Assembly (NCBI GenBank): GCA_963720945.1 | Contig: CAVRHH010000024.1 | Location: 1 to 64,000 of the forward strand | DNA: 64,000 nucleotides | Source of the DNA: an uncultured Actinomycetes bacterium | GTDB lineage: Bacteria; Actinomycetota; Actinomycetes; Streptosporangiales; Streptosporangiaceae | Direction: 5' to 3' | In this document: positions 1 through 64,000 of the stretch, one piece after another | Position numbering within the stretch: position 1 is the stretch's first letter | How the letters are laid out: each line of letters starts with the position of its first letter | The notes under the pieces: generated by a model | Seen by the model: the letters and a program-made list of their open reading frames with translations, nothing else | Database searches by the model: none | What the model was told of the DNA's origin: nothing | Position numbers and translations under genes: made by a program

Positions 1-60
1 AGGGCGGACACGGAGCGGTACGTCTCTTTAGGCTCGCCGTATCGCTGGGTTGCGGCCCGT

Positions 61-108
61 TCAGGTAGGCAGCAGTGCCGCTGCTCAGGTAGGCAGCAGT
101 GCCGCTGC
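61..108. repeat. Perfect 24-bp tandem duplication (tcaggtaggcagcagtgccgctgc x2). Each unit contains a gcagc/gctgc hairpin. Unit 2 carries the TetR stop codon.
   Basis: Units 61-84 and 85-108 are identical by direct reading. Confidence 0.8.
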
Positions 109-765
109 GAGGGTGTCGGACAGCCATCGGTTGAAGTCGGCGGTGCTCCAGCTGTGCTGAGCGACCAGCAGCCGGTAGAGGTGGCCGTCCGTGAGCGCCC
201 AGCAGAGTTCCGCGGCACGTTGCTCGGTTATGCCGGCGGCCAGTCCGTCCAGGGACGCGAGATACCGGATGAACACGGTAGCGCCCAGCATCCGGTTGCG
301 GCTCGCCTCGGCGAGCAGTTGTGCGGCCGCCGGGTCGATATCGGCTGCGGCGATGAGAACTTCGCCGAGCGGCGTGGTGCGGGCGGCGACGTCGGTCACG
401 GTCTGCACCCAGAGCGTGAGCGCCTTCCGCGGGTCGGACTCGGCCAGGATCGCCTTGATCGCCGGGCGGTCGGCCAGGGCTATCGGCTCGTCGTCGCCGA
501 CGATGGCCCAATCCAAGGCCAGCTTGAGCAGGGCCACCTTGCCGCCCGCCGAGTTGAACACGGTACGCCGGCTCACGTGCGCGGCCTCCGCGATCCCGTC
601 GATCGTCGTGGCCGCATAACCCTGGGCCAAGAAGAGGTCGTGAGCCGCGGTGACGATCGCCCGCCGGGTACGGCGGGCCTGCTCGTCGCGTACCTGCGAC
701 GCGTACCGCCTCGGCGGCTGGGTCGTCGCATCGGGTGCGCTGCGCGCAGCATCCGGCGGGAGCAC
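85..765 (-). CDS. TetR/AcrR family transcriptional regulator
   Basis: 226 aa ORF. N-terminal HTH region (TIDGIAEAAHVSRRTVFNSAGGKVALL) is typical of TetR; C-terminal ligand-binding helical domain. Confidence 0.85.
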   Translation of the reverse strand: MLPPDAARSAPDATTQPPRRYASQVRDEQARRTRRAIVTAAHDLFLAQGYAATTIDGIAEAAHVSRRTVFNSAGGKVALLKLALDWAIVGDDEPIALADRPAIKAILAESDPRKALTLWVQTVTDVAARTTPLGEVLIAAADIDPAAAQLLAEASRNRMLGATVFIRYLASLDGLAAGITEQRAAELCWALTDGHLYRLLVAQHSWSTADFNRWLSDTLAAALLPT

Positions 766-921
766 GTCGAGGCGTTCATCGCGGCCGAGCTGGAGCGCAC
801 CGCGCCATCGTCGGCCGCGACGCGCTACCGGTCCCTTCAGCAGCTCTTTGGCTGGCTGGACGAGGAGGGCGAGATCAACGGGTCACTCATGACCAAGACG
901 CGCGTTCGCGCTTGGCTTTGA
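766..921 (+). pseudogene. ~50 aa remnant of a tyrosine recombinase/integrase N-terminal core-binding (SAM-like) domain
   Basis: Translation ...REHVEAFIAAELERTAPSSAATRYRSLQQLFGWLDEEGEI... resembles the XerC/XerD-type N-terminal domain. No catalytic domain follows; stop at 921. Confidence 0.35.
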
Positions 922-992
922 GGTGAGTTCTCTCTTGGTCGTTTCCCCACGTCATAGCGGGGTGCGGGGTGGCGGCTCTTCGACCCCGTCCC

Positions 993-1511
993 TTAGTGCT
1001 GCCCGGCGAGCGCCGGGGCGCTAACCTGGGCCACTGGTGACCTGATCAGCTGCCACAGGATCAGCGCGCTGCTGACCAGCAGCGCGGGGACGTACAGGGT
1101 CACGATCACCCAGTTCACACCCAGCGGGTGGATGAACACGTCATAGCGCATCGACTGGATGATCGCGTTGACGGTGTCGAGCAGCCCGACGACGACTACC
1201 AGCCAAGTCAGCGGGATGGCCCACGACGACCGCGTGTGCAGGGCGACCAGCGCTATGAGGGCCAGGAACGCGGTGATCATGTCGCCGTAGCCAATCTCCT
1301 TGGCGAACAGGAGCGGGACCCCGGCGCCGACGGCGCCCGGGGCCAGGACGCTCCCGCCGACCATCCGGAACGCGTGCACCCAGACCAGCGGCTGCAGGGC
1401 TGCCTCGCGCGGCTTGGTGGCCAGCCGCGGCACGACATACCAAAGCCCGATGAGGGCGTACGCCACCAGGCTCAGGGTGAACTGGGTGCCGAACAGCAGG
1501 ATTGGCTTCAT
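993..1511 (-). CDS. Hypothetical integral membrane protein (4-5 predicted TM helices)
   Basis: 172 aa ORF, strongly hydrophobic. 4-bp overlap with the upstream sigma-factor gene suggests co-transcription. Confidence 0.55.
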   Translation of the reverse strand: MKPILLFGTQFTLSLVAYALIGLWYVVPRLATKPREAALQPLVWVHAFRMVGGSVLAPGAVGAGVPLLFAKEIGYGDMITAFLALIALVALHTRSSWAIPLTWLVVVVGLLDTVNAIIQSMRYDVFIHPLGVNWVIVTLYVPALLVSSALILWQLIRSPVAQVSAPALAGQH

Positions 1512-2560
1512 GGCTGGTGACTCCCTGATCGTGGCTCGAGGTGGGAACTGAGTCCGAACTGCCCGAACAGCCCGGGCAGGACGAAGGCGGTGATCCCCGC
1601 GATCCGCTCATCGCGCACCGTCAGGATGTCGAGGCTGTAGGCGCGGTACCCGCCGCTGGCCGGGTCGAGCCGGTAGTGGCCGAAGGCCAGCTGACCGTTC
1701 GCCTGGGTGGCGATGAGCCTGGAGTGGCCCGGCTGCGCCATGATCGAGGCGGCCAGGAATTCCCTGATCGGGGCCTGCCCGAGGAACCAGGCGGGAAGCG
1801 GGGGCATCGACACGACGGCGTCGGCGGTCAGCATCGCGACGAGGGCGTCGACATCATCTTCGTGCCACGCGGTGACGTACCGGTCGACGAGGCTTCGGAT
1901 CGCCCTGTTGCCCAGCCGCCGGAGGGTGGCCTGCTGGCTCGGCTGGGCCAGGCGCTTGCGCAAGGTCTTATGAGCGCGCTGGAGCAGGCTGTACACCGAG
2001 GCCGACGTCATCTCGAGCATGCCGGCGATCTCCGCGGCGCTGAACGCCAGCACGTCGTGCAGGATGAGCGCGGCGCGCTGGGCGGGGGTCAGCAGCTGGA
2101 TGGCCGCGATGAAGGCCAGCTCCACGGCCTCGCGCTGGTCGTAGCGAGCCTCCGGCGTGGCCTTCGGGTCGGCGGCGAGGTCGAGCGGGCCGGGGTAGGG
2201 CTCGATCCAGGCTGTCTCGGCCGACGGTACCCCCGGCCGGTCGTGCGGGTCGGCGGCAGGGCCGTAGTCCGTGGGCAGCACCCGGGGAGAGCGGCGCTCG
2301 ATGATCTTCAGGCACGAGTTGGTCGCGATCGTGTACAGCCATCGCCGCAGCGAACCACGGCGCTCGAAGCCCGGCATCCCCCGCCAGGCCCGCATCAGGG
2401 CCTCCTGGACCGCGTCTTCGGCGTCGGCCGGTGAACCCAGCATCCGGTAGCAGTGGGCGCGCAGTTCGGCACTGTAGGCGGCCACCAGCTGACCGTAGGC
2501 CTGCTGGTCACCGCGCTGGGCGGCGGCGATGAGGTCCTCCTCGGCCGCCGGGTCGCTCGT
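1508..2560 (-). CDS. ECF-type RNA polymerase sigma-70 factor (SigJ-like, with C-terminal SnoaL-like domain)
   Basis: Region-2 motif DLIAAAQRGDQQAYGQLVAAYSAELRAHCYRMLGSPADAEDAVQEALMRAW and region-4 HTH AAEIAGMLEMTSASVYSLLQRA. Probable GTG start near 2560; the ORF extends to 2737. Confidence 0.8.
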   Translation of the reverse strand, partial: TSDPAAEEDLIAAAQRGDQQAYGQLVAAYSAELRAHCYRMLGSPADAEDAVQEALMRAWRGMPGFERRGSLRRWLYTIATNSCLKIIERRSPRVLPTDYGPAADPHDRPGVPSAETAWIEPYPGPLDLAADPKATPEARYDQREAVELAFIAAIQLLTPAQRAALILHDVLAFSAAEIAGMLEMTSASVYSLLQRAHKTLRKRLAQPSQQATLRRLGNRAIRSLVDRYVTAWHEDDVDALVAMLTADAVVSMPPLPAWFLGQAPIREFLAASIMAQPGHSRLIATQANGQLAFGHYRLDPASGGYRAYSLDILTVRDERIAGITAFVLPGLFGQFGLSSHLEPRSGSHQP

Positions 2561-2934
2561 CACCGGCGCCGCCCGGGCTTCGGCTGCCAGAAGGCGAGAT
2601 CGCCAGCCGCCGGCATGGTGACGACACTGCGCCAGCCGTGTGGTCCCTCCCGCGGCGCCAGCAGCACCGAGGCCCCGAGCCGGCAGGCCCGTTCGGTCGC
2701 CCGCCGCGCGTCGCCGACCTCGACATAGGGCAGCCATGAGGGCGGGTGCTGGCCGCAGCCGACGATCCCGCCGCCCAGCCGGTCGCTGACGTCCAGGGCC
2801 AGGTAGTCACGGCCCGCCACGCCCACCGGCCAGGATCGCCAGCCGAGGAGGTGCCACAGGAAGGCACGGGCCTCAGCCAGGTCGTGCGTGTGGAGTTCCA
2901 TGTGCACGACCCCGTTCTGCCGGTGGTGTCCCAT
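2560..2934 (-). CDS. VOC/glyoxalase-family small protein
   Basis: Internal ATG at 2932-2934 (MGHHRQNGVVHMELHTHDLAEARAFLWHLLGW...) gives ~124 aa with a VOC-like fold signature. The upstream part of the 233-aa ORF has off-frame-like composition. Confidence 0.5.
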   Translation of the reverse strand: MGHHRQNGVVHMELHTHDLAEARAFLWHLLGWRSWPVGVAGRDYLALDVSDRLGGGIVGCGQHPPSWLPYVEVGDARRATERACRLGASVLLAPREGPHGWRSVVTMPAAGDLAFWQPKPGRRR

Positions 2935-3079
2935 CGCCCCGCTCACCTGCCAGCCTGGCGCTCGCCTCCGAGAAAACCTGCCTGCAACACATGATCCCGA
3001 CACGCGCGCGAATTCGTCGCGTCGCACGCGACAATTTGTTTCCTTGACGGTTACGTAACTAGCTGGATACGCTTCCCGC

Positions 3080-3391
3080 GTGGACGCGGTGCTGAAGGCG
3101 ATCGCCGAGCCACGCCGGCAGGAGATCTTGCGGCTGATCTGGGCCGAGGAGCTTACTGCCGGCGAGGTGGCGGCGCACTTCGACGTCAGCCGCCCGAACA
3201 TCTCCAAGCACCTCCGGGTGCTGCGGGAGTCCGGGCTCGCTGAGGAGCGCCGGGTAGGCACGCGTCGCCTGTACCGGGCCAGGCCGGAGCGGCTGGCCGA
3301 GGCCCGGGCCTTCCTGGAGAGCTTCTGGGATCAGAACCTGGCCGCCATCAAGCATTCGGCTGAGGCCGATGCGAAGAAAGGGAAGTCCTGA
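3080..3391 (+). CDS. ArsR/SmtB family transcriptional regulator
   Basis: 103 aa with HTH ELTAGEVAAHFDVSRPNISKHLRVLRESGL. GTG start. Confidence 0.85.
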   Translation: MDAVLKAIAEPRRQEILRLIWAEELTAGEVAAHFDVSRPNISKHLRVLRESGLAEERRVGTRRLYRARPERLAEARAFLESFWDQNLAAIKHSAEADAKKGKS

Positions 3392-3861
3392 TGCCCGCAG
3401 GAAGCGAGGAGATCGTCCGCGAGCTTCACATCGAGGCGACTCCGGCGCAGGTGTTCCCGTATTTCGTGGACCCCGGCAAGCTGCTGACCTGGAAGGCGGT
3501 CAGCGCCGAGGCCCAGGCCAGGCCGGGCGGCCGGTTCCGCCTGGACGTGACGGGGCGCGGTGACGTCGCGGTCGGCTCCTACCTCGAGGTCAGCCCGCCG
3601 CACCGGGTGGTCTTCACCTGGAGCTGGGAGGGCGACGAGGAGAGCCTCGCCGAACCGGGCGAGGTCGAGGTGACCCTCGCCCCGGACGGCCAGGGAACGC
3701 GGCTGCGGTTGGTCCACCGCGGCCTCAAGCCCGACAAGAGCGCCGGGAGCGCGGCCGGCTGGACGCACTACCTGGCCCGCCTCGCCGTCGCCGCCCGGGG
3801 CGAGGACCCAGGCCCTGATCCGTGGGCCGCACCGCAACCGCAGCCGAGCCGACACCCGTAA
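3391..3861 (+). CDS. SRPBCC-superfamily protein (AHSA1/Aha1-like, activator of Hsp90 ATPase homologue domain)
   Basis: 156 aa. ATGA overlap with ArsR stop. ArsR-AHSA1 pairs are a common operon. Confidence 0.75.
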   Translation: MPAGSEEIVRELHIEATPAQVFPYFVDPGKLLTWKAVSAEAQARPGGRFRLDVTGRGDVAVGSYLEVSPPHRVVFTWSWEGDEESLAEPGEVEVTLAPDGQGTRLRLVHRGLKPDKSAGSAAGWTHYLARLAVAARGEDPGPDPWAAPQPQPSRHP

Positions 3862-3869
3862 GGACGGCC

Positions 3870-4295
3870 ATGATGGATCCCAAGCGCAACGCCGCCAACC
3901 TCCAGCGCCTCTACAACGAGGTCATGAACAGGCATGACGTGCAGGCCGCCGACGCGCTGATAACCGCCGACCGGCCAGATCACGACCCCACCTTCCCGCC
4001 GGAGTTCACCACCGGCCTGGCGGGCTTCAAGAAGCTGATGACGATGATGATCGGCGCCTTTCCCGACATGCACTTCAGCACCGGCCTCATGGTCGCCGAC
4101 GGTGACATGGTCGCAGCGTTCAACCAGGTCTCGGGGACCCAGCGGGGCGAGTTCCTCGGCCTGCCGCCCTCCGGGAAGTCCTTCACGGTCAACAACGCCG
4201 ACTTCTGCCGGTTCACCGAGGACAGCATGATCTGCGAGCACTGGGGCCTGATCGACGTGGCGGCCATCATGCGGCAGCTCGGCGCGGGCTCATGA
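3870..4295 (+). CDS. SnoaL-like/ester-cyclase family protein
   Basis: MMDPKRNAANLQRLYNEVMNRHDV...MICEHWGLIDVAAIMRQLG is typical of predicted ester cyclases. ATG at 3870 in frame with the ORF. Confidence 0.7.
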   Translation: MMDPKRNAANLQRLYNEVMNRHDVQAADALITADRPDHDPTFPPEFTTGLAGFKKLMTMMIGAFPDMHFSTGLMVADGDMVAAFNQVSGTQRGEFLGLPPSGKSFTVNNADFCRFTEDSMICEHWGLIDVAAIMRQLGAGS

Positions 4296-5170
4296 TCCTC
4301 GTCACGGGGGCGTCCGGCCTGGTGGGCGGCGAGGTCGTCCGGCAGCTAGCCGGCCAGCAGGTTCCGGTCCGCGCGCTGGTACGCGACCCGGCCCGCGCAC
4401 CGGACCTGGCCGCGCTGCCGGGCGTCGAGATCGTCACCGGCGACCTGGGCCGCCCGGAAAGCCTCGGGCAGGCCCTCGAGGATGTCGGGCAGGCCGTGCT
4501 CATCTCCTCGTCCGACGCGACGATGGCCGAGGTGCAAAACAGCTTTATCGACACGGCGGCCAGGGCCGGCGTCGGCCACGTCGTCAAGCTGTCGGGCATC
4601 ATCCCCGGCCTCGACTCGCCGTTCCGCTTTGCCCGCATGCACGCCGAGATCGAAGAGCACCTGGCCGTGTCCGGCCTGACCTACACGATGCTGCGGGCCG
4701 GGGAGTTCATGCAGGCCTACTTCCGTCAGGTCCCCAACATCGTGGGCCGGCACGAGCTGCGGCTGCCGATGGCCGACCAGCGGATCGCCTCGATCGACAT
4801 CGTCAACATCGTCGACATCGCGGCCGTGGCCGTGCGGGTCCTGACCGGCACGGGTCACGAGAACCAGACGTACCCGATCACCGGCCCCCAGGCGCTGACC
4901 ATGGCCGAGGTCGCGGCGATCTTCTCCGAGGCGATCGGCACCACCATCCGCTACGTGGACGTGCCGCCCGAGGCGGCGCGGCAGGCTCAGCTGGACGCGG
5001 GGATGCCGCTCTACCTCGCGGACGGCCTGGCCGAGCTGTTCGCCGAACGGAGGGCCGGGAAGGAGTCCGTCGTGTCGGCCGTCACCCCTGCCCTGCTGGG
5101 CAGGCCCGCGACGAGCTTCGCCGAGTTCGCCGCCGGGAACGCCAGAGTGTTCCTTAGCCGGGAGGCCTGA
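4292..5170 (+). CDS. NmrA-family NAD(P)-binding protein (atypical SDR)
   Basis: N-terminal Rossmann motif MILVTGASGLVGGEVVRQL. ATGA overlap with the preceding gene. Confidence 0.8.
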   Translation: MILVTGASGLVGGEVVRQLAGQQVPVRALVRDPARAPDLAALPGVEIVTGDLGRPESLGQALEDVGQAVLISSSDATMAEVQNSFIDTAARAGVGHVVKLSGIIPGLDSPFRFARMHAEIEEHLAVSGLTYTMLRAGEFMQAYFRQVPNIVGRHELRLPMADQRIASIDIVNIVDIAAVAVRVLTGTGHENQTYPITGPQALTMAEVAAIFSEAIGTTIRYVDVPPEAARQAQLDAGMPLYLADGLAELFAERRAGKESVVSAVTPALLGRPATSFAEFAAGNARVFLSREA

Positions 5171-5223
5171 CCGGAGGGAGCGGCCCGCGGACGACCAGCC
5201 TGGTTCCGCGGACTACGGCGCGG

Positions 5224-5658
5224 GTGCGGGCGGACACCACGGTGATCCCGGCGAACGTGGCCTACCCCACCGACTCGGGTCTTTCGGCGAAGGCGGTAGG
5301 CAAGCTGGTGCGGGCGGTCCGCCGGGTGCAGGCCGCCGACGGGGCCACCGGCACCACGTTCGTGGATAGGCGGCGGGCGGCGGCGCGGCGGGTCCGCCAG
5401 ATCGCCGGCAAGCTGCGCACCCGGGGCAAGCTGTCCCGGGAGGAAAGCACCCGGGTGATCCACCGGGTCACTGGTGAACTCGCCGATCTCGCGGCCAAGA
5501 CCGCCGCGGAAGCCGCCGCGGTGGTCCGCAACGGCCGCCACGCCCTGCCGAAGGCTCTCAGTGGGCGGATGCGCGGCCGGCTACGGCGGGCGCTGGCCGA
5601 GCTGGCGGTCACGATCGGGCGGACCGCCACGATCGTGGCCCAGACCCGGAGCAGGTAG
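5224..5658 (+). mobile_element. Truncated IS5/IS1182-family DDE transposase fragment (pseudogene)
   Basis: TTVIPANVAYPTDSGLSAKAV motif is characteristic of this transposase family. Only ~144 aa; no inverted repeats identified. Confidence 0.5.
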
Positions 5659-5905
5659 GCCGGCTCAGCGCCGGAAGCAGCGTCCCCGCAGGTCACCTGA
5701 CCCGCACCGGGGGGTGCCATGGCGGAAGCCCGAATTTGGACCTTCGCCTGTAATGCGCGGAAAGCCTCATCTTCTGGCGGATTCTGCGGCACCATACGTC
5801 TGAAGAAGTCCAAGAGCGCAATCGTCTGCGCGCGGGGGGACTGGGCGGGGGCCGGGTCATACGCGCAGCGTGGTCTGAGAGCGCGTAACAGTCTGAGAGG
5901 CTGCA

Positions 5906-6169
5906 ATGGCCCAGACCGCTCTCCCGCGCAAGAGCCCGGTCACCTGGGGCGTGATCGCGGTCCTGCTGATCATCGCGATCGCCGGCACGCTGTGGGTACC
6001 CCTCTACGCACGCTCCACGCCGGCCCTGGGCGGCTTCCCGTTCTTCTACTGGTTCCAGCTCATCTGGGTGCCCGTGACCGGCGCGCTGTGCTGGATCTGC
6101 TACCTGCTGGCGAAGAACAGGCCGCCCCGGGACGCCGGGCCACGGGATGGCAGAGGTACGCGCAGATGA
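5906..6169 (+). CDS. DUF3311-family small membrane protein (partner of sodium:solute symporters)
   Basis: 87 aa, two TM helices, immediately upstream of and overlapping the SSS transporter start. Confidence 0.7.
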   Translation: MAQTALPRKSPVTWGVIAVLLIIAIAGTLWVPLYARSTPALGGFPFFYWFQLIWVPVTGALCWICYLLAKNRPPRDAGPRDGRGTRR

Positions 6170-8178
6170 ACCACCTCAACGCGGTTACGCTGGCCATCCT
6201 CGCCGCCGCGTTCGTGCTCGTCACCTACATCGGCTTCGCCTCCGCCAGATGGCGCCCAGCCGAGGACCTGATGCAGCTGAACGAGTGGGGTCTCGGCGGC
6301 CGCGGATTCGGGACATTCGTCAGCTGGTTCCTGCTCGGCGGTGACATCTACACCGCTTACACCTTCATCGCCGTGCCCGCGCTGGTCTATGCCACCGGGG
6401 CTGCGGGGTTCTACGCACTGTCGTACACGATCATGGTCTTCCCGATCGTGTTCATCTTCGCGCCGCGGCTCTGGTCGGTCGCCCGCGCGCGTGGCTACGT
6501 CACCCCCGGCGAGTTCGTCCGGGGCAGGTACGGCTCGCAGGGCCTGGGGCTCGCAGTGGCGGTGACCGGAATCCTGGCCACCATGCCGTACATCGCGCTG
6601 CAGCTCGTCGGCATCGAGTCGGTGCTGACCGTGCTGGGGATCGGCAGCACCTCGGGCAACGCCTTCGTCAGGGACCTGCCGCTGATCATCGCCTTCGCCG
6701 TCGTCGCCGCCTACACCTACCTGGCCGGGCTGCGCGCGCCCGCCCTGATCGCGTTCGTCAAGGACATCCTCATCTACGTGACGGTCATCGTCGCGATCCT
6801 TTACATCCCCGGCAAGCTGGGCGGCTGGGCGCACATCTTCGGCACCGCGTCGGCGCACCTGAAAACGGTCAACCCGGCGACCGGCAAGCCGTACGGCAGC
6901 CTCATCGTGCTGCCGGCCGGTGAATGGGCCTATGCCACCCTCGCGCTCGGCTCCGCGCTGGCCTTGTTCGTGTACCCGCACGTGACCACCGGCGTGTTCG
7001 CCGCCAAACGGCGCGACGTGATCCGGCGTAACGCCGCTCTCCTGCCGATCTACTCGCTCGTCCTGGGCCTGATCGCGCTGCTCGGTTACATGGCGCGGTC
7101 GGTGCCGGCCGTCAACGCGGACGTCAAGGCGGCGGGCGGCAATTCCCAGCTGTCCGTGCCGCTGCTGTTCGCGCACATGTTCCCCAGCTGGTTCGCCGGA
7201 GTTGCCGACGCGGCCATCGTCATCGGCGCGCTCGTCCCCGCGGCCATCATGTCGATCGCGGCGGCGAACCTGTTCACCCGCACCATCTACAAGGAACTCC
7301 TCAAGCCGGACGCCACCCCCGCCCAGGAGACGCGGGTGGCGCGGCTGGCTTCGCTCCTCATGAAGGTCGGCGCGCTGGGCTTCGCCCTCGAGCTGAACAG
7401 GACGTTCTCGATCAACTTGCAGCTGCTGGGCGGGATCTGGGTGCTGCAGACCTTCCCGGCCATCGTGATCAGCCTGTACACCCGGTGGTTCCACCGCGCT
7501 GCGCTGATCATCGGCTGGGCCGTGGCGATGGTGTACGGCACGGTCCAGGCGTACCGGACGCCCGGCGGCGGGCAGGCGCACTTCGGTGCCTCCGCGGCCC
7601 CGGTGTTCGGGCACGTCACCTACATCGCGATCGCCGCCCTGATCCTGAACCTCGCCGTCTCGGCCGTGCTCACGGTCTTCTTCCGCTTTTCCGGCCTGCA
7701 GGACGGCTACGACGCGACCAAGCCCAGCGATTACGTCGCTGACCCCGTGCCGGCGCCGGCTGCGGTGGCCAGGCCGGGGGGTCCCCGCCATGCCGCCGGC
7801 CGTACCGCGGGTGCCGCACCCGGGCGGGATCGGGCCGCGCCCGAGCCCGCCGACGTATCCGAGCCGGCGTTCACGCCCATGCCCGTGGCTGAGCCCGAAC
7901 CCGAGCCCGTCCCCGCGTCCGAGCCTGAGCTTCTCCACGCATCCGAGCCTGAGCCTGTCCACGCGGGAGGACCCGAGCCCGTTCCTGCGGCTGGGCCCGG
8001 CTCCTCCCCCGCGTCCTGGGCCGGCTCGTCGCCGTGGGCTGACGGCGCGATCACCCAGCCACTGGCCGCCCAGCCGCCGGCCCCGCCGGCCAGCCCGCTG
8101 CCGCCGGAACCCAGACCGTCCCGGAGGTTCGCTTTCATGACCCGTGAGCGCGCCGCTTCGAGAAGAACGGGCCGGTAA
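6166..8178 (+). CDS. Sodium:solute symporter (SSS) family transporter with ~140-aa Pro/Ala/Glu-rich C-terminal tail
   Basis: ATG at 6166 (MNHLNAVTLAILAAAF...). 13 predicted TM helices with SSS-family hallmarks. The upstream 150 aa of the six-frame ORF are not coding. Confidence 0.85.
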   Translation: MNHLNAVTLAILAAAFVLVTYIGFASARWRPAEDLMQLNEWGLGGRGFGTFVSWFLLGGDIYTAYTFIAVPALVYATGAAGFYALSYTIMVFPIVFIFAPRLWSVARARGYVTPGEFVRGRYGSQGLGLAVAVTGILATMPYIALQLVGIESVLTVLGIGSTSGNAFVRDLPLIIAFAVVAAYTYLAGLRAPALIAFVKDILIYVTVIVAILYIPGKLGGWAHIFGTASAHLKTVNPATGKPYGSLIVLPAGEWAYATLALGSALALFVYPHVTTGVFAAKRRDVIRRNAALLPIYSLVLGLIALLGYMARSVPAVNADVKAAGGNSQLSVPLLFAHMFPSWFAGVADAAIVIGALVPAAIMSIAAANLFTRTIYKELLKPDATPAQETRVARLASLLMKVGALGFALELNRTFSINLQLLGGIWVLQTFPAIVISLYTRWFHRAALIIGWAVAMVYGTVQAYRTPGGGQAHFGASAAPVFGHVTYIAIAALILNLAVSAVLTVFFRFSGLQDGYDATKPSDYVADPVPAPAAVARPGGPRHAAGRTAGAAPGRDRAAPEPADVSEPAFTPMPVAEPEPEPVPASEPELLHASEPEPVHAGGPEPVPAAGPGSSPASWAGSSPWADGAITQPLAAQPPAPPASPLPPEPRPSRRFAFMTRERAASRRTGR

Positions 8179-8550
8179 GAGGACCACGAGCCGCCGCCGT
8201 TCCTGACTGATCCGCCGGACCGCCCGGGCGGGCGACGGTGCGGGCAGTTTTCCGCCGCGGGGTGGTTTCCCGGGCCAGGCGGGGCATACAGGGAACCGAA
8301 CGGGGAACCGGAATCGTCGTAGTAAGAGGCACCGCCCTGGCCGCGCCCCGCCCGGCGGCCGGGGATATGACCCTGGGCGACGAGGTGGAAGCAAGTCCGA
8401 AACTACTGGGTCTCGAGGGTGGCGGTGAACGCCGGTATTGGTGTCGAATAGATCTGTCCGTGACCAAAGGTGACCCGTGCACTCAAGGTGACATAACATC
8501 CCGAACGGCACGTTCCCAGCCGTCACAGCACACACAGGCAGGGTGTCCTC

Positions 8551-9807
8551 ATGCGATCCCCGCACGCGCGGCCGGTCACGCTGGGCCTGGCCGCCACCGG
8601 AATCTTCGTCGTCTCCAGCGCGATGAGCGGAACGGCCCTGGCGGCCGCCTCACCGTCGGCGACAGCCACGCCGTCGGCCACCGGCGCGTCCAGCACCCCG
8701 GCGTCCTCCAGCACCAGCACCCCGGCGCCCTCGATCTCGGCGGTCTCTCACGCCGCTGCGTCCCCTACCGCTGCGTCCCCTACCGCTGCGTCCCCTACCG
8801 CCGCGGCCACCTCGTCAGCGCCGGCGGTCAAGGCGACGAACAGCGCGACGGTCAAGGCGACGAACAGCGCGACGGCCTCCACCAGCGCGTCACCGTCGCC
8901 CGCTGCATCGTCACCCGCTGCGAGCGCCACGCCGACCGCCACGCCCACGCCGACCCCGAAGCCCACACCGACCGCCACGCCCACGCCGACGAAACCCGCC
9001 GTCGCCGTGACGGCCTCCGGGACCAGCGTGCAGGCGGGCGGCACCGTCCTGTTCCGCATCTCCGCCTGGTCCAGCTCGGCCGAAAACGGGACGATCGCGA
9101 CCACCCTGACGCCCAGCGCGAAGAGCCCCACCTTCAGCCAGCCGGTATTCACGGTCGACAGCTGCGCCAGCAACCCGACGAAGACGAGCTGCGACCTGAC
9201 CCTCCCGGCGGCACAGCCCTCCGCGCCGCAGATCGAGGCCTCGGTGAGTGTGCCGAAGACGGCCCCCGCAGGGGAGACGATCAAGTTCACCGCCACCGTT
9301 TCCGTCCCGGACGGCAGCGGCTCGCCGCTGACCGCGACCGTCAACGGCCCCACGGTCACGGTGGCAAAGTCCGCCTCACCCACCCCCACGTCGAGCAGCG
9401 CGAAGAAGCCCACGGGCGCAGGCGCCTCGCAGAGCCCGGGCGTCAGCGTAAGCGGCTCCAGCGCCACGATCGCGGGCGTCTCGGGGTCGACCTACAGCCT
9501 GCCCCTCGGGACGATTCCGGTCGTCGGAGTCGGCGTCCCGGGCACCACCACCACCACGATCCCGGCGGGGAGCGCGTCAAGCCTGTTCCCGCAGATCAGC
9601 CCCTCCGCCGTACCCAGCCCGGCGCCGGGCAGCCCGGCCGTCAAGGGAGATCCGGTCGCCGACCCTTCGACGATCCCGCTCTCGCTCGGCAGTTCCGAAT
9701 TCGGGGCACAGATCGCCGGGCTGATCATCCTGCTGCTCGGCGTGGCTATCGCGGTGACCAGGATCTCGGTGCGGAAGGTACGCCACACCGGCAAGTCCGG
9801 CAGCTGA
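8551..9807 (+). CDS. Secreted Ser/Thr/Pro/Ala-rich repetitive cell-surface protein with C-terminal TM anchor
   Basis: Signal peptide, low-complexity tandem repeats (AASPT x3, VKATNSAT x2), C-terminal hydrophobic segment followed by basic residues. Confidence 0.6.
   Translation: MRSPHARPVTLGLAATGIFVVSSAMSGTALAAASPSATATPSATGASSTPASSSTSTPAPSISAVSHAAASPTAASPTAASPTAAATSSAPAVKATNSATVKATNSATASTSASPSPAASSPAASATPTATPTPTPKPTPTATPTPTKPAVAVTASGTSVQAGGTVLFRISAWSSSAENGTIATTLTPSAKSPTFSQPVFTVDSCASNPTKTSCDLTLPAAQPSAPQIEASVSVPKTAPAGETIKFTATVSVPDGSGSPLTATVNGPTVTVAKSASPTPTSSSAKKPTGAGASQSPGVSVSGSSATIAGVSGSTYSLPLGTIPVVGVGVPGTTTTTIPAGSASSLFPQISPSAVPSPAPGSPAVKGDPVADPSTIPLSLGSSEFGAQIAGLIILLLGVAIAVTRISVRKVRHTGKSGS
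8754..8798 (+). repeat. 15-bp tandem repeat x3 (cgctgcgtcccctac) inside the surface-protein gene, followed by a 24-bp x2 repeat at 8827-8874
   Basis: Direct reading. Confidence 0.8.
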
Positions 9808-9889
9808 CGGACCGCCTGCTGGCTCCCGCTCCGGCTGGCTGGCCGCTGCCGTTTCCTGACGGCTGGCTCGCGCTTCGGCCGGCTGGGCG

Positions 9890-11180
9890 CTAGTGCTTCT
9901 GCCGGACAACCAGCTCAACGTGCGGCCGGATCTGGCGCATCGTATTGGCCAGGGCCGACGCGTTCATGGTGGGCGACACGACCTCACCGAAGCTGTCGTT
10001 GTCGAACCAGGCGCACATGGCCACACTGCCCGGCTCCGAAGCGGTCGCGTTCACGCACGCGGCCTCGCCGCCGAGGCTGCCCGCGCTGGTGATGCCGGCG
10101 CCCTTGAAACGCTGGGTGAAGCTGGTCACCGAGACCTTCGGCGAGGCGTTGAGCAGGTTGCCGCCAATGAACAGGACGATCTGCGGCGTGGTTCCTGACG
10201 TCGAGTCCCCGGCCTCGTAGACCGCCTCGACGACATGGCGCGCCTGGCCCGCGCTCATGTTCACGACGTCCTGGCGCAACTGCCCGACGTTCATCTGCTG
10301 TTCCAGCGCGGGCCGCCGGATGAAGGCGTTCAGCTTGTCCGGGGTGACCAGGGTGTGGTCCGGGCCGCCGGGCCCGGACGGGAAGGCCAGCGTGAAGATG
10401 GCTGCCAGCGTCCCGGCGAACACGACCACCACGCCAGCCAGCGCGAACCAGAGCCTGCGGTCACCGCTGCGGCCCCGGCGGCGGCAGGCCGGGCGGCTGC
10501 CGGGCCGGGGGCGGAGCAGCGCGCCGGTGCCGCCGGTCTTCGGGCCGCGGCCCAGGCTCGCGGCCGGCGGGTCGATCGAGGTGCCGGCCGGGTCCACGTG
10601 GTCGAAGAAACCCGAGCCGCCCTCCAGCACGCCGATGGCGTCGCCCGCCTCGGCCCCGGCCAGGACGGTGCCGTGATCCCCGGGTGCGGCCGGGCCGCCC
10701 GCGAAGCCGGACGGGTCCACGCCGGTCATGCCGAGCGTCCCGGCGGGCGCGGGGGCGTCCAGGAAACCCTGGCTGGCCCCGGCCGCGCCGGGATGGTAGT
10801 TGTACAGGTCAACGTGGTCCGAGATCCCGGTGCTGTCGAGCATGCCGGTGGCATCCAGCATGCCGGTGGCGGCCGGGTCCGGCAGGCCGGCGGAAAGCTC
10901 ACCGATGGCGCCGGCCCCGGGCGGGTACTGACCCGACACGTACTCGGACGACACGTAACCTGGCACGCCGTCCGGGCCGTACGCCCCGCGTTCCGGGGCT
11001 CCGTAGCCCGGGCCGGGACCGTAGCCGCCCGCGGCGTACGCCGGATCGCCGCCGGCGTCCGCGGCTAGCTCCTGGCCGTGGTCCTCGTAACCGGCGGTGC
11101 CGTCATGGCCGGCCGGGTACGCCCCGGTGCCGTCAGCCGGCGTCCGGGGACGCCGCCCCGTCCTGGACCGCCCCGTCCTG
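9890..11180 (-). CDS. Continuation of the same protein in another frame: more Y/G-rich sequence, a TM helix (LWFALAGVVVVFAGTLAAIFTLAF) and a ~200-aa extracytoplasmic domain of unknown function
   Basis: Composition continuity across the frame change. C-terminal domain PDHTLVTPDKLNAFIRRPALEQQMNVGQ...HVELVVRQKH. Confidence 0.45.
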
Positions 11181-12113
11181 GTAGCCGTCGCCGGTGTAGG
11201 CGGGCTCAGCCTGGGTGGTCCCGGCGTATCCGGCACCTGCGCGCGGGGGGTCGTCGTAGGCCAGGTCGCCGTAGCTGGGGTCGTCGTACCGGGGGTCGCC
11301 GTAGTCCTGGTAGCCGTAATCCTGCCCGGCGGGTACCGGGGGCTGATAGCCCTGGCGGCCGGTGCCCGGCTGCGGATAGCCGGCGCCCGGCTGCGGATAG
11401 CCGGCGCCCGGTTCCGGCTCCGGGTAACCGGGATAACCGCCGTCCGGGTAGACCTCCTCCTGGCCCGCGTCCGGGTAGCCCGCGTAGCTGGTCCCCTGGT
11501 ACCCCGCCGGGTTCGCATGGCCCGGCTGACCGTAGCCGCCGGCCTCGTGGCCCTCGTACGCGTCCTCCGGGTAGCCGCCCGCTGAGTACTGCCCCGTGTA
11601 CTGCTCGGGGACGTACTGCTCGCCCTGGTGGGCGTACTGCTCGCCCTGGTACCCCTGGCCGTACGCGGCGCCGCCGTACGGGATCTCCTCGTACGTTCCC
11701 TCGTCGTAGGAGCCGTCCCCGTCTGCTCCGTACCGGCCGTCCCCGGCCTCGTACGCGCCGTCCCCGGCGCCGGTGCCGCCGTAGCCCGCCTCGGTGTAGA
11801 CAGGAGCACCGTACAGCTCACCTGGGCCGGTGGCGCCGTGGCCGCCGTGCGTGCCCGGCAGTGGGCCGGAGGGATGCGACGCGTCCGCGGGGCCTGGCTC
11901 GCCCTGGGCGCCGTACCAGTCCGTCTCGTCATAGCTGGGCGGCAGATCATAGGGCCCGAATGCGCCGCTGTCGCCCGCGTCTGACGTGTAGCGGGCGTAG
12001 CCTGAGTAGCCGCGCTCGGCAGCACGGGAATCGTGCACCGCGCCGACGGCGGAAGCGTGCCGAACCGGCTCCCACCGGTTGCCATCTTCCTCCGGCGGCC
12101 ATCCGCTACTCAT
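11133..12113 (-). CDS. N-terminal Tyr/Gly/Pro-rich intrinsically disordered (cytoplasmic) domain of a membrane protein; reading frame breaks near 11130-11190
   Basis: 326 aa ORF MSSGWPPEEDG... with YGxxGY-type repeats. A 14-bp tandem duplication (ccccgtcctgg..) lies at the frame change. Confidence 0.5.
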   Translation of the reverse strand: MSSGWPPEEDGNRWEPVRHASAVGAVHDSRAAERGYSGYARYTSDAGDSGAFGPYDLPPSYDETDWYGAQGEPGPADASHPSGPLPGTHGGHGATGPGELYGAPVYTEAGYGGTGAGDGAYEAGDGRYGADGDGSYDEGTYEEIPYGGAAYGQGYQGEQYAHQGEQYVPEQYTGQYSAGGYPEDAYEGHEAGGYGQPGHANPAGYQGTSYAGYPDAGQEEVYPDGGYPGYPEPEPGAGYPQPGAGYPQPGTGRQGYQPPVPAGQDYGYQDYGDPRYDDPSYGDLAYDDPPRAGAGYAGTTQAEPAYTGDGYQDGAVQDGAASPDAG

Positions 12114-12210
12114 GTTTCCGGGTCACCCCCGAGTGTCATAGAGCAAGGCCGACCTACGTCCAATTTCCATCATTGCGACAAAACAGGCGGCTCCGCTACC
12201 TCATCCGTGA

Positions 12211-13704
<1,494 letters not shown>

Positions 13705-13829
13705 TCCCGGACGGCCCGGGCCAAGGTATTCCCCCGGCCCGGCCCGGGCCGCCCGGCGCACAGCGCCCGGCGCGAGCCTGAACGGGGCGTTCGGGCTGAT
13801 GTGACCGATCCCGGACGGGCCCGGCCGGG

Positions 13830-14018
13830 TCAGGGGATGGGGACGCCCCCGGCGGGGAAGGTGAGCTCGCCGCCCAGGTAGCGGAAGACCGGGTCGCCGG
13901 GCCGGGCCGTCAGCGGGGCGATGTCCAGCAGGCGGAGGGTCCGGCCGGGGCGGGCCAGCCGGGGCCGGAGCATCGTCCCGATCCGGCCGGCCGCGCCGGT
14001 CATCAGGATGGCCGGCAC
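13830..14018 (-). pseudogene. 62-aa N-terminal fragment of an NAD(P)-binding (Rossmann, SDR/epimerase-like) protein
   Basis: MTGAAGRIGTMLRPRL... glycine-rich NAD-binding motif, then stop. No continuation in other frames. Confidence 0.25.
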
Positions 14019-14078
14019 AGTGGCTCCTCGCTGTGTGCGCCCGGGCTGCCTGCGCCCGGTCCCGGAATCCGCGCGGTC

Positions 14079-15164
14079 TCAGAAGACAACGACGCTGCGC
14101 AGTACCTCACCGCGTTCCATCTTGCCGAACGCCTTCTCCACGTCGTCCAGCGCGATCGTCTCCGACACGAACTTCTCCAGCGGCAGGCGGCCGCCCAGGT
14201 GCAGGTCGACGAGCATCGGGAAGTCGCGGGTGGGCAGGCAGTCGCCGTACCAGGACGATTTGACGGCGCCGCCGCGGCCGAAGACGTCCAGCAGCGGCAG
14301 TTCCAGCCGCATCTCCGGGGTCGGCACACCGACGAGCACGACGGTCCCGGCCAGGTCGCGCGCGTAGAAAGCCTGCTGGTAGGTTTCCGGGCGGCCGACC
14401 GCATCGATGACCACGTCCGCGCCGAAGCCGCCGGTGAGCTCGCGGATGCGCCCGACCGGGTCACCGGCCCGCGCGTTGACCACGTCGGTCGCGCCGAACT
14501 GGCGCGCCCAGTCCAGCTTGCGGTCGTCCACGTCCACGGCGATGATGCGCGCCGCTCCCGCCAGGCTGGCGCCGAGGACGGCGGCGTCTCCCACGCCCCC
14601 GCAGCCGATCACGGCGACCGAATCACCCCGGCTGACCTGCCCGGTGTTCAGTGCGGCCCCCAGCCCGGCCATCACCCCGCAGCCCAGCAGGCCCGCCACC
14701 TCGGGGCGGACGGCCGGGTTGACCTCCGTGCACTGCCCGGCGGCGACCAGCGTCTTCTCGGCGAACGCGCCGATGCCGAGCGCGGGCGACAGCGGGGTGC
14801 CGTCGGCCAGCGTCATCTTCTGGCTCGCGTTGTGCGTATTGAAGCAGTACCAGGGCCGCCCGCGGCGGCAGGCGCGGCACTGCCCGCAGACCGCGCGCCA
14901 GTTAAGGATGACGAAGTCGCCGGGGGCCACGTCGGTGACGCCGTCGCCGACGGCTTCGACCACTCCGGCCGCCTCATGCCCGAGAAAGTAGGGGAAGTCG
15001 TCGCCGATCCCGCCCTGCTTGTAGTGCAGGTCGGTGTGGCAGACGCCGCACGCCTGGACGTGCACCAGGGCCTCTCCCGGTCCCGGATCCGGTACCAGAA
15101 TCGTCGTGACCTCGACTGGAGCACCCTTTTCGCGCGCGATCACGCCCTGCACGCTGTCCGCCAT
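14079..15164 (-). CDS. Zn-dependent class III alcohol dehydrogenase, homologue of S-(hydroxymethyl)mycothiol (formaldehyde) dehydrogenase
   Basis: [22 protein letters not shown] and [10 protein letters not shown] motifs. ATG at 15162-15164 (MADSVQGV). Confidence 0.85.
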
Positions 15165-15284
15165 CGGCTCACCCTCCCACCCGGGCCCGGCCGCCCGGCC
15201 GGATCTGGCCGCGGCGCCTCTCACCCTCATTACTTATCAGAGAAGGAACGGGCCGCCGGTGCCCGGCACAGCCAACGGCGCGTG

Positions 15285-17141
15285 CTACGGCTTGCCCGTC
15301 AGGAGGCCGCCGGCGCCCTGGCTGACGTTGCCGACCACGGTGCCCACGCTGCCGGTGACGCCGCTGACCGTGCTCCCGGCGTTCTTGACGGTGCCGCCGA
15401 CGGCGCCGCCGGCCTGCGTGACCGTGCTGCCCACGCCGGTGCTGCCCAGTCCGGCGCTGTTCACGCCCGCGCCCAGCTGCTGGGCTACGCCGGCCACCGC
15501 GTTGCCGAGGGTATTGGTGGTCGGGCCCAGCACGGTGCCGAGAACCTGGGTGGCGCCCGAGACGACCTGCCCGGTCCCGCTGACCGTGCCGCCGAGGGTG
15601 CCGCCCACGCCCTTGGTGACCGTCCCGATCGCCCCGATCGCCCCGCCGAGCCCGCTCAGCGCGGCAGACCCGGTGCCTGGGCTCGCGGTGGTCCCGCCGG
15701 TCGCGCCGGGACGGCCCGCGGTGCCCGCACCGGTCCCGGCGGGCGCGGCGCCGGCCGGCGTTCCCGCGGCGGGACTGCCGGACCCGGCGCCCGCCGCGCA
15801 GATCCGGGCGGCGACACCAGCGCAGCCGGTTCCCGTGGCCCCGCCGCCCGGGGTCACCGACGAGGCCGAGCCGAGCGGGCTGGCGGCGGCCGGGACGCGG
15901 CTGGATGCGGATGGGCCCGCCGGAGACACCGCGGCGGCCGGCACGGCCCGCCGGGAACCGGCGCCCAGGGGCCCGTACGGGCTGACGCTGACCGCGAAAA
16001 CCACGCCGCCGGCCACGGCCAGCCCGGCGGCGGCACTCGCGGCCGCGGCCACCGGGTGCAGCCGCACGTGCCCGCTCAGCCAGGCCCGGCCGCCCCGCCG
16101 GGCCGCGGCGCCAGCCTTGAGCCCCGCTCCCGCCGTCAGCCCCGCTCCGGCTTTCGCGCCCACGCCGGCCTTGAGGCCGGCGGCCGCCTTGGCCCCGGCC
16201 CCGGCCTTCACCGCGGCCGGGAGGACTCCATGGCCCGCGGAAGCCAGGGCGCCCGCACCGGCCAGCGCGGCGGGGGTGAGGATCGCCCCGAGCCGGCTGT
16301 TGACTTCGGTCAGCTCCGTGGCCAGGGCATAACAGCTGGGGCAGTGCTCGAGATGCTCATGGACGGCGCTACGGCGGCGCCGGCTGAGCCGACCGCGGGC
16401 GTCGGCGCCGAGCGCCTCCGCGTACGAACGGCAGGACGCGGAGATATTGCCGCCGATGTGCTCCTGCAGGTAGGCCTGCCGGAGCCCTTCGCGGGCCCGG
16501 ACGGCCAGGGCCGAGACGCCGTTGGCGGACAGCCCGAACATCGGCGCGACGGCAGCGGGCGCCTTCCCCTCGACCTCCAGCTGCCAGAGGACGGCGCGCC
16601 AGCGGGCCGGCAGGTGCGCAAAGGCCTGGGCGACCAGGCGGGCCTCGGCCCGGGCCTCGGTTTCCGCTTCCGGGCCGCGCGACAGCCGGGCGACGCCCAT
16701 GTTCTCTTCCGGCACGCGGTCTTCGAGGTCCTCGCCGAGATCGCCGACGACGGTGGTGCGGCGGCTGGCCCGCAGCCAGTCGTTGGCCGTGTTGCGCACC
16801 GCCGTCAGCAGGTAGGCCCGGAAGGCGAGGCCCGGCCCGCCGCCGGCCCGGATCGCGCCGAGCACCCGGGTGAAGGCCTCGGCGACGATATCGTCGGCGA
16901 CGTCACGCGGCACCATCGACAGGGCGACCCGGCGGGCGGCCGGCGCGTGCTCGACGTACAGCTCCTCATAGGTCTGGCCGGCGACGTCACCGATCGGCAG
17001 GATCGCCAGATCGTCAGGCCTGCGGTGCCGCGGCCGGCGACCGCTATCGGGGATCTGTCCGCCTGCTGTCCCGCTGAGCACAATGGCCTCCGGGCTGTGT
17101 CGGGTGCGGGACCGATAATGCCAACAATAAGGCCTCAACAC
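15285..17141 (-). CDS. ECF sigma factor fused in frame to a zf-HC2 anti-sigma-like domain, TM helix and Gly/Thr/Ala-rich repetitive C-terminal region
   Basis: Sigma region 2 (DDIVAEAFTRVLGAIRAG) and region 4 (VAPMFGLSANGVSALAVRAREGLRQ). HEHLEHCPSCY zinc-finger. KAGAGAK repeats. TM segment. A likely true start is GTG at 17078-17080 (minus strand), preceded by GGAGG. Confidence 0.7.
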   Translation of the reverse strand: MLRPYCWHYRSRTRHSPEAIVLSGTAGGQIPDSGRRPRHRRPDDLAILPIGDVAGQTYEELYVEHAPAARRVALSMVPRDVADDIVAEAFTRVLGAIRAGGGPGLAFRAYLLTAVRNTANDWLRASRRTTVVGDLGEDLEDRVPEENMGVARLSRGPEAETEARAEARLVAQAFAHLPARWRAVLWQLEVEGKAPAAVAPMFGLSANGVSALAVRAREGLRQAYLQEHIGGNISASCRSYAEALGADARGRLSRRRRSAVHEHLEHCPSCYALATELTEVNSRLGAILTPAALAGAGALASAGHGVLPAAVKAGAGAKAAAGLKAGVGAKAGAGLTAGAGLKAGAAARRGGRAWLSGHVRLHPVAAAASAAAGLAVAGGVVFAVSVSPYGPLGAGSRRAVPAAAVSPAGPSASSRVPAAASPLGSASSVTPGGGATGTGCAGVAARICAAGAGSGSPAAGTPAGAAPAGTGAGTAGRPGATGGTTASPGTGSAALSGLGGAIGAIGTVTKGVGGTLGGTVSGTGQVVSGATQVLGTVLGPTTNTLGNAVAGVAQQLGAGVNSAGLGSTGVGSTVTQAGGAVGGTVKNAGSTVSGVTGSVGTVVGNVSQGAGGLLTGKP

Positions 17142-17310
17142 CAGTTGATAGCCGGAGAATCACCGTCTATATGAGCTGGCCGACTGGGATATTCCGGCGA
17201 TTCGCACCGGAACGGAACAACCGGGTGGATAGGTAACCGTGCCGGCGGGCCGGCGAATTTCCGCCTTGTCCCGGTGCTTTTCGGACATGGCCCGCATTGT
17301 CCTTTATCTG

Positions 17311-18564
17311 CTATCCGCGCGCCTTTTCCTCAACGCTGCGTTCCCGCTCGCCGGGCCGGCCCGCCCGGCCTTTCCAGGCGCCGCCCCGGCCCGCGTAGTG
17401 CCGCCGGCCCGAGTCGGCGGTCATGGCCGCGTACATGAGCGCGATAGCGGGAAGCGTGGGGGCCCGCATCGGCGACAGCCGGTACAGCCGCAGCATCGGC
17501 AGGTAGCTGACCGCCATCGCCGCCCAGCCGGCCGCGCCGGCCGCCGCGCAGAGCGGCGGCCCGGCGCCGATCCGGCCCGCGCCCCCGGCCAGCGCGATCA
17601 GGCCCGCTATCGCACTGACCGGGGGCAGCACGTAGAGCCAGGCCAGGCCGGCGAGCGTGCCGGCCAGCAGCCACGGCGAGTACCGGAGCTGGGTGTAGGC
17701 CGACCGCGCCACCATGTCCCACAGGTCCGCGAGCCCGTGATACGGGCGGACGCTCCGGACGCTGGTGGTGAGCCCCAGCCAGCACCGCCCCCGGGACGGT
17801 GGCCGCTTCAGCAGGCGGCCGAGGGCGACGTCATCGATGAGCGCACCGCGGATGGGAGCCAGGCCGCCGGCCGCATCGAGCGCGCGGCGGCGGACGAGCA
17901 TGCATCCGCCCGCCGCTGCGGCGGTACGGCCGCCCGGGCGGTTGACCCAGCGGAACGGGTACAGCTGGGCGAAGAAGTAGACGAACGCCGGGATGATCGC
18001 CTTCTCCCAGCCGGTCTCCGTGCGCAGCAGGACCATCTGCGATACCAGGTCACGGTCGCTGGCCTCGGCCGCGGCTACCAGCGCGCGCAGCGCACCGGGC
18101 TGCTGCCAGGCGATGTCGGCGTCGGTGAACAGGATGTAGGGCGCGCCGGCGCCGGCCGCCGCCAGTCCCTGCGCCATCGCCCAGGGTTTGCCGGCCCAGC
18201 CGGGCGGCGGAGCCGCGCCGGGCACGACGCGCAGCGCACGGGGCGCCCCGGCGGCGAGGGCGGCGGCGACCTCACCGGTGCCGTCGGAGCTGCTGTCGTC
18301 GACGAGCGTGACCGAGAACGGGCCGGGATAGTCCTGGGCCAGCAAAGCCGGCAGTGTGACCGGCAGGACGGCCGCCTCGTCCCGGGCCGGCACGACGGCG
18401 GCGACCTCCGGCCATACGAGGGTACCGGCGGCACCGGCAGACCCGGCATCTCCCGCGGCCGGGCCGGGCAGCCGCTGATCCGTCCGCCAGAACCCGCCGT
18501 GCCCCGTCAGCAGCACGGCCCAGGCCACGGCGGCCAGCGCCGCGGCGATACCCAGAGCACCCAC
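17311..18564 (-). CDS. Family 2 glycosyltransferase with C-terminal transmembrane domain (polyprenyl-phosphate sugar synthase-like)
   Basis: GT2 signature VTLVDDSSSDGTGE...FTDADI, followed by about four TM helices. Confidence 0.75.
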   Translation of the reverse strand: MGALGIAAALAAVAWAVLLTGHGGFWRTDQRLPGPAAGDAGSAGAAGTLVWPEVAAVVPARDEAAVLPVTLPALLAQDYPGPFSVTLVDDSSSDGTGEVAAALAAGAPRALRVVPGAAPPPGWAGKPWAMAQGLAAAGAGAPYILFTDADIAWQQPGALRALVAAAEASDRDLVSQMVLLRTETGWEKAIIPAFVYFFAQLYPFRWVNRPGGRTAAAAGGCMLVRRRALDAAGGLAPIRGALIDDVALGRLLKRPPSRGRCWLGLTTSVRSVRPYHGLADLWDMVARSAYTQLRYSPWLLAGTLAGLAWLYVLPPVSAIAGLIALAGGAGRIGAGPPLCAAAGAAGWAAMAVSYLPMLRLYRLSPMRAPTLPAIALMYAAMTADSGRRHYAGRGGAWKGRAGRPGERERSVEEKARG

Positions 18565-18613
18565 AGGGGAAGCCTGGCACAGGGCAGCCGTGGCGCGGGC
18601 CGTGGGCCGTGGG

Positions 18614-20389
18614 CTACGTGCGCCAGGCCAGGATCTTGCCGACGTGGTAGCTGGGATGGCCGAGCAGGCCGATGAGATACTCCCCGAGACCCGAGCGGGT
18701 ACCGGTGACCGCGACGATGGCGGCCGGCCGCCAGCGTGCGAGCTGGGCGTTCATCTGCGCGCGCGGGGGCATCTGGAGGAAGGCCCCGCCCGACCACAAG
18801 ACGTTGAGGTATAGCGCGCCCGGGGCCATGATCCCGCCGTCGATGTACGCCTGGCCACCCGGGCCGGGGCCGGTGAAGTACCCGCCGATAAGGTCGATGG
18901 GCAGCGCGGTGTCGGCCTGCCAGCGCATCGGCTCGGTGAACGTCGCCGTGGGGATCGGCACGACCAGGACCCGCGCCCCGGCAGGCAGATGCAGCGCGGC
19001 GAACGTCGCGGACCACCCGGCCGGGACGGGCGCGGCCGCGGCGTCGGGCAGCGGCCGCGGCAGGATCGGCAGCACGGCGAGGATCGCGGCCGCGGTGACG
19101 GCGCCCGGCCCCCAGCGCCGCGCGGCGATCCGCGGCAGGCGGCGGGTCAGGTCCAGGCCGAAGGCCAGCAGGGCCGCCGCGGCGCCGTCCGCGGGGATCG
19201 AGAACCGGGTCGGCAGCGCCGCGTCGAGCAGCGGCAGCGAGCCCAGCCAGTGCCAGGGCAGCAGGATCGCATGGTGATCGGTGCCGCCGATCATGAGAGT
19301 GCCGCCCAGGGAGAAGATCTCCATGACCGCGAACGTCACGGCGGCCGCCCGGACCGCGAGGTTCCGCCAGAAGCGCACCGCCACGGCGGCCAGCACGATG
19401 AGCAGCGGCCAGCCCAGGTAGGCCAGATACTCCGGCACGCCGCCCTGATACCGGGCGGCCGCCGCCGCGCTGGACGCCGTGTGGAGGAACAGGAACGACG
19501 ACGGGGTCACGAACCCGCTCAGGTCGTTCTTGAAGAAGTCGGGCGTGAACGCGCTGCCGTGCTGGTGCAACGGCCCGAAGAACTGGACCCACAGCGGATA
19601 ACCGCACACGGCGAACAGCAGGGCCACCGCGACGGCGAGACCGGCCGCCAGGCGCGGGACCTGCTGCAGCGCGGCCCGCGGCCGGCTGACGGCGAGCACG
19701 ATCGCGATGAGGGCACCCGCCAGGACCGTGTCCAGCAGCACTTCCTCGGCGGTGAGCAACTGCGCCGCAGCCAGCAGGCCCAGCCACAGCCCGCCGCGCA
19801 GCGGCCGGGCGCGCCCGGTGCCGATCCGCAGCGCCGCGTCGAGGATGAGCGGCGGCAGGACCGCGAACTGGAAGTCGTAGTGGCCGACGGCGGACTGGAG
19901 CAGCGCCGGGGAGAACCCGTAGACCGCGCCCGCGATGGCCGCGCCGGTGACGCTGACACCCCAGCGCCGCAGGACGGCGAACAGCGCCAGCGCGCTGCCC
20001 GCGAACCCCACGGTCATCAGCACGGTCAGGCTCACCTGCGGTCCCGCCAGCAGGGTGAGCGGCGCCAGCAGGACGCCGGGCAGCAGCAGGAACGTGTTCC
20101 ACATGACGTTGATGCCCTGCGGGGCGTTCAGCGCCGTGGTCACCAGGGCCGGCAGCCTGAAGTGGGCGACGGCCGTCGCGTCGTAGCGGAAGAACCAGGC
20201 GAACTGGTCCGCGTCGTTGGCATTGCCCGCGACCGTGCCGGCCGCCGGGTGCCGCCACAGCCACAGCAGCAAGCCCGCCGCGGCCAGCAGGTAATAGACA
20301 GCGGCCAGCGTGAGGACACGCGCCTCGCGCCGGGACGGCGGGTCGTCCTGGGCGTCAGCGGAGGATCTCGTAACGGGCAGGGCAGCCAC
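18614..20389 (-). CDS. Large polytopic membrane protein, putative GT-C-type glycosyltransferase (YfhO/arabinosyl/mannosyltransferase-like)
   Basis: 591 aa with at least 12 TM helices. Genomic pairing with a membrane-anchored GT2. No confident family assignment. Confidence 0.5.
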   Translation of the reverse strand: MAALPVTRSSADAQDDPPSRREARVLTLAAVYYLLAAAGLLLWLWRHPAAGTVAGNANDADQFAWFFRYDATAVAHFRLPALVTTALNAPQGINVMWNTFLLLPGVLLAPLTLLAGPQVSLTVLMTVGFAGSALALFAVLRRWGVSVTGAAIAGAVYGFSPALLQSAVGHYDFQFAVLPPLILDAALRIGTGRARPLRGGLWLGLLAAAQLLTAEEVLLDTVLAGALIAIVLAVSRPRAALQQVPRLAAGLAVAVALLFAVCGYPLWVQFFGPLHQHGSAFTPDFFKNDLSGFVTPSSFLFLHTASSAAAAARYQGGVPEYLAYLGWPLLIVLAAVAVRFWRNLAVRAAAVTFAVMEIFSLGGTLMIGGTDHHAILLPWHWLGSLPLLDAALPTRFSIPADGAAAALLAFGLDLTRRLPRIAARRWGPGAVTAAAILAVLPILPRPLPDAAAAPVPAGWSATFAALHLPAGARVLVVPIPTATFTEPMRWQADTALPIDLIGGYFTGPGPGGQAYIDGGIMAPGALYLNVLWSGGAFLQMPPRAQMNAQLARWRPAAIVAVTGTRSGLGEYLIGLLGHPSYHVGKILAWRT

Positions 20390-20497
20390 GCCTGCTGAGG
20401 GTAGTACGCGAAGCTCACGTACGGGGACAGCCGGGCCAGTTCCCGCAGCAAAAGGTAATTTTCGTCCCGGCCGGGAACCGCCCGGCCGGGAGGGGTG

Positions 20498-20986
20498 CTA
20501 CTTCACCTCGCGCAGCCGCCCGGTACCGACGTCGAAGACGAAGCCGCGGACATCGTCGGTGCGCGGGATGAAGGGGCTGACCTTGATCCGCGCGATGGAC
20601 TGCCGGACATCCTCGTCCAGGTCGGGGAAGGCCTCGGTGGCCCACTCCGGCTTGATCCCGGTCTCCGCCTGGATGCTCGCCTTGAACTGGTCGTCGGTGA
20701 AGGTGAGCATCCCGCAGTCGGTGTGGTGGATCAGGATGATCGACCTGGTGGCGAGCAGCCGCTGGCTGATGGTCAGCGAGCGGATCACGTCGTCGGTGAC
20801 GACGCCGCCGGCGTTGCGGATGATGTGCGCCTGGCCGTCCTGCAGGCCGAGGAGGGCGAAGATCTTTATCCGCGAGTCCATGCACGCGACCACGGCCAGG
20901 TGGGCGGACGGCACCAGCGGCAGCGGGCCGTGGAAGCTCTCCGCGTAGCGCTCGTTGTTGGCCAGCAGATCGTCGGTGATGGACAT
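20498..20986 (-). CDS. Beta-class carbonic anhydrase
   Basis: CMDSR...HTDCG zinc-ligand motifs. 162 aa. Confidence 0.85.
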   Translation of the reverse strand: MSITDDLLANNERYAESFHGPLPLVPSAHLAVVACMDSRIKIFALLGLQDGQAHIIRNAGGVVTDDVIRSLTISQRLLATRSIILIHHTDCGMLTFTDDQFKASIQAETGIKPEWATEAFPDLDEDVRQSIARIKVSPFIPRTDDVRGFVFDVGTGRLREVK

Positions 20987-21586
20987 GTCGTTGTACCCCT
21001 CCTGAGTGACGACGGACGTTACGACGGGAAGCAGTAAGAGTCGCTCGAGGCGTCGGCCGGCGAACGGTAGAAGGTCGGGTCGTGATGATGCTGGTGCTCA
21101 TCGGCCATGACGGAAGCTCCCTCGCTTGTCCACGGTTCTGCGGGCCTCTGGTCCCGTACCCACGTGCCACGTCACTCAAGTCACCCGCCCCTCAGGAGAT
21201 CGTTTCAAATCCGGCGGCGTCAAGCGCGAGGCAGCGTACGGGGTCCCGGTCCCGGGTTGCCGCGGCGGCGTCAGCGGCCGGCCAGCGAACCTGCCCAGCT
21301 GGGCATGAAACGGCTGACCTGGCTGAATCTAGTTAAATCCGGTCAGGAAAGTCAACTATGCGCGGCCGCGCTCCCGCGGCGGCCCTGCGGGCCGGCCACC
21401 GCCATGTCCCGGGAATGTAACGCTGCGGAGTACATTCGTCACGCATGGATGCGGGCGGGCGGAATTGCAGGTAGACATCTAACGCAACATCGGCAAACGG
21501 TTACGCGCGTGCGCCCGCCTCATTCCGACACGAGGACCAGCGCAGCGCATGCGGGGATTTCTTTTCCGGAGGGAGCTCGGGTGGGG

Positions 21587-22336
21587 ATGGGGATGGCCAG
21601 ATCGGCGCGACGCCGGTGGACGCTCGGTCTTGGCGCGGCGGCCATGGCCGCGGCCGTGCTGAGCGGCACCGCGGCGGGAGTGGCCTACGCGGCGCCGGGG
21701 CACGGGCCGGCGCCGCGCTACACGCCGGCGATGCGCACGCTGACGCCGGGCATGAGCGGTAACGACGTCAAGCGGCTCCAGCAGCGGCTGGCGCAGCTCG
21801 CGTACTACCCCGGCAAGGAGGACGGGCACTACGGCGCCGACACCGAGGAAGCGGTGTGGGCGTTCGAAGAGGTCCAGGGCATGGCCGCCAGCGGGACCGT
21901 GACCGTGAAGGTGGAACGGGCGCTGGTCGATCCCAGGTACCCGGCGCCGCTGGTCCGGCACGGCGGGGCGCTCCGCGTCGAGGTCAGCCTCGGCCGCCAC
22001 GTGCTGTACGTCTATCACCACAACAAGATCGTGCTGATCAGCCACATCTCATCGGGCGGCGGCTACTACTACTGCGACAGCGGCTGCTCCTACGCGATCA
22101 CGCCGACCGGCAACTTCCGCACCACGCGGCGGTTCAAGGGCTGGCACGCCTCGTCGCTCGGCGAGCTGTACAACCCGGTGTTCTTCTACAGCGGGTACGC
22201 CATCCACGGCGACACCTACGTCCCGATCCAGCCGGTCTCACACGGCTGCATCCGGATCCCGATGGACGTGGCCAACATCTTCCCCGGCCTCGTCCCGGCG
22301 AACGGCATCCCGGTCTACGTGCGCGCGCACGGTTAA
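21587..22336 (+). CDS. L,D-transpeptidase (YkuD domain) with N-terminal peptidoglycan-binding domain
   Basis: PG_binding_1 motif (NDVKRLQQRLAQLAYY) and catalytic HGC motif (SHGCIRI). ATG at 21587 preceded by GGAGGGA. Confidence 0.85.
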   Translation: MGMARSARRRWTLGLGAAAMAAAVLSGTAAGVAYAAPGHGPAPRYTPAMRTLTPGMSGNDVKRLQQRLAQLAYYPGKEDGHYGADTEEAVWAFEEVQGMAASGTVTVKVERALVDPRYPAPLVRHGGALRVEVSLGRHVLYVYHHNKIVLISHISSGGGYYYCDSGCSYAITPTGNFRTTRRFKGWHASSLGELYNPVFFYSGYAIHGDTYVPIQPVSHGCIRIPMDVANIFPGLVPANGIPVYVRAHG

Positions 22337-23608
22337 CTGGTCCTGGCCCGTCCCCGGAGCCGCTGGCGGCCTGGCCGCCAGCGGCTCCGGCGTGTCCGGG
22401 CGGGCGCGCCGCCGCGCACTCGGGTCAGGCGCCGCCGGGCCCGCCGGCCTGGCCGCCAGCCGGCCGGCGGAGGCGGCCGCCTGGGGCAGTCGGCGCGGGC
22501 TCATTCCGTTGCCGGAGGGCGTACCGGCCTGGTCCCCCACGCTCCGGCGCACCGACTCCAGGATCGTCAGGCCCTGGCTGACCAGGCCGGCGGCGATCTC
22601 CCCGAGCCCGTCAGCGCCGTTGAGCACGCTGACGTTGGCGCCGGCCAGGCCGCCCGCCGCTTCCTTGACGATCTGCGGGAGCTGGCTGATCAGCATCTGG
22701 TCCAGCGCGACCCGGTTGTTGGAAGAGGCTGCCTCGGCCTGGATCCGGGTCCGCTCGGCGTCGGCCTGGGCCAGGATCCGGACCCGCTCGGCCTCGGCCT
22801 GCGCGGGCTTGACCACCTCGGACACCAGCTGCTGCTGACGCAGCTCGGCCTGGCGCTGGGCCAGATCGGCCTGCGCCTGGATGACCGCCTGCTGCGCGTG
22901 CGCCTGGGCCAGCGGGCCGGCCTGGGCCGCCTCGGCCTGCGCCTTGTCCACCTCCGCCTTGTACTGCGCCTGCACGACCGACGTCTGCCGCGCGTACTCG
23001 GCCTGCTGGCGCTGCGACTCCTGCTGGGCCTGGGCGGCCGCCTGGTCGGCCTGCGACTGGGCGATCTTCGCCTGCCGCTGGATGGCCGCGTTGTGCGGCG
23101 AGGCCATCGCGGCGATGTACCCGGCCCCCATGTCATCGATGGACTGGATCTGGAGCGCGTCGACGGTCAGGCCGATGGTGGCCATCTCGGCCTTGGAGCC
23201 GTCGAGCACCTCGCTGGCCAGCTTCTGCCGCTCGGTGACGATCTCCTCGACGGTCATCGAGCCGATGATCGAACGGAGGTGACCGGCGAAGATCCGCCCG
23301 GTGAGAATCGTCATCTGGTCCTGGTCGGACAGGAAACGCTGCCCGGCGTTGACGATGCTCTCCTCGTCGTTGCCCACCTTGAAGGCGATCACGGCCCGGA
23401 CGTTCAGGGAAATGCCCTGCTTGGTCACGCAGGTCTCGGCGACTTCCGCCTCCTGGAGACTGAGCGTGAGGTAACGCGCCTTACGGAACGCGGGCGTGAC
23501 AAAGGCCCCGCGGCCGGTGACCACCCGGAAAGGCGCACCGGTGCGACCCGCCCTTCCCCCAGAAATCAGCAGGGCCTCATCGGGCGCTGGAACGCGGAAT
23601 CCGAACAT
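22238..23608 (-). CDS. Flotillin/SPFH (band 7) domain protein
   Basis: SPFH domain plus long Ala/Gln/Glu coiled-coil flotillin region. The last ~95 aa have off-frame-like composition and overlap the L,D-transpeptidase gene by 99 bp. Confidence 0.8.
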   Translation of the reverse strand: MFGFRVPAPDEALLISGGRAGRTGAPFRVVTGRGAFVTPAFRKARYLTLSLQEAEVAETCVTKQGISLNVRAVIAFKVGNDEESIVNAGQRFLSDQDQMTILTGRIFAGHLRSIIGSMTVEEIVTERQKLASEVLDGSKAEMATIGLTVDALQIQSIDDMGAGYIAAMASPHNAAIQRQAKIAQSQADQAAAQAQQESQRQQAEYARQTSVVQAQYKAEVDKAQAEAAQAGPLAQAHAQQAVIQAQADLAQRQAELRQQQLVSEVVKPAQAEAERVRILAQADAERTRIQAEAASSNNRVALDQMLISQLPQIVKEAAGGLAGANVSVLNGADGLGEIAAGLVSQGLTILESVRRSVGDQAGTPSGNGMSPRRLPQAAASAGRLAARPAGPAAPDPSARRRARPDTPEPLAARPPAAPGTGQDQLTVRAHVDRDAVRRDEAGEDVGHVHRDPDAAV

Positions 23609-23704
23609 TGCTCATCTCCTAAACCGGCTTACCTTCCCGCCGGCTTTTCGGTGAGCCGGCGTCTTTCTCTTTGCGGGTTTCCGGGCGGCGGGTTTCCGGG
23701 CGCC

Positions 23705-23950
23705 TCAGGCGCCATAGTCGCCCAGCTCGTCGAGCGGGTCGCTGGCCCACGCCATCACGTCGACCGCGCGCGACCCGCGCCACTCGGTGACGAGGACGGT
23801 CGCACCTTTCGGCAACGGCTTCTCCGACCAGGCAATGAATGCTTCCGAGCCGCCACGGATCTTGATCCGGACTTCTCCCGGGCCGCGTTCCCCCCGCGTG
23901 CCGACCGTAAGGATGCCCACCGAGCCGATGGCCGACGAGTCCTCGGTCAA
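23705..23950 (-). CDS. NfeD-like OB-fold small protein (flotillin partner)
   Basis: 81 aa, immediately upstream of the SPFH gene in the same orientation. Conserved NfeD C-terminal beta-barrel-like sequence. Confidence 0.55.
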   Translation of the reverse strand: MTEDSSAIGSVGILTVGTRGERGPGEVRIKIRGGSEAFIAWSEKPLPKGATVLVTEWRGSRAVDVMAWASDPLDELGDYGA

Positions 23951-24355
23951 TACATGCCCCCTTACACCACCCGGATAAGCCTCAGCCTAGTCCTGCCGGA
24001 GGGGTGCGTTAATAGCCGAGCCGTCCCGGCCCGGGCCGTCCCGGAATAGCCTTCGCATCGCCGCAGGCGGGGGAAATGCTACGGCCGGGCAGTGGTCCCG
24101 GCGCAGCGGAAGGCATCAGTCCTGGCCCTGAGGAAACCGGGGATGAGAGAACGCGGAGCGTGACCAATGACGGTGGGCTTCATGGTGCTCGCCGCCGTCC
24201 TGCCGGCGATCCGGGGCACGGGGCGGCGCCAGCCCCCAGGCCCTGGCGCCGCCAGAGCTAACCGCGGAAGCCGGCGTTCTTGGTCTCGGCCGTGCCGGCG
24301 GTCCGCCCCGGCGCGGTCTGGTAGGTCCGGTGCAGCGGGCCGGAACGACGGCCGG

Positions 24356-24383
24356 GCACCCCCGGTACTCAATCCGGGGGTGC
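24356..24383. terminator. Perfect 10-bp GC-rich hairpin (GCACCCCCGG-tactcaat-CCGGGGGTGC) 25 bp downstream of the beta-helix gene stop
   Basis: Direct reading. No U-tract, as is common for actinobacterial intrinsic terminators. Confidence 0.45.
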
Positions 24384-24407
24384 CCGGTACCCAATCCGGC
24401 CGGGCGC

Positions 24408-25712
24408 TCAGCCGGTGCAGCCGGGCACCGAGGCGGCCGGCGAGCAGTTGTTCACGGTGTTGATCGTCACCGGGGTGGTCGCCAGCGTCACGGTGTCATT
24501 GTTGTAGATACCGCCTCCCCCGCCGGAGGGCGCGTGGTTGGAGAAGACCTTGCTGTCGCTGAGATGCGCGAAGGTACCGTCCTCGTAAAGGCCGCCCCCG
24601 CCCTCCGACGCGATGTTGTACTGGAACCCGCTGCCGCCCACGGTCGCCTCATACTCGTTGTACATGCCGGCGCCTTCCTGAGCGTGGTCGGAGCTGAATG
24701 AGGCGCCGGTCATCGTCACGGTGTCCTCGTTGTACCAGCCGCCGCCATATCCGGCCGTGTTGCCGGTGAAGGTGGCACTGTTGACTGTCGCGTCCCCCTC
24801 GTTGTAAACCCCGCCCCCGTCATACGTGCCCTGGTTGCCGCTGAACCCTGTGCTGTACAGCGTCATGCCGTCATCGTTGTAGATGCCGCCGGCGTAGTCA
24901 GCGGTGTTCTGCTGGAAGTAGCCGGTGCTGACGGTGAGATCGCCGGACTCGGTCTCGATGGCGCCGCCGTAGTACGAGGAGTTCTGGTAGAAGGAGCTCT
25001 TGTTCACGGTCAGCGAGCCGGAGTCGAGCTCGATGGCGCCGCCGTACTCGGACGAACTGTTCTTAGTGAAGGTCGACGCTCTCACGGTCGCCGTCCCGTC
25101 GACGTCGATGGCACCCCCGTACTCGGAGGTGTCCCGGGTGAACGTGGACCCGGTTACCGTCCCGGTGTCATCGATCTCGATCGCGCCGCTGTAGTCGGCG
25201 GCGGAGTTGCCGGTGAAGGTGGCACCGTTCACCGAGATGCCGTCGTCACTGTAAATGGCGCCACCGTCGTCACCCGCGTCGTTGCCGGTGAAGGTGCCGC
25301 CAGTCACGGACACCGGGCCGTCCCCGGCGCTGATAGCACCGCCGGAGCCCGTTGTGGCCCCGTTGCTGAAGTTCACGTTCTGGACCGTCAGGTTCCCGCC
25401 GGCCGCCACCGTCAGCAGGCTGAAGTCCGGCGCGGCCGGGCTGCGCCTGAGGGTGCTGTGCGTGCCATCGATGGTGAGCGGCACGGTCACGCTGGGCAGC
25501 GCGCTCGTCAGCCAGTAGGTGCAGTTCGTGGCCAGCTGCAGCACATCGCCATCGGCCGCGCCGCTGATCGCGCCGGACAGCGCGCCCGGGCTGCACGGCA
25601 CTTGCGTTGCCATCGGCGCGGCCAGCGCCGGCGCCGCCCACGTCAGCCCGGCCAGCGCCAGCCCCCCGGCCGTCGCCGCGGCCAGCGCGGTCCTGGTGTA
25701 TCCCACGTGCAT
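24408..25712 (-). CDS. Secreted right-handed parallel beta-helix repeat protein (PMP/pectate-lyase-like GGAI repeats)
   Basis: Signal peptide. About 12 repeats of the form G(S/A)xFxxNxAxxxGGAI. Confidence 0.65.
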   Translation of the reverse strand: MHVGYTRTALAAATAGGLALAGLTWAAPALAAPMATQVPCSPGALSGAISGAADGDVLQLATNCTYWLTSALPSVTVPLTIDGTHSTLRRSPAAPDFSLLTVAAGGNLTVQNVNFSNGATTGSGGAISAGDGPVSVTGGTFTGNDAGDDGGAIYSDDGISVNGATFTGNSAADYSGAIEIDDTGTVTGSTFTRDTSEYGGAIDVDGTATVRASTFTKNSSSEYGGAIELDSGSLTVNKSSFYQNSSYYGGAIETESGDLTVSTGYFQQNTADYAGGIYNDDGMTLYSTGFSGNQGTYDGGGVYNEGDATVNSATFTGNTAGYGGGWYNEDTVTMTGASFSSDHAQEGAGMYNEYEATVGGSGFQYNIASEGGGGLYEDGTFAHLSDSKVFSNHAPSGGGGGIYNNDTVTLATTPVTINTVNNCSPAASVPGCTG

Positions 25713-25833
25713 GAATCCCCCCGATGAACTGTGAGATAGCCGATTGACATCGATTACTCAAACGATCGGGATGGTAGCACAAGGTGATCATGGTGGCGCG
25801 CGCTCAGCGCCTGATGACGACGTGACCAGCGCT

Positions 25834-26373
25834 CTAGAGCCAGCCGGCCCGGACGTTGTCGGCGGGGCCGCCGGCCGGGGCGGTGCCCAGTTCGCCCCGC
25901 CGTACCTGGCCGAGCAGCCGCTCGGCCGCTTCCAGGATGTCCGGGACCGCGCGGCGGAGGTTTTCTGCGTCGTCCGGGCCGGCCACGTCGGCCGCCACCC
26001 CGGCTTCCTTCAGCACCTCCGGCAGGTCCGACAATTTTGCCGCCAGCCAGGCGATCGGGTCCGCGGAAAGCTCCCGGACGAACACGCGCCGGCCCGGCTC
26101 CCAGCCGGTGAAGGCGGGGTGGTGGTGGGTCCGGTCGAAGCTGCCCGGCTTCCCGGCGACCGATTCCAGCAGGTCGACCCGCCAGATGGGCTGGCCGACG
26201 GAAATCGGCTGGGCGGAGTAGATCGACCCCCTGAGGTCCCCGCGTTCGAGCACCCGAAGTTCCAGCCGGACCCCGTGCTCCGCGCCTTCCTGCCCCCTAC
26301 CGGGGCTGGGGTCGACGAAGTAGAGGTCGCTGATCAGTACCCCGATGCGCTCGAAGCCGAAGGTGCAGAGCAT
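25834..26373 (-). CDS. Hypothetical protein
   Basis: 180 aa from ATG 26371-26373. No recognisable domain. Confidence 0.35.
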   Translation of the reverse strand: MLCTFGFERIGVLISDLYFVDPSPGRGQEGAEHGVRLELRVLERGDLRGSIYSAQPISVGQPIWRVDLLESVAGKPGSFDRTHHHPAFTGWEPGRRVFVRELSADPIAWLAAKLSDLPEVLKEAGVAADVAGPDDAENLRRAVPDILEAAERLLGQVRRGELGTAPAGGPADNVRAGWL

Positions 26374-26579
26374 GAATGAATCCCTTCCCGGCCGCGGCCT
26401 GCGTGTCCCGTTTCTCCCGTCCTCACCGCTTCCACTATCGCCCGGGTGCGGCCGGATGGAAACCGGGCCGGCCGCCGGACCGGGGAACTGGTGATAGAAA
26501 CGGGCATAAGCGGCACCGGCCGCGGCGGCCGCGATGGGCCTGACGGGCCGGTCCCCCACCGCGACGAGGGGACTCAGGC

Positions 26580-27824
26580 GTGGACGAACGGCCGGATGTC
26601 AGCCTTCCGCTCCCCCGCGCCTGCCCGTTCCGCGCGCCACCGGAGTACGGCCAGCTGCGCGAGCGTCCCGGCCTGGCGACGGCGGAACTGCCCGGCGGTG
26701 CGCTGACATGGCTGGTGACGCGGATGGAGGACGCGCGGGCGGCGCTGTCCGCGCCGGAATTCACGGCCGACCGCTCCGACCCGTCGTTCCCGATGCCGCA
26801 GCAGCGGCCCGCCCCGCCGGCCGGGGTGCCGCGGCCGGAACTGACGTCCGCGCAGCGGCGGGCGCGCAGCCGCGGGGCCTCCCTCATCGGCATGGACCCG
26901 CCGGATCACACTGCTGCGCGCCGCGCCGTCATCGGCGAGTTCACCGCCCGGCGGGTGCAGGGCATGCGGCCGCGGATCCAGCAGATCGTCGACGAGCGGG
27001 TCGATGCGATCCTGGCGGGCGGCCCGCCCGCCGACCTCGTGCCGGCGCTGGCGCTGCCGGTGCCGTCGGAGGTCATCTGCGAACTGCTCGGGGTGCCGTA
27101 CGCGCGGCACGAATTTTTCCAGTCCCGCAGCGTGATGCTGCTCAGCCACCGGGTGCCCGCGGAGCAGCGGTTCGAGGCCCTGCGGGAGCTCTTCGCCTTC
27201 CTGGAGGACCTGGTCTCGGCGGAGGAGGCCGCGCCCGGCGACACCCTGCTGGGCCGGCAAGCCGCCGGGCGGGCCCCGGCCAGCGAGGAGGACCACCGGG
27301 ACCTGGTCAGCCTCGCCTTCCTGCTGCTGGTGGCCGGGCACGAGACGACCGCCAACATGATCTCGCTCGGCACCCTGGCGGTGCTGCGGGATCCCGCGGT
27401 GCTGCGGACCGCTGTCACCGATCCTGACCAGGTCCCGCAGGCCGTGGAGGAAATGCTCCGGTACTTCTCGATCGCCGACATCGGGACCGGCCGGGCCGCG
27501 CTCGCCGACAGGGAGATCGGCGGCACCAAGGTCCGGGCCGGGGAGGGAGTGATCATCTCCCTGCTGGCCGCGAACCATGATCCCGCGGTGTTCCCCGATC
27601 CGGGCACGCTCGACCCGGCGCGCCGCATCCGGCCGCATGTCGCCTTCGGATACGGGCCGCACCAGTGCCTCGGGCAGAGCCTGGCCCGGACCGAGCTGGC
27701 GATCGTCTACGAGACGCTGTTCCGCCGGATTCCCGGGCTACGGCTGGCTGTCCCGCTGGACGAGCTTCCGGTCAAGAACGACGCGTTCGTCTACGGCCTG
27801 CACGCGCTGCCCGTCACCTGGTGA
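26580..27824 (+). CDS. Cytochrome P450
   Basis: AGHETT I-helix motif, EMLRY ExxR motif and the heme-binding loop FGYGPHQCLG. Confidence 0.9.
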   Translation: MDERPDVSLPLPRACPFRAPPEYGQLRERPGLATAELPGGALTWLVTRMEDARAALSAPEFTADRSDPSFPMPQQRPAPPAGVPRPELTSAQRRARSRGASLIGMDPPDHTAARRAVIGEFTARRVQGMRPRIQQIVDERVDAILAGGPPADLVPALALPVPSEVICELLGVPYARHEFFQSRSVMLLSHRVPAEQRFEALRELFAFLEDLVSAEEAAPGDTLLGRQAAGRAPASEEDHRDLVSLAFLLLVAGHETTANMISLGTLAVLRDPAVLRTAVTDPDQVPQAVEEMLRYFSIADIGTGRAALADREIGGTKVRAGEGVIISLLAANHDPAVFPDPGTLDPARRIRPHVAFGYGPHQCLGQSLARTELAIVYETLFRRIPGLRLAVPLDELPVKNDAFVYGLHALPVTW

Positions 27825-27855
27825 CGCCCGCCCGGCGCCAGATTCCGCTTCCCGG

Positions 27856-28374
27856 TCAGCCATGGCGCACCGCCGGCAGTTCCGGCACGGGCGCCAGCCC
27901 GGAACCGTTCGCGGGCGGCTCGGGAAGGTCGGCCGCGGCCTCGGCAACCGACGGCACGGCCAGCTCGACACGGTTTCTCCCCTGCCGCTTGGCGACGTAG
28001 AGTGCCGCGTCGGCGAGCCGCTCGAGCCGGTCCAGCGTGCTTGCGTGATCCGGATAACCGCCGACGCCGATAGAGGCGGTGACCGATACGTTGGCGCTTG
28101 GCAGCGTGATCTCGGCGATCGCCACGCGGACGCGCTCGGCGATCTCGAGCGCCACGGCGGTCTCGGTGTCGGGGAGGAGGACCGCGAACTCCTCTCCCCC
28201 ATTGCGGCCAGCGAAGTCCCGGGTGCGCAGCACGCTCCGCAGCACTGCGCCGACATTGGCGAGAACCTGGTCCCCCACCGCATGGCCCCACTGGTCGTTG
28301 ATCTGCTTGAAGTGGTCGAGGTCGAGAAGCAAGAGCGCGATCGGCGAACCCGTCGTCGAGGCCTGTGCGAACAT
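27856..28374 (-). CDS. GGDEF domain (diguanylate cyclase) C-terminal part. The reading frame stays open upstream to 28578 without a start codon, so this is a frameshifted gene.
   Basis: GGEEF active-site motif (RNGGEEFAVLL). The upstream in-frame sequence ...TDGLTGLPNKRAVTDALKRMF contains no ATG, GTG or TTG. Confidence 0.65.
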   Translation of the reverse strand: MFAQASTTGSPIALLLLDLDHFKQINDQWGHAVGDQVLANVGAVLRSVLRTRDFAGRNGGEEFAVLLPDTETAVALEIAERVRVAIAEITLPSANVSVTASIGVGGYPDHASTLDRLERLADAALYVAKRQGRNRVELAVPSVAEAAADLPEPPANGSGLAPVPELPAVRHG

Positions 28375-28459
28375 CCGCTTGAGCGCGTCCGTGACCGCCC
28401 TTTTGTTGGGGAGCCCGGTCAGGCCGTCGGTTGCGGCCCGGATCTCGGCGACGGCCAGG

Positions 28460-29002
28460 TTACGGAGGTTCGCGAGGACCGGTGCCGCCTGACCGACGGA
28501 CTCGCGGATCCGCTGTTCCTCGGCCTCCGCGTAGGGACGTGGCCGGTACCTGGTCGGTATGCCCGTCGTGCTGCTCCTTCAGGAAGAGACGGTTGAGGTG
28601 CGCGTTGACGGGCTGATAGGCGGTCATGAGCCGGGAAGCAAGCATCGTGTCCGGATGGCCCGCCACGTGCGTTGGGCTGAGGAGGTCACGTACGGCGGCC
28701 CACTGCCCGGCGAACCGCTCAATGTCGGCGTGTTCGGCCGGAGGATCGCCCGCGTGGAGCTGCTCGAAGTAGGCGAGCTGCGTGTCGGTCGCGGGCAGGA
28801 TGGTGGTGTAGAGCGAGCCGAGGAGCTGGGATTGCCGGGCGGGCGCGGAGGCGAGGAATGCCCCCTCGCCGGTGGCGTACGCCGCGTCCATGTCCTGGGC
28901 GAGCTTGCCCGTCGCGGTCGAGGTGGTCAGCTCGTTCTTCGCCGGGTATGGCAGAATTGCCCGATATTTGCCAGCGGGATTGACCTGCCGAAGAATCACC
29001 AT
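28460..29002 (-). CDS. N-terminal (sensor) domain of the same diguanylate cyclase, in a different frame
   Basis: 180 aa ORF ending in off-frame-like sequence. Junction with the GGDEF frame around 28540-28580. Confidence 0.45.
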   Translation of the reverse strand: MVILRQVNPAGKYRAILPYPAKNELTTSTATGKLAQDMDAAYATGEGAFLASAPARQSQLLGSLYTTILPATDTQLAYFEQLHAGDPPAEHADIERFAGQWAAVRDLLSPTHVAGHPDTMLASRLMTAYQPVNAHLNRLFLKEQHDGHTDQVPATSLRGGRGTADPRVRRSGGTGPREPP

Positions 29003-29137
29003 TTAAACCGTCCTTTGTGCCGTGCGGGGCCCGCATTTACCATCGGCCGCCGCTTTTTCTCTGGCCGGGCACACTGGGTCGCCCGCCGGGCCTGCACGGG
29101 GGTTCCGGGTGGCCGTTGCCCGGGTTAGCGTCTAGCT

Positions 29138-29932
29138 ATGCCGCACCTGAGGCCGGTACCTGACCCAGAGCCGAGATCCGCGGCGCTCATCCAGTCGGTG
29201 GACCGGGCGATCAGCGTGCTGGAATTCCTGGCCAAGCGCGGCCGGGCCGGCATCACGGAGATCGCGGAAGAACTGGGCGTGCACAAGTCCACCGCGTCGC
29301 GGCTGGTCAGCGTGCTCGAAAACCGGGGCCTGGTGGAGCAGCTGGGTGATCGCGGAAAGTACGCGCTCGGCTTCGGCATCGCCCGGCTGGCCGCCGCGGG
29401 GACGCGGCGGCTGGATCTCACCAAGCTGAGCCAGTCGGTCTGTGAGGACCTGGCCCGGCGGCTGGGGGAGACCGTGAACGTCGCCGTCCTGCACGACCGG
29501 GCCGCGATCAACATCAGCCAGGGGTTCGGGTCGTCCGCGGTCGCGGTGCAGAACTGGGTCGGCCAGCGGACCCCGCTGCACGCCACCTCCAGCGGCCAGG
29601 TGCTGCTCGCCCACGTACCGGAGAAAGACCGCGAATCCATGCTGGACAAGCCGCTGCGCCGGCACACCCTGCACACGGTCACGCATCCGGCCGAGCTGGC
29701 CGCCGAGCTGGACCGGGTGCTGAAGGACGGGTTCGCGATCAGCTTCGAGCAGCTGGAAGTGGGCCTGAACGCGGTGGCCGTGCCCGTCTTCGATCCGCGC
29801 GGCGAGGTGATCGCCGCGATCAGCGTCTCCGGGCCCTCCTACCGGCTGACCCGCCGGCGCGCCGAGGAGATCATTCCCGAGCTGGCCGCGGCGTCGGCGG
29901 ACCTGTCGGCCCAGATCGGGTACGCGCGCTGA
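29138..29932 (+). CDS. IclR family transcriptional regulator
   Basis: N-terminal wHTH (SVDRAISVLEFLAKRGRAGITEIAEELGVHKSTASRLVSVL) plus IclR effector domain. Confidence 0.85.
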   Translation: MPHLRPVPDPEPRSAALIQSVDRAISVLEFLAKRGRAGITEIAEELGVHKSTASRLVSVLENRGLVEQLGDRGKYALGFGIARLAAAGTRRLDLTKLSQSVCEDLARRLGETVNVAVLHDRAAINISQGFGSSAVAVQNWVGQRTPLHATSSGQVLLAHVPEKDRESMLDKPLRRHTLHTVTHPAELAAELDRVLKDGFAISFEQLEVGLNAVAVPVFDPRGEVIAAISVSGPSYRLTRRRAEEIIPELAAASADLSAQIGYAR

Positions 29933-29964
29933 CGGGCTTAACGGGAGCGTAGCGAGGAGCGGGC

Positions 29965-31161
29965 GTGCCGTCCTACGACGCCATCGTGGCCGGGCTCGGC
30001 GGAATGGGCAGCGCCGCGGCGTACCGGCTGGCCCAGCGCGGGCTGCGGGTGCTCGGGCTGGAGCGGTACACCCCCGTGCACGATCAAGGGTCCAGCCACG
30101 GCGGCTCGCGGATCACCCGGCAGGCGTACTTCGAGGATCCGGCGTACGTGCCGCTGCTGCTGCGGGCGGCCGAGCTGTGGCCGGAGGTCGAGGCCGCCTC
30201 CAGCCGGACGATCGTGCACCTGACCGGGGGCGTGATGGTGGGCCGCGCGGACAGCCGGACCGTGGCCGGCAGCCTGCGCAGCGCGCAGGAGTGGGGCCTG
30301 CCGCATGAACTGCTCGACGCCGCGGAGATCCGCCGCCGGTTTCCGACCATGACGCCGGCGCCGGACGAGGTCGCGCTGTACGAGCGCGGCGCCGGGCTGG
30401 TGATCCCGGAGGAATCCGTCGCCGCCCACCTCGCGCTCGCCGCCGAGTCGGGCGCCGAGCTGCACTTCGGGGAGCCGGTGACCGGCTGGCAGGCCACCGG
30501 GGGCGGGGGCGTGCGCGTGCGCACCGCGGCGGCCACCTACCTGGCCGGCCAGCTGGTGGCCTGCCCCGGGGCGTGGGCCCCGGAGCTGCTGGCCGACCTG
30601 GGCGTGCCGTTCGGCGTGGAACGGCAGGTTCAGTACTGGTTCGCACCAGCGGCCGGCCCGGAACGGTTCCGCGCGGAACGCCACCCGATCTACATCTGGG
30701 AAGCTGACGGTGGCCGCCAGTTCTACGGCTTCCCGTCGTTCGCCGGCCCGGCGGGCGGGCCCCCGGGCGGGGTCAAGGTGGCTTTCTTCCGCGGCGGGCA
30801 GCCCTGCACGCCCGCGACCATCGATCGCACCGTCTGCCCGGAAGAAATCGGCGCCATGCGGGCCTTCATCGCACCGCGGATGCCGGATCTGCCCGGGACC
30901 TTCCTCAAGGCCGTGACGTGCATGTACACCAACACCCCGGACGAGCATTTCGTGATCGCCCGGCACCCCGGGCACGAACAGGTGATCGTGGCGTGCGGCT
31001 TCTCCGGGCACGGGTTCAAGTTCGTGCCCGTGGTCGGGGAGATCCTCGCCGACCTGGCCGCCGGCGGCGGAACCTCCCATCCCATCGCCCTGTTCGATCC
31101 CCGGCGGCTGACGACCTCCGCAGCGCCATCAAGGGACCGGGCTGATCAGGAACCGAGCTGA
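29965..31161 (+). CDS. FAD-dependent monomeric sarcosine oxidase / N-methyl-L-tryptophan oxidase family (MSOX/MTOX)
   Basis: N-terminal FAD motif [17 protein letters not shown] and a conserved cysteine region for covalent FAD attachment. Confidence 0.8.
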
Positions 31162-32459
31162 TCCAGGCGGGTGGCCAGGAACTCGCGTTCCACAGCGTTG
31201 CCGGTCAGCAGGAGCGCTTCTTCGTAGGCGAGACGCGCCTCGCCGGTCCGGCCGAGGCGGCGAAGGAAGTCGGCCCGCGCGGCGGACAGGTAGCCGTAGC
31301 CGGCCAGTTCCGGGCTCGAGGCAAGGGCGTCCAGGGCGGCGAGGCCGGCCGCGGGACCGTCGGCGAAGCCGACCGCGACGGCCCGGTTGAGCTCGACGAC
31401 GGGCGAGGGCCAGCGCCGCATCAGCAGGTCATAGAGCCCTACGATCTGCGGCCAGTCGGTCTCACCGAAGGCCGGTGCCTCGTCGTGGACCGCCGCGATC
31501 GCGGCCATCAGCGTAAAGCGTCCCGGCGCCCGCTGGGCGAGAGCCTCCCGGACGAGCGCGGTCCCCTCAGCGATCTTGGCCGCGTCCCAGCGTGCCCGGT
31601 CCTGGTCGGCCAGCAGGATCAGCCGTCCCGCGCCGTCGGCACGGGCGTCCCGGCGGGCGTCGGTCAGCAGGATCAGCGCCATCAGCCCGGCGACCTCGCG
31701 GCGGCCGGGGAGCAGCACGCGGAGCATCCGGATCAGGTCCAGCGAGCGGTCCACCAGGTCAGCGCGCATCAGGACATCCCCGGTGGGGGCGGCGTAGCCG
31801 GTGCTGAACAGCAGATGAACCACGGTCAGGACGGCGTCCACGCGCTCGGTAAGTTCCGCCCGGGGCGGCACCCGGTAGGGGATGCGGGCCGCAGCGATCT
31901 TCTTCTTGGCCCGGGTGATGCGGGCCGCCATCGTGGGCTCGCTGACCAGGAAGGCCCGCGCCACCTCGGCCGTCGACAGGCCGCAGAGCAGCCGCAGCGA
32001 CAGGGCGACCTGCGCCTCGGTGCCCAGCGCCGGGTGACAGCAGGTGAACACGAGCCGCAGCCGGTCATCGGCGATGTCCGTCCCAGCCGGGCCGGCCGCC
32101 TCCGGCCCGGTGGCCAGGACCTGATCGGTGACGAGCAGCGGCAGGACACGCTGGGCGGTCGCGTCCCGGCGGAGCAGGTCCAGCGCGCGCCGCCGGGCGA
32201 CCGTGGTCAGCCATGCCCCGGGGCGAGCCGGGATCCCGGTAGCGCCCCACGTGCCCAGGGCCCGGGTATAGGCGTCCTGGACGCATTCCTCGGCCAGGTC
32301 CAGGTCGCGCGTGACGCGCACCGTCGCGGCGAGCACGAAAGCCCACTCACGACGGTGCGCGTCCGCGACCGCAGCGGTGACAGCCGGGGCAGCGGTAGCC
32401 GGGCTGACGGCCGCCGCCGGGCCAGCGGCCGCCGGGCCGATGGGCGAGTCCATGTCCAC
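31146..32459 (-). CDS. Sigma-70 family (ECF-like) RNA polymerase sigma factor with long C-terminal extension (YciI-associated type)
   Basis: Region 2 ([14 protein letters not shown]), region 4 HTH ([28 protein letters not shown]). ~430 aa. Followed by a YciI-family gene. Confidence 0.75.
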
Positions 32460-32492
32460 GATGGTCTCGCTGCCATCAGGCGGGAACCGGCG

Positions 32493-32840
32493 TCACATGA
32501 CCTCCCAGATCGGCCGGACCTCGACACCACCGAACCGCGCCGGCACTTCCCTGGCCACGGCGAGGGCCTGGTCGAGATCGGCCGCCTCGATGAGGTAGTA
32601 GCCGCCCAGGGCCTCCTTGGTCTCGGCGAACGGGCCGTCCGTGACCGTCGCGCCGCCGTCCGGGCCGGGCCGGACGGAGGTCGCCGTGCTGGTGGCCTGG
32701 AGGGCGTTACCGCCGCGGATCACCCCGGCGTGGCGCTGGCCGAACTCCATGTGCTCCTTGGTGAGCTGCGCGTTCTCCTCCGGGGTCGCGCCCGCCCACT
32801 GGGCCTCGTCTGCGTAGATCAGGATCAGGTACTGGGACAT
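32493..32840 (-). CDS. YciI-family (DGPF domain) protein
   Basis: 115 aa, MSQYLILIYADEAQW... is typical of YciI-like proteins encoded next to this sigma-factor class. Confidence 0.8.
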   Translation of the reverse strand: MSQYLILIYADEAQWAGATPEENAQLTKEHMEFGQRHAGVIRGGNALQATSTATSVRPGPDGGATVTDGPFAETKEALGGYYLIEAADLDQALAVAREVPARFGGVEVRPIWEVM

Positions 32841-32935
32841 GGTGCTTTCCTCCCGTATGCGGCCCGCCTTCCGGGCCGTTCACTTCACCGACGCGCGGGA
32901 CCGGTGCGGATCGACAACCGCGGGGCAATTCTTTC

Positions 32936-33021
32936 GCAGACCTGCCGCGGGCGCTCCGCCCTCGCGGCGTACGCGTTATCCGCAGACCTGCCGCAGGCGC
33001 TCCGCCCTCGCGGCGTACGCG
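32936..33021. promoter_or_regulatory. Two 40-bp near-identical direct repeats separated by 6 bp, each containing a GCGTACGC palindrome, in the divergent intergenic region between the yciI-sigma operon and the LysM hydrolase gene
   Basis: Units 32936-32975 and 32982-33021 differ at one position. Confidence 0.5.
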
Positions 33022-33338
33022 ATGATACTCACGCTACGTTGCAGTATTGATTACTTTCTGTGCTGGATGGCTCCTGAATGCCCCTGTGTCACGTGTTTCC
33101 TGCGTGGTTTATCACGAGAGCATCACAGAATTTCGTCAATTTGCCTGCGGGCGGCCCGCGCGCCCTGCGATGCTCTCCAGCGGCACGGAACACCGCCAAG
33201 GCGTGGCAAACGTCGCCAATGATCACAAACGTGATCGCGCTCGGCCGGGCCGAACACTGCCCAGCGGGCAGCGAGTAGGTGGGCATCAACACGACGATGG
33301 GGAGCTTTGTGGGTTCATCGCACAGGCATGGCCGCAAG

Positions 33339-34307
33339 ATGAAGCTCATGCGGTCGGGACGGCACGCGACGCCGACACAGGTGGAGAAGGTTGCGGAGAA
33401 GGCCGGGAAGGCCGCTCCGGCGATGGCGGTGACCGCGGGCGCGCTGATGGCCGTCCCGCACGGGCACACAACGGTGGCAGCCACGCACGCCACCGTGGCC
33501 GCAGCGGTCGTCACCGCGAAGACCGAGCACGCCACGGCGGCCGGCCCGGACTCCGCGGCGCAGGCCATCATGACGAAGGCGGCACTCGCCCACTCCACCC
33601 TCGACGCGGCGACGCACGCCGCCAAGGCCAGCCAGAACTACGCGGTGCGCTCGGGCGACACGCTGTCCAGCATCTCGGACCACGTTTACGGGAAGCCCGC
33701 CGACTGGCAGTGGCTCTACCACGTGAACAGCAAGACCATCTCCGACCCCAACCTGATCTACCCGGGCCAGGTGCTGAACGTTCCGGCCGACCCGCCCGCA
33801 AACTACACCCTGCCCGCGTCGGCGCTCCCGGCCACCACCTCGAGCGTCTCGACCGCGCCGTCCGGCGGCTACCAGGCGCGGCACGCCGCCCCGGTGGCCC
33901 AAAACAGCGGCACCGACAGCGGCACCGGCAGTGACAGCGGCAGCGGCAGCGGCTCGGGGACGGCCAGCGCGCCGACGACGGTCTCGCACGTTTCCGGCGG
34001 CGCCGCCCCGACGTCGGCCGGCACGTACAGCTGCGGTGGCCTGGAGGCACTGTGGGAGGAGGCCGGCGGCTCCTCCGGCGAGGCGGTGATGGCGGCGGAG
34101 ATCGCCATGGCCGAGTCCGGCGGCAACCCGAACGCCATCAGCCCCACCGATGACTTCGGTCTCTGGCAGATCAACGGCTCGCACGGCGCGGAGGCCACGC
34201 TCAACCCGCTGGGTAACGCCAGGGCGGCCGTCGACATCAGCGGCGACGGCAGCAACTGGAGCCCGTGGACGACGTACGTCACCGGCGCCTACGCCGGCCG
34301 CTGCTAA
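33339..34307 (+). CDS. LysM domain plus lysozyme-like/transglycosylase (SLT-type) domain cell-wall hydrolase
   Basis: LysM motif (YAVRSGDTLSSISDHVYG...LIYPGQVLNVP), Ser/Gly linker, C-terminal AESGGNPNAIS...GLWQINGSHG. Confidence 0.7.
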   Translation: MKLMRSGRHATPTQVEKVAEKAGKAAPAMAVTAGALMAVPHGHTTVAATHATVAAAVVTAKTEHATAAGPDSAAQAIMTKAALAHSTLDAATHAAKASQNYAVRSGDTLSSISDHVYGKPADWQWLYHVNSKTISDPNLIYPGQVLNVPADPPANYTLPASALPATTSSVSTAPSGGYQARHAAPVAQNSGTDSGTGSDSGSGSGSGTASAPTTVSHVSGGAAPTSAGTYSCGGLEALWEEAGGSSGEAVMAAEIAMAESGGNPNAISPTDDFGLWQINGSHGAEATLNPLGNARAAVDISGDGSNWSPWTTYVTGAYAGRC

Positions 34308-34413
34308 CGCACGTGCCCGTCGCCGGCCGACGGTGACGGAGGGACCCACGGCTGAGCGTGCTGAAGCCCCTGCGGGCAGCTCCCGCAGGGGCTTCAGCGT
34401 GTCGCGACCGGTC

Positions 34414-34745
34414 TCAGGCGGCGGGGCCGCTGGCGAGCGTCACCGTGGCGGTCTGGCTCTGCCCGGAGGCGTCGGTCCAGCTGATGCTGACCTTGTCGCC
34501 GGGGTGGTACGGGCCGAGGATCGACTGTATCTGCGAGGGCGAGGTGACCGACTGGCCGCCGACGGCGGTGATCACGTCGCCGGCCGTCAGCCCGGTCCCG
34601 GCGGCCGGTGAGCCGGAGAGCACCCCGGCGATCGTCGCGCCCGATGTGGTGCTGCCGCCGTCACCGAAACCGCCATAGGCCGTAGCCGTTTCCGTAGCCG
34701 TTGCCGTAACCGCCGTAGCCGCTGCCGTCACCGCCCGTCCCGGTG
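34414..34745 (-). CDS. PDZ domain of the same HtrA-like protease, in a different frame (frameshift at ~34678-34681)
   Basis: GATIAGVLSGSPAAGTGLTAGDVITAVGGQSV... PDZ signature. Removing one C/G in 'ggcc' at 34678-34681 restores ...GYGYGGFGDGG... continuity. Confidence 0.6.
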
Positions 34746-35896
34746 CTCGCGCTGCTGCTGACCTCGATGCCGAGGAATCCGGTGGCGCCGATGTGCACCG
34801 TCGAGGACGACGTGCCCGCCTCAATCTGCGCCGCGATGGTCTCCGCCTCGTCGATCGGGATGGAGAAGGCCTGGGTGGCTGTTTTGCTCTGGCCCTGCTG
34901 GCTCTGGCCCTGCTGGCTCTGGCCCTGCTGGCTCTGGCCCTGCTGGCTCTGGCCCGGGGTCGCCGCCTGGGCGGACGTTGTTTGGCTCGCGGAGGACGCG
35001 GCGGTGTCGATCCCCACGACCTGCCCGGCCGAGTTGACCAGCGGGCCGCCCGAATCGCCGGGCTGGATCGGCGCGTTCGTCTGGATCAGCCCGCTGAGCT
35101 GCTCGGAGTTACTGGAGCCTTCATCGCTGGCCGTGATCGACTGATTGAGCGCGGTCACGCTGCCGGTGACCACCGACGGGGTGCCGCCCTTGCCTTCCGC
35201 GTTCCCGATGGCGACGACGTTCTGGCCCACCGTGACCGTGGACGAATCGCCCAGGTTCACGGTCTGCAGGCCGGACGCGTTCTGCAACTGCAGGACGGCG
35301 ATGTCCTTGGTCTTGTCGTAGCCGACGACGGTGGCCGTGTAGGTCTTGCCGTTCCCGATGTCGGTGACGGAGATGGAGGTCGCGCCGTCGATCACGTGGT
35401 TGTTGGTCAGCACCTCACCAGTGGAGGTGAGCACCATGCCGGTGCCGGCCGCCTCGGCGTTCTGGTCCCCAAGGGTCGACACCACGTCGACCAGGCCCGG
35501 GGACACCCGCGCGGCGATCTGGGAGGTGCTGAGGACCGTCGTGGCGCTGGTGGTCGCGTGGCTGGTCCCGCTTCCGTTCTGCACGGCGTCGTAGGAACCA
35601 ACTGCGGCGGCTGCGGCGACCGCGAGCCCCGCAGCCCCGAACGCCAGCCCGCGCCGCAGTCGCCGGCGGCGTGGGGGAGGCACGTCGCCGCCGCCCGACC
35701 AGTTCCCCCCGGACCAGCCGCCGCCGGACCAGTTCCCGCCGGACCAGCCGCCGCCGGCCGAGCCGTACGGCTCGGCAGAACTTGCCCCGTACGAGCCGTA
35801 GGGGCTGCCCGCGCCGGGGTGCGCGGAAGAAGAGGACGCCTCTTCTGATCCCGCCGGTAGCGCCGTGCCCTGGATGACGTTCATGGATCTGCCCAC
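34661..35896 (-). CDS. HtrA/DegP-like S1C serine protease (N-terminal disordered region, TM helix, trypsin-like domain); frame ends inside a GYGNGYG repeat
   Basis: Catalytic-triad context (TNNHVIDGA; DIAVLQL; GDSGGPLV). QSQQG x4 linker. Confidence 0.75.
   Translation of the reverse strand: MGRSMNVIQGTALPAGSEEASSSSAHPGAGSPYGSYGASSAEPYGSAGGGWSGGNWSGGGWSGGNWSGGGDVPPPRRRRLRRGLAFGAAGLAVAAAAAVGSYDAVQNGSGTSHATTSATTVLSTSQIAARVSPGLVDVVSTLGDQNAEAAGTGMVLTSTGEVLTNNHVIDGATSISVTDIGNGKTYTATVVGYDKTKDIAVLQLQNASGLQTVNLGDSSTVTVGQNVVAIGNAEGKGGTPSVVTGSVTALNQSITASDEGSSNSEQLSGLIQTNAPIQPGDSGGPLVNSAGQVVGIDTAASSASQTTSAQAATPGQSQQGQSQQGQSQQGQSQQGQSKTATQAFSIPIDEAETIAAQIEAGTSSSTVHIGATGFLGIEVSSSASTGTGGDGSGYGGYGNGYGNGYGLWRFR
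34886..34950. repeat. 15-bp tandem repeat x4.3 (ctctggccctgctgg) encoding the QSQQG linker repeats of the protease
   Basis: Direct reading. Confidence 0.8.
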
Positions 35897-36091
35897 CTAG
35901 CTCCTTGTTTTCACTATGTCGCCAGTGTCGGCAGCGAACCTTGAGCGAAGCTGCCGGCGGGCAAGTGGCAAGCTGGAACATTGCTGAACGTTTCCTGAGG
36001 ACCCTGAGGTTCCGCTGAAACTCCCGGAATACCCGCGACCCGGGATACGGGCGTGACTGCGGTGGACGCCGCTGAGGTAGAAAGGGGAACT

Positions 36092-36271
36092 ATGAAGAAG
36101 CTTCTGGAGCTTTTGGTCTGCCTCATTCACCCGGTCGCGGTCATCCTCATGTGGGTCAACCTGGCCGGCCGCAGCGATCTCACCGGGCTGGAGAAGGTGG
36201 TGTGGGCGATCTTTGGCCTGATTCCCCTCGTGCCGTTCCTGTACGTGCTGGTCGGAGGCGACCTCTGGTAG
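36092..36271 (+). CDS. PLDc_N-family small membrane protein (phospholipase-D-like N-terminal domain protein)
   Basis: 59 aa, two TM helices, pattern MKKLLELLVCLIHPVAVILMWVNLAGR...KVVWAIFGLIPLVPFLYVLVGGD. RBS-like aaagggg 5 nt upstream. Confidence 0.55.
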   Translation: MKKLLELLVCLIHPVAVILMWVNLAGRSDLTGLEKVVWAIFGLIPLVPFLYVLVGGDLW

Positions 36272-36342
36272 GCACGCACAGCGCTGGCCCCGCACGGGCC
36301 AGCGCAGCGCTGGGGCCCCCGGCGCTCTGATAGAACGCTGCC

Positions 36343-37131
36343 ATGCAGCAGACGGGACGTGTCGCGGTGGTGACCGGGGCGGCGCGCGGGCTCGGCCGGG
36401 TGATCGCCTCGACGCTGGCGCGGCAGAACTACGCCCTGGTGCTGGCCGACGTCGGGGACCTTGCCGCCACGGCCGCCGAGGTCACGGCGCTGGGCGCACC
36501 GGTATGGCCATCCCGGGCCGACGTGTCCTCCGAAACGGACGTGCTCGCGCTGGCGTCCGGCGCCCGTGACCGCTTCGGGCGGGCCGATGTCCTGGTCAAC
36601 AACGCGGGCATCTCCTTGCTGCGGCCGGCCGAAGAGACCTCGGCCGGCGAGTGGCGGCGGGTGCTCGATATCAACCTGACCGGGGCGTTCCTGCTGTGCC
36701 GGGAGTTCGGCGCGCAGATGCTGGCGGCCGGATCCGGCTCGGTGGTCAACATCGCGTCGATCGCCGGCCTGCGCGGTGTCTCGCACCGGGCCGCCTACAA
36801 CGCGTCGAAACACGGCCTGGTCGGCCTCACCTCCACGCTCGCGGCCGAGTGGGGCGGCCGGGGGGTACGGGTGAACGCGGTCTGCCCCGGCTGGATCAAA
36901 ACCGAGATGGACGCTGAGGACCAGGCCAGCGGCGGTTACACCGACGCCGATATCACCGGCCAGGTGCCGATGGCCCGCTTCGCCTCCCCGGCCGACGTCG
37001 CGGCCGCGGTCGCCTTCCTGGCTGATCCGGCCCGGAGCGGCTTCGTCAACGGTGTCGCGCTGCCCGTCGACGGCGGCTGGGTGGCGGACGCCAGCTGGAC
37101 CTCACTGCGGCTGCGGACCCGCGAACTGTGA
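36343..37131 (+). CDS. SDR family oxidoreductase (FabG-like)
   Basis: TGAARGLG cofactor motif and YNASK catalytic motif. Confidence 0.85.
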   Translation: MQQTGRVAVVTGAARGLGRVIASTLARQNYALVLADVGDLAATAAEVTALGAPVWPSRADVSSETDVLALASGARDRFGRADVLVNNAGISLLRPAEETSAGEWRRVLDINLTGAFLLCREFGAQMLAAGSGSVVNIASIAGLRGVSHRAAYNASKHGLVGLTSTLAAEWGGRGVRVNAVCPGWIKTEMDAEDQASGGYTDADITGQVPMARFASPADVAAAVAFLADPARSGFVNGVALPVDGGWVADASWTSLRLRTREL

Positions 37132-37670
37132 ACCCCCGAAACCCGCTGACGGAGGATGCCGTGATGACCACCGAGCGACCCGACCCGCCGCTGACCGGCG
37201 ACGAGCGGGTCATGCTGCGCACGTTCCTCGACTACCACCGCGCGACGCTGGCGATGAAGTGCGACGGCCTGTCCGGTGAGGAGCTGCGGCGCCCGTCGAT
37301 GCCGCCGTCCACCCTGTCGCTCCTCGGCCTGGTCCGGCATATGGCCGAGGTGGAGCGCACCTGGTTCCGCCGGGTGATCAACGGCGAGGACATCCCGCTG
37401 GTGTGGTCCGCCGACGGCGACTTCCAGGTGGCCTACGACGCGAGCACGGCCACGCGGGCGGAGGCCTTCGGGGCCTGGCAGGCGGAGATCGAGCAGGCGC
37501 GCCGCATCGAGGAAGCGGCGGACTCGCTCGACATGACCGTGCACAACCCCCGCTGGGGTGAGGATGTGTCGCTGCGGCTCGTCATGCTCCATCTGATCCA
37601 CGAGTACGCCCGGCACAACGGGCATGCAGACTTGCTGCGTGAAGGTATCGACGGAACCGTCGGTGTCTGA
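37128..37670 (+). CDS. DinB_2/DUF664 family protein (mycothiol-dependent transferase-like four-helix bundle)
   Basis: Conserved HxxxH...H metal-binding pattern (HMAEVERTWF; HLIHEYARHNGHADLLRE). Confidence 0.7.
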   Translation: MNPRNPLTEDAVMTTERPDPPLTGDERVMLRTFLDYHRATLAMKCDGLSGEELRRPSMPPSTLSLLGLVRHMAEVERTWFRRVINGEDIPLVWSADGDFQVAYDASTATRAEAFGAWQAEIEQARRIEEAADSLDMTVHNPRWGEDVSLRLVMLHLIHEYARHNGHADLLREGIDGTVGV

Positions 37671-38046
37671 CCTCTTCCCCCGGCCGTCCGGCCCGCTCTC
37701 CCGGCCGTCCGGCGGCGGCGGCCGCTGGATGGGAGCACTTGACATCCTCCCCGCCGTGAACGACGGGGATTCCCACAGAAAGGCTTGACATGGCGAGCAT
37801 AGCGCGGGGAGCGGCACCGCTTGGCTCTCGCGGTATAACCGCTCCCTGCAAAGTGGCATCTACCACACGTAAGTGTGTCAAGCCTCCCTGTGGAGGTTCG
37901 CGGATCGTCGCCGTGCCCGACTGCGCAAGAAGGCTCACCGCGCTGCCACCGCATGCCCTGCGGCGGGTCCTGTGAACACTCCAATTGTATCGCGCCGTAC
38001 CCGGCGTTCCTCCCCGCCCTGAACGGCGGGGTTCCGCACCGGAGGT

Positions 38047-39189
38047 TTGATGAACGAGGTGCCGTCGGCGGAATCGCGGATAGTGCACGCCGGGACGCAG
38101 CGGCACCCCGGTGCCCCGGCCGCCCCTCCGCTGGTCCCGGCCAGTGTCTACGCCTCCTGGGGCGAACCCGACCCGCCGCGTGCCTACGGGCGGAACGGGA
38201 ATCCGAGCTGGGAGGCACTCGAGCAGGCGCTCGGCGTGCTGGAGGACGCGGAGGCGGTCGTCTTCGCCTCGGGTCAGGCGGCGTCGATGGCGCTGATGCT
38301 GGCGCTGGCGAAGGGCCGGGAGCAGGTCGTGCTGCCCTGCGACGGTTACTACAACACGCGGATGCTCGCCGACTGGTTGCGGCCGCACGGCGCCGCACCG
38401 GTATCTGCCGACCTGCTGGACCTGGCCGAGGTAGAGCGGCACCTCGGCGCGGGCCCCGCGGTGCTGTGGGCCGAGACGCCGACTAACCCGCTGCTGCGGG
38501 TCGCCGACCTGGGTGAGCTGGGCCGCCTGGCCGCCGCCGCGCGCGCACCCATGATCGTGGACAACACCGTGGCGACGGGCCTGCTACAGAAACCGCTGGA
38601 GCTGGGCGCGGTCGCCTCCCTGTGCTCGCTGACCAAGGCGGCGTCTGGCCATTCCGACGTCCTGCTCGGTGCGGTCATGACCCGGGACCCGGAGTTGCTG
38701 AACGACCTCAGGGGCTGGCGGTCGGTCGGCGGCGGCATTCCCGGGCCGTTCGAGAGCTGGCTGGCGCTGCGCGGGCTGAAGACCCTGGCGCTGCGCGTGA
38801 CCCGCCAGTCGGAGAGCGCCCTCGCGATTGCCCGGCGTCTCGCCGCTCACCCGCGGGTCCGCGCGGTCCACTATCCCGGCACCGGGCCGGCGACGCTGGA
38901 GGTGGCGAGGCGGCAGATGCCCCGCGGCTTCGGCCCGTTGCTCTCCTTCGAGGTCGACGGGATCGCCGCCGACGCGGACGCCGTCATCGCAGCGTCGCGG
39001 ATCATCCTCCCGGCGACCAGCTTCGGCGGGGTGGAGTCCGCCTGGGAACGGCGCGCCCGGTGGTCATCGGAGACGGCCCCCGAGTCGCTCATCCGGCTGT
39101 CGGTGGGCATCGAGCCGGCGGACGACCTCCTGGCCGATATCGACCAGAGCCTCGCCGCCGTGGGCCGGCCAGAGCCTGGCCGCCCCTAG
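38047..39189 (+). CDS. PLP-dependent trans-sulfuration family enzyme (cystathionine gamma-synthase/lyase-like)
   Basis: SLTKAASGHSDVLLG lysine-PLP motif. 380 aa. Confidence 0.8.
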   Translation: MMNEVPSAESRIVHAGTQRHPGAPAAPPLVPASVYASWGEPDPPRAYGRNGNPSWEALEQALGVLEDAEAVVFASGQAASMALMLALAKGREQVVLPCDGYYNTRMLADWLRPHGAAPVSADLLDLAEVERHLGAGPAVLWAETPTNPLLRVADLGELGRLAAAARAPMIVDNTVATGLLQKPLELGAVASLCSLTKAASGHSDVLLGAVMTRDPELLNDLRGWRSVGGGIPGPFESWLALRGLKTLALRVTRQSESALAIARRLAAHPRVRAVHYPGTGPATLEVARRQMPRGFGPLLSFEVDGIAADADAVIAASRIILPATSFGGVESAWERRARWSSETAPESLIRLSVGIEPADDLLADIDQSLAAVGRPEPGRP

Positions 39190-39210
39190 GCCGCCCCATT
39201 CGTTGCCGGC

Positions 39211-39300
39211 GCCCGCCTTCCCCGCTCCTGCCTCTCCGCGCCTGCCTTCCCCGCGCCCGCCCTCTCCGCGCCTGCCGTCCCCGCGCCCGCCCTCTCCGCC
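39211..39300. repeat. ~30-bp tandem repeat x3 (cctgccttccccgcgcccgccctctccgcg), intergenic
   Basis: Units 39241-39270 and 39271-39300 are near identical. A degenerate copy lies at 39211-39240. Confidence 0.7.
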
Positions 39301-39399
39301 TCGGTCGCCCCGATGTACGCGAGGCCCGAGGGCAGGTGGGAGGGTGCCAGAGCGCGCGGGTGGCGGGACGTTCACCCGCAGGCACCCCTGCGCACCTGA

Positions 39400-40056
39400 T
39401 CAGGGGGCGCGGGGTCTGGTCTGGCTGGGTAGCGGGCTGTCGAGGGTGAGCCAGCCGCCGGGGTGAGTGAAGTGGAGGGTGCCGTTGGGGCTTCCGGTGA
39501 TGGTCCAGCCGAGCTGGTGGATGAAGTAGTGGTGGTGGACGAAGCAGAACAGGGCGGTGGTGTCCAGGCTGGTGGTGCCGCCCTGGCTCCACGGGGTGAG
39601 GTGGTGGGCAGTGCACCAGGCGGCCGGGATGCTGCAGCCGGGGCTGCGGCAGCCCTGGTCGCGGGTTTCCAGCGCGCGGCGCAGGGCGGCGGTCTCGGTG
39701 CGGTAGCGGCGCCCGACATCCAGCGGGAGGCCATCACGCCAGCGGATGAGGCTGATCTCGGCGCGGCAGGCCAGGGCGAGGACCTGGCGGGCGGTCAGCA
39801 GGGCCCCATAGCCGGTCTGGGCGGGCGGCGCGCCTGATGTCCCGGCCAGGGTCTGTTCTTCGGCCAGGATGCTCAGGTGCGGGGCGGCGCCGTGCCGGGT
39901 GCCGGCTGTGCCGGAGTCCAGCGCGGCCTTACAGGCGGCGGTCAGGCCGTCCATCCGCCGTTGCGCCGCGGTGCGGGTGTCCCCGGTCCCGGCCGGCGGC
40001 CCGAACGCGTCGACCGCGGTGCGGATGATCTCCAGTGACAGGGCGTCCCCGCACAT
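39400..40056 (-). CDS. HNH endonuclease domain part of a DUF222-HNH (REP13E12-like) protein
   Basis: CRSPGCSIPAAWCTAHHLTPWSQGGTTSLDTTALFCFVHHHYFIH is the HNH motif of the DUF222 family. Confidence 0.7.
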   Translation of the reverse strand: MCGDALSLEIIRTAVDAFGPPAGTGDTRTAAQRRMDGLTAACKAALDSGTAGTRHGAAPHLSILAEEQTLAGTSGAPPAQTGYGALLTARQVLALACRAEISLIRWRDGLPLDVGRRYRTETAALRRALETRDQGCRSPGCSIPAAWCTAHHLTPWSQGGTTSLDTTALFCFVHHHYFIHQLGWTITGSPNGTLHFTHPGGWLTLDSPLPSQTRPRAP

Positions 40057-40136
40057 CCCCGAGATCGCGCCGGACTGATCGAAGGTAAACCCGAGCGAGA
40101 GGTGCCGGCGCTCGAACCGTTTCTGCTGCCGTTCCT

Positions 40137-40694
40137 CTACCCCATCCGGGTCAGCCCGGTAGACCAGCTCCTCGCCCAGGCGGCGCAGCTGGGCCGGGTC
40201 CAGGCCCGGCGCCGGTTCCGGCCCGGCCGCCGGCGAGGCCGCATCCGGCGCGGGAGCGGAGCCGGCTGGGGCCGGGCGAACGCGAGTAGCTGCTCCTCGA
40301 CCGCCCCGGCCGCCGCGTCATCACCAAGCTGGCCAGCCGCCCGGCAGATCGCATGTGCCGCATCGAAGGAGACCTCCCCGGCCATCAGCGCTCTCCCGGT
40401 GGCCGGCAGCCGCCGCAGGGCCCGCCCGGTCGCGACCAGTTCCCCGGCCCGGCCCGGCGCGCGGCCGCAGCCGTGCCGCAGGAACGCCGCGGTGGAGGAA
40501 TACCCCGCCTCGGCCGCACCGCCGACCGCGTCCAGCGCCCCGGTCAGGCGGGCCAGCTCGCCCTGGGCCCGGTCGATGAAACCCGCCAGATCCCGCACCT
40601 GATCCAGCAGGGTCAGCGGATCGGCGGTCCCGGGGCCGAGACCGGCCAGCTCGGCCAGCACCCAGTCCCGCGCGGACACTCCAGGGGAACACAT
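40137..40694 (-). CDS. DUF222 N-terminal part of the same protein, separated from the HNH part by a frameshift between 40056 and 40137
   Basis: 185 aa. The tail becomes off-frame-like (…RRMRPRRRPGRNRRR). Confidence 0.55.
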   Translation of the reverse strand: MCSPGVSARDWVLAELAGLGPGTADPLTLLDQVRDLAGFIDRAQGELARLTGALDAVGGAAEAGYSSTAAFLRHGCGRAPGRAGELVATGRALRRLPATGRALMAGEVSFDAAHAICRAAGQLGDDAAAGAVEEQLLAFARPQPAPLPRRMRPRRRPGRNRRRAWTRPSCAAWARSWSTGLTRMG

Positions 40695-40734
40695 AATCGA
40701 ATCATCCCACGAGCCAACGACATTTTACGCTCCT

Positions 40735-41427
40735 GTGAGCGGGGGCCTGGCCCGGCAGGAAGTCTTGGCGACATTTTCCGGGGCTGGCTCCGGCAGGCGA
40801 TCCGGGCGGGCTGGTGCCGGCGGTAACTCTCCGGAAAGCCCGGGCACCCTGCTCGCGCAGGGTGCCGCGGGCGGTGTCGGGTCGATGATCACGCAGCTGG
40901 CCCGGGCGCTCACCAGGGTCACGGTGATCGGCACCGCGTCGCGGCCCGAATCCCAGCAATGGGTGCTCGACCACGGCGCCCATCACGTGGTGGGCCACCA
41001 TGACCTGGTAGCCGCGGTGCGCTCGGTCGCGCCGGCCGGCGTCACGCACATCTTCTCCCCGCACACCGCGGGCGCGATCGGCAACTTCGCCGAGATCCTG
41101 GAGCCGTTCGGCGCGATCACCGCGATCGACGAGCCCGAAGGGCTGGACCTGCTGCCGCTGAAGAACAAGAGCATCAGTTTTCACTGGGAGTTCATGTTCA
41201 CCCGGCCGCTGTTCGAGCCGCCCGACATGATCGTCCAGCACGAACTGCTGGACCGGGTGGCCGGCCTGGTGGACGAGGGCGTGGTCCGCACGACGCTCAC
41301 CCAGGAACTGAGCCCATTCAACGCCGAAACGATGCGCCGTGCGCACGCGCTGGTGGAGGAGGGGCGGATGACCGGCAAGGTGGTGGTGTCCGGCTTCCCA
41401 GCGCGCCGAAGAACACCACCCCGATGA
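40735..41427 (+). pseudogene. C-terminal fragment of a zinc-binding/MDR-family dehydrogenase (quinone oxidoreductase-like) lacking its N-terminal catalytic domain
   Basis: AQGAAGGVGSMITQLARA Rossmann motif near the start; no GroES-like N domain. Confidence 0.4.
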
Positions 41428-41760
41428 CCGCCACGCCGACCGAGTTGCCGAGCCGAGGGTCACGCCGTAGGGGGTGATAGCCGTGACCCGCCGCCGTCCC
41501 TCGTAGGTCACGCCGATCAGCGAGAGCGTCTGCGGCCCGGCGAGGGCGGCGCCGATCCCCTGCACCGCGCGGCTGATGATCAGTACCGCCGCGTTCCCGG
41601 CCAGACCGCAGGCCAGCGAGGCCAGGGGAACAGGGGGAACAGGGCCAGGCCGGTGACGAACATCCGCCGGCGGCCGTACCGGTCACCGAGCCGGCCCCCG
41701 GTGATCAGGCCCACGCCGTACGCCAGGCCGTACGCGGTGACCACCCAATCGAGGGGGCCG
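41400..41760 (-). pseudogene. Fragments of an MFS transporter, in two different frames
   Basis: GGRLGDRYGRRRMFVTGLALF (MFS motif A) and LAGPQTLSLIGVTYEGRRR. Confidence 0.35.
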
Positions 41761-41783
41761 CGGCGGACCTGCTGGAACCGCCG

Positions 41784-41990
41784 GTGAACGTGCTGCGGCT
41801 GAGCCTTCACCCGGAAGGGACCGCGCCGCGCATCGCCAACCTGGGGCAGTGGCGTCAGCACGTGCTGAGCCGGGTGCGCCACCTGGCGGACCGGACCGGT
41901 GACCCGTTCCTCGGCGAGCTGTACGAAGAACTGCGCGGTTACCCAGGCGACAACGCCGGGCCGGTGCACGATTCAGGCCCGGCGGGCGCG
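41784..41990 (+). pseudogene. C-terminal fragment of an MmyB-like (XRE-associated) regulator
   Basis: NVLRLSLHPEGTAPRIANLGQWRQHVLSRVRHLADRTGDPFLGELYEEL. Confidence 0.3.
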
Positions 41991-42048
41991 GCGGATGTCG
42001 TCGTGCCGATGCGGATCCGGGCCGCCGGCGGTGACCTCTCCTTGCGCC

Positions 42049-42606
42049 GCGGCGAAGTCCTGCGCCGACGGCGCCTCGACGGCCTACTTCCAGCAGCACC
42101 TGGCCACGTTCGCCTCGCAGTATTACCAGTTGCTGGAACAGCTGGCCACGCTCCCGTCCCACCCCCGCGTGCTGATCAACCTGTACTACAACCCGTTCGA
42201 CCTGCGGCAGCAGTGCCTCACCAGCGAGGGTCTCGACGCGGCGAAGGAGAAGGCGCTCGGCGCGCTGCTCGCCGCACTGAACCAGGTCCTGGCCAACGGC
42301 GCGACCGCCGCGGCACAGATCCCGGTCCAGCCGGACTTCACCGGTCACGCCCTGTGCGATCCCGGGCCGTACGTCCAGGGCGTCAACGATCCCGCGCCGT
42401 TCCACCCCACGGCCGCGGGGGAACTGGCCATCGCCCTGGCCGACGAGCAGGCGCAACAGCAGGCGGAAACCTATCCCGGAGCCACCCCGTCGGGCTCGGC
42501 GGCCCCGCTGGACTCCATCGGCCCGTCGGCGCTGCTGCCCACCGGGTCGCGCACCACCCCGTCCGGCCGCTCACCAGGCGCTACACCGGCCCGCCCGCAG
42601 CGCTGA
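42049..42606 (+). pseudogene. C-terminal fragment of an SGNH/GDSL hydrolase
   Basis: ...DPAPFHPTAAGE catalytic His block. No N-terminal GDS(L) block. Confidence 0.35.
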
Positions 42607-42710
42607 GCTGAGGTCCCTGGCCGGGCCGGGTGAGCCCCCCGGGTCGGGCCGGGTGAGCTGTGGCGCCTGTGGCAAGCTTGGCTCGTACGGGAGGAAGGAA
42701 CCAGACCGCG

Positions 42711-43817
42711 ATGACAGCACCGCAGCAGCCGCCGCCCGAGCCACAGCCGATCGTCACGCCGCTGAGGACCGCGGCGATTTTCCTCGTGCTGACCATCGAT
42801 CCGGGCGGCGAAGACACGGCACGGGACCTGCTGGCCGACGTGGCCGCGCTGCAGCGGTCGGTCGGATTCCGGCTGCCGGAGGCGGATCTGGCCAGCGTGG
42901 TGGGGATCGGGTCGGCGGCCTGGGACCGCCTGTTCAGCGGCCCGCGGCCCGCCGAGCTGCACCGGTTCCGCGACCTCCAGGGCGCGAAGCACCACGCCGT
43001 GGCCACCCCGGGCGACCTGCTCTTCCACATGCGCGCCAGCCAGATGGACCTCTGCTTCGAGTTCGCCACCCAGGTCATGAACCGGCTCGCCGGGGCGGTG
43101 ACCGTGCAGGACGAGGTGCACGGATTCCGGTACTTCGACGAGCGCGACCTGATGGGCTTCGTGGACGGGACCGAGAGCCCCGGCGGCCGGGCCGGGGAGG
43201 CGGCGGCCCTGGTCGGCGCGGAAGACCCGGACTTCACCGCCGGCAGCTACGTCATCGTGCAGAAGTACCTGCACGACATGGACGCCTGGAACGCGCTGAC
43301 CACCGAGGAGCAGGAACGGGTGATCGGCCGCACCAAGCTGTCCGACATCGAGATGCCCGATGACGTCAAACCGGCCAACTCGCACGTCGCGCTGAACACC
43401 ATCGTCGATCCGGACGGCACCGAACGGCAGATTCTGCGGGCCAACATGCCGTTCGGGTCGGCCGGCAGCGGGGAGTTCGGCACGTACTACATCGGGTACG
43501 CGGCCAGCGTCAGCGTGACCGAGCGGATGCTGGAGAACATGTTCGTCGGTGACCCGCCCGGAAACTACGACCGGATCCTGGAGTTCTCCACGGCGGCCAC
43601 CGGGACCCTGTTCTTCGCGCCGTCGGCCGACTTCCTGGACGACCTGCCCGAACCGCCGTCCGCGGCCGGCGTGACTGGCGCGGCCGGCGTGACTGGCGCG
43701 GCCGGCGTGACTGGCGCGGCGGGCGACGCGGCGGACGGGCCGGAGGCCGACGGCGCCCCGGCTTCATCCAGTGGTTCACTCGGAATCGGCAGCCTGAAAA
43801 GGAGCACTCCGCAATGA
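42711..43817 (+). CDS. Dyp-type (dye-decolorizing) peroxidase with C-terminal encapsulin cargo-loading peptide
   Basis: DyP fold motifs (FVDGTESP; GSYVIVQKY). C-terminal SGSLGIGSLKRS matches the family-1 encapsulin targeting peptide. ATG at 42711 with GGGAGGAAGG RBS. Confidence 0.9.
   Translation: MTAPQQPPPEPQPIVTPLRTAAIFLVLTIDPGGEDTARDLLADVAALQRSVGFRLPEADLASVVGIGSAAWDRLFSGPRPAELHRFRDLQGAKHHAVATPGDLLFHMRASQMDLCFEFATQVMNRLAGAVTVQDEVHGFRYFDERDLMGFVDGTESPGGRAGEAAALVGAEDPDFTAGSYVIVQKYLHDMDAWNALTTEEQERVIGRTKLSDIEMPDDVKPANSHVALNTIVDPDGTERQILRANMPFGSAGSGEFGTYYIGYAASVSVTERMLENMFVGDPPGNYDRILEFSTAATGTLFFAPSADFLDDLPEPPSAAGVTGAAGVTGAAGVTGAAGDAADGPEADGAPASSSGSLGIGSLKRSTPQ
43665..43718. repeat. 18-bp tandem repeat x3 (gccggcgtgactggcgcg) encoding (AGVTGA)3 in the flexible linker before the DyP targeting peptide
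   Basis: Direct reading. Confidence 0.85.
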
Positions 43818-44617
43818 ACAACCTTTATCGCGAGCTTGCGCCCATTACCGATTCCGCGTGGGCCGGCATCGAGGAGGAGGCCCGGCGCACGTTCCGCACC
43901 TACGTGGCCGGCCGCCGGATCGCCGACGTGGAAGGACCCGGCGGCCCCACGATGGCTGCGGTCAACACCGGGCATCTGGGCGATGTGGACGCCCCGGCGG
44001 ACGGGGTGATCGCGCATCTGCGCGAGGCCAAGCCGCTGGTCCGGTTGCGCGTGCCGTTCACGCTGAGCCGGGAGGAGATCAACTCCGTCGAGCGGGGCGC
44101 GCAGGACGCGGACTGGCAGCCGCTCAAGGAGGCGGCCAAGAAGATCGCCTACGCCGAGGACCGGGCGATATTCGAGGGCTACCCGGCGGCCGGGATCGAG
44201 GGAATCCGCGCCGCGACGACGAACCCGGCGCTGGCGCTGCCCGCCGACCCGCACGACTATCCCGACGTGATCATCGACGCCCTGACGGCGCTGCGGCTGG
44301 CCGGCGTCAGCGGCCCGTACTCGCTCGCGCTGAGCACGGCCGCCTACGACGCGATCAACGTGACGTCCGATCACGGGTACCCGATCCGGCGGCAGATCGA
44401 GCAGCTGTTCGACGGGGACATCCTGTGGGCGCCGGCCATCGACGGGGCCTTCCTGCTGTCCGCGCGCGGCGGCGATTACGCGCTCTGCCTCGGCCAGGAC
44501 CTGTCGATCGGCTACCTGTCGCACGACACGGCCAAGGTGGAGCTGTACTTCCAGGAATCGCTGACCTTCCTCGTCTACACGACCGAGGCCATCGTCGCGA
44601 TCAACCCGCAGCCCTAG
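43814..44617 (+). CDS. Family 1 encapsulin nanocompartment shell protein (linocin M18-like)
   Basis: MNNLYRELAPITDSAWAGIEEEA... HK97-fold encapsulin signature. ATGA overlap with the DyP stop. Confidence 0.9.
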   Translation: MNNLYRELAPITDSAWAGIEEEARRTFRTYVAGRRIADVEGPGGPTMAAVNTGHLGDVDAPADGVIAHLREAKPLVRLRVPFTLSREEINSVERGAQDADWQPLKEAAKKIAYAEDRAIFEGYPAAGIEGIRAATTNPALALPADPHDYPDVIIDALTALRLAGVSGPYSLALSTAAYDAINVTSDHGYPIRRQIEQLFDGDILWAPAIDGAFLLSARGGDYALCLGQDLSIGYLSHDTAKVELYFQESLTFLVYTTEAIVAINPQP

Positions 44618-44668
44618 CCGGCCGCCCGGGCCTGGCCGACCGCAGGGCCCTGACCGGCCAGCGGGACG

Positions 44669-44932
44669 CTAGCCGGCCACCGGGCCGATGGCGGCGAAGC
44701 GCACGTCGCGGACGCTGGCCGCCGGCGCGGCGAAGGCCAGCACCCGGCCGGCCTCGGCGGTGACCTCGTCCCGGTCGCGGGCCGGGACCCGGTCACTGAA
44801 CAGCTCGACCGTCAGCGTCGCAGTGTCCCGGGACCGGCTCAGCCGCCACATGCCGCGGACGAACCCGCCGACCAGGACGGTGCCAGGAAACACGTTCAGC
44901 AGGCTGAACAGGCGCTTGCGGTGATCCTCGCT
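44669..44932 (-). pseudogene. C-terminal fragment resembling winged-helix DNA glycosylase (AlkZ/YcaQ-like) proteins
   Basis: 88 aa from an internal ATG. The N-terminal 110 aa of the ORF are off-frame-like. Confidence 0.25.
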
Positions 44933-45145
44933 CATGATCCGGGAGCGGTCGTCGTGGGACAGTTGAGCGCCTGACGGCTCAGCACCTCCGCTCCCATCAA
45001 TCTCCTTCCGGCCGGCCCGCCGCTGCCCAGCCACCGGGGCTGCCTCCCCCCATCGTGGCCCATGCCACTGACACTGGCCGCAACCGGCATGAGACAGACT
45101 GGGGCGGCATGAGCTGACCGGGATACCGCAGAGAGGAGCCGGTCT

Positions 45146-45430
45146 TTGCGATTCGTGTTCACCCCGCCCGCCGGGGAAGCGGCCGGGCTGCTGTCCCTGC
45201 CGTGGAATGAGCCGCTGGAAAACTGGCAGGACGAACGGCTCGTCGAGATCCGCCAGCGCGGGATCTCGCCTCACGTGGTCCGCTTCGTCATCGACGACGG
45301 CGTGCTGTACGCGCTCAAGGAGCTGAGCGAGAGGTTCGCCCGCCGTGAGTACCGGCTGCTGCGATCACTGGCCGAGCTGGGCGTGCCCGCGGTGCCGCCG
45401 GCGGGGCCAGCTACGGCACCGGCGATCGTC
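45146..45430 (+). CDS. Hypothetical protein N-terminal segment; frame decays where it overlaps glgA
   Basis: ~90 aa of plausible protein sequence (RFVFTPPAGEAAGLLSLPWNEPLENWQDERLVEIRQRGISPHVVRF...), then composition turns off-frame-like. Confidence 0.2.
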
Positions 45431-46658
45431 AGCCGCTGGAGGCGGACGCCAGTTCGGAGTAGAGCGCGGCGGTCTGCTCGGCGATCGCCCGCCAGCCGAA
45501 CTCGGCCACGGTACGTTCGCGGCCTGCCCGGCCCATCGCCTCGGCCAGGCCGAGGTCCCGCACCAGCGTGTTCAGCGCCTCGGCCAGCGCCGGAGGGTCG
45601 TCCGGCGGGACCAGCAGGCCGGTCTGGCCGTCCGCGACGACCTCCGGGATGCCGCCGACCCGGGAGCCGACCACGGCCGTGCCGCACGCCATCGCCTCCA
45701 GGTTGACGATCCCGAGCGGCTCGTACAGCGACGGGCAGGCGAACACGGTGGCGTGCGTCAGCAGCTGGATGACGTCGTGCTTGGGCAGCATCTCCGGGAT
45801 CCACACCACGCCGGACCGGCTTGCACGCAGCCCGTCGACCAGGCCGGTCACCTCCTTGAGCAGCTCGGGGGTGTCCGCCTGGCCGGCGCACAGCACCAGC
45901 TGCGCCGCCGGGTCCAGCTGTGCCGCCGCGCGGAGCAGCACCGGGACGCCCTTCTGCCGGGTGATCCGGCCCACGAAGATCACGTAGGGCCGGGCCGGGT
46001 CGATGCCGTGCCGCTCCACCACGTCAACCGCCGGGTCCGGCGCGTACTCACTCGTATCGATGCCGTTGCGGATCACCCGGACCCGGCCGGGATCGACCTC
46101 CGGGTACGCCGCGAGGATGTCCGCGCGCATGCCGTTGGAGACCGCGATCACGGCGGCCGCGGCGGTGGCGGACACCCGCTCACACCACGACGACAGCGCG
46201 TACCCGCCGCCGAGCTGCTCAGCCTTCCACGGCCGCAGCGGCTCCAGCGAATGCATGGTCATCACGTGCGGGATGCCGTACAGCAGCGACGCCAGATGGC
46301 CGCCCAGGTTGGCGTACCAGGTGTGCGAATGCACCAGGTCGCTGCCCTCCGCGCCGGCGGTCATGGAGAGGTCGGCCGAGATCGTCTGAAGCGCCTGATT
46401 CGTGCCGGCGAGCAGCTCCCACGGCCGGTGCGCGACCGCATCGGGCCGGTCCTTGCCCTGGCAGTGCACGGTGAGATCGACAAGGCCGGCCAGCTCGCGG
46501 GCCAGGTAGGTCACGTGCACGCCCGCCCCGCCGTAGACCTCGGGCGGGTACTCGCGGGTGAGCAGCGCCACCCGCAGCCGGTACTGCGCGGCCGGCGCCG
46601 AGACCGGCCCGGTGACCGGGGCCGTGACCGGATCCGGGCCAGGGGTGGCGGTCGTCAT
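45429..46658 (-). CDS. glgA: Glycogen synthase / alpha-maltose-1-phosphate synthase-type GT4 glycosyltransferase (GlgA/GlgM)
   Basis: GT4 fold with [15 protein letters not shown]-terminal motif and [32 protein letters not shown] 46656-46658 overlaps the glgC stop (ATGA). Confidence 0.85.
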
Positions 46659-47893
46659 TGCGTCACCGGCTGGCCCTTGCCGACCACCGTGACGCCGCCC
46701 GCCGACACGACGAAGCCGCGGGCCCGGTCGTGTTCCTTGTCCACGCCCACCATCACGCCCTCGGGGACCTCGACGTTCTTGTCCAGGATCGCGTTCCGCA
46801 CCACGGCGTGCCGGCCGATCCTGGTGTTGTGCAGGACGACCGAGCGCTCCACCGAGGCCCAGCTGTTGATCCGGACGCCCGGGGACAGCACGCATTCGCG
46901 CACCAGGCCGCCGGACACGATCACGCCGTTACTGACCAGGCTGTTGACCGCGCGGCCCACCCGGTCACCGGATTCGTGCACGAACTTCGCCGGTGGCAGT
47001 GAGGGCACGTAGGTGAGGATCGGCCAGCGGTCGTTGTACAGGTTGAACAGCGGCTGGATGGCGCACATGTCCATGTGCGCGTCGAAGTAGGAGTCGAGCG
47101 TGCCGACGTCACGCCAGTACGGGACGTCGTCCGGGTGGGAACCGGGGATCTTGTTGCTCAGGAAGTCGTACGCCTGCGCGGAGCCGTCGCGGACCAGCAT
47201 GGGGACGATGTTGCCGCCCATGTCGTGCCGGCTGGAGTCGTCGGCCGCGTCCTTCCGCAGCGCGTCGACGAGCACGTTGGTGTCGAACACGTAGTTGCCC
47301 ATGGACGCGTACGCCAGGTGCGGGCTTCCTGGGATGCCCGGCGGCTCGGCCGGCTTTTCCAGAAACGCCTCGACGGTCCGGCCATCCTTGCCCACGCCCA
47401 CCACGCCGAAGTCGGTGGCCTCCTCGCGCGGCACGGGGATCGAGGCCACCGTCACCCCCGCGCCGTGCGCGATGTGCTGCTCGATCATCTGCGACGGGTC
47501 CATCCGGTATACGTGGTCGGCGCCGAAGACGATGACGTGGTCCGGCTGCTCGTCGTTGATCAGGTTCATCGACTGGTAGATGGCATCGGCCGAGCCGGTG
47601 TACCACTGCGGGCCGAGCCGCTGCTGGGCCGGCACCGGGGTGACGTAGTTGCCGAGCAGGGCGCTCATCCGCCATGTGGTGGAGATGTGCCGGTCGAGGC
47701 TATGGCTCTTGTACTGAGTGAGGACACATATTTTCCGGATGCCGCCGTTGACGAGATTTGACAGCGCGAAATCGATCAGCCGGTAAAGGCCGCCGAACGG
47801 GACCGCCGGCTTGGCGCGGTCGGCCGTCAGCGGGCTGAGGCGCGTACCTGCGCCGCCGGCGAGCACGATCCCCAGAACGCTGGGATCCGGCAT
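46655..47893 (-). CDS. glgC: Glucose-1-phosphate adenylyltransferase
   Basis: [23 protein letters not shown], left-handed beta-helix C-terminus. 412 aa. Confidence 0.9.
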
Positions 47894-48096
47894 GGTGGCC
47901 CTCCTTTCAGCATGGTGGCGGGCTGCGTTGCCCGGGGGTTACCGCCATGCTCCCTTTCCATGCCCTGCCAGGGAAGCTTTCAACGGTTTAACACCAAAAG
48001 AAGCCGCCGGCCCGCCTGGTAACGAGGCGGCGGCAGGGCGCCCGGACCGGGCCGCTGGCACAGATGGTGATGGGCCGACCGGCGGAGGGTGGCCGC

Positions 48097-49872
48097 CTAC
48101 TGGTAGGAGATCATCACCGGCGCCGGGACCTTCGCCATCGTGCCCTGCGGGCTCAGCATCGGGTGATCCTTGACGAAGAAGTTCTTCCAGCCGAAGAACA
48201 CCCCGCGCGGGGCGGCCGCGGTGATCGTGTTCCAGGTCTCCTGCTTCACGCCCTGGGTGCCCTGGCCGTCCATGTGGACGACGATGGCCAGGTCGTCGTT
48301 GCGGGTGTCGAGCTCCTGCTCGTGCTGGATCATCGACAGCCGGAACTGGTGCAGCACCAGCACCTTCTGCGGCAGGTGCAGCTCGGCGGTCAGGCCCGCC
48401 AGCCAGCCCACCACGCCGTTGACCTCGCCGATGCTGACGCTGCCGATCTGCTGCAACGGCAGCTGACCGGGCTGCAGCTTCCACTCCGCGTCGAGGGCCA
48501 GCCCGACGTTGGGCATCGCCAGCAGCGGCTCGTACATCTTGGCTTGATCGAGGAGATTGGCCCGGCCCGGCTGCAGGTCCAGGATGACGTAAAAACCGGC
48601 CGCGGTCGCCTGCTGCACCCACGGGCGCAGTGACGCCAGGCTGCTGACCGCCGAGTAGGTACCTTGCGGCCCGGGAAAGCCCAGCGCCACCGTGGCGATG
48701 ATCTCGAAGGCCGGCACCACGGGGACGCTGCTGAGCGCCTGGTAGGGGGCGGCCATCTGCCGGGCCCGCGCGATGGTGGCCGGGAGATCCTGCTGGCCGA
48801 GCGCGCCGAGGGCGGGAGATTCCGGGTTGCCGTACAGGGCGACCAGCCGGTGACCAGGGAAGACGAGCTGGCCACCGCCGGGGAGCTGCACGCCGGTGGC
48901 CGCGACCGCGACCCGGTAGGCGAGCGTGCTGGCCGACCCGAAACCGGCACCGGCCGCCACCACCCGGACCGGTTTCCCCGCCGCGAGCGCGGCGATCGCG
49001 GCGGGGTCGGCCCGCGGGTCACCGCCGTGCACCGGCACCACGGCCGCCCCGGCGACCTGGGCAGTTGCGGTTATGGCGAGCGCCACGGCGGAATCGCCAG
49101 GCGCCGTGAGGACCGCGACGTGGCTGAGCGGTGGCGGCGCCTTGGTCACGGGCAGCGTGCTGGGCGCACCGGTCACGTGAATGCCGGGCAGCTTCGCCGC
49201 CAGGACGTTCGGGGCCAGCCCGATCACGAGCACGTCGCGAGGGTGAAGGTTCCTGATCTCGGCGCGCAGGGCGGCCGTGATCGCGCCGGTTGGCACCACA
49301 GCCGGCGGCGGTGGCGGCCCGGGGGGCGGCGCCGATCCGCCGCCCGCCGGGACAGCGGCCGGCGCGGGTACGGCGGACGGCCGGGGGCTCTGGGGCAGTG
49401 CGGGCCGCTGGGAGGGTGCGGGCGGCCGGTGCGTGGCTGGACCCGGCGGCGGGGCAGGGCTCTGGTGCGCCGGGGGCGTGGCGGAAGCCGAGGCACCACC
49501 CGCGGCGGTGCCAGCCGGGGTGCCCGCCGGGAACGGCGCGGTCAGCAGCAACGGCGCGGCCGCCCGCCGCGCGTCACCAGTGGCCACCATCACCGCGGCC
49601 GGGTCCTCGGTGCTGACCACGACGACCGGCGCGGACCGGAACAGCTGCTGAGCGACGCCCGCGGCCAGCTCGTCGGGCGGCGTGCTGGTGAGCACGACTG
49701 CCGCCGAGGACGGGAGCTGCGTGCGGGCCGCCAGCGGATCCCGGGACGAGCCGGGCCCGGAAGTCGACGGCGAGGCCACCGATGGCCCGGTGGCCGAGCA
49801 CGCGGACACCCCGAAGGCGGCGATGGACAGGACGGCGAGGATCGTTCCGGTACGGCGCACGCTTTCCCTCAC
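48097..49872 (-). CDS. Lipoprotein with long Pro/Ala-rich linker and a C-terminal globular domain (possible glycoside-hydrolase-like TIM-barrel; unassigned)
   Basis: Signal peptide with lipobox (FGVSAC). 591 aa. Confidence 0.5.
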   Translation of the reverse strand: MRESVRRTGTILAVLSIAAFGVSACSATGPSVASPSTSGPGSSRDPLAARTQLPSSAAVVLTSTPPDELAAGVAQQLFRSAPVVVVSTEDPAAVMVATGDARRAAAPLLLTAPFPAGTPAGTAAGGASASATPPAHQSPAPPPGPATHRPPAPSQRPALPQSPRPSAVPAPAAVPAGGGSAPPPGPPPPPAVVPTGAITAALRAEIRNLHPRDVLVIGLAPNVLAAKLPGIHVTGAPSTLPVTKAPPPLSHVAVLTAPGDSAVALAITATAQVAGAAVVPVHGGDPRADPAAIAALAAGKPVRVVAAGAGFGSASTLAYRVAVAATGVQLPGGGQLVFPGHRLVALYGNPESPALGALGQQDLPATIARARQMAAPYQALSSVPVVPAFEIIATVALGFPGPQGTYSAVSSLASLRPWVQQATAAGFYVILDLQPGRANLLDQAKMYEPLLAMPNVGLALDAEWKLQPGQLPLQQIGSVSIGEVNGVVGWLAGLTAELHLPQKVLVLHQFRLSMIQHEQELDTRNDDLAIVVHMDGQGTQGVKQETWNTITAAAPRGVFFGWKNFFVKDHPMLSPQGTMAKVPAPVMISYQ

Positions 49873-50076
49873 GTTCGCTCAGTCGGCTGGGCCAGGTGTT
49901 GCGCCGCCCGACACGCTACCGGCGGCCCGGCGGCCAGGCGAGAAGCGACACACGACTGTGGCCCGGTCGTTACGACTCAGCCGGGCACAAACAGCCGGAT
50001 TCCTCGCCCCGGGCCCGCAGGCCGGCCGCGCTTCCGCGGCGCACCGCCCCCCGGCTTTGCCGGTACGCCGGGGTGT

Positions 50077-50952
50077 CTAGCCTGCTGAGGTGTGCAGCCG
50101 GCGGCGCCCCTGGGCCCATGCCGCCTCGAGGCCGGGCAGGCGGCTCCGCGCCGTGTCGGCGCCGTCCAGTTCCCGGTGGATGCGCAGTTCCCGGACCAGA
50201 ATGCAGGCGAGGTTGACGCAGAACTCCGCGCCCGTCCCGGCCGACGCCACGGCCGCGTCAACGCGGTGCCGCATCTCGGGGGCCGCGTCCCCGAACAGCA
50301 CGTACAAGGTGGCCAGGTCGTAACCGGCCAGATACTGGCCGCCGAACTCCCAGTCGACCAGCGTGCACCCGTGCCCGGGGCCGAGCAGCACATTGGCCGG
50401 CAGCAGATCGCCGTGGCCGAACTCGCGCCGTTTCCCGCAGCGGGCCAGCAGCCGCGTCAGCGCCTGCTGATCGGCGGTGGTGAAGAATCCGCGGCGATAG
50501 TAACGCTCGATCCGCTTCTCGTAATCAACCATCACGCGAAGCGCAGGCGAACCCGGCAACACCGGCTGCCAGGTGCCGATCGCCTGCACGGTGGCGATGA
50601 CGGCCGAGATGTCACCCGGATCGAGCGCACGCGACAGATAGCGGCCTTCGTCGGCCGGGCGGGCCACGATACGTTCCAGGATCAGCGCGGTCTCGCCGTT
50701 CGTCCATTTCAGCCCGGGTATCCGGATCGGCGGCCGCTCCCGGGCGAAGGAACGGTAGATATCGATCTCGTGCCGCCACTTCGCCACCCAGAACGGGTCG
50801 CCGGTGATCAGGATTTTTGCGATGACCAGCTCGCCGTCCAGCTCGCCCGCCACGAGCAGCGACTTCCCGGCGTGGCGCACAACATGGGTGCTGATCAGCC
50901 CGGCTTCGGCCACGACCGCGGCGAGCAGGGCGTCCGGAGCACTATCTGCCAT
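50077..50952 (-). CDS. Aminoglycoside phosphotransferase (APH)/phosphotransferase-family kinase
   Basis: HGDLLPANVL catalytic loop and DWEF motif. Confidence 0.7.
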   Translation of the reverse strand: MADSAPDALLAAVVAEAGLISTHVVRHAGKSLLVAGELDGELVIAKILITGDPFWVAKWRHEIDIYRSFARERPPIRIPGLKWTNGETALILERIVARPADEGRYLSRALDPGDISAVIATVQAIGTWQPVLPGSPALRVMVDYEKRIERYYRRGFFTTADQQALTRLLARCGKRREFGHGDLLPANVLLGPGHGCTLVDWEFGGQYLAGYDLATLYVLFGDAAPEMRHRVDAAVASAGTGAEFCVNLACILVRELRIHRELDGADTARSRLPGLEAAWAQGRRRLHTSAG

Positions 50953-50993
50953 CCGGCGGCTTTCGTCTCGCGCTCTGCGTCAGCGGGCCGGCA

Positions 50994-51127
50994 TCAGAGC
51001 TCGTAGTCGAGGGTGCAGGCGTACGTCTTGCTGATGTGGGCGGGCGCGAGCTTTACCCGTTCCCGGTCGTCGTACGGTACCTCCTCGTCGAGGTGGTCCA
51101 GGCCGAAGGTGCCCTCTGCTCTCTTCA
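50994..51127 (-). CDS. Possible 44-aa small protein (MKRAEGTFGLDHLDEEVPYDDRERVKLAPAHISKTYACTLDYEL)
   Basis: Non-GC-biased small ORF in an intergenic gap. No family recognised. Confidence 0.15.
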
Positions 51128-51261
51128 TGATCCATAGTCTGTCGCAGGTCACGCGCGGATCACAGGGGTAACACCGGCCGGAGTAAGAGCAGCTCGCGGG
51201 ACGGGACTGGCTGGGAAGAGACCGGCGCGCGGACCCGGGCGGCTGAGGTAAGACAGGACAG

Positions 51262-52260
51262 GTGGACCCGGCACAGGCGTTGCGGCAGATAGCGTTCGAG
51301 CTCGAGCGGGCAGGCGCGCCGACGTACCGTGTCCGGGCGTTCCGGCGGGCCGCGCAGGTCGTGGACGAGCTTCCGCCCGGCGAACTCACGCAGCGGATCG
51401 GCCAGGGCACGCTGCGCGCTCTGCCCGGGATCGGCGCCACGACCGCCGAGGTCATCGAGCAGGCGGCCGGCGGGCAGCAGCCCGCATACCTGGCCGGCCT
51501 GCTCGCCGCCGCCGTTCCGGCGACGCGGACGAGCCTGCGAGCGGAACTGCGTGGCGACGGCCACACCCACTCGGACTGGTCCGACGGCGGCAGCCCGCCA
51601 CGGGAGATGGCCGAGGCGGCCCGCGATCTGGGGCTCAGCTGGGTCGCGCTGACCGACCACTCGCCGCGGCTCACGGTGGCGCGCGGGCTGTCCGCGGAAC
51701 GGCTGCTGGCGCAGCTCGGCCTCATCGACGAACTGAACGCCGAGCTGGCGCCGTTCCGCATCCTGACCGGCATCGAGGTGGACATCCTCGAGGACGGATC
51801 CCTCGATCAGCGCGACGATCTGCTGGCCCGGCTGGACGTCGTGGTGGCCAGCGTGCACTCGAAACTGCGGATGGACGCCGCACCGATGACCAAGCGCATG
51901 CTGGCGGCCGTGCGCAACCCGCTCGCCGACATTCTTGGTCACTGCACCGGGCGGCTGATCACCGGGCGCGGCCGCCCGCAGTCGCAGTTCGACGCCGAGG
52001 CCGTGTTCACCGCCTGCCGGGAGAACGGCACGGCGGTCGAGATCAACTGCCGCCCCGAACGCCAGGATCCACCCGGCGACCTGCTCACCCTGGCCGTGGA
52101 CGTCGGGTGCGTGTTCTCCATCGACACCGACGCGCACGCTCCGGGGCAGCTCGACTGGATCGGCAGCGGCTGTGCACGGGCGGAAGCGGCGGGCATCGCG
52201 CCGGACCGGGTGATCAACGCGCTCACCGCGGACGACCTGATCGCACGCACACGCGGGTAA
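51262..52260 (+). CDS. PHP-domain protein with N-terminal helix-hairpin-helix (PolX-like phosphoesterase without the polymerase domain)
   Basis: HhH motif (LRALPGIGATTAEVI) and PHP metal-binding histidines (GDGHTHSDWSDG; TDHSP; SIDTDAHA). Confidence 0.8.
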   Translation: MDPAQALRQIAFELERAGAPTYRVRAFRRAAQVVDELPPGELTQRIGQGTLRALPGIGATTAEVIEQAAGGQQPAYLAGLLAAAVPATRTSLRAELRGDGHTHSDWSDGGSPPREMAEAARDLGLSWVALTDHSPRLTVARGLSAERLLAQLGLIDELNAELAPFRILTGIEVDILEDGSLDQRDDLLARLDVVVASVHSKLRMDAAPMTKRMLAAVRNPLADILGHCTGRLITGRGRPQSQFDAEAVFTACRENGTAVEINCRPERQDPPGDLLTLAVDVGCVFSIDTDAHAPGQLDWIGSGCARAEAAGIAPDRVINALTADDLIARTRG

Positions 52261-52400
52261 CGGACACGCCCGGGTAACGGCGCTGAACCTGGCCGAGGAG
52301 ATTCAGCTGAACATGTGGATCCGTTCTGCGTCGGCGCCGCCGCGCTGGCCAGCGGGCGCCCAAGGACGGGAATACCATCCGCACGCGCTGGCGCCGGGGG

Positions 52401-52634
52401 CTAGGTTTCCCGCCTCCGGATGAGCACGGCCGAGAGGGGAGTCCGCGGTAGCGGCACGACTTTAACAAAACGGCGCAATTTGCCCATGACCGGCCGGACA
52501 AACCTCAACATCCGGGGGGGCCTAGACCACCGGCGGCAACCGCACAGCGCGCAATCAGTGCCACGCCGGTAATGCGAATGCGCCGGCCGTTCATGACCGC
52601 ATCGGCAAACGGTCGGCCCCCGGGAGATGCTCAT
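52401..52634 (-). CDS. Candidate small Cys/His-rich protein (77 aa) in a low-GC intergenic island
   Basis: ATG 52632-52634 with aaagga 12 nt upstream. Motif CRCGHERPAHSHYRRGTDCALCGC. No recognised family. Confidence 0.2.
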   Translation of the reverse strand: MSISRGPTVCRCGHERPAHSHYRRGTDCALCGCRRWSRPPRMLRFVRPVMGKLRRFVKVVPLPRTPLSAVLIRRRET

Positions 52635-53244
52635 AACGTTTGTGTATCCTTTCCGGCATAGCGCAAACCTGCACAGACCGCCCTTGCCCCCCACAGGCCG
52701 GCCGGGATCGTCCCGGGAGAGCCAGCGGACCCCGATCTGGCGCTAAAACTAGAGCACTACGGAAGCCTCCGGCGATACAACGTCGGCATATGGGATTGTG
52801 TACGTATCTGCCCTCTTTGCGGATGCCGCCAATCTCCTGGCACCTGATCCGGCAGAACCAAACGGAACCGCGCTAAGCGATCGGGGCATGCAAGGAAAAA
52901 CGGGCATGGGGCGACCGCCGAATGCCTATCCTCATTAAGGTGAAGACAACGGCGACCAGACGGCTTGCCGCGGTTCGCAATCGCGGTCATGCCCTGCTCC
53001 ACGACCTCTACCAGCAGGTGAACAGATTGTCCACGCCGGCACCGGGCAGTCCGGGGCGCATTCGAGCGGTGCAGCCGAGAATCCCGGGCCGCCGCAGCCG
53101 CCAGGCAGGTCGCACCGGCAGGAACTGACTCCTGGCCGCTGACTCCTGACCGCGGCCATGCCGCGCCTGGGCGGCGGCGCCGAGCCGTGCGCCGATGTGG
53201 CCATCGGCGGCACGAACGCCTTTATGGCCGATATGGCCGATTTA

Positions 53245-54963
53245 TTACCGGCGCGGAAGCGATCCGGCTCTATGCGATGGCCCTGACTGGAGTTCATCGC
53301 CACGGTCCTGGCGCTGGTGATCTGGCGAGGGCTGATCGGCCTGGCTTGCCTGCCGGTGCCGGCGGCCGGATGGCCGGTGCGCAGGCGGTGGGCCCTCAGC
53401 CTGGCCCTCAGCCTGGCCCTCAGCCTGGGCAATCCCGTGTTCGCGGCGAATGATTGGCATTGGCTGGGTGGTGACCACGTTAGGCCACGCCCAGCCGATC
53501 TGGTTCGGGGGGGCCGGGGTCGACATGGCCATCAGAACGGCCAGCCCCTCCTCCTGCTGGACCTGCAGGCCGGAATCAACTGCGCTCCTGGAGACAACGG
53601 GGAACCAAATCGTAGGCGCGTTCGCAGCAGCCGTGGATGCCGCGGCGTCCGCGGCAGACGCGGCATCCACGGCAGCCGAATTGCTCTGCCCGGCGACCTT
53701 CCGGTGCCGACCATAGCCAGCAGCCGCGCGCATGACGGCCGGGGTGGTGAACAGAGCCTCAGCCATTGTGACCAGCAGCCCGGCGAACGTCATCCCGACC
53801 AGGCCGCCGCGCAGGCAGCCGATCACCGACGCAATGACGTTAACCACGGCAAAGGCCGTCAGGACGGTTGCTGCTCGCGTCAGCTTGCCGTTTGCGCGGC
53901 AGACGGCAACGTAAAAGGAACCGGGAATGGCGGGCAGGTAGGTAAGGACGAGCAGTTGCATGGGCAGCGTGGCCACATCAGCGTAGCCTGAGCCAAATAT
54001 TTGCAGTATGTAACGAGCGCCAAAACCTAGTATCGCCATTCCCGGTATACCCAGCAATATTGATATGCGCAAACTCAGGCGGAGCTGCCTGGCCATCCCA
54101 TCCGAGTCACCAGAGGCGACCGCGAAGAGAACCGTAGAAACGTGTCCTGGCAGGACGTACAGGAAACTGCAGATGGTCCAGGCGGCATAAAAGCCGGCGT
54201 TCGCAGAAGGCAACAGGATCGAGGCCGCCAGCACCGGGACCAGCAGGCCAGGAGCCGAGATGGCAAGATTCAGCCAATTGTGAGCCGCCACGGTCCCGCC
54301 GAAGCTTTTAAGCACGCCCCACTCCGGCCTACGCAGGAAACGCTCGTGTTGCAGCCCTAGCTGGGCCGCGACCACGAGTAGCGATACCGGAATAGCAGCC
54401 ACCCAGGACAAGAAAAGCCCAATACCCAGGGTGTAGTGCAGGACAGTAGCTACGCCAATCAGGGTCAGCAGTTTCACAACCGCGAATGCCATGTTTCGCG
54501 TCAACTGCAGTCCGCCGCGCAGCAAACCGATTGCGGCAGCGTCAAATACGGCCGACGCCGTGGTCAGGACAACCCCGGCACAGAGGAGGGCCGCGTGCAG
54601 CGGAGTCCCGATAACAGTGCTGAAATGCGTAGTGAAGTAAGGGGCCACGAAGATAAAACCGACGGACAATATCAGCGATCCGACACCCGCCGCGAACACT
54701 GCCGCCCAGATAAGGCCGGAACGATTGCCGGTTCGCCCGGGCAAGCTCCCGATAAGGAGGGTGCTGAGGCCAAATACACCAAATGACGAGAGCAGCGTCA
54801 TCACTGATACGGCCCCGGCGCCATAGCCAACGGCCTGCTGGCTGAATAGCCGGGCCGCAAGATCCCAGTAGGCCAAGCCCAGGGCCGAGGTAAGCCCGGT
54901 CGTGGCAATAAGGCTCGCTGCATTGACAAGCAGGGCCTTATACCGGCCCAGGGAAGGCATCAT
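53245..54963 (-). CDS. MOP-superfamily polysaccharide/oligosaccharide flippase (Wzx-like)
   Basis: Twin ATG at 54958-54963 (MMPSLGRYKALLVNAASL...). About 14 TM helices. The C-terminal ~120 aa tail has low complexity (AEGQ x3). Confidence 0.7.
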   Translation of the reverse strand: MMPSLGRYKALLVNAASLIATTGLTSALGLAYWDLAARLFSQQAVGYGAGAVSVMTLLSSFGVFGLSTLLIGSLPGRTGNRSGLIWAAVFAAGVGSLILSVGFIFVAPYFTTHFSTVIGTPLHAALLCAGVVLTTASAVFDAAAIGLLRGGLQLTRNMAFAVVKLLTLIGVATVLHYTLGIGLFLSWVAAIPVSLLVVAAQLGLQHERFLRRPEWGVLKSFGGTVAAHNWLNLAISAPGLLVPVLAASILLPSANAGFYAAWTICSFLYVLPGHVSTVLFAVASGDSDGMARQLRLSLRISILLGIPGMAILGFGARYILQIFGSGYADVATLPMQLLVLTYLPAIPGSFYVAVCRANGKLTRAATVLTAFAVVNVIASVIGCLRGGLVGMTFAGLLVTMAEALFTTPAVMRAAAGYGRHRKVAGQSNSAAVDAASAADAAASTAAANAPTIWFPVVSRSAVDSGLQVQQEEGLAVLMAMSTPAPPNQIGWAWPNVVTTQPMPIIRREHGIAQAEGQAEGQAEGPPPAHRPSGRRHRQASQADQPSPDHQRQDRGDELQSGPSHRAGSLPRR

Positions 54964-55380
54964 GCTGGTCCAGGGCGATCGATGGCCCCGGTCCGCGCAC
55001 TCACCTTCCTGGCCGAACCGGGCGGGCGGAAGAAATAAGTTCCGGCGGCCGGCAGGAGCTGATGGGCCCGCCGCGCTCGCCGGTCTCGTTCCGGGGCCGC
55101 CGCTTCTCGGCCGCGCCCGGCGGGCCGGGACGCAAACCGCCGGCACGACCGCGAGGCATGGTTGCCCGGATCCGGCAGGCAATTGCGCGGTGATACCAAG
55201 AAGATCCCCTTCCTGACCGGAATGTCACCGCCCTCCACGGCCTCATGCACGGCACGCTCCCGGGTATCACCCACGCGAGGGAAGAACACCCCGGAGCACA
55301 TCGCCTGACAAAGCGCGGATCGACCAGAGCATGGCGATCCGGCTGTATCGTACCTTCTGTGCTGGCGAGCCCGCCCCTGA

Positions 55381-55420
55381 ACCGGGACACCCGGCCCGGA
55401 ACCGGGACACCCGGCCCGGA
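55381..55420. promoter_or_regulatory. 20-bp perfect direct repeat x2 (accgggacacccggcccgga) in the divergent flippase/GT4 promoter region
   Basis: Direct reading; units 55381-55400 and 55401-55420. Confidence 0.5.
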
Positions 55421-55556
55421 ACGAACGTCGGCCGCTGGGCGCCCTGCTGACACAGCGCTAGCGGCCCGGGCGCGGTTCCCTCGTTGAGCCGGCCGCAGCG
55501 CCGGCCGCGGGCCTGGCCGAATGCGCGACGAGTCTTTCCGGAGGGAAGAATATTCC

Positions 55557-56684
55557 ATGCGTATCATTTTCGCGGTCCAGGGACCGAGCGTTCCGTATCA
55601 GTTTGCCGGCAGCACCATGGACATTCACCACCTGGCACTAACGCTCGCATCTGAGGGGCATGACGTCGCGGTGGCCTCAGCGCTGCCCGGGCTGCCGGAA
55701 TCGGTGAGATTCCGGCAGCTTCCCTACCGGTTCCTGCAGGCTGCCTCCCGGAAAGAACTCGTTATCTACCGCGATACCGACAGCGGCTATGAGACATTCC
55801 GGGCCGGGAATTGGCTCGTCCCCCGGCTGCTGGAGGAACGAATAGCAGCATGGCGCCCAGATATCGTTGTGACACAAGGACAAGATTCCTGGACACTCGC
55901 ACTTGCAGCCGTTAGCCGAGGGGTCCCGGTTGTCCTGCGGCAGATAGACCTGTGGGGCGTTGAAGTGCTCGCCGAAGCGGCCGCAAAGGATACCGCAGTT
56001 GCGGCACTATTGCGTAGCCCGCTATTCTCCATAGTGAGCAACTCGGCATTTATAGCCGCTAAAGCTGAAGAGCTCCTTCAGGTTTCCTCGCCCGTCGTCC
56101 ATCCCCTGATCAGGCCCGAGGATTCCACCTGCGACAACATCGACCCCAGGTACATCACCTTTATCAGCCCGGTCCCCTGGAAAGGCCTGACGGTCGCCCT
56201 GGAGGTAGCACGGCTGCTCCCGCACCGGGACTTTCTCTTCGTCCAGGGCTGGCGCAGGAGCGCGGCGGAGCGCAAAAAACAGATAGCTGACCTGGCCGGG
56301 CTGCCCAACGTCGTCTTGCGGCCCAACTCCGCCGGGCTCAAAGACGTCTTCGCGTCGACCGCGGTGCTCCTGGCGCCCTCCCAGATCGAAGAGGCCTTCG
56401 GCCGGGTCATCATAGAGGCAGGCCTTAACGGCATCCCCGCCGTGGCCAGCCGCATCGGCGGAATCCCCGAATCCATCGGCGAATCGGGCGTCCTGCTGCC
56501 GCCCACGGACCCGCCGCAACGCTGGGCCGATGCGATTGACCGGATGCTCTCAGATCCAGCGTCCTACGCAAGACTGCGCACCGCTGCCCTTGCTAACGCA
56601 CAGCGACAGGAATTCGCGGCAACGACGATCGCGGAAAGATTCATCAAGGTCCTCACCAGCCAGCTCCGCACCGTCCCGGCATAA
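55557..56684 (+). CDS. Family 4 (GT-B) glycosyltransferase
   Basis: Glycos_transf_1 C-terminal motif (EAFGRVIIEAGLNGIPAVASRIGGIPE). ATG 55557 preceded by GGAGGGA. Confidence 0.85.
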   Translation: MRIIFAVQGPSVPYQFAGSTMDIHHLALTLASEGHDVAVASALPGLPESVRFRQLPYRFLQAASRKELVIYRDTDSGYETFRAGNWLVPRLLEERIAAWRPDIVVTQGQDSWTLALAAVSRGVPVVLRQIDLWGVEVLAEAAAKDTAVAALLRSPLFSIVSNSAFIAAKAEELLQVSSPVVHPLIRPEDSTCDNIDPRYITFISPVPWKGLTVALEVARLLPHRDFLFVQGWRRSAAERKKQIADLAGLPNVVLRPNSAGLKDVFASTAVLLAPSQIEEAFGRVIIEAGLNGIPAVASRIGGIPESIGESGVLLPPTDPPQRWADAIDRMLSDPASYARLRTAALANAQRQEFAATTIAERFIKVLTSQLRTVPA

Positions 56685-57134
56685 TCCCTTCCGCGCGACC
56701 GGGAAGTCCTAGGCCCTGAGTGCCTTTCGCGAACCAGGTCCCGTTGGGGCGGGGACGGGAGCTGCTGCGCCGGCCGTATCAGGATCACCTGGACCTGCTG
56801 GACCTGCTGGCGGCGCGGGAAGAGCGCCGCCACGACGTAACCGGCCCGGAAGGAATTGCGCGGACGCGGGCGGCGAGGCAGAGCGCCGCGACCCGGGTCA
56901 CCGCCGCACCTGGCTCGCCCTGGCCGACGGTAACCGCACCCAGATCGACGCAATCACCGACGAGTCGTATCGAATGATTACAAGTAAACCTCTCGTGGCA
57001 TATCCGCGTCCTCTATCGTGGCCGGTACCTGAGGAGCAAGTTATGACTGGTGGGGAAGCGGCGTGGACTTCTCACTGAGCGCCGGGACGGCCACGGAACA
57101 AGCGCTAGCAGACACACGGAAGGAAGGTGCTCAG

Positions 57135-57398
57135 GTGGAGACGGTCATCAACGATTACATCAGCCGGGAACTCGTCCAGGACCCGGCGCTGCTGCCGCTG
57201 GCGGACGATACATCACTACTGGAGAGCGGCATCCTCGATTCGCTGAGCCTGCTGCGGCTGGTGGTCTTCCTGGAAGAGCGGTTCGGGATCACGATGGGCG
57301 ACGCGGACCTGCTCCCGGAGAATTTCGCCAGCGTGAACACTATCTGCGCCTACCTCCGCGCTCGGGAGCCCGGAAAGCAGCAAGCCTCGCGTGGGTGA
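57135..57398 (+). CDS. Acyl carrier protein (phosphopantetheine attachment site DSL)
   Basis: GILDSLSLLRLVVFLEERFGI. GTG 57135 preceded by GGAAGGAAGG. Overlaps the downstream acyltransferase by 8 nt. Confidence 0.7.
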   Translation: METVINDYISRELVQDPALLPLADDTSLLESGILDSLSLLRLVVFLEERFGITMGDADLLPENFASVNTICAYLRAREPGKQQASRG

Positions 57399-58428
57399 CC
57401 GCCCCGCGGGAGGGCTGCTGGGCAACGTGGTACGCGTGGCCTTCTCGGCAGCCCTGGCCCGTCTGCCGGCCGCCCTCGGCTACCGCATCGCATGCTGGCG
57501 CGCCGACTCACTTTTCCGGCGCCAGGACGGAAAGAGCACCGAGATAGCTCGCAACCTGCAACTGGTGCTCGGGGACGAGCTCAGCCCGGCGGCGGTGCAG
57601 GAGGTGACCCGGGAGTGGTTCCGGCTCGCCTCCTGCGAGGCGGTCGACATGGAGCGGCTACGGTTCACGACACGGCCCCTGCGGCGGCTGGTCGAGATCC
57701 GTGGGCGGGAACACCTGGAGGCCGCGCTGGCCGCGGGCAAGGGAGCCATCCTTGGCACCGGCCACTTCGGCTCGCACAGCAGCGCCTTCTCGGTGCTGCA
57801 CGCCAGCGGCTTCCCGGTCACCACCGTCGGGCGCTGGCACCACAAGTACACGCCCGGCCTCTCATCCGCCGAGCGGCGGTTCTGGCACCTCTACTTCAAG
57901 CCCGTGCGGCGCCACCGGCAGCGGCCGAACATCGAGCCATGGCCTGGCCGGCCCCAGGTCGCGGTGCTGGCAGCGGCCGCACTCCGCGCCAATGAGGTGG
58001 TGACGATCGCGATCGACGCGCCGCCGCTGGACAGCGACCAGGCCCGCGCCGTCCAGGTTCCCTTCCTCGGCCGCCAGGCCGGACTGCTGCCCGGGGCAGT
58101 GGCCCTCGCCCAGGTGACCGGCGCGCCGCTGCTCATGGGTTTCGTGTACCGCGCGGCCGACTACCGCCACCAGGTGCTGGAGATCTCCGCGCCCGTGCCG
58201 GTGGAGGGAAAAACCGCGACGGCCTTCGAGCGCTGCGCCGCCGAGATGAGCGCCGCCATCCTGAGCAGCCCGGCCCACTGGGAATTCTGGGCGAAAACGG
58301 GCGATCTTGACGTCCTCGGGCTGATCCCGCCGCAAGGGGACGGCTCATCAGCCGCGGGGCCGGGCCTTCTGCCGGACGGGAGAATCCTCAACGATGGATC
58401 AGCGGATAGCGTCCCGGCTCGAGGCTGA
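57391..58428 (+). CDS. Lipid A biosynthesis (LpxL/HtrB)-type / PatA-like lysophospholipid acyltransferase family protein
   Basis: GTGHFGSHSSAF HX4-like acyltransferase motif region. ~345 aa, typical of Lip_A_acyltrans. Confidence 0.7.
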   Translation: MGDRPAGGLLGNVVRVAFSAALARLPAALGYRIACWRADSLFRRQDGKSTEIARNLQLVLGDELSPAAVQEVTREWFRLASCEAVDMERLRFTTRPLRRLVEIRGREHLEAALAAGKGAILGTGHFGSHSSAFSVLHASGFPVTTVGRWHHKYTPGLSSAERRFWHLYFKPVRRHRQRPNIEPWPGRPQVAVLAAAALRANEVVTIAIDAPPLDSDQARAVQVPFLGRQAGLLPGAVALAQVTGAPLLMGFVYRAADYRHQVLEISAPVPVEGKTATAFERCAAEMSAAILSSPAHWEFWAKTGDLDVLGLIPPQGDGSSAAGPGLLPDGRILNDGSADSVPARG

Positions 58429-58547
58429 CCTGTTCCTGCTGCACGCTCCGAGCGTCTACGACTGCGGCCGGTGGTTCGACCGACGTCACCGTTCCGCAGC
58501 AGATGATCGAGGATATCTTGGCCACCCCGGTCGGCCGGTGATACTCC

Positions 58548-58618
58548 ATGCGTATCATTTTGCGGTCCAGGGCCTCCGGCAGCTTCCCTGCTGGTTCCGC
58601 ACAATCCCGGCATAATCC
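58548..58618 (+). pseudogene. Internally deleted remnant of a second copy of the GT4 gene (first ~30 nt fused to last ~45 nt plus 3' flank)
   Basis: 58546-58575 matches 55555-55585 (ccatgcgtatcatttt[c]gcggtccaggg). 58590-58650 matches 56664-56720 (ccgcac..tcccggcataatccctt..ccgcg..gac.gggaagt.ctagg). Confidence 0.55.
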
Positions 58619-58638
58619 CTTCTCCGCGACGGGAAGTA

Positions 58639-59961
58639 CTAGGGTCTCCATCTCGCAGGCCTGGCAGCGTGGCGCGGCGCAGGACGCCCAGAGGGCGACA
58701 ACCTATAGGCCGCGATTGGCGTATTAATCCCCGGCTGGTGTGCTGCCCTGACGTGAAGGAAAAGGTCCGCGATCGTCGACAGAGCGACAGCCGCGAAGTT
58801 CGCAAAAAACAGGACCGAGTACCGCAGCGAAGAACCGGTCAGCGGGCCGGAATCCCACTGCGTGTGAAACAAGGCCAGCCACCAGAGCGCAAGCAAAGCC
58901 GCCACCATGGCTACCAGGCCGCTGAACCGGGGTACGGCAAGCCACCGGGATCCCCATATCCAGAACAGTGGCAGCAGGTACAGCGTATAAGCGCTGTGCG
59001 ACACGGGGAGAATAAGCACGACGCAGCCGGCCACGTGCCAGAATCCCAGGGCCGAGTTCTCTCCCCAGCGCAGGCCCAGCACCAGCAAGCCCAGCACAAG
59101 TGCCGCGAGCGTGAAGGTCACCGCGGCCTGCACGGGGGATGAGACGAATAGCGGCCGGGCCAATCCACTGCGGGAGAAAAGGATCTTCGGTACACCCCAG
59201 ACCGAATAACTGACAAGCTGCTGGGATCGTGCGTCCACGGTGACCCTGAAAAAGTCCATGAGCCCGGGTATGCCCCCGGTAGCAAGCGCGAGGACCGGGC
59301 CTACCGTGAGCGTGGCCACCAGCCCGGCGAGCGCGCGCAGGCGGCCTCGGTAACCTCGCCGGAAAAACGCCAATGCGATGATGGTCGGCCACGTCTTTAT
59401 CAGCCCGCCCACGCCGGTCAGCATCCCGGCTGCGGCGGGCCAGCCAGACGCTGCGGCCAGTACTGCCGCGGCCAGGAATACCAGGACGAAGGCATCGGCC
59501 TGCCCATTCGAGAGCTCTGCCTCCGTCGGCATAAACACCAGGACTGTAAACGAGGCGAAGCCAAAGAAGACTGGCTGCCGCCAGGATGGCAGGTACGGTG
59601 CTCCCGTCATCGTCACGAGGACGGCGAAGAGCACAAGGAAGGCGATGGCCAGGGCCGTGTACACGTGCCACACGTGGACGGTCGCCGCAGCGGAGAACGG
59701 GATCAGGACCACCGCCAGCAGGGGCGAGTACACGTACCCGAAACCTTTGGATATATCGCTGAAGCTGTAAAGGCCGCGGCCCGCTGATAGTTGCCGCGCC
59801 CCCTGCAAGTAGGTCCAGAAATCGCCGCCATTCCCCGAAGGTCCCGCGGGTACGACATTCTCCAGCAGGCTGTAACGCCAGTAAGCCAGGGCCCCGGTGG
59901 CAGAGATGGCAAGAAGCCATAGCAGGCGGCAGCCCACTCGGGCCATCTTCACTCTGGTCAC
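58639..59961 (-). CDS. DUF2029/GT87-like polytopic membrane glycosyltransferase (polyprenol-phosphate-sugar dependent)
   Basis: 440 aa, about 11 TM helices, conserved N-terminal GDFWTYLQGARQL region typical of the DUF2029 mannosyltransferase-like family. Confidence 0.55.
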   Translation of the reverse strand: MTRVKMARVGCRLLWLLAISATGALAYWRYSLLENVVPAGPSGNGGDFWTYLQGARQLSAGRGLYSFSDISKGFGYVYSPLLAVVLIPFSAAATVHVWHVYTALAIAFLVLFAVLVTMTGAPYLPSWRQPVFFGFASFTVLVFMPTEAELSNGQADAFVLVFLAAAVLAAASGWPAAAGMLTGVGGLIKTWPTIIALAFFRRGYRGRLRALAGLVATLTVGPVLALATGGIPGLMDFFRVTVDARSQQLVSYSVWGVPKILFSRSGLARPLFVSSPVQAAVTFTLAALVLGLLVLGLRWGENSALGFWHVAGCVVLILPVSHSAYTLYLLPLFWIWGSRWLAVPRFSGLVAMVAALLALWWLALFHTQWDSGPLTGSSLRYSVLFFANFAAVALSTIADLFLHVRAAHQPGINTPIAAYRLSPSGRPAPRHAARPARWRP

Positions 59962-59990
59962 TGCCTGCCCCCGGGTTCCGGCCAGGATTA

Positions 59991-60740
59991 TTATGCTCGG
60001 CCGGCCATACGCGACGGTTTATTCGCCAGCAACGACTGCACCGTGTTTTTCAGCCACAGCTGTTCCGGCGAATCGCCGTCACGGATAAAGGTACGCCTGA
60101 TCGCGTACTGCCCAGTAAACTGCGTTTCCGAGATGGCGCAGGCGTAATCGTAGCCCGCCGCTTCTACCGCCTTGACCGTACGCTCATCGAGATGGCCATA
60201 CGGATAACAGAAGCCAGTGATCTCCTGGCCGGTGATCTCCTGAAGTATGCGCCGGCTCTCGTGAATTTCACTGGCCAGCTCGGCGTCGCCGACGGAAGGG
60301 AGCGACACATGATGCATCCCGTGCGAGCCAATCTCGACTCCTGCTGACGCCACCTCGCGCAGTTGGTCCGCGGTCAGCAGGGCTTTACGAGTCCCCTCGC
60401 GATCCCACTCATTGCTTCCCGCGAGCCTTCCGGCGATCATAAACAGCGTGGCCGTGAACCCGTAGCGCTGCAAGACCGGCAGTGCGTTCTCGGCGAAGTC
60501 AGCGTATCCGTCATCAAATGTGAGGCCCACGAGGCGCTTCTGGGAACCCTGCTGCCACGCGTGCAGCAAATTGCTGACCGATGTCCCCGTACGGCCGAGA
60601 CGACGTAGCGACCGTAGTTGCTTCCGGAAGCGCTCCGGGCGCACCGTTAGCTCATATGGGTCATCGTGACGGGGCGCCACGGAGTGATACATCAAAGGCG
60701 CAATTTCCGTGTATACCGCTTCGTTCAAGTCCTTGGCCAC
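59991..60740 (-). CDS. Polysaccharide deacetylase (CE4, NodB homology domain)
   Basis: TFDDGY motif 1, HGMHH motif. 249 aa. Confidence 0.85.
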   Translation of the reverse strand: MAKDLNEAVYTEIAPLMYHSVAPRHDDPYELTVRPERFRKQLRSLRRLGRTGTSVSNLLHAWQQGSQKRLVGLTFDDGYADFAENALPVLQRYGFTATLFMIAGRLAGSNEWDREGTRKALLTADQLREVASAGVEIGSHGMHHVSLPSVGDAELASEIHESRRILQEITGQEITGFCYPYGHLDERTVKAVEAAGYDYACAISETQFTGQYAIRRTFIRDGDSPEQLWLKNTVQSLLANKPSRMAGRA

Positions 60741-60753
60741 CTAGATATCTTAA

Positions 60754-62037
60754 TTAAAGATGTGACGAGGCGCTGGCTGCCCGGCGTGCAGCCCGGCGGT
60801 AAGACAGTGCGCCGATCAGGGCCCCCCGGGCCTCGATGAGCACCAGCCGCCGGCCGCCCACCCGCATCTGGCCGGCCCGCGAAGCGTTCCGCGTGCGACG
60901 CAGCATGGCGGTTGCGTGACGGAGCGCGCGGGTAAGCAGCACGACTGGCATCTGTCCGCTGAGCAGATGCTTACCCAGGTAGGCGCCCAGTCCGTGGCCG
61001 TAGGAGTAGATCTGCTCCGCCAGCGCGTCCTCGTCCGAGCGGTGCCGGTGCCAGACCAGGGATGACGGCAGGTAACAGATTCGGCCGCCGGCCAGGATGA
61101 TGCGGAGGAACATATCCAGATCCTCGCCACCCCGGCCGGGCCCACCTACGCCCAGTATGGGGTCGAAGTCGCCGAGTTCCTTTACGGCGCTGCGGCGGAT
61201 CGCGAAGTTGGCGCCGGTCCCGAAAACTCCGGCATTGAAAGGGTAAAGCGCCGAAGAATGACGATGAGCGGCGAGATCGTAACGGCGGGGCTCAAAGGCT
61301 TCGCCCCATGAGTATCGCGAATCGAAGTAGCGCTCCGCGCCGGTGTTCAGCGAGCTCGAAGCGACCAGGCCCGTCACGCACACTGTCCCGGGATCAGCCG
61401 CGAACCCAGCAGCGACGGCGGCGAGCCAGCCAGGATCGACCCGCACGTCATCGTCGGTGAAACAGATCAGATCGAACTGTGCTCGCGCCAGCCCGTGATT
61501 ACGGGCGCGGGACAGACCAGGTTCGGGCTCGCATGTGTACTGTATCCGTGCGTCCGCTTGGGCCAGGCTCGTCACGAGCTCACGCGTCTCATCGCTCGTC
61601 GGCGCGTTATCGACAACGAGGATCTCGAGTGGTTCATAATTGATCTGCTGGATTGACCGCAGGCACTTGTGCAGGCCTTCTGCCCGGTCCCTGGTGCAGA
61701 TGATGACCGTCACGCCCGGGCCACCGGACGCAAAGCGGTCTGGGCAGGACACGGAAGCCATCCATCCGGCTGATTCCTGCGTATCCAGAGCCGCCTTATC
61801 GAGCTCTTCATGGCGCCGTAGCGGCGCCGCAAGCGTTTTCTCGGCGACACTAATGGCCCGGGCGGTCAGGCTTTCCGCCGGCGCGGCTGGGAGCTCGATA
61901 TACCCGATCGGCGCATGGTGCATACGTACCAGTACCCGGGCCATACCATGCTGCTCACTGAGCGGTCCGCTCATGCCACGGACGGGCCCAGAATCGTCCA
62001 GATCCAAGAGGCTGACCCAGATGCTAGCTTCTGTCAT
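60754..62037 (-). CDS. Family 2 glycosyltransferase (soluble type with ~100-aa N-terminal extension)
   Basis: VTVIICTRDRAEGL...DDDVRVDP DxD motif region. Confidence 0.8.
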   Translation of the reverse strand: MTEASIWVSLLDLDDSGPVRGMSGPLSEQHGMARVLVRMHHAPIGYIELPAAPAESLTARAISVAEKTLAAPLRRHEELDKAALDTQESAGWMASVSCPDRFASGGPGVTVIICTRDRAEGLHKCLRSIQQINYEPLEILVVDNAPTSDETRELVTSLAQADARIQYTCEPEPGLSRARNHGLARAQFDLICFTDDDVRVDPGWLAAVAAGFAADPGTVCVTGLVASSSLNTGAERYFDSRYSWGEAFEPRRYDLAAHRHSSALYPFNAGVFGTGANFAIRRSAVKELGDFDPILGVGGPGRGGEDLDMFLRIILAGGRICYLPSSLVWHRHRSDEDALAEQIYSYGHGLGAYLGKHLLSGQMPVVLLTRALRHATAMLRRTRNASRAGQMRVGGRRLVLIEARGALIGALSYRRAARRAASASSHL

Positions 62038-62491
62038 TGTGCTCCTGCCCGGCTGGTGGCAATGGACGTCGGCCGGTTATGAGAAGTCATGCAAGGTGTG
62101 CTGGGAGCAAGGTAGCAAGCTTTTCTGCTGGTCATCGGGGAACAACCAAAAATTCTCAAGCTCTCGGTGATAGGCCCGTTACGGAACGTAAACCCGCCCG
62201 GGTGCAGTTCGTTAATCCCGCGCCGGTGGCCACCTGGATAGCCATTCATGTACGTAGGGTAAAGATTCCCTCAATCATTGTGACGCACTGTGACGGCACT
62301 GACAATTTACCGTAAAGCACAGTTTGATCCAAAAGCACAGTCGGCCGCGTATCGCCACGATAGTGTGGGCCCTCAGGCGCATCCGGTGACGCCCGCAGCT
62401 CGGGCTTGCCCCGGCGCGGTGCGGCTGCCGTTGCGAGCTGATGGCACATCTGGTGGTCGCACAGGTAGTCGGCCAGAGGTGAACGGCCGCC

Positions 62492-63613
62492 TTGATTATG
62501 CGTCATCGAGACCTCGTCGATGAACTCAGACGACGCAGCCCCGAGACTGGACGGAGGGCGTTGGTGAAGCCCCTTGCGCGAGGCTGTTCTGGTGTGACCG
62601 TGGTCATCTGCTGCTACACAGAGCAACGATGGGAGCAAACCTGCGCCGCGGTTAAGTCTGCCTTGAGCCAGGATCCTGCACCCGCGCAGGTGCTTCTGGT
62701 GGTCGACCACAACGCCGCGCTGGCGGCACGCGCCAGGCGTGAGCTCACCGACGTGACGGTGCTGGAAAACGAGGGGCCTACCGGGCTATCCGGCGCCCGC
62801 AACACAGGCCTGCGGGCGGCGACTCAGCCCATCACGGCCTTCCTGGATGACGACGCCGAGGCGTGGCCGGGCTGGATGGCGGCTCTCGTCGAGCCTTACG
62901 CGCGCGCCAATGTGGTAGCCACCGGCGGTGGTGTGCACCCCGTATGGCCCGAGCAGGCGCCGCGCTGGCTGCCAGCAGAGTTCTACTGGGTTGTGGGCTG
63001 CAGTTACCTGGGGCTACCGGAGTCGGGGGGCGAGATACGCAATCCGATCGGCGCCAACATGAGCATGCTCACCCGCCTGGCTCTCGAAGCCGGCGGCTTC
63101 GACGAGGGAATAGGGCGGCTGGGCGGCAATACACGAGGCTGCGAAGAGACCGAGCTTTCCATCCGGCTGACCGCCCGATCGCCCGGATCAGCCGTCATGT
63201 ACGTACCCACCGCGGCGGTGGACCATCACGTGACCCAGGACCGTCTGAAGCTGGGCTACTTCATCAGCCGCTGCTGGCATGAGGGCCGCTCCAAGGCCGA
63301 CGTGGTACGGCTGGCCGGCTCCGGCCCGGGTCTGGAACGGGAACGGCGGCAAGCTGTGCTGGTCATTCCCGCGGCCTTGCTCCGGGAGCTGCGCCGCCTG
63401 CTCACCGGCGATGTGGCCGCACCGGCCAGGATGACGGCGAACCTGGCCGGGCTCGCGAGCGCGGCGGCCGGATATTTCACCGGACGGGCCCGCCAAGCCG
63501 TCCAGCGTCAGGGCCCGGCTCTCCCTCAGGACACGACAGGTCCTGAGGGAGATAGTCATGCAGAGGAGCTGCCGGCCACGACTGACCGCGGGGCGGCTTC
63601 GCGGCGGAGCTGA
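62492..63613 (+). CDS. Family 2 glycosyltransferase
   Basis: VTVVICCYTEQRWEQ...LDDDAEAWPGW. Confidence 0.8.
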   Translation: MIMRHRDLVDELRRRSPETGRRALVKPLARGCSGVTVVICCYTEQRWEQTCAAVKSALSQDPAPAQVLLVVDHNAALAARARRELTDVTVLENEGPTGLSGARNTGLRAATQPITAFLDDDAEAWPGWMAALVEPYARANVVATGGGVHPVWPEQAPRWLPAEFYWVVGCSYLGLPESGGEIRNPIGANMSMLTRLALEAGGFDEGIGRLGGNTRGCEETELSIRLTARSPGSAVMYVPTAAVDHHVTQDRLKLGYFISRCWHEGRSKADVVRLAGSGPGLERERRQAVLVIPAALLRELRRLLTGDVAAPARMTANLAGLASAAAGYFTGRARQAVQRQGPALPQDTTGPEGDSHAEELPATTDRGAASRRS

Positions 63614-64000
63614 CGCCGGCTCTTGAAGTACAGCCACGGCCCGAGCGCCATGCCGCGGAACTCCCGTTTGGCCAGGCCGGCCGGGAGGACAGGATTGTCC
63701 TTCGTCCGGTCGCCGATAGCCGAGACGCGGATCGCCCCGGCGACGATCTTGGCCGGTAGTTCGCGTCTTGCCTTCCCGCTACGCAGCAGGAGAGCGGTGA
63801 GCGCGGCCGTACAGCCGGAACCGTAGGCCAGCATCTGACGGGACAGGTCGTGCAGGTTGTCGCGATGGTCGTGCCAGATGATCGCTGACGGCTCATAGAC
63901 AAGACGGTGGCCGGACAGAACCGTGCGCACGAACACGTCAAGGTCTTCCCCGCCGCCGCTGGGCGTCCCGGCGCCGAGCGCCTCGTCGAAGCCGCCCAGC
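63556..64000 (-). CDS. Family 2 glycosyltransferase, C-terminal part (gene continues beyond the window end)
   Basis: ...IIWHDHRDNLHDLSRQMLAYGSG... matches the C-terminal region of the other two GT2 genes. The N-terminus lies outside the window. Confidence 0.55.
   Translation of the reverse strand, partial: LGGFDEALGAGTPSGGGEDLDVFVRTVLSGHRLVYEPSAIIWHDHRDNLHDLSRQMLAYGSGCTAALTALLLRSGKARRELPAKIVAGAIRVSAIGDRTKDNPVLPAGLAKREFRGMALGPWLYFKSRRQLRREAAPRSVVAGSSSA

Follow-up and report, generated by a model that had tools for sequence, protein, structure and literature searches.

We examined a 64,000-nt stretch of DNA from an uncultured Actinomycetes bacterium (the window), and consider it rather probable that one of its minus-strand genes encodes a one-polypeptide ECF sigma/anti-sigma factor of the ECF48/ECF52/ECF53 kind, in which the sigma factor is sequestered in cis at the membrane and relieved by regulated proteolysis. 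The fusion itself is not new; it is an ordinary new member of an architecture very common in actinobacteria. The novelty implied by the initial annotation thus falls away, since ECF48, ECF52 and ECF53 are defined by a sigma factor, a zinc finger, one or two transmembrane (TM) helices and a long extension. The present analysis is of use mainly in preventing an architecture that is well populated and has been classified before from being presented as new.

Reading frame and gene start

15285..17081, minus strand: whole gene, 598 codons plus stop (15285-15287); ECF sigma, zinc anti-sigma (ZAS) module, linker, TM helix and tail in one polypeptide
17087..17091, minus strand: Shine-Dalgarno GGAGG, 5 nt ahead of GTG 17081
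17191..17195, minus strand: GGAAT (GGAAY in orthologues), candidate -35 of an ECF-type promoter
15249..15265, minus strand: terminator-like GC hairpin 20 nt past the stop codon, a consensus match only

The listed open reading frame, 15285..17141 on the minus strand, has 618 aa when counted from its first GTG. Homologue starts, gene callers and the GGAGG place the actual start at GTG 17081 rather than at 17141 as previously annotated, giving 598 aa. The gene calls are those on two assemblies with the identical protein. GC3 in this frame stays at 0.82-1.00 from codon ~40 through the end, with no stop and no frame change. A plus-strand ORF at 14199..17174 was dismissed as a shadow ORF (GC1/2/3 of 0.89/0.65/0.75, versus 0.77/0.66/0.91 in the real frame). 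Between the sigma gene and the GT2 gene lies a conserved 229-bp spacer of lower GC. When 12 orthologous upstream regions were aligned, the Shine-Dalgarno sequence was invariant and the GGAAT, which lies in the spacer, emerged as a possible -35 element; no -10 element could be defined from these 12 regions, and a scan of the spacer found no sigma-70-type promoter.

The fusion in other genomes

Adjacent sigma and anti-sigma genes might have been joined by a missed stop or an assembly indel, and some database records look that way: several near-identical entries have a length of just 221-256 aa and finish in a different frame, and three related loci (L007, L017 and L019) are interrupted. However, the interruption sites differ among the three, the remainder of L017 and L019 stays open in another frame up to the conserved C-terminus, as in long-read indel noise, and the assemblies concerned show similar indel noise in ProRS. 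Moreover, an identical 598-aa protein is encoded in two separate assemblies that differ by indels elsewhere, and sigma and ZAS share a single frame at 77 of the 80 related loci, isolate genomes and two complete chromosomes included. On the strength of these scattered interruptions, the GC3 continuity, the occurrence in two assemblies and the 77 fused loci we rejected the split-gene reading, whose chance of being right we take to be negligible, and the single-ORF sigma/zf-HC2 fusion that had been reported is genuine. The many 'short sigma' metagenome entries of this clade stem from indel errors in long-read assemblies.

A sigma-ZAS query matched 1,810 representatives of 50%-identity clusters at E<=1e-30. 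The best 150 of these show one continuous match running from sigma to ZAS (approximately query residues 31-290), bar a few truncated sequences. Contigs of the relatives are nearly all from Actinomycetota, and two MAG contigs are labelled Acidobacteriaceae and Melainabacteria.

Conserved sigma and zinc modules

16977..17081, minus strand: N-terminal extension, residues 1-35, basic and predicted disordered (AF2 pLDDT 25-37)
16755..16961, minus strand: sigma region 2, residues 41-109; Pfam PF04542 (Sigma70_r2), E 2.4e-10; AF2 pLDDT 86-92
16458..16673, minus strand: sigma region 4, residues ~137-208; TIGR02937 match to residue 203 (598-aa numbering); AF2 helices 137-209, pLDDT 84-91
16302..16457, minus strand: ZAS module, residues 209-260; Pfam zf-HC2, E 3.9e-06, 27.3 bits against a cut-off of 22.2
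16431-16433, 16353-16355, 16341-16343 and 16332-16334, minus strand: codons of the ligands C217, H243, C247 and C250, respectively
16209..16301, minus strand: post-ZAS helix and uncharged segment, residues 261-291 (NSRLGAILTPAALAGA...); L264 and P270 invariant, AF2 helix running to 279

The Sigma70_r2 and zf-HC2 matches both exceed the Pfam gathering cut-offs, and the NCBIfam ECF sigma model TIGR02937 scores 72.7 bits (cut-off 42.9), with residues 58-223 covered. The Pfam region-4 model fell short of significance at E 0.01 in the window protein; its homologues do match Sigma70_r4_2. By family models the protein thus has regions 2 and 4 only, as ECF (group 4) sigma-70 factors do, and Foldseek matched its sigma part to the ECF sigmas SigL, SigE, AlgU, SigW and SigK. 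The first 35 residues are conserved among close orthologues only.

In frame after the sigma regions comes the HxxxCxxC zinc finger noted before, recognised by its zf-HC2 match. Its complete motif is C217-x25-H243-x3-C247-x2-C250 (598-aa numbering), that is, H-x3-C-x2-C with an upstream Cys/His as fourth ligand, and zinc binding is predicted from this motif. All four ligands are invariant in 49 and in 66 aligned homologues, the first lies 26 positions ahead of the His in 76 of 77 loci, and a few homologues have His in place of the first Cys. The label 'RsrA/RseA-type' given to this segment is not supported: a profile search of the PDB returned as sequence relatives only ChrR (E 0.009), RslA (0.17) and RsiW (0.98), all zinc anti-sigmas, and to our knowledge RseA has no zinc finger and is not a zinc-finger anti-sigma. 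AF2 gives the module helices at 215-228, 234-246 and 248-279 (pLDDT 66-80); pTM is 0.39, so its placement against sigma is unreliable.

Differences at codon positions 1/2/3 number 2/1/20 in sigma, where the third position dominates in region 4, and 8/3/16 in ZAS; both modules are under purifying selection. The conservation extends to all four zinc ligands, including the position of the redox-active Cys pair of RsrA, and the sequence would suit a thiol switch equally well.

Membrane anchor and extracytoplasmic tail

16101..16208, minus strand: cytoplasmic juxtamembrane linker, residues 292-327, six hexapeptides KAGAGx (from sequence)
16053..16100, minus strand: basic juxtamembrane stretch RRGGRAWLSGHVRLHP, residues 328-343; H342 and P343 invariant, R340 nearly so
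15984..16052, minus strand: single TM helix VAAAASAAAGLAVAGGVVFAVSV, residues 344-366, the hydropathy maximum of the protein; A352 and G358 invariant, G359 nearly so
15624..15983, minus strand: S/P/A/G-rich spacer, residues 367-486, predicted disordered and extracytoplasmic (AF2 pLDDT 39-48)
15288..15623, minus strand: G/T/V/A repeats of 11 residues each, about ten in number, residues 487-598 with GAGGLLTGKP as the C-terminus; predicted to form an amphipathic helical hairpin

The Lys/Ala/Gly repeats described earlier are real, and consist of the six hexapeptides listed above. The whole ZAS-to-TM stretch (residues 271-341) has 71 residues in the window protein and 30-77 in homologues, and an orthologue at 92% identity carries 54 additional residues in the linker region. 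As judged by hydropathy only, one segment passes the TM threshold (Kyte-Doolittle 19-residue mean 1.98), in line with the one TM helix of the initial annotation. Its sigma-side flank carries 9 Lys/Arg and zero acidic residues (+9). Because of the lone hydropathy peak and this positive-inside basic flank, we assign an N-in/C-out topology. We considered and rejected a further TM helix spanning residues 264-291, with which the tail would end up in the cytoplasm; hydropathy there is low (1.57), a +9 loop follows, and the segment is read as cytoplasmic. Within the TM helix lies a conserved Gly-Gly, with His-Pro at its start. Substrates of site-2 proteases need helix-destabilising residues. A single-pass anchor bearing such residues would be compatible with substrates of regulated intramembrane proteolysis of the RseA, RsiW and IutY type, and compatibility is all that these features indicate.

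The tail comprises 232 aa, and its last 221 residues contain G 26%, A 19%, T 13%, V 11%, S 10%, P 6% and no Asp/Glu. It had been described as a repeat exodomain of ~230 aa; the length is correct, but periodicity, with a period of 11, is confined to the C-terminal ~110 aa, and the first ~120 aa are aperiodic. In the repeat region AF2 predicts helices at 503-542 (pLDDT 74-89) and 553-590, the 11/22/33/44 periodicity is clear in homologues, and the hydrophobic moment has its maximum at 97-101 degrees (z 3.8-5.0), a significant 11/3 amphipathic moment. Substitutions in the spacer are even across codon positions (12/20/14), and the counts for the tail are 12/20/14 and 11/10/13. By these counts the amino-acid sequence of the tail is almost unconstrained, a poor fit to a specific ligand-binding sensor; its length is kept at 185-312 aa among homologues. 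No Pfam family matched the tail at E<=1, and a search for its repeats elsewhere gave one match only. At the DNA level only short, weak tandem arrays were found in the linker and tail; the peptide repeats of this copy therefore did not arise by recent slippage.

Genomic context

17311..18564, minus strand: GT2 glycosyltransferase, HpnB family (TIGR03469, 478 bits against a cut-off of 379; Pfam GT2 models)
18614..20389, minus strand: polytopic membrane protein, 591 aa, initially called 'GT-C' (sub-threshold DUF2079 only)

On the minus strand the genes run 20389->18614, 18564->17311 and then 17081->15285, so that the sigma gene lies downstream of both neighbours and not, as stated before, upstream of a GT2/GT-C pair. 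The 'GT-C' label is itself unsupported: DUF2079 matches at E 0.003 with 17 bits (cut-off 28), and the protein has no NCBIfam match and no PDB relative. Adjacency of the GT2 and sigma genes is kept only in the closest clade (L006-L019) and is missing at all 66 more distant loci. The synteny of that clade also takes in unrelated neighbours (carbonic anhydrase, ADH, ProRS), and homologues of 58-72% identity occupy other gene contexts. This clade-restricted synteny, housekeeping neighbours included, does not support a functional link to the GT2 and membrane-protein pair. A hopanoid link, prompted by the HpnB match, was discarded since no cyclase family occurs within 10 kb either side, and no protease gene is evident over the same distance.

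Models of regulation

Intramolecular sequestration or proteolytic release, as initially proposed for this gene, is the published model for the architecture (PMC8999054 section 3.5.3; PMC5826349 discussion). At rest, the zinc module would bind sigma in cis and the TM helix would tether the protein, barring sigma from RNA polymerase. A signal from the envelope would act on the tail and lead to cleavage outside the membrane, whereupon a site-2 protease would cut inside the Gly-Gly-containing TM helix. Cytoplasmic proteases would then clear the Ala-rich stub together with the zinc module, resulting in free sigma that would probably activate its own promoter. Points that count against this mechanism are the low-confidence AF2 placement for the cis docking, the lack of an evident protease gene within 10 kb on either side, the weak constraint on the tail, the equal fit of the conserved zinc ligands to a thiol switch, and a TM assignment based on hydropathy only.

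Alternatively, the module may work as a thiol/zinc switch resembling RsrA or RslA, where oxidants or thiol-reactive compounds would expel zinc and make the module release sigma, which would be active while still tethered by the K/A/G linker or after secondary cleavage. We regard this as unlikely. None of the four ligands varies, and the first stands 26 positions before the His, as in RsrA, whose ligand spacing is C11...H37; the ZAS-TM linker is long, charged, flexible and variable in length (30-77 aa), and low sequence constraint on the tail is what would be expected if sensing were cytoplasmic. On the other hand, the CHCC/HHCC motif is found in non-redox anti-sigmas too (ChrR and RsiW are among the best matches), the first Cys is replaced by His in a few homologues, and a purely cytoplasmic switch would need neither the strongly conserved TM helix and His-Pro nor a tail of 185-312 aa. 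More doubtful still is a reading in which the C-terminal extension does not inhibit but is needed in a positive or scaffolding role, as shown for the soluble extensions of ECF41 and ECF42, sigma being membrane-localised. Portions of some C-terminal extensions are indeed required for activity (PMC8999054), AF2 shows no confident inhibitory docking, and a truncated SCO4117 of Streptomyces coelicolor rescued development only partially (PMC5826349). However, the same sigma-only fragment activates its own gene (PMC5826349), and class I zinc anti-sigma domains, the homologues of the module, are known to act as inhibitors.

The role of the tail invites a conjecture to which we give a very small chance. 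Its predicted helical-hairpin repeats, borne on a disordered Ser/Thr/Pro-rich stalk, might form a physical sensor of the outer leaflet or envelope rather than a ligand-binding one; or the tail might be glycosylated by the upstream lipid-type GT2 and polytopic protein, with the modification controlling site-1 cleavage. In other proteins 11-mer helices sense lipid packing. If either were true, the locus would by itself be able to sense the lipid or glycan status of the envelope.

Relation to known systems

ECF48, ECF52 and ECF53 were compared with the window protein by their published descriptions. ECF48 and ECF53 of Actinobacteria have the same architecture, with C-terminal fusions to a zinc finger (likely ZAS), 1-2 TM helices and extensions of up to 400 residues, and all three groups are 'expected to be regulated' by proteolysis (PMC8999054). 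The family is poorly understood, and only SCO4117, an ECF52 protein, has been touched experimentally (Huang et al. 2015, as related in PMC5826349).

Like ECF52, which is restricted to Actinobacteria, the window protein combines sigma, zf-HC2, a TM helix and a long extracytoplasmic C-terminal extension in one polypeptide, and it comes from an actinobacterium. In contrast to the Pro-rich extension of ECF52, its tail is long (232 aa) yet has 6% Pro, and in place of a carbohydrate-binding module it has no Pfam family at E<=1. Relatives 48-50% identical over sigma-ZAS bear NPCBM_assoc, DUF11, CARDB or DUF3344 in their tails, which points to the same broad group as ECF52. The window protein further differs in its disordered spacer followed by 11-residue amphipathic repeats and in its expanded KAGAGx linker. 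The modest new point is therefore a tail devoid of the Pro-rich and carbohydrate-binding parts of ECF52, with ~110 aa of fast-evolving 11-residue amphipathic repeats instead. A clade whose tail is short, domain-free and made of repeats only may serve as a simpler model for the function of the extracytoplasmic part.

By analogy, the proposed mechanism has its best experimental precedent in IutY of Pseudomonas putida (ECF243), which likewise holds sigma, TM and periplasmic parts in one protein. IutY is activated by regulated intramembrane proteolysis, by Prc and then RseP, and its truncated form is constitutively active (PMC8999054). In contrast to the window protein, IutY is proteobacterial, is of the FecI/FecR type and lacks a zinc anti-sigma, and serves siderophore signalling via an outer-membrane receptor. 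With the two-gene pairs SigR-RsrA, SigL-RslA, SigE-ChrR and SigW-RsiW the window protein shares H-x3-C-x2-C with an upstream Cys/His ligand, and its sigma part resembles SigL, SigE and SigW. Sigma and anti-sigma are separate polypeptides in those pairs, whereas they are covalently joined here, so that sigma can be set free only by cleavage or by a conformational switch in cis.

Gene, reading frame and start of the sigma fusion

The G+C content of the window is ~75%, and both strands consequently hold long ORFs; length by itself is no proof of a gene. In the minus-strand frame 15285..17141, GC3 keeps to 0.82-1.00 between about codon 40 and the stop. An overlapping plus-strand ORF of 991 aa (14199-17174), spanning the sigma and zinc alcohol dehydrogenase (ADH) genes, was rejected as a shadow ORF, its GC1/2/3 being inverted (0.89/0.65/0.75, versus 0.77/0.66/0.91 in the sigma fusion frame). 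Translation probably does not begin at the first GTG (17141). The GTG at 17081 has GGAGG 5 bases upstream, was used by two independent gene calls and matches the position at which homologues start (MLSGTAGEQIP...). The product from this codon is 598 aa, to which residue numbering refers:

Residues 1-35: basic, disordered N-terminal extension
Residues 36-208: ECF sigma factor (Pfam Sigma70_r2, NCBIfam TIGR02937)
Residues 209-260: zinc anti-sigma (ZAS) module (Pfam zf-HC2, E 3.9e-06, over its cut-off)
Residues 261-291: conserved uncharged helix
Residues 292-327 (16101-16208, minus strand): six KAGAGx hexapeptides, read from the sequence
Residues 328-343: basic stretch with an invariant His-Pro at its end
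Residues 344-366: predicted transmembrane (TM) helix, hydropathy 1.98, Gly residues conserved
Residues 367-486: S/P/A/G-rich spacer, predicted disordered (pLDDT 39-48)
Residues 487-598: about ten 11-residue units

The sigma part matches Sigma70_r2 (E 2.4e-10) and TIGR02937 (72.7 bits, cut-off 42.9), and AlphaFold models regions 2 and 4 with pLDDT of 86-92 and 84-91. Its top structural matches are SigL, SigE, AlgU, SigH, SigW, SigK and CnrH. The ZAS module has its full set of ligands (C217, H243, C247, C250), and none of them varies in two homologue alignments, of 49 and 66 sequences. A profile of residues 209-260 gave eight PDB matches, a few of them unrelated proteins, including ChrR (E 0.009), RslA (0.17) and RsiW (0.98). 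Residues 344-366 are the sole segment over the transmembrane hydropathy threshold. The sigma-side flank of this helix carries nine Lys/Arg and zero acidic residues; since the sigma factor is necessarily cytoplasmic, we infer from the positive-inside rule that the tail lies outside the cell.

The fusion is genuine

Four lines of evidence concur that sigma factor and ZAS are truly fused, confirming the single ORF proposed in the initial annotation. Contigs from two distinct assemblies, ERZ25039481 and ERZ25039484, encode the identical 598-aa protein. The two ENA assemblies holding the window sequence (L001, L002) differ by frameshifts in other genes; calls of the ProRS neighbour are 386 aa and 472 aa long, and one of the two assemblies breaks a 739-aa gene into pieces of 348 + 354 aa. 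The best 120 of 550 homologues are mostly 400-620 aa long, many with both Pfam domains. A scan of species-representative genomes yielded 278 relatives; the sigma factor and [C/H]-x25-H-x3-C-x2-C share one reading frame in 77 of the top 80 loci. These loci include isolates of Nocardiopsis, Plantactinospora, Amycolatopsis, Glycomyces, Nocardioides, Arthrobacter, Leifsonia, Nonomuraea and Kutzneria, plus two complete chromosomes. At E<=1e-30, 1,810 matches came from a library holding 1.84 billion representatives of 50%-identity clusters; the best 150, mostly 300-1,600 aa long, match in a single stretch running from sigma into ZAS (~query residues 31-290), a few truncated entries excepted. Codon position 1/2/3 differences from a 92%-identical orthologue (2/1/20 in sigma, 8/3/16 in the zinc module) show purifying selection on both parts.

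Short entries of 221-256 aa (clusters P0037, P0040, P0048, P0061, P0105) might point to split genes. This reading was rejected: break points differ between entries and another frame continues after the break, and we attribute these clusters to long-read indel noise. In L017 and L019 of the closest clade (L006-L019) the alternative frame is open as far as the conserved C-terminus. In the L007 orthologue (6001-6970) an in-frame stop falls exactly at the junction of region 4 and zinc module (AYLQ*HIG), and TM helix, tail and ADH gene have been lost as well; this locus has either decayed or is the sole candidate for a natural split. The short entries and all three of these loci come from long-read metagenome bins.

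Genomic context

The minus-strand order is carbonic anhydrase, a 591-aa polytopic membrane protein, GT2 glycosyltransferase, sigma fusion and ADH. The sigma gene is thus downstream of the glycosyltransferase genes and not, as the initial annotation had it, upstream; its context statements were wrong. For the 'GT-C' label of the polytopic protein, the sole match is a sub-threshold one to DUF2079. The order is retained in 14/14 loci of the closest clade and in 0/66 others, and housekeeping neighbours are retained together with it. Read from gene order, the sigma/glycosyltransferase adjacency is ordinary vertical synteny, and a functional link is without real support. The GT2 gene (17311-18564, minus strand) scores 478 bits against the NCBIfam cut-off of 379 for 'hopene-associated glycosyltransferase HpnB'; the families recorded in the 10 kb flanking each side include no squalene-hopene cyclase.

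Between the GT2 and sigma genes lies a 229-bp spacer (17082-17310, minus strand) with a lower G+C content. Blocks kept across 12 orthologous regions are GGAAY, GCTCAnAT, CAACTG and TAYTATTGGC, and the GGAAY box could be an ECF-type -35 element; a scan of the spacer found no sigma-70-type promoter. A terminator-like hairpin lies 3' of the sigma fusion stop codon. Nearby, a 62-aa ORF (13830-14018, minus strand) is what an in-frame internal deletion has left of a 267-aa NAD-dependent epimerase: compared with the intact gene of locus L003, residues 1-46 of the ORF match 1-46, and 33-63 (stop counted) match 237-267. Nucleotidyltransferase and MerR/GyrI-like genes, present between ADH and ProRS in L003, are missing from the window.

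The repeat tail

AlphaFold places two long helices in the repeat tail, 503-542 (pLDDT 74-89) and 553-590. The helical hydrophobic moment has its maximum at 97-101 degrees, equal to 11/3 periodicity (z 3.8-5.0), a value reached by 0/2,000 shuffles. Relatives show the 11-residue repeats far more clearly: the L012 tail has four GVGSTVQGVTT copies and a variant fifth, and the giant-tail homologues L024, L025 and L026 (ORF starts 6001, 6001 and 5135) carry GLTGTAGxTVS units in tails of 696-1,169 aa. The L025 tail also has 22-residue STPDSSSKTSTASTGNNPGTAT repeats, mucin-like in appearance; the Acidobacteriaceae label of its contig is probably a binning error. Tail differences from the 92%-identical orthologue (12/20/14 and 11/10/13) have no third-position excess; the sequence is nearly free of constraint, although length, composition and frame are kept. 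An amphipathic 11-mer tail might sense a physical property of the envelope or be glycosylated by the products of the upstream genes, an improbable proposal and the sole reading with some novelty.

Proposed activation and comparison with known fused sigma factors

In ECF48, ECF52 and ECF53 of Actinobacteria, a probable ZAS domain plus one or two TM helices are fused to the C-terminal side of sigma, and the review of non-canonical ECF sigmas that describes them expects their activation by proteolysis (PMC8999054). Proteolytic activation, by Prc then RseP, has been shown for the fused sigma IutY (PMC8999054). A truncated, sigma-only SCO4117 (ECF52) turns on its own gene, and the authors of that work suggest that it is excised from the membrane (PMC5826349). 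The window protein agrees with such a model, and from its parts and this precedent we infer the following course. Sigma would be kept at the membrane, bound in cis by the ZAS module; cleavage would be set off by an extracytoplasmic event; a site-2 protease would next cut the Gly-containing TM helix, and the remainder would be removed by cytoplasmic proteases. The interpretation in the initial annotation is partly supported: its idea of sequestration or proteolytic release accords with the model already published (PMC8999054, PMC5826349).

The main rival to proteolytic activation is a thiol or zinc switch like that of RsrA, which the conserved CHCC set would suit just as well. Besides this rival, we counted against certainty of the mechanism that AlphaFold gave no confident sigma/ZAS docking (pTM 0.39), that no protease gene is evident in the 10 kb flanking the sigma fusion on each side, and that the tail is nearly unconstrained.

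The fused architecture, thought novel at first, is known and abundant, having been published for ECF48, ECF52 and ECF53 (PMC8999054). Unlike the ECF52 description, the window tail is not proline-rich (6% Pro) and has no carbohydrate-binding or other Pfam domain; NPCBM_assoc, DUF11, CARDB or DUF3344 are present in more distant relatives (48-50% identity). The ZAS-to-TM stretch also differs, being lengthened by K/A/G repeats to 71 aa; in more distant aligned homologues it is 30-32 aa. The linker of the 92%-identical orthologue (L006) has 54 extra residues. Linker length varies among very close relatives, and L012 uses the pentapeptide KAGAA; on the window linker DNA, TRF found no matching array and one short, weak 6-bp array only. 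We do not place the protein in ECF52 over ECF53 or ECF48. Two features of the ECF52 extension are not found in it, and we therefore count the window protein as a member of the known fused sigma/ZAS kind whose tail is a variant.

Follow-up and report, generated by a model that had tools for sequence, protein, structure and literature searches.

A peptidyl carrier protein-acyltransferase pair in an actinomycete glycan-assembly locus: probable core of an amino-acid-loading cassette

The DNA analyzed is a stretch of 64,000 nucleotides from an uncultured actinomycete (termed the window). Between 53.2 and 64 kb it holds a glycan-assembly locus of lower GC content (61–68%, versus approximately 71% in the remaining window). 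Every gene listed in the original prediction, among them those for glycosyltransferases (GTs), a flippase and a CE4 enzyme, lies at or near its predicted position (Table 1), and the view that the island serves glycan assembly is supported. The cluster was also expected to extend past the window end. It runs on for at least 9.6 kb, with ORFs for two GT2 glycosyltransferases (431 and 343 aa), two membrane proteins (943 and 133 aa), a GH16-like enzyme, a hexapeptide O-acetyltransferase, an AglJ/PpgS-like GT2 and another GH16 enzyme.

Table 1. Genes and gene remnants of the island (coordinates refer to the window).
Feature	Coordinates	Strand	Details
Wzx-type (MOP superfamily) flippase candidate	53245..54969	-	574 aa; polytopic, 13 TM-like segments; disordered C-terminal tail
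GT4, intact copy	55557..56684	+	PF13692, E 2e-18; PF00534, 5e-16
Upstream-deletion scar	56998..57134	+	Junction sequence, eroded A-gene 3' end, PCP ribosome-binding site
Predicted type II peptidyl carrier protein (PCP)	57135..57398	+	87 aa; PF00550 (PP-binding), E 5.9e-8
LpxL/PatA-superfamily acyltransferase	57391..58428	+	345 aa; PF03279, 69.4 bits (cut-off 22.3)
Dead B12-binding radical-SAM remnant	58394..58541	+	Codons 1-23 (58394-58462); codons 558-576 and stop (58482-58541)
Collapsed second GT4 copy	58541..58633	+	Start, one internal piece, 3' end
GT87/DUF2029-type polytopic (GT-C-like) glycosyltransferase	58639..59946	-	PF09594, 5e-13; 10 TM-like segments
CE4 polysaccharide deacetylase	59991..60740	-	PF01522, 9e-33; TFDDG motif
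GT2a glycosyltransferase	60754..62037	-	PF00535, 4e-25; top NCBIfam match MftF-like, under cut-off
GT2b glycosyltransferase, AglG-like	62564..63613	+	PF00535, 7e-17
Third GT2, C-terminal part, interrupted by window end	63556..64000	-	PF00535, 1.6e-18 on full gene; complete (431 aa) in L005-L008

The flippase candidate has no match of its own in Pfam or NCBIfam, even at E ≤ 1. Its predicted Wzx-like nature is supported not by a direct domain match but through homologs of 50–58% identity, which carry PF01943/PF01554 and are named O-antigen or teichoic acid exporters. The CE4 enzyme is probably cytoplasmic, since it lacks a hydrophobic N-terminus; TM-like segments are also absent. Compared to L009, a related locus, its dN/dS is 0.19, and the intact GT4 is 88% identical to its L009 ortholog (dN/dS 0.20). 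The GT87 gene of L009, in turn, is cut down to a 47-aa fragment. Finally, GT2b matches the AglG model NF041394 (1e-57, 195 bits) below its cut-off of 440, and the form on record in public assemblies is 349 aa long.

Judging by its closest matches, the carrier, originally called an ACP, is predicted to be a type II PCP like PltL and PigG and not a fatty-acid ACP. Its top PDB matches are PCPs (2MY5, 1.7e-12; PltL, 1.2e-5; PigG, 1.5e-4), and it falls far under the fatty-acid ACP models (TIGR00517, 19.5 bits, cut-off 70.45). The phosphopantetheine attachment serine sits in GILDSL, and the protein is conserved at 79–95% identity over the related loci. Translation most likely starts at GTG 57135, with the ribosome-binding site GGAAGGAAGG directly upstream, rather than at 57063; the stretch 5' of 57135 shows homology to another gene's 3' end. 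For the acyltransferase, PatA is the sole sequence match in the PDB, and H125/D209 align with PatA H126/E200; His125 and Asp209 are invariant. A fold search returned PatA and LpxM only; the structure model is of moderate quality (pLDDT 61), with poor resolution of the active-site region. All LpxL/PatA equivalog scores are below the cut-offs (PatA, 63.6 versus 209; LpxL subfamily, 29.4 versus 297.8). The predicted 8-nt overlap of the two ORFs is real (57391–57398) and recurs in every related locus for which gene calls were returned. Moreover, carrier and acyltransferase occur together in 28 of 30 related loci, where the acyltransferase is 65–88% identical to the window copy, which upholds the proposed functional pairing.

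Of the related loci from uncultured Actinomycetota, 28 are informative. The pair is adjoined by a stand-alone amino-acid adenylation (A) enzyme in 25 of these and by an acyl-CoA dehydrogenase (ACAD)-family flavoenzyme in 24. Seventeen loci have a TrpB-like PLP enzyme inserted beside the PCP. The cassette thus comprises ACAD, A enzyme, PCP, an optional TrpB-like enzyme, the acyltransferase and an optional B12 radical-SAM enzyme. The ACAD of the relatives matches the models for PigA (3e-130) and the L-prolyl-PCP dehydrogenase RedW (2e-127) more than 100 bits better than any ordinary ACAD model, with scores under the curated cut-offs (PigA, 435 versus 500; RedW, 425 versus 650). In the PDB it comes closest to 4IRN, the prolyl-ACP dehydrogenase (6e-124), and to PigA 5ZW0 (7e-91). 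The A enzyme scores 396 bits with TIGR01733 (cut-off 317). Among its single-domain matches in the PDB, the two L-proline-PCP ligases rank first: 6O6E (full length, 1e-100) and 7THN. Asp235 and Lys517 are present, and the pocket code DLFSIAWVCK is unchanged in 22 of the 25 copies. Proline would most likely be the substrate.

We interpret the window pair as the surviving core of such a five-gene cassette, from which the loading enzymes have been deleted. Neither the 64-kb window nor the 9.6 kb that follow it contain an A or ACAD gene. The left junction of the upstream scar (56998–57031) aligns between the window and L009, and the A/ACAD deletion would predate the split of the two lineages. In L009 the final 43 A-gene codons survive (72% identity to L039, a related locus with an intact cassette); in the window this 3' end is more eroded, with five indels relative to L009 in approximately 145 bp. 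On the other side of the pair, 42 codons of the radical-SAM gene are left in total, in two pieces that are mutually out of frame and, in a tblastn search with the L039 protein, 91% and 89% identical to it. The remnant in L009 is bigger (residues 2–140 plus 521–576). The adjoining second GT4 copy, whose collapsed form has a counterpart in L009, is marked by three direct repeats: D5 (55550–55570 and 58541–58561, 95%), D2 (55711–55734 and 58575–58598, 92%) and D1 (56656–56702 and 58587–58633, 81%). The 16-mer CCGGCATAATCCCTTC is found exactly twice in the window (chance expectation 0.01). This collapsed copy reveals an ancestral GT4-cassette-GT4 layout. The acyltransferase has a GC3 of 0.86, versus 0.71–0.77 in neighboring genes, and dS to L039 is 0.08–0.15 for PCP and acyltransferase but 0.7–1.5 for the adjacent GT2 genes, indicating that cassette and surroundings have different histories. 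The cassette appears mobile between glycan loci.

The closest mechanistic precedents are AlmEFG and CloN3-N6. In the lipid A glycylation system AlmEFG of Vibrio cholerae, an NRPS-type adenylating enzyme charges a small stand-alone carrier. The intact cassette resembles it in the logic of loading an amino acid onto such a carrier. However, AlmEFG uses glycine, modifies the lipid A of a Gram-negative bacterium and lacks counterparts of the dehydrogenase, the radical-SAM enzyme and the TrpB-like enzyme, whereas the host of the island is an actinomycete and the setting a Wzx/GT locus. The proline-to-pyrrole triads PltF/L/E, PigI/G/A, RedM/RedO/RedW, CloN4/CloN5/CloN3 and AnaC/AnaD/AnaB provide the best matches for the A enzyme, the ACAD and the 87-aa carrier found in the related loci. 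In clorobiocin biosynthesis, CloN4/N5/N3 turn proline into a carrier-bound pyrrole-2-carboxyl group, which CloN6 methylates and which is finally joined to a sugar hydroxyl as an ester; methylation and sugar ester have parallels here in the B12 radical-SAM gene and the glycan setting. Known triads feed PKS/NRPS lines or the tailoring of small molecules in antibiotic clusters, with transferases that are KS-like or of the alpha/beta-hydrolase type (CloN7). The cassette, in contrast, has an LpxL/PatA-fold transferase, polysaccharide-type surroundings and an ACAD below the PigA/RedW cut-offs, and the window copy has lost its A and ACAD genes.

With PatA, LpxL and LpxM the window acyltransferase shares Pfam family, fold and the aligned catalytic His and acidic residue, and PatA, likewise from actinobacteria, has a glycolipid substrate that it acylates on the cytoplasmic side. 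The identity is only approximately 22%, however, and the equivalog scores are far under the cut-offs. PatA uses palmitoyl-CoA and LpxL acyl-AcpP, and neither is PCP-coupled, whereas in the family of the window acyltransferase translation is coupled to that of a PCP. The rhizobial AcpXL/LpxXL and NodFE/NodABC systems resemble the island in having a dedicated carrier beside a transferase, and the Nod system also combines GT2, CE4 deacetylase and acylation. AcpXL clusters hold FabZ/FabF-type genes for the very-long-chain acyl group; the island differs in lacking these and in its PCP-like carrier.

The original prediction took the private carrier as a sign of fatty acylation: an acyl-ACP would feed the LpxL-type enzyme and a sugar would be fatty-acylated, perhaps after N-deacetylation by the CE4 enzyme. 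This agrees with the PF03279 membership of the acyltransferase, with fatty acyl transfer by PatA and LpxM, its only relatives of solved structure, and with the adjoining cytoplasmic CE4. The carrier is PCP-like, however, and the loader in the relatives is an A domain with an alpha-amino-binding Asp, partnered by a prolyl-PCP dehydrogenase-like ACAD. KS, FabZ, FabF, FAAL and acyl-ACP synthetase genes are all absent from the cluster, and the acyltransferase falls well short of every LpxL/PatA equivalog cut-off. Fatty acylation is therefore highly improbable, and the lipoglycan, lipid-A-like or lipo-oligosaccharide reading lacks support. N-acylation of a sugar deacetylated by the CE4 enzyme is conceivable. 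Nod-factor-like chemistry was not borne out either: NodA is absent and the NodB/NodC models are well below their cut-offs in the NCBIfam search. None of the lipid, Nod-factor or lipid-A-like chemistries is supported. Alternatively, the cassette family might build a secondary metabolite or peptide-derived product, such as a pyrrole-containing amino acid made with the TrpB-like enzyme and PEARL-like LanB_N proteins, with the acyltransferase acting on the scaffold and the GTs being coincidental or glycosylating the metabolite. Classically, the Pro-to-pyrrole triad belongs to natural-product biosynthesis, and the TrpB-like enzyme beside the PCP points the same way, as do LanB_N (PF04738), 53-aa ORFs, Asn-synthase-like, PLP-decarboxylase and MurT-like genes located nearby in several loci. 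Since in some relatives the acyltransferase lies beside LanB_N (PEARL-like) and Asn-synthase-like genes, a peptide or small-molecule acceptor is possible. The commonest neighbors, however, are of the polysaccharide type (two GT4 families, GT2, Wzx flippase, CE4, GH5/GH16), and carrier-dependent acylation of a glycoconjugate is the most plausible role of the family. Moreover, the cassette closest to that of the window (L039/L010) lies within a block of GT2 and CE4 genes, of which the GT2 genes share 70–78% identity with those of the window, and no NRPS/PKS assembly line is adjacent. A metabolite pathway thus seems improbable.

Even if the intact cassette acylates glycans, the window pair might be a non-functional relic. 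With the A, ACAD and radical-SAM genes gone, three of five, its carrier would stay uncharged, the two genes would be young pseudogenes-in-waiting and the glycan would not be acylated by the pair. The scars continue to erode, and decay in one lineage or the other also affects GT87 and one of the GT4 copies. On the acyltransferase branches, omega is 0.83 (window) and 0.94 in the truncated lineages versus 0.30 in the lineage of L039, whose cassette is intact (99.4% of bootstraps). Window and L009 acyltransferases are 83% identical, versus 92–96% for neighboring genes, and an otherwise invariant Cys three residues ahead of the catalytic His is replaced in the window. However, control branches from intact cassettes reach an omega of 0.8, and near-neutral evolution of the acyltransferase is as compatible with re-tuning as with decay. 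On the window branch the PCP shows no nonsynonymous changes (dN approximately 0). Between the window and L009, the 1,294 coding bp of PCP and acyltransferase contain no stops and zero indels, whereas in the adjacent scar roughly every seven substitutions are accompanied by one indel, a ratio that implies approximately 14 indels in the acyltransferase gene. Also retained are the catalytic His and Asp of the acyltransferase, the Ser motif of the PCP and the 8-nt overlap. Since indels are lacking and catalytic residues are preserved despite the high omega, the pair is probably still used, or else a young relic. We lean slightly towards carrier and acyltransferase still being in use, in which case a putative paralogous cassette would load the carrier in trans, and regard a relic as less likely.

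We consider it fairly likely that the window pair is the core of an amino-acid-loading and -oxidizing carrier cassette, probably decorating a surface glycan. In the intact cassette, the stand-alone A enzyme would activate an alpha-amino acid, most likely L-proline, and load it onto the 87-aa PCP, and the ACAD-family enzyme would oxidize the bound residue to a pyrroline- or pyrrole-2-carboxyl thioester. In some versions the B12 radical-SAM or TrpB-like PLP enzyme would alter the PCP-bound unit further. The translationally coupled LpxL/PatA-fold acyltransferase would then transfer the acyl group to a cytoplasmic acceptor, at either a hydroxyl or an amino group; this acceptor is probably a glycan intermediate linked to a lipid, so that acylation would precede flipping. 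The cassette probably entered between two GT4 copies, lost the ACAD and A genes in one deletion before the split from the L009 lineage and, later, nearly the whole radical-SAM gene and one GT4 copy. On the same fairly likely reading, the best explanation of the island is a variable, surface-glycan assembly locus of an uncultured soil or peat actinomycete, encoding a Wzx-type flippase, a GT4, a GT87-type membrane transferase, a cytoplasmic CE4 and at least five GT2 enzymes, together with an O-acetyltransferase, an AglJ/PpgS-like polyprenyl-phosphate sugar synthase and GH16 enzymes.

The glycosyltransferase-rich cluster at the right end of the window was re-annotated by ORF calling with a third-position GC check and by Pfam and NCBIfam searches, which confirmed the gene inventory of the original prediction. 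The GC content is ~71% across the window and 61–68% from roughly 52 kb to the window end; it stays low in the next 9.6 kb, which we read from near-identical public contigs. Exact-protein matches of the window led to soil metagenome assemblies such as ENA ERZ25039593 contig_19846 (117 kb). The expectation that the cluster continues past the window end was borne out, since these 9.6 kb contain two further GT2 genes, a 943-aa membrane ORF, a GH16-like gene, a hexapeptide O-acetyltransferase, an AglJ/PpgS-like GT2 and a second GH16. The genes to the left of the flippase (PolX-like PHP, APH and lipoprotein genes) are unrelated, which places the start of the island at ~52–53 kb. The locus is an ordinary variable glycan island, whose gene content is changing between close relatives. 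In L009, a sister locus of the window, GT87 is cut to a 47-aa fragment (L009:5818-5958, 57% identity), whereas the other cluster genes are 87–96% identical.

Genes of the glycan island within the window and how they were identified
Feature	Position	Strand	Method
Polytopic membrane protein (Wzx-like), 574 aa	53245-54969	-	ORF calling
GT4	55557-56684	+	ORF calling, Pfam/NCBIfam
PP-binding carrier protein	57135-57398	+	ORF calling, Pfam/NCBIfam
PF03279 acyltransferase, 8-nt overlap with carrier	57391-58428	+	Pfam
GT87	58639-59946	-	ORF calling, Pfam/NCBIfam
CE4	59991-60740	-	ORF calling, Pfam/NCBIfam
GT2	60754-62037	-	ORF calling, Pfam/NCBIfam
GT2 (349 aa in the form recorded in the database)	62564-63613	+	ORF calling, Pfam/NCBIfam
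GT2	63556->64000	-	ORF calling, Pfam/NCBIfam

The 943-aa ORF lies just past the window end (minus strand, ~65983-68814 in window coordinates; 13420-16251 of L007, one of the public contigs that extend the cluster). It encodes a polytopic membrane protein whose TM-like segments fall within aa 36-202 and 578-804 and which lacks a Pfam match; aa 287-524 match in frame the group II intron reverse transcriptase/maturase model TIGR04416 (E 9e-39; 134 bits vs a cut-off of 300). Rfam searches at gathering thresholds were negative for both the window and L007, which leaves no group II intron RNA in the vicinity of this ORF. The ORF could have arisen by fusion of a reverse transcriptase fragment to a membrane-protein gene, or could be an intron insertion that has decayed while its frame stayed open. 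Scans of 55.2–58.8 kb were uninformative: the sigma-70 scan found no promoter-like sites, and terminator-like sites were fewer than in shuffled sequence.

We then asked which of these genes belong together. A scan of species-representative genomes yielded 30 loci, all from MAGs of uncultured Actinomycetota and several of them labelled Streptosporangiaceae, against which every cluster protein was searched by tblastn. The carrier and the acyltransferase are found together in 28 of the 30 loci (79–95% and 65–88% identity), so that the pairing proposed from the sequence is genuine. The glycosyltransferases are not conserved with this pair. Those of the window are common only to L009, which carries the same cluster (87–96%); L010 and L039, the complete cassettes closest to that of the window, share them in part (GT2, 67–78% identity), and two other loci, L035 and L037, show low identity (26–43%). 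In the annotated neighbourhoods and tblastn results of the relatives, one gene order recurs instead: an acyl-CoA dehydrogenase-like protein (ACAD), an AMP-binding (A) enzyme, the 87-aa carrier, an optional TrpB-like PLP enzyme, the acyltransferase and an optional B12-binding radical-SAM protein. Leaving out two contigs that were too short, the A enzyme is present in 25 and the ACAD in 24 of 28 informative loci.

Both enzymes point to proline. The best models for the ACAD are PigA (3e-130) and the L-prolyl-PCP dehydrogenase RedW (2e-127), which score more than 100 bits over any ordinary ACAD model, yet stay below the strict PigA and RedW cut-offs. Among solved structures, it is closest to the prolyl-ACP dehydrogenase 4IRN (6e-124) and to PigA (7e-91); the best PDB match, AnaB, performs only a two-electron oxidation. 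The A enzyme passes the curated amino-acid adenylation model (396 bits vs 317). LgrA was set aside in ranking its solved relatives because the LgrA score sums two adenylation domains; the best of the others are two L-proline-PCP ligases, 6O6E (full length, 1e-100) and 7THN, and PltF ranks sixth among the PDB matches, below five LgrA copies. The pocket code DLFSIAWVCK, which includes the alpha-amino-binding Asp and the catalytic Lys, is found in 22 of 25 copies; the GrsA sequence served only as a ruler to place the ten pocket residues. In the relatives, the A enzyme is an amino-acid adenylation domain, and PltF and PigI are its best single-domain matches. By homology, proline would be the loaded amino acid and pyrrole-2-carboxyl-S-PCP the predicted product.

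The carrier fits this assignment. It is a stand-alone protein of 87 aa with a GILDSL motif and its conserved Ser, and its top PDB matches are peptidyl carrier proteins (PCP 2MY5, 1.7e-12; PltL, 1.2e-5; PigG, 1.5e-4). In 6CXT, the carrier chain is matched by this protein and the dehydrogenase chain by the ACAD of the relatives. Since A enzyme, ACAD and carrier of the relatives together resemble a proline-to-pyrrole-type route, the presumed ACP is a type II PCP, and its acyl group is expected to derive from an amino acid rather than a fatty acid. The fatty-acylation step read into this gene by the original prediction is, therefore, not supported: the carrier scores far below the fatty-acid ACP models in NCBIfam (TIGR00517, 19.5 vs a cut-off of 70.45; AcpM, 18.4 vs 146), and neither the window cluster nor the 9.6 kb beyond it contains genes for fatty-acyl loading or elongation (KS, FabZ, FAAL, acyl-ACP synthetase). 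The best NCBIfam match of the carrier is the OlsHI ornithine-lipid ACP, at 47 bits vs a cut-off of 130; this reading was dropped, as OlsH is a GH3-like planctomycete enzyme without a counterpart here.

The acyltransferase clearly belongs to the LpxL/PatA superfamily. It matches PF03279 with 69.4 bits (gathering cut-off 22.3, E 3.8e-19) over profile positions 20-286 of 295, and its sole sequence match in the PDB is PatA. Its AlphaFold model is of moderate confidence (pLDDT 61); with this model as query, the Foldseek matches in the PDB are confined to chains of PatA and LpxM (E 8e-7 to 3e-5; target TM-score ~0.62), beyond which there is only noise. His125 and Asp209, which HMMER aligns with the catalytic His126 and Glu200 of PatA, are invariant in 24 family members. 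The protein has no N-terminal membrane anchor. It falls short of the PatA equivalog PRK07920 (63.6 vs a cut-off of 209) and of all LpxL-type equivalogs in NCBIfam by a wide margin (e.g. TIGR02207, 29.4 vs 297.8). A lipoglycan or lipid A-like product, as suggested originally, is unsupported, and the genomic context contradicts a lipid role; to our knowledge, lipid A is not expected in Actinomycetota. The Nod factor-like pathway fared no better: the NodC and NodB models reach 32 bits vs 550 and 33 vs 240, no NodA-family gene was found, and the acyltransferase belongs to PF03279.

The clade of this acyltransferase is large. A metagenome protein collection contains at least 1,768 relatives, the best 120 of which are 70–100% identical and essentially unnamed, and an exhaustive search of 1.84 billion representatives gave 70 clusters below 1e-30. 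None of the 10 distant clusters examined had an informative name; they contain only metagenomic proteins with automatic 'lauroyltransferase' labels. Elsewhere the clade appears in public records as 'KDO2-lipid IV(A) lauroyltransferase', 'lauroyl/myristoyl acyltransferase' or 'phosphatidylinositol dimannoside acyltransferase', and one 2.4-kb contig with a homolog is binned as Burkholderiales. These names and this bin look unreliable.

The window's own copy of the cassette is a truncated remnant. By tblastn, neither the window nor the next 9.6 kb encodes the ACAD or the A enzyme, and the proline-activating enzyme and prolyl-PCP dehydrogenase that would adjoin the carrier have left a scar at 56998-57134. 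Upstream of the PCP, the window and L009 have one and the same junction next to the A-gene 3' terminus (alignment A2), and the deletion thus predates their split. L009 retains the last 43 codons of the A gene, a tail that is eroded further in the window. It also keeps radical-SAM residues 2-140 and 521-576; in the window, the radical-SAM remnant 3' of the acyltransferase consists of codons 1-23 (58394-58462) and 558-576 (58482-58538), at ~90% identity and mutually out of frame. Next comes a 93-bp collapsed copy of GT4, of which the start, one internal segment and the 3' end survive (repeat families D5, D2 and D1). Its terminal 16-mer has exactly two occurrences in the window, where 0.01 would be expected. 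We considered whether a 40-bp direct repeat flanking the pair marks a target-site duplication or an att site. The repeat is more readily accounted for by the 3' end of this second GT4, and its hairpin is no more stable than that of shuffled sequence. An 87-aa minus-strand ORF placed by gene callers at 58388-58651 coincides along its whole length with the radical-SAM and GT4 scars and is, almost certainly, a spurious call.

In L009, this arrangement is mirrored. In the window the remnant lies downstream of the intact GT4 (GT4 copies at 55550-56702 and 58541-58633); in L009 the collapsed GT4 is upstream and the intact one downstream (2180-2311 and 4597-4967). The common ancestor therefore had the order GT4, cassette, GT4, and each lineage lost a different copy. 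Exactly this order would result from a Campbell-type single crossover, in which a circle with a GT4 homolog and the cassette integrates. The dS between the window and L039 is 0.08–0.15 for the PCP and acyltransferase genes vs 0.7–1.5 for the adjacent GT2 genes, and GC3 is 0.86 in the acyltransferase gene vs 0.71–0.77 in the surrounding GT genes. These contrasts suggest that the cassette has a history different from that of its surroundings. One related locus, L041 (ERZ25039467 contig_4080), carries two cassettes on a single 111-kb contig (6839-11077 and 14785-17766), 4 kb apart and in opposite orientation, and paralogous cassettes within a genome therefore exist. The two L041 acyltransferases differ by dN 0.027 and dS 0.025. 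DDE transposase and integrase-like genes are found nearby, and DDE transposases also adjoin the cassette in two further loci, L040 and L042. The L041 copies and the nearby transposases fit a duplicating, mobile cassette.

Is the remnant pair still functional? Between the window and L009, dN/dS is 0.80 for the acyltransferase and 0.18–0.32 for the GT4, CE4, GT2 and PCP genes. We rejected this pairwise value alone as proof of decay, since intact cassettes also show omega values of 0.3–0.9. As the acyltransferase family is fast-evolving in general, the pairwise comparison was replaced by a three-taxon branch decomposition with controls and an indel count. The branch omega of the acyltransferase is 0.83 for the window and 0.94 for L009, compared with 0.30 for L039 plus stem; 99.4% of bootstraps recover this difference, and values of 0.25–0.80 were obtained on control branches taken from intact cassettes. 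These are signs of relaxation. The 1,294 bp of PCP and acyltransferase genes, however, have accumulated zero indels and zero stops in the window and L009 lineages, whereas the adjacent ~145 bp A-gene scar has five indels and 35 mismatches, a ratio that would predict ~14 indels in the acyltransferase gene. Moreover, the pair retains its catalytic residues, the serine motif of the PCP and the 8-nt overlap, and the PCP shows no nonsynonymous change on the window branch. We read this as continuing selection on the pair to keep its product intact, under amino-acid constraints that have loosened or are shifting. This pattern fits a carrier that would be charged in trans by a paralogous cassette. The young-relic explanation keeps substantial weight.

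What the module acylates was approached through its neighbours. ORFs from 32 non-redundant loci were clustered, the cassette's own genes aside. The recurring families are two GT4 families (14 and 12 loci), a merged cluster of GT2e-like (AglJ-like) and GH5-like ORFs (15), Wzx-type flippases (8), Asn-synthase-like enzymes (8) and CE4 (7); some loci add LanB_N (PEARL-like), PLP-decarboxylase and MurT-like genes. The simplest reading is that the acceptor would be a glycan or glycolipid that is acylated on the cytoplasmic face and then flipped. The cytoplasmic CE4 that adjoins the pair keeps alive, as a candidate, the proposed deacetylation followed by N-acylation. In some sub-types the acceptor could instead be a peptide or small molecule. 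At L042:2877-12629 and L037:6878-14935, the cassette is interleaved with LanB_N (PF04738, PEARL-like), 53-aa ORFs, the TrpB-like PLP enzyme and an Asn-synthase-like amidotransferase. In such sub-types, this hints at a peptide-scaffold or amino-acid-derived product.

For export, the 574-aa membrane protein has no family match of its own in Pfam or NCBIfam, even at E<=1. PF01943 occurs in homologs of this protein (50–58% identity), which are annotated as O-antigen/teichoic acid exporters, and the Wzx call is therefore reasonable. The C-terminal ~110 aa of the ORF (window 53245-53700) form a low-complexity Ala/Gln/Pro-rich tail with an AEGQAEGQAEG repeat, the ORF length varies by gene caller (554–587 aa among strains), and its dN/dS vs L009 (0.58) is the second-highest in the cluster. 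Neither a priming enzyme (PF02397 or PF00953) nor a recognisable Wzy was found within +/-10 kb, and a WecA/WbaP-type phosphoglycosyltransferase is likewise absent within 10 kb. The GT2 at 62564-63613 resembles the archaeal N-glycosylation enzyme AglG (1e-57) and the one at L007:19742-20632 resembles AglJ (1e-33), both below cut-off. The AglJ/PpgS-like GT2 and the GT87 suggest polyprenyl-monophosphate chemistry instead; given the AglG/AglJ-like enzymes and the lack of a phosphoglycosyltransferase, the glycan may be assembled on polyprenyl monophosphate and passed to the GT87-type membrane transferase.

The conversion of proline into a carrier-bound pyrrole-2-carboxyl (or pyrroline) thioester is a well-known route. 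In clorobiocin biosynthesis it is followed by a methyltransferase acting on the pyrrole and by final attachment to a sugar hydroxyl (PMC11218499), and CloN2 is described in the literature as moving the pyrrole unit between carriers. The window carrier is small and stand-alone like the type II PCPs PltL, PigG, RedO and CloN5; its neighbouring A enzyme and dehydrogenase, in contrast, have been lost. A second parallel is AlmEFG, in which, as in the cassette family, an A enzyme, a stand-alone carrier and an LpxL-superfamily transferase are encoded together; in the window only carrier and transferase remain. AlmG of Vibrio cholerae, described as a glycyl transferase that aminoacylates LPS, is a documented precedent for an LpxL superfamily member that takes an aminoacyl group from a carrier protein.

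The cassette family is thus best filed under AlmEFG-like and CloN-like carrier-dependent tailoring, as a PCP-dependent LpxL-fold acyl-tailoring module with proline-to-pyrrole-type chemistry that is apparently undescribed in the searchable literature. Our most extended proposal is tentative and, as a whole, rather unlikely: the intact cassette would be a widespread, multi-copy and laterally exchanged module of uncultured soil Actinomycetota that esterifies or amidates surface glycans with pyrrole-/pyrroline-2-carboxyl groups, and the window would represent a stage at which only carrier and transferase are left and charging relies on the enzymes of a paralogous cassette. Because its pair is a truncated remnant, the window locus is a poor choice for experiments, and complete loci of the L039/L010 type are preferable; its interest lies in the cassette family to which it points. 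An ACP next to LpxL tempts one to a lipid reading that the genomic context contradicts, and caution is needed with the annotations 'Kdo2-lipid IVA lauroyltransferase' and 'PIM acyltransferase' that proteins of this clade routinely receive. Should the inference be right, a large unnamed LpxL/PatA-fold clade would handle PCP-borne, amino-acid-derived acyl groups and no fatty acids. The AlmEFG principle would then extend to Gram-positive surface glycans, and the proline-to-pyrrole chemistry of natural products would be linked with polysaccharide tailoring. If the extended proposal is true, these enzymes would represent the first case, in Gram-positive bacteria, of glycan acyltransferases of the LpxL superfamily that depend on a PCP, and pyrrole-/pyrroline-2-carboxyl would be a previously undescribed glycan decoration.
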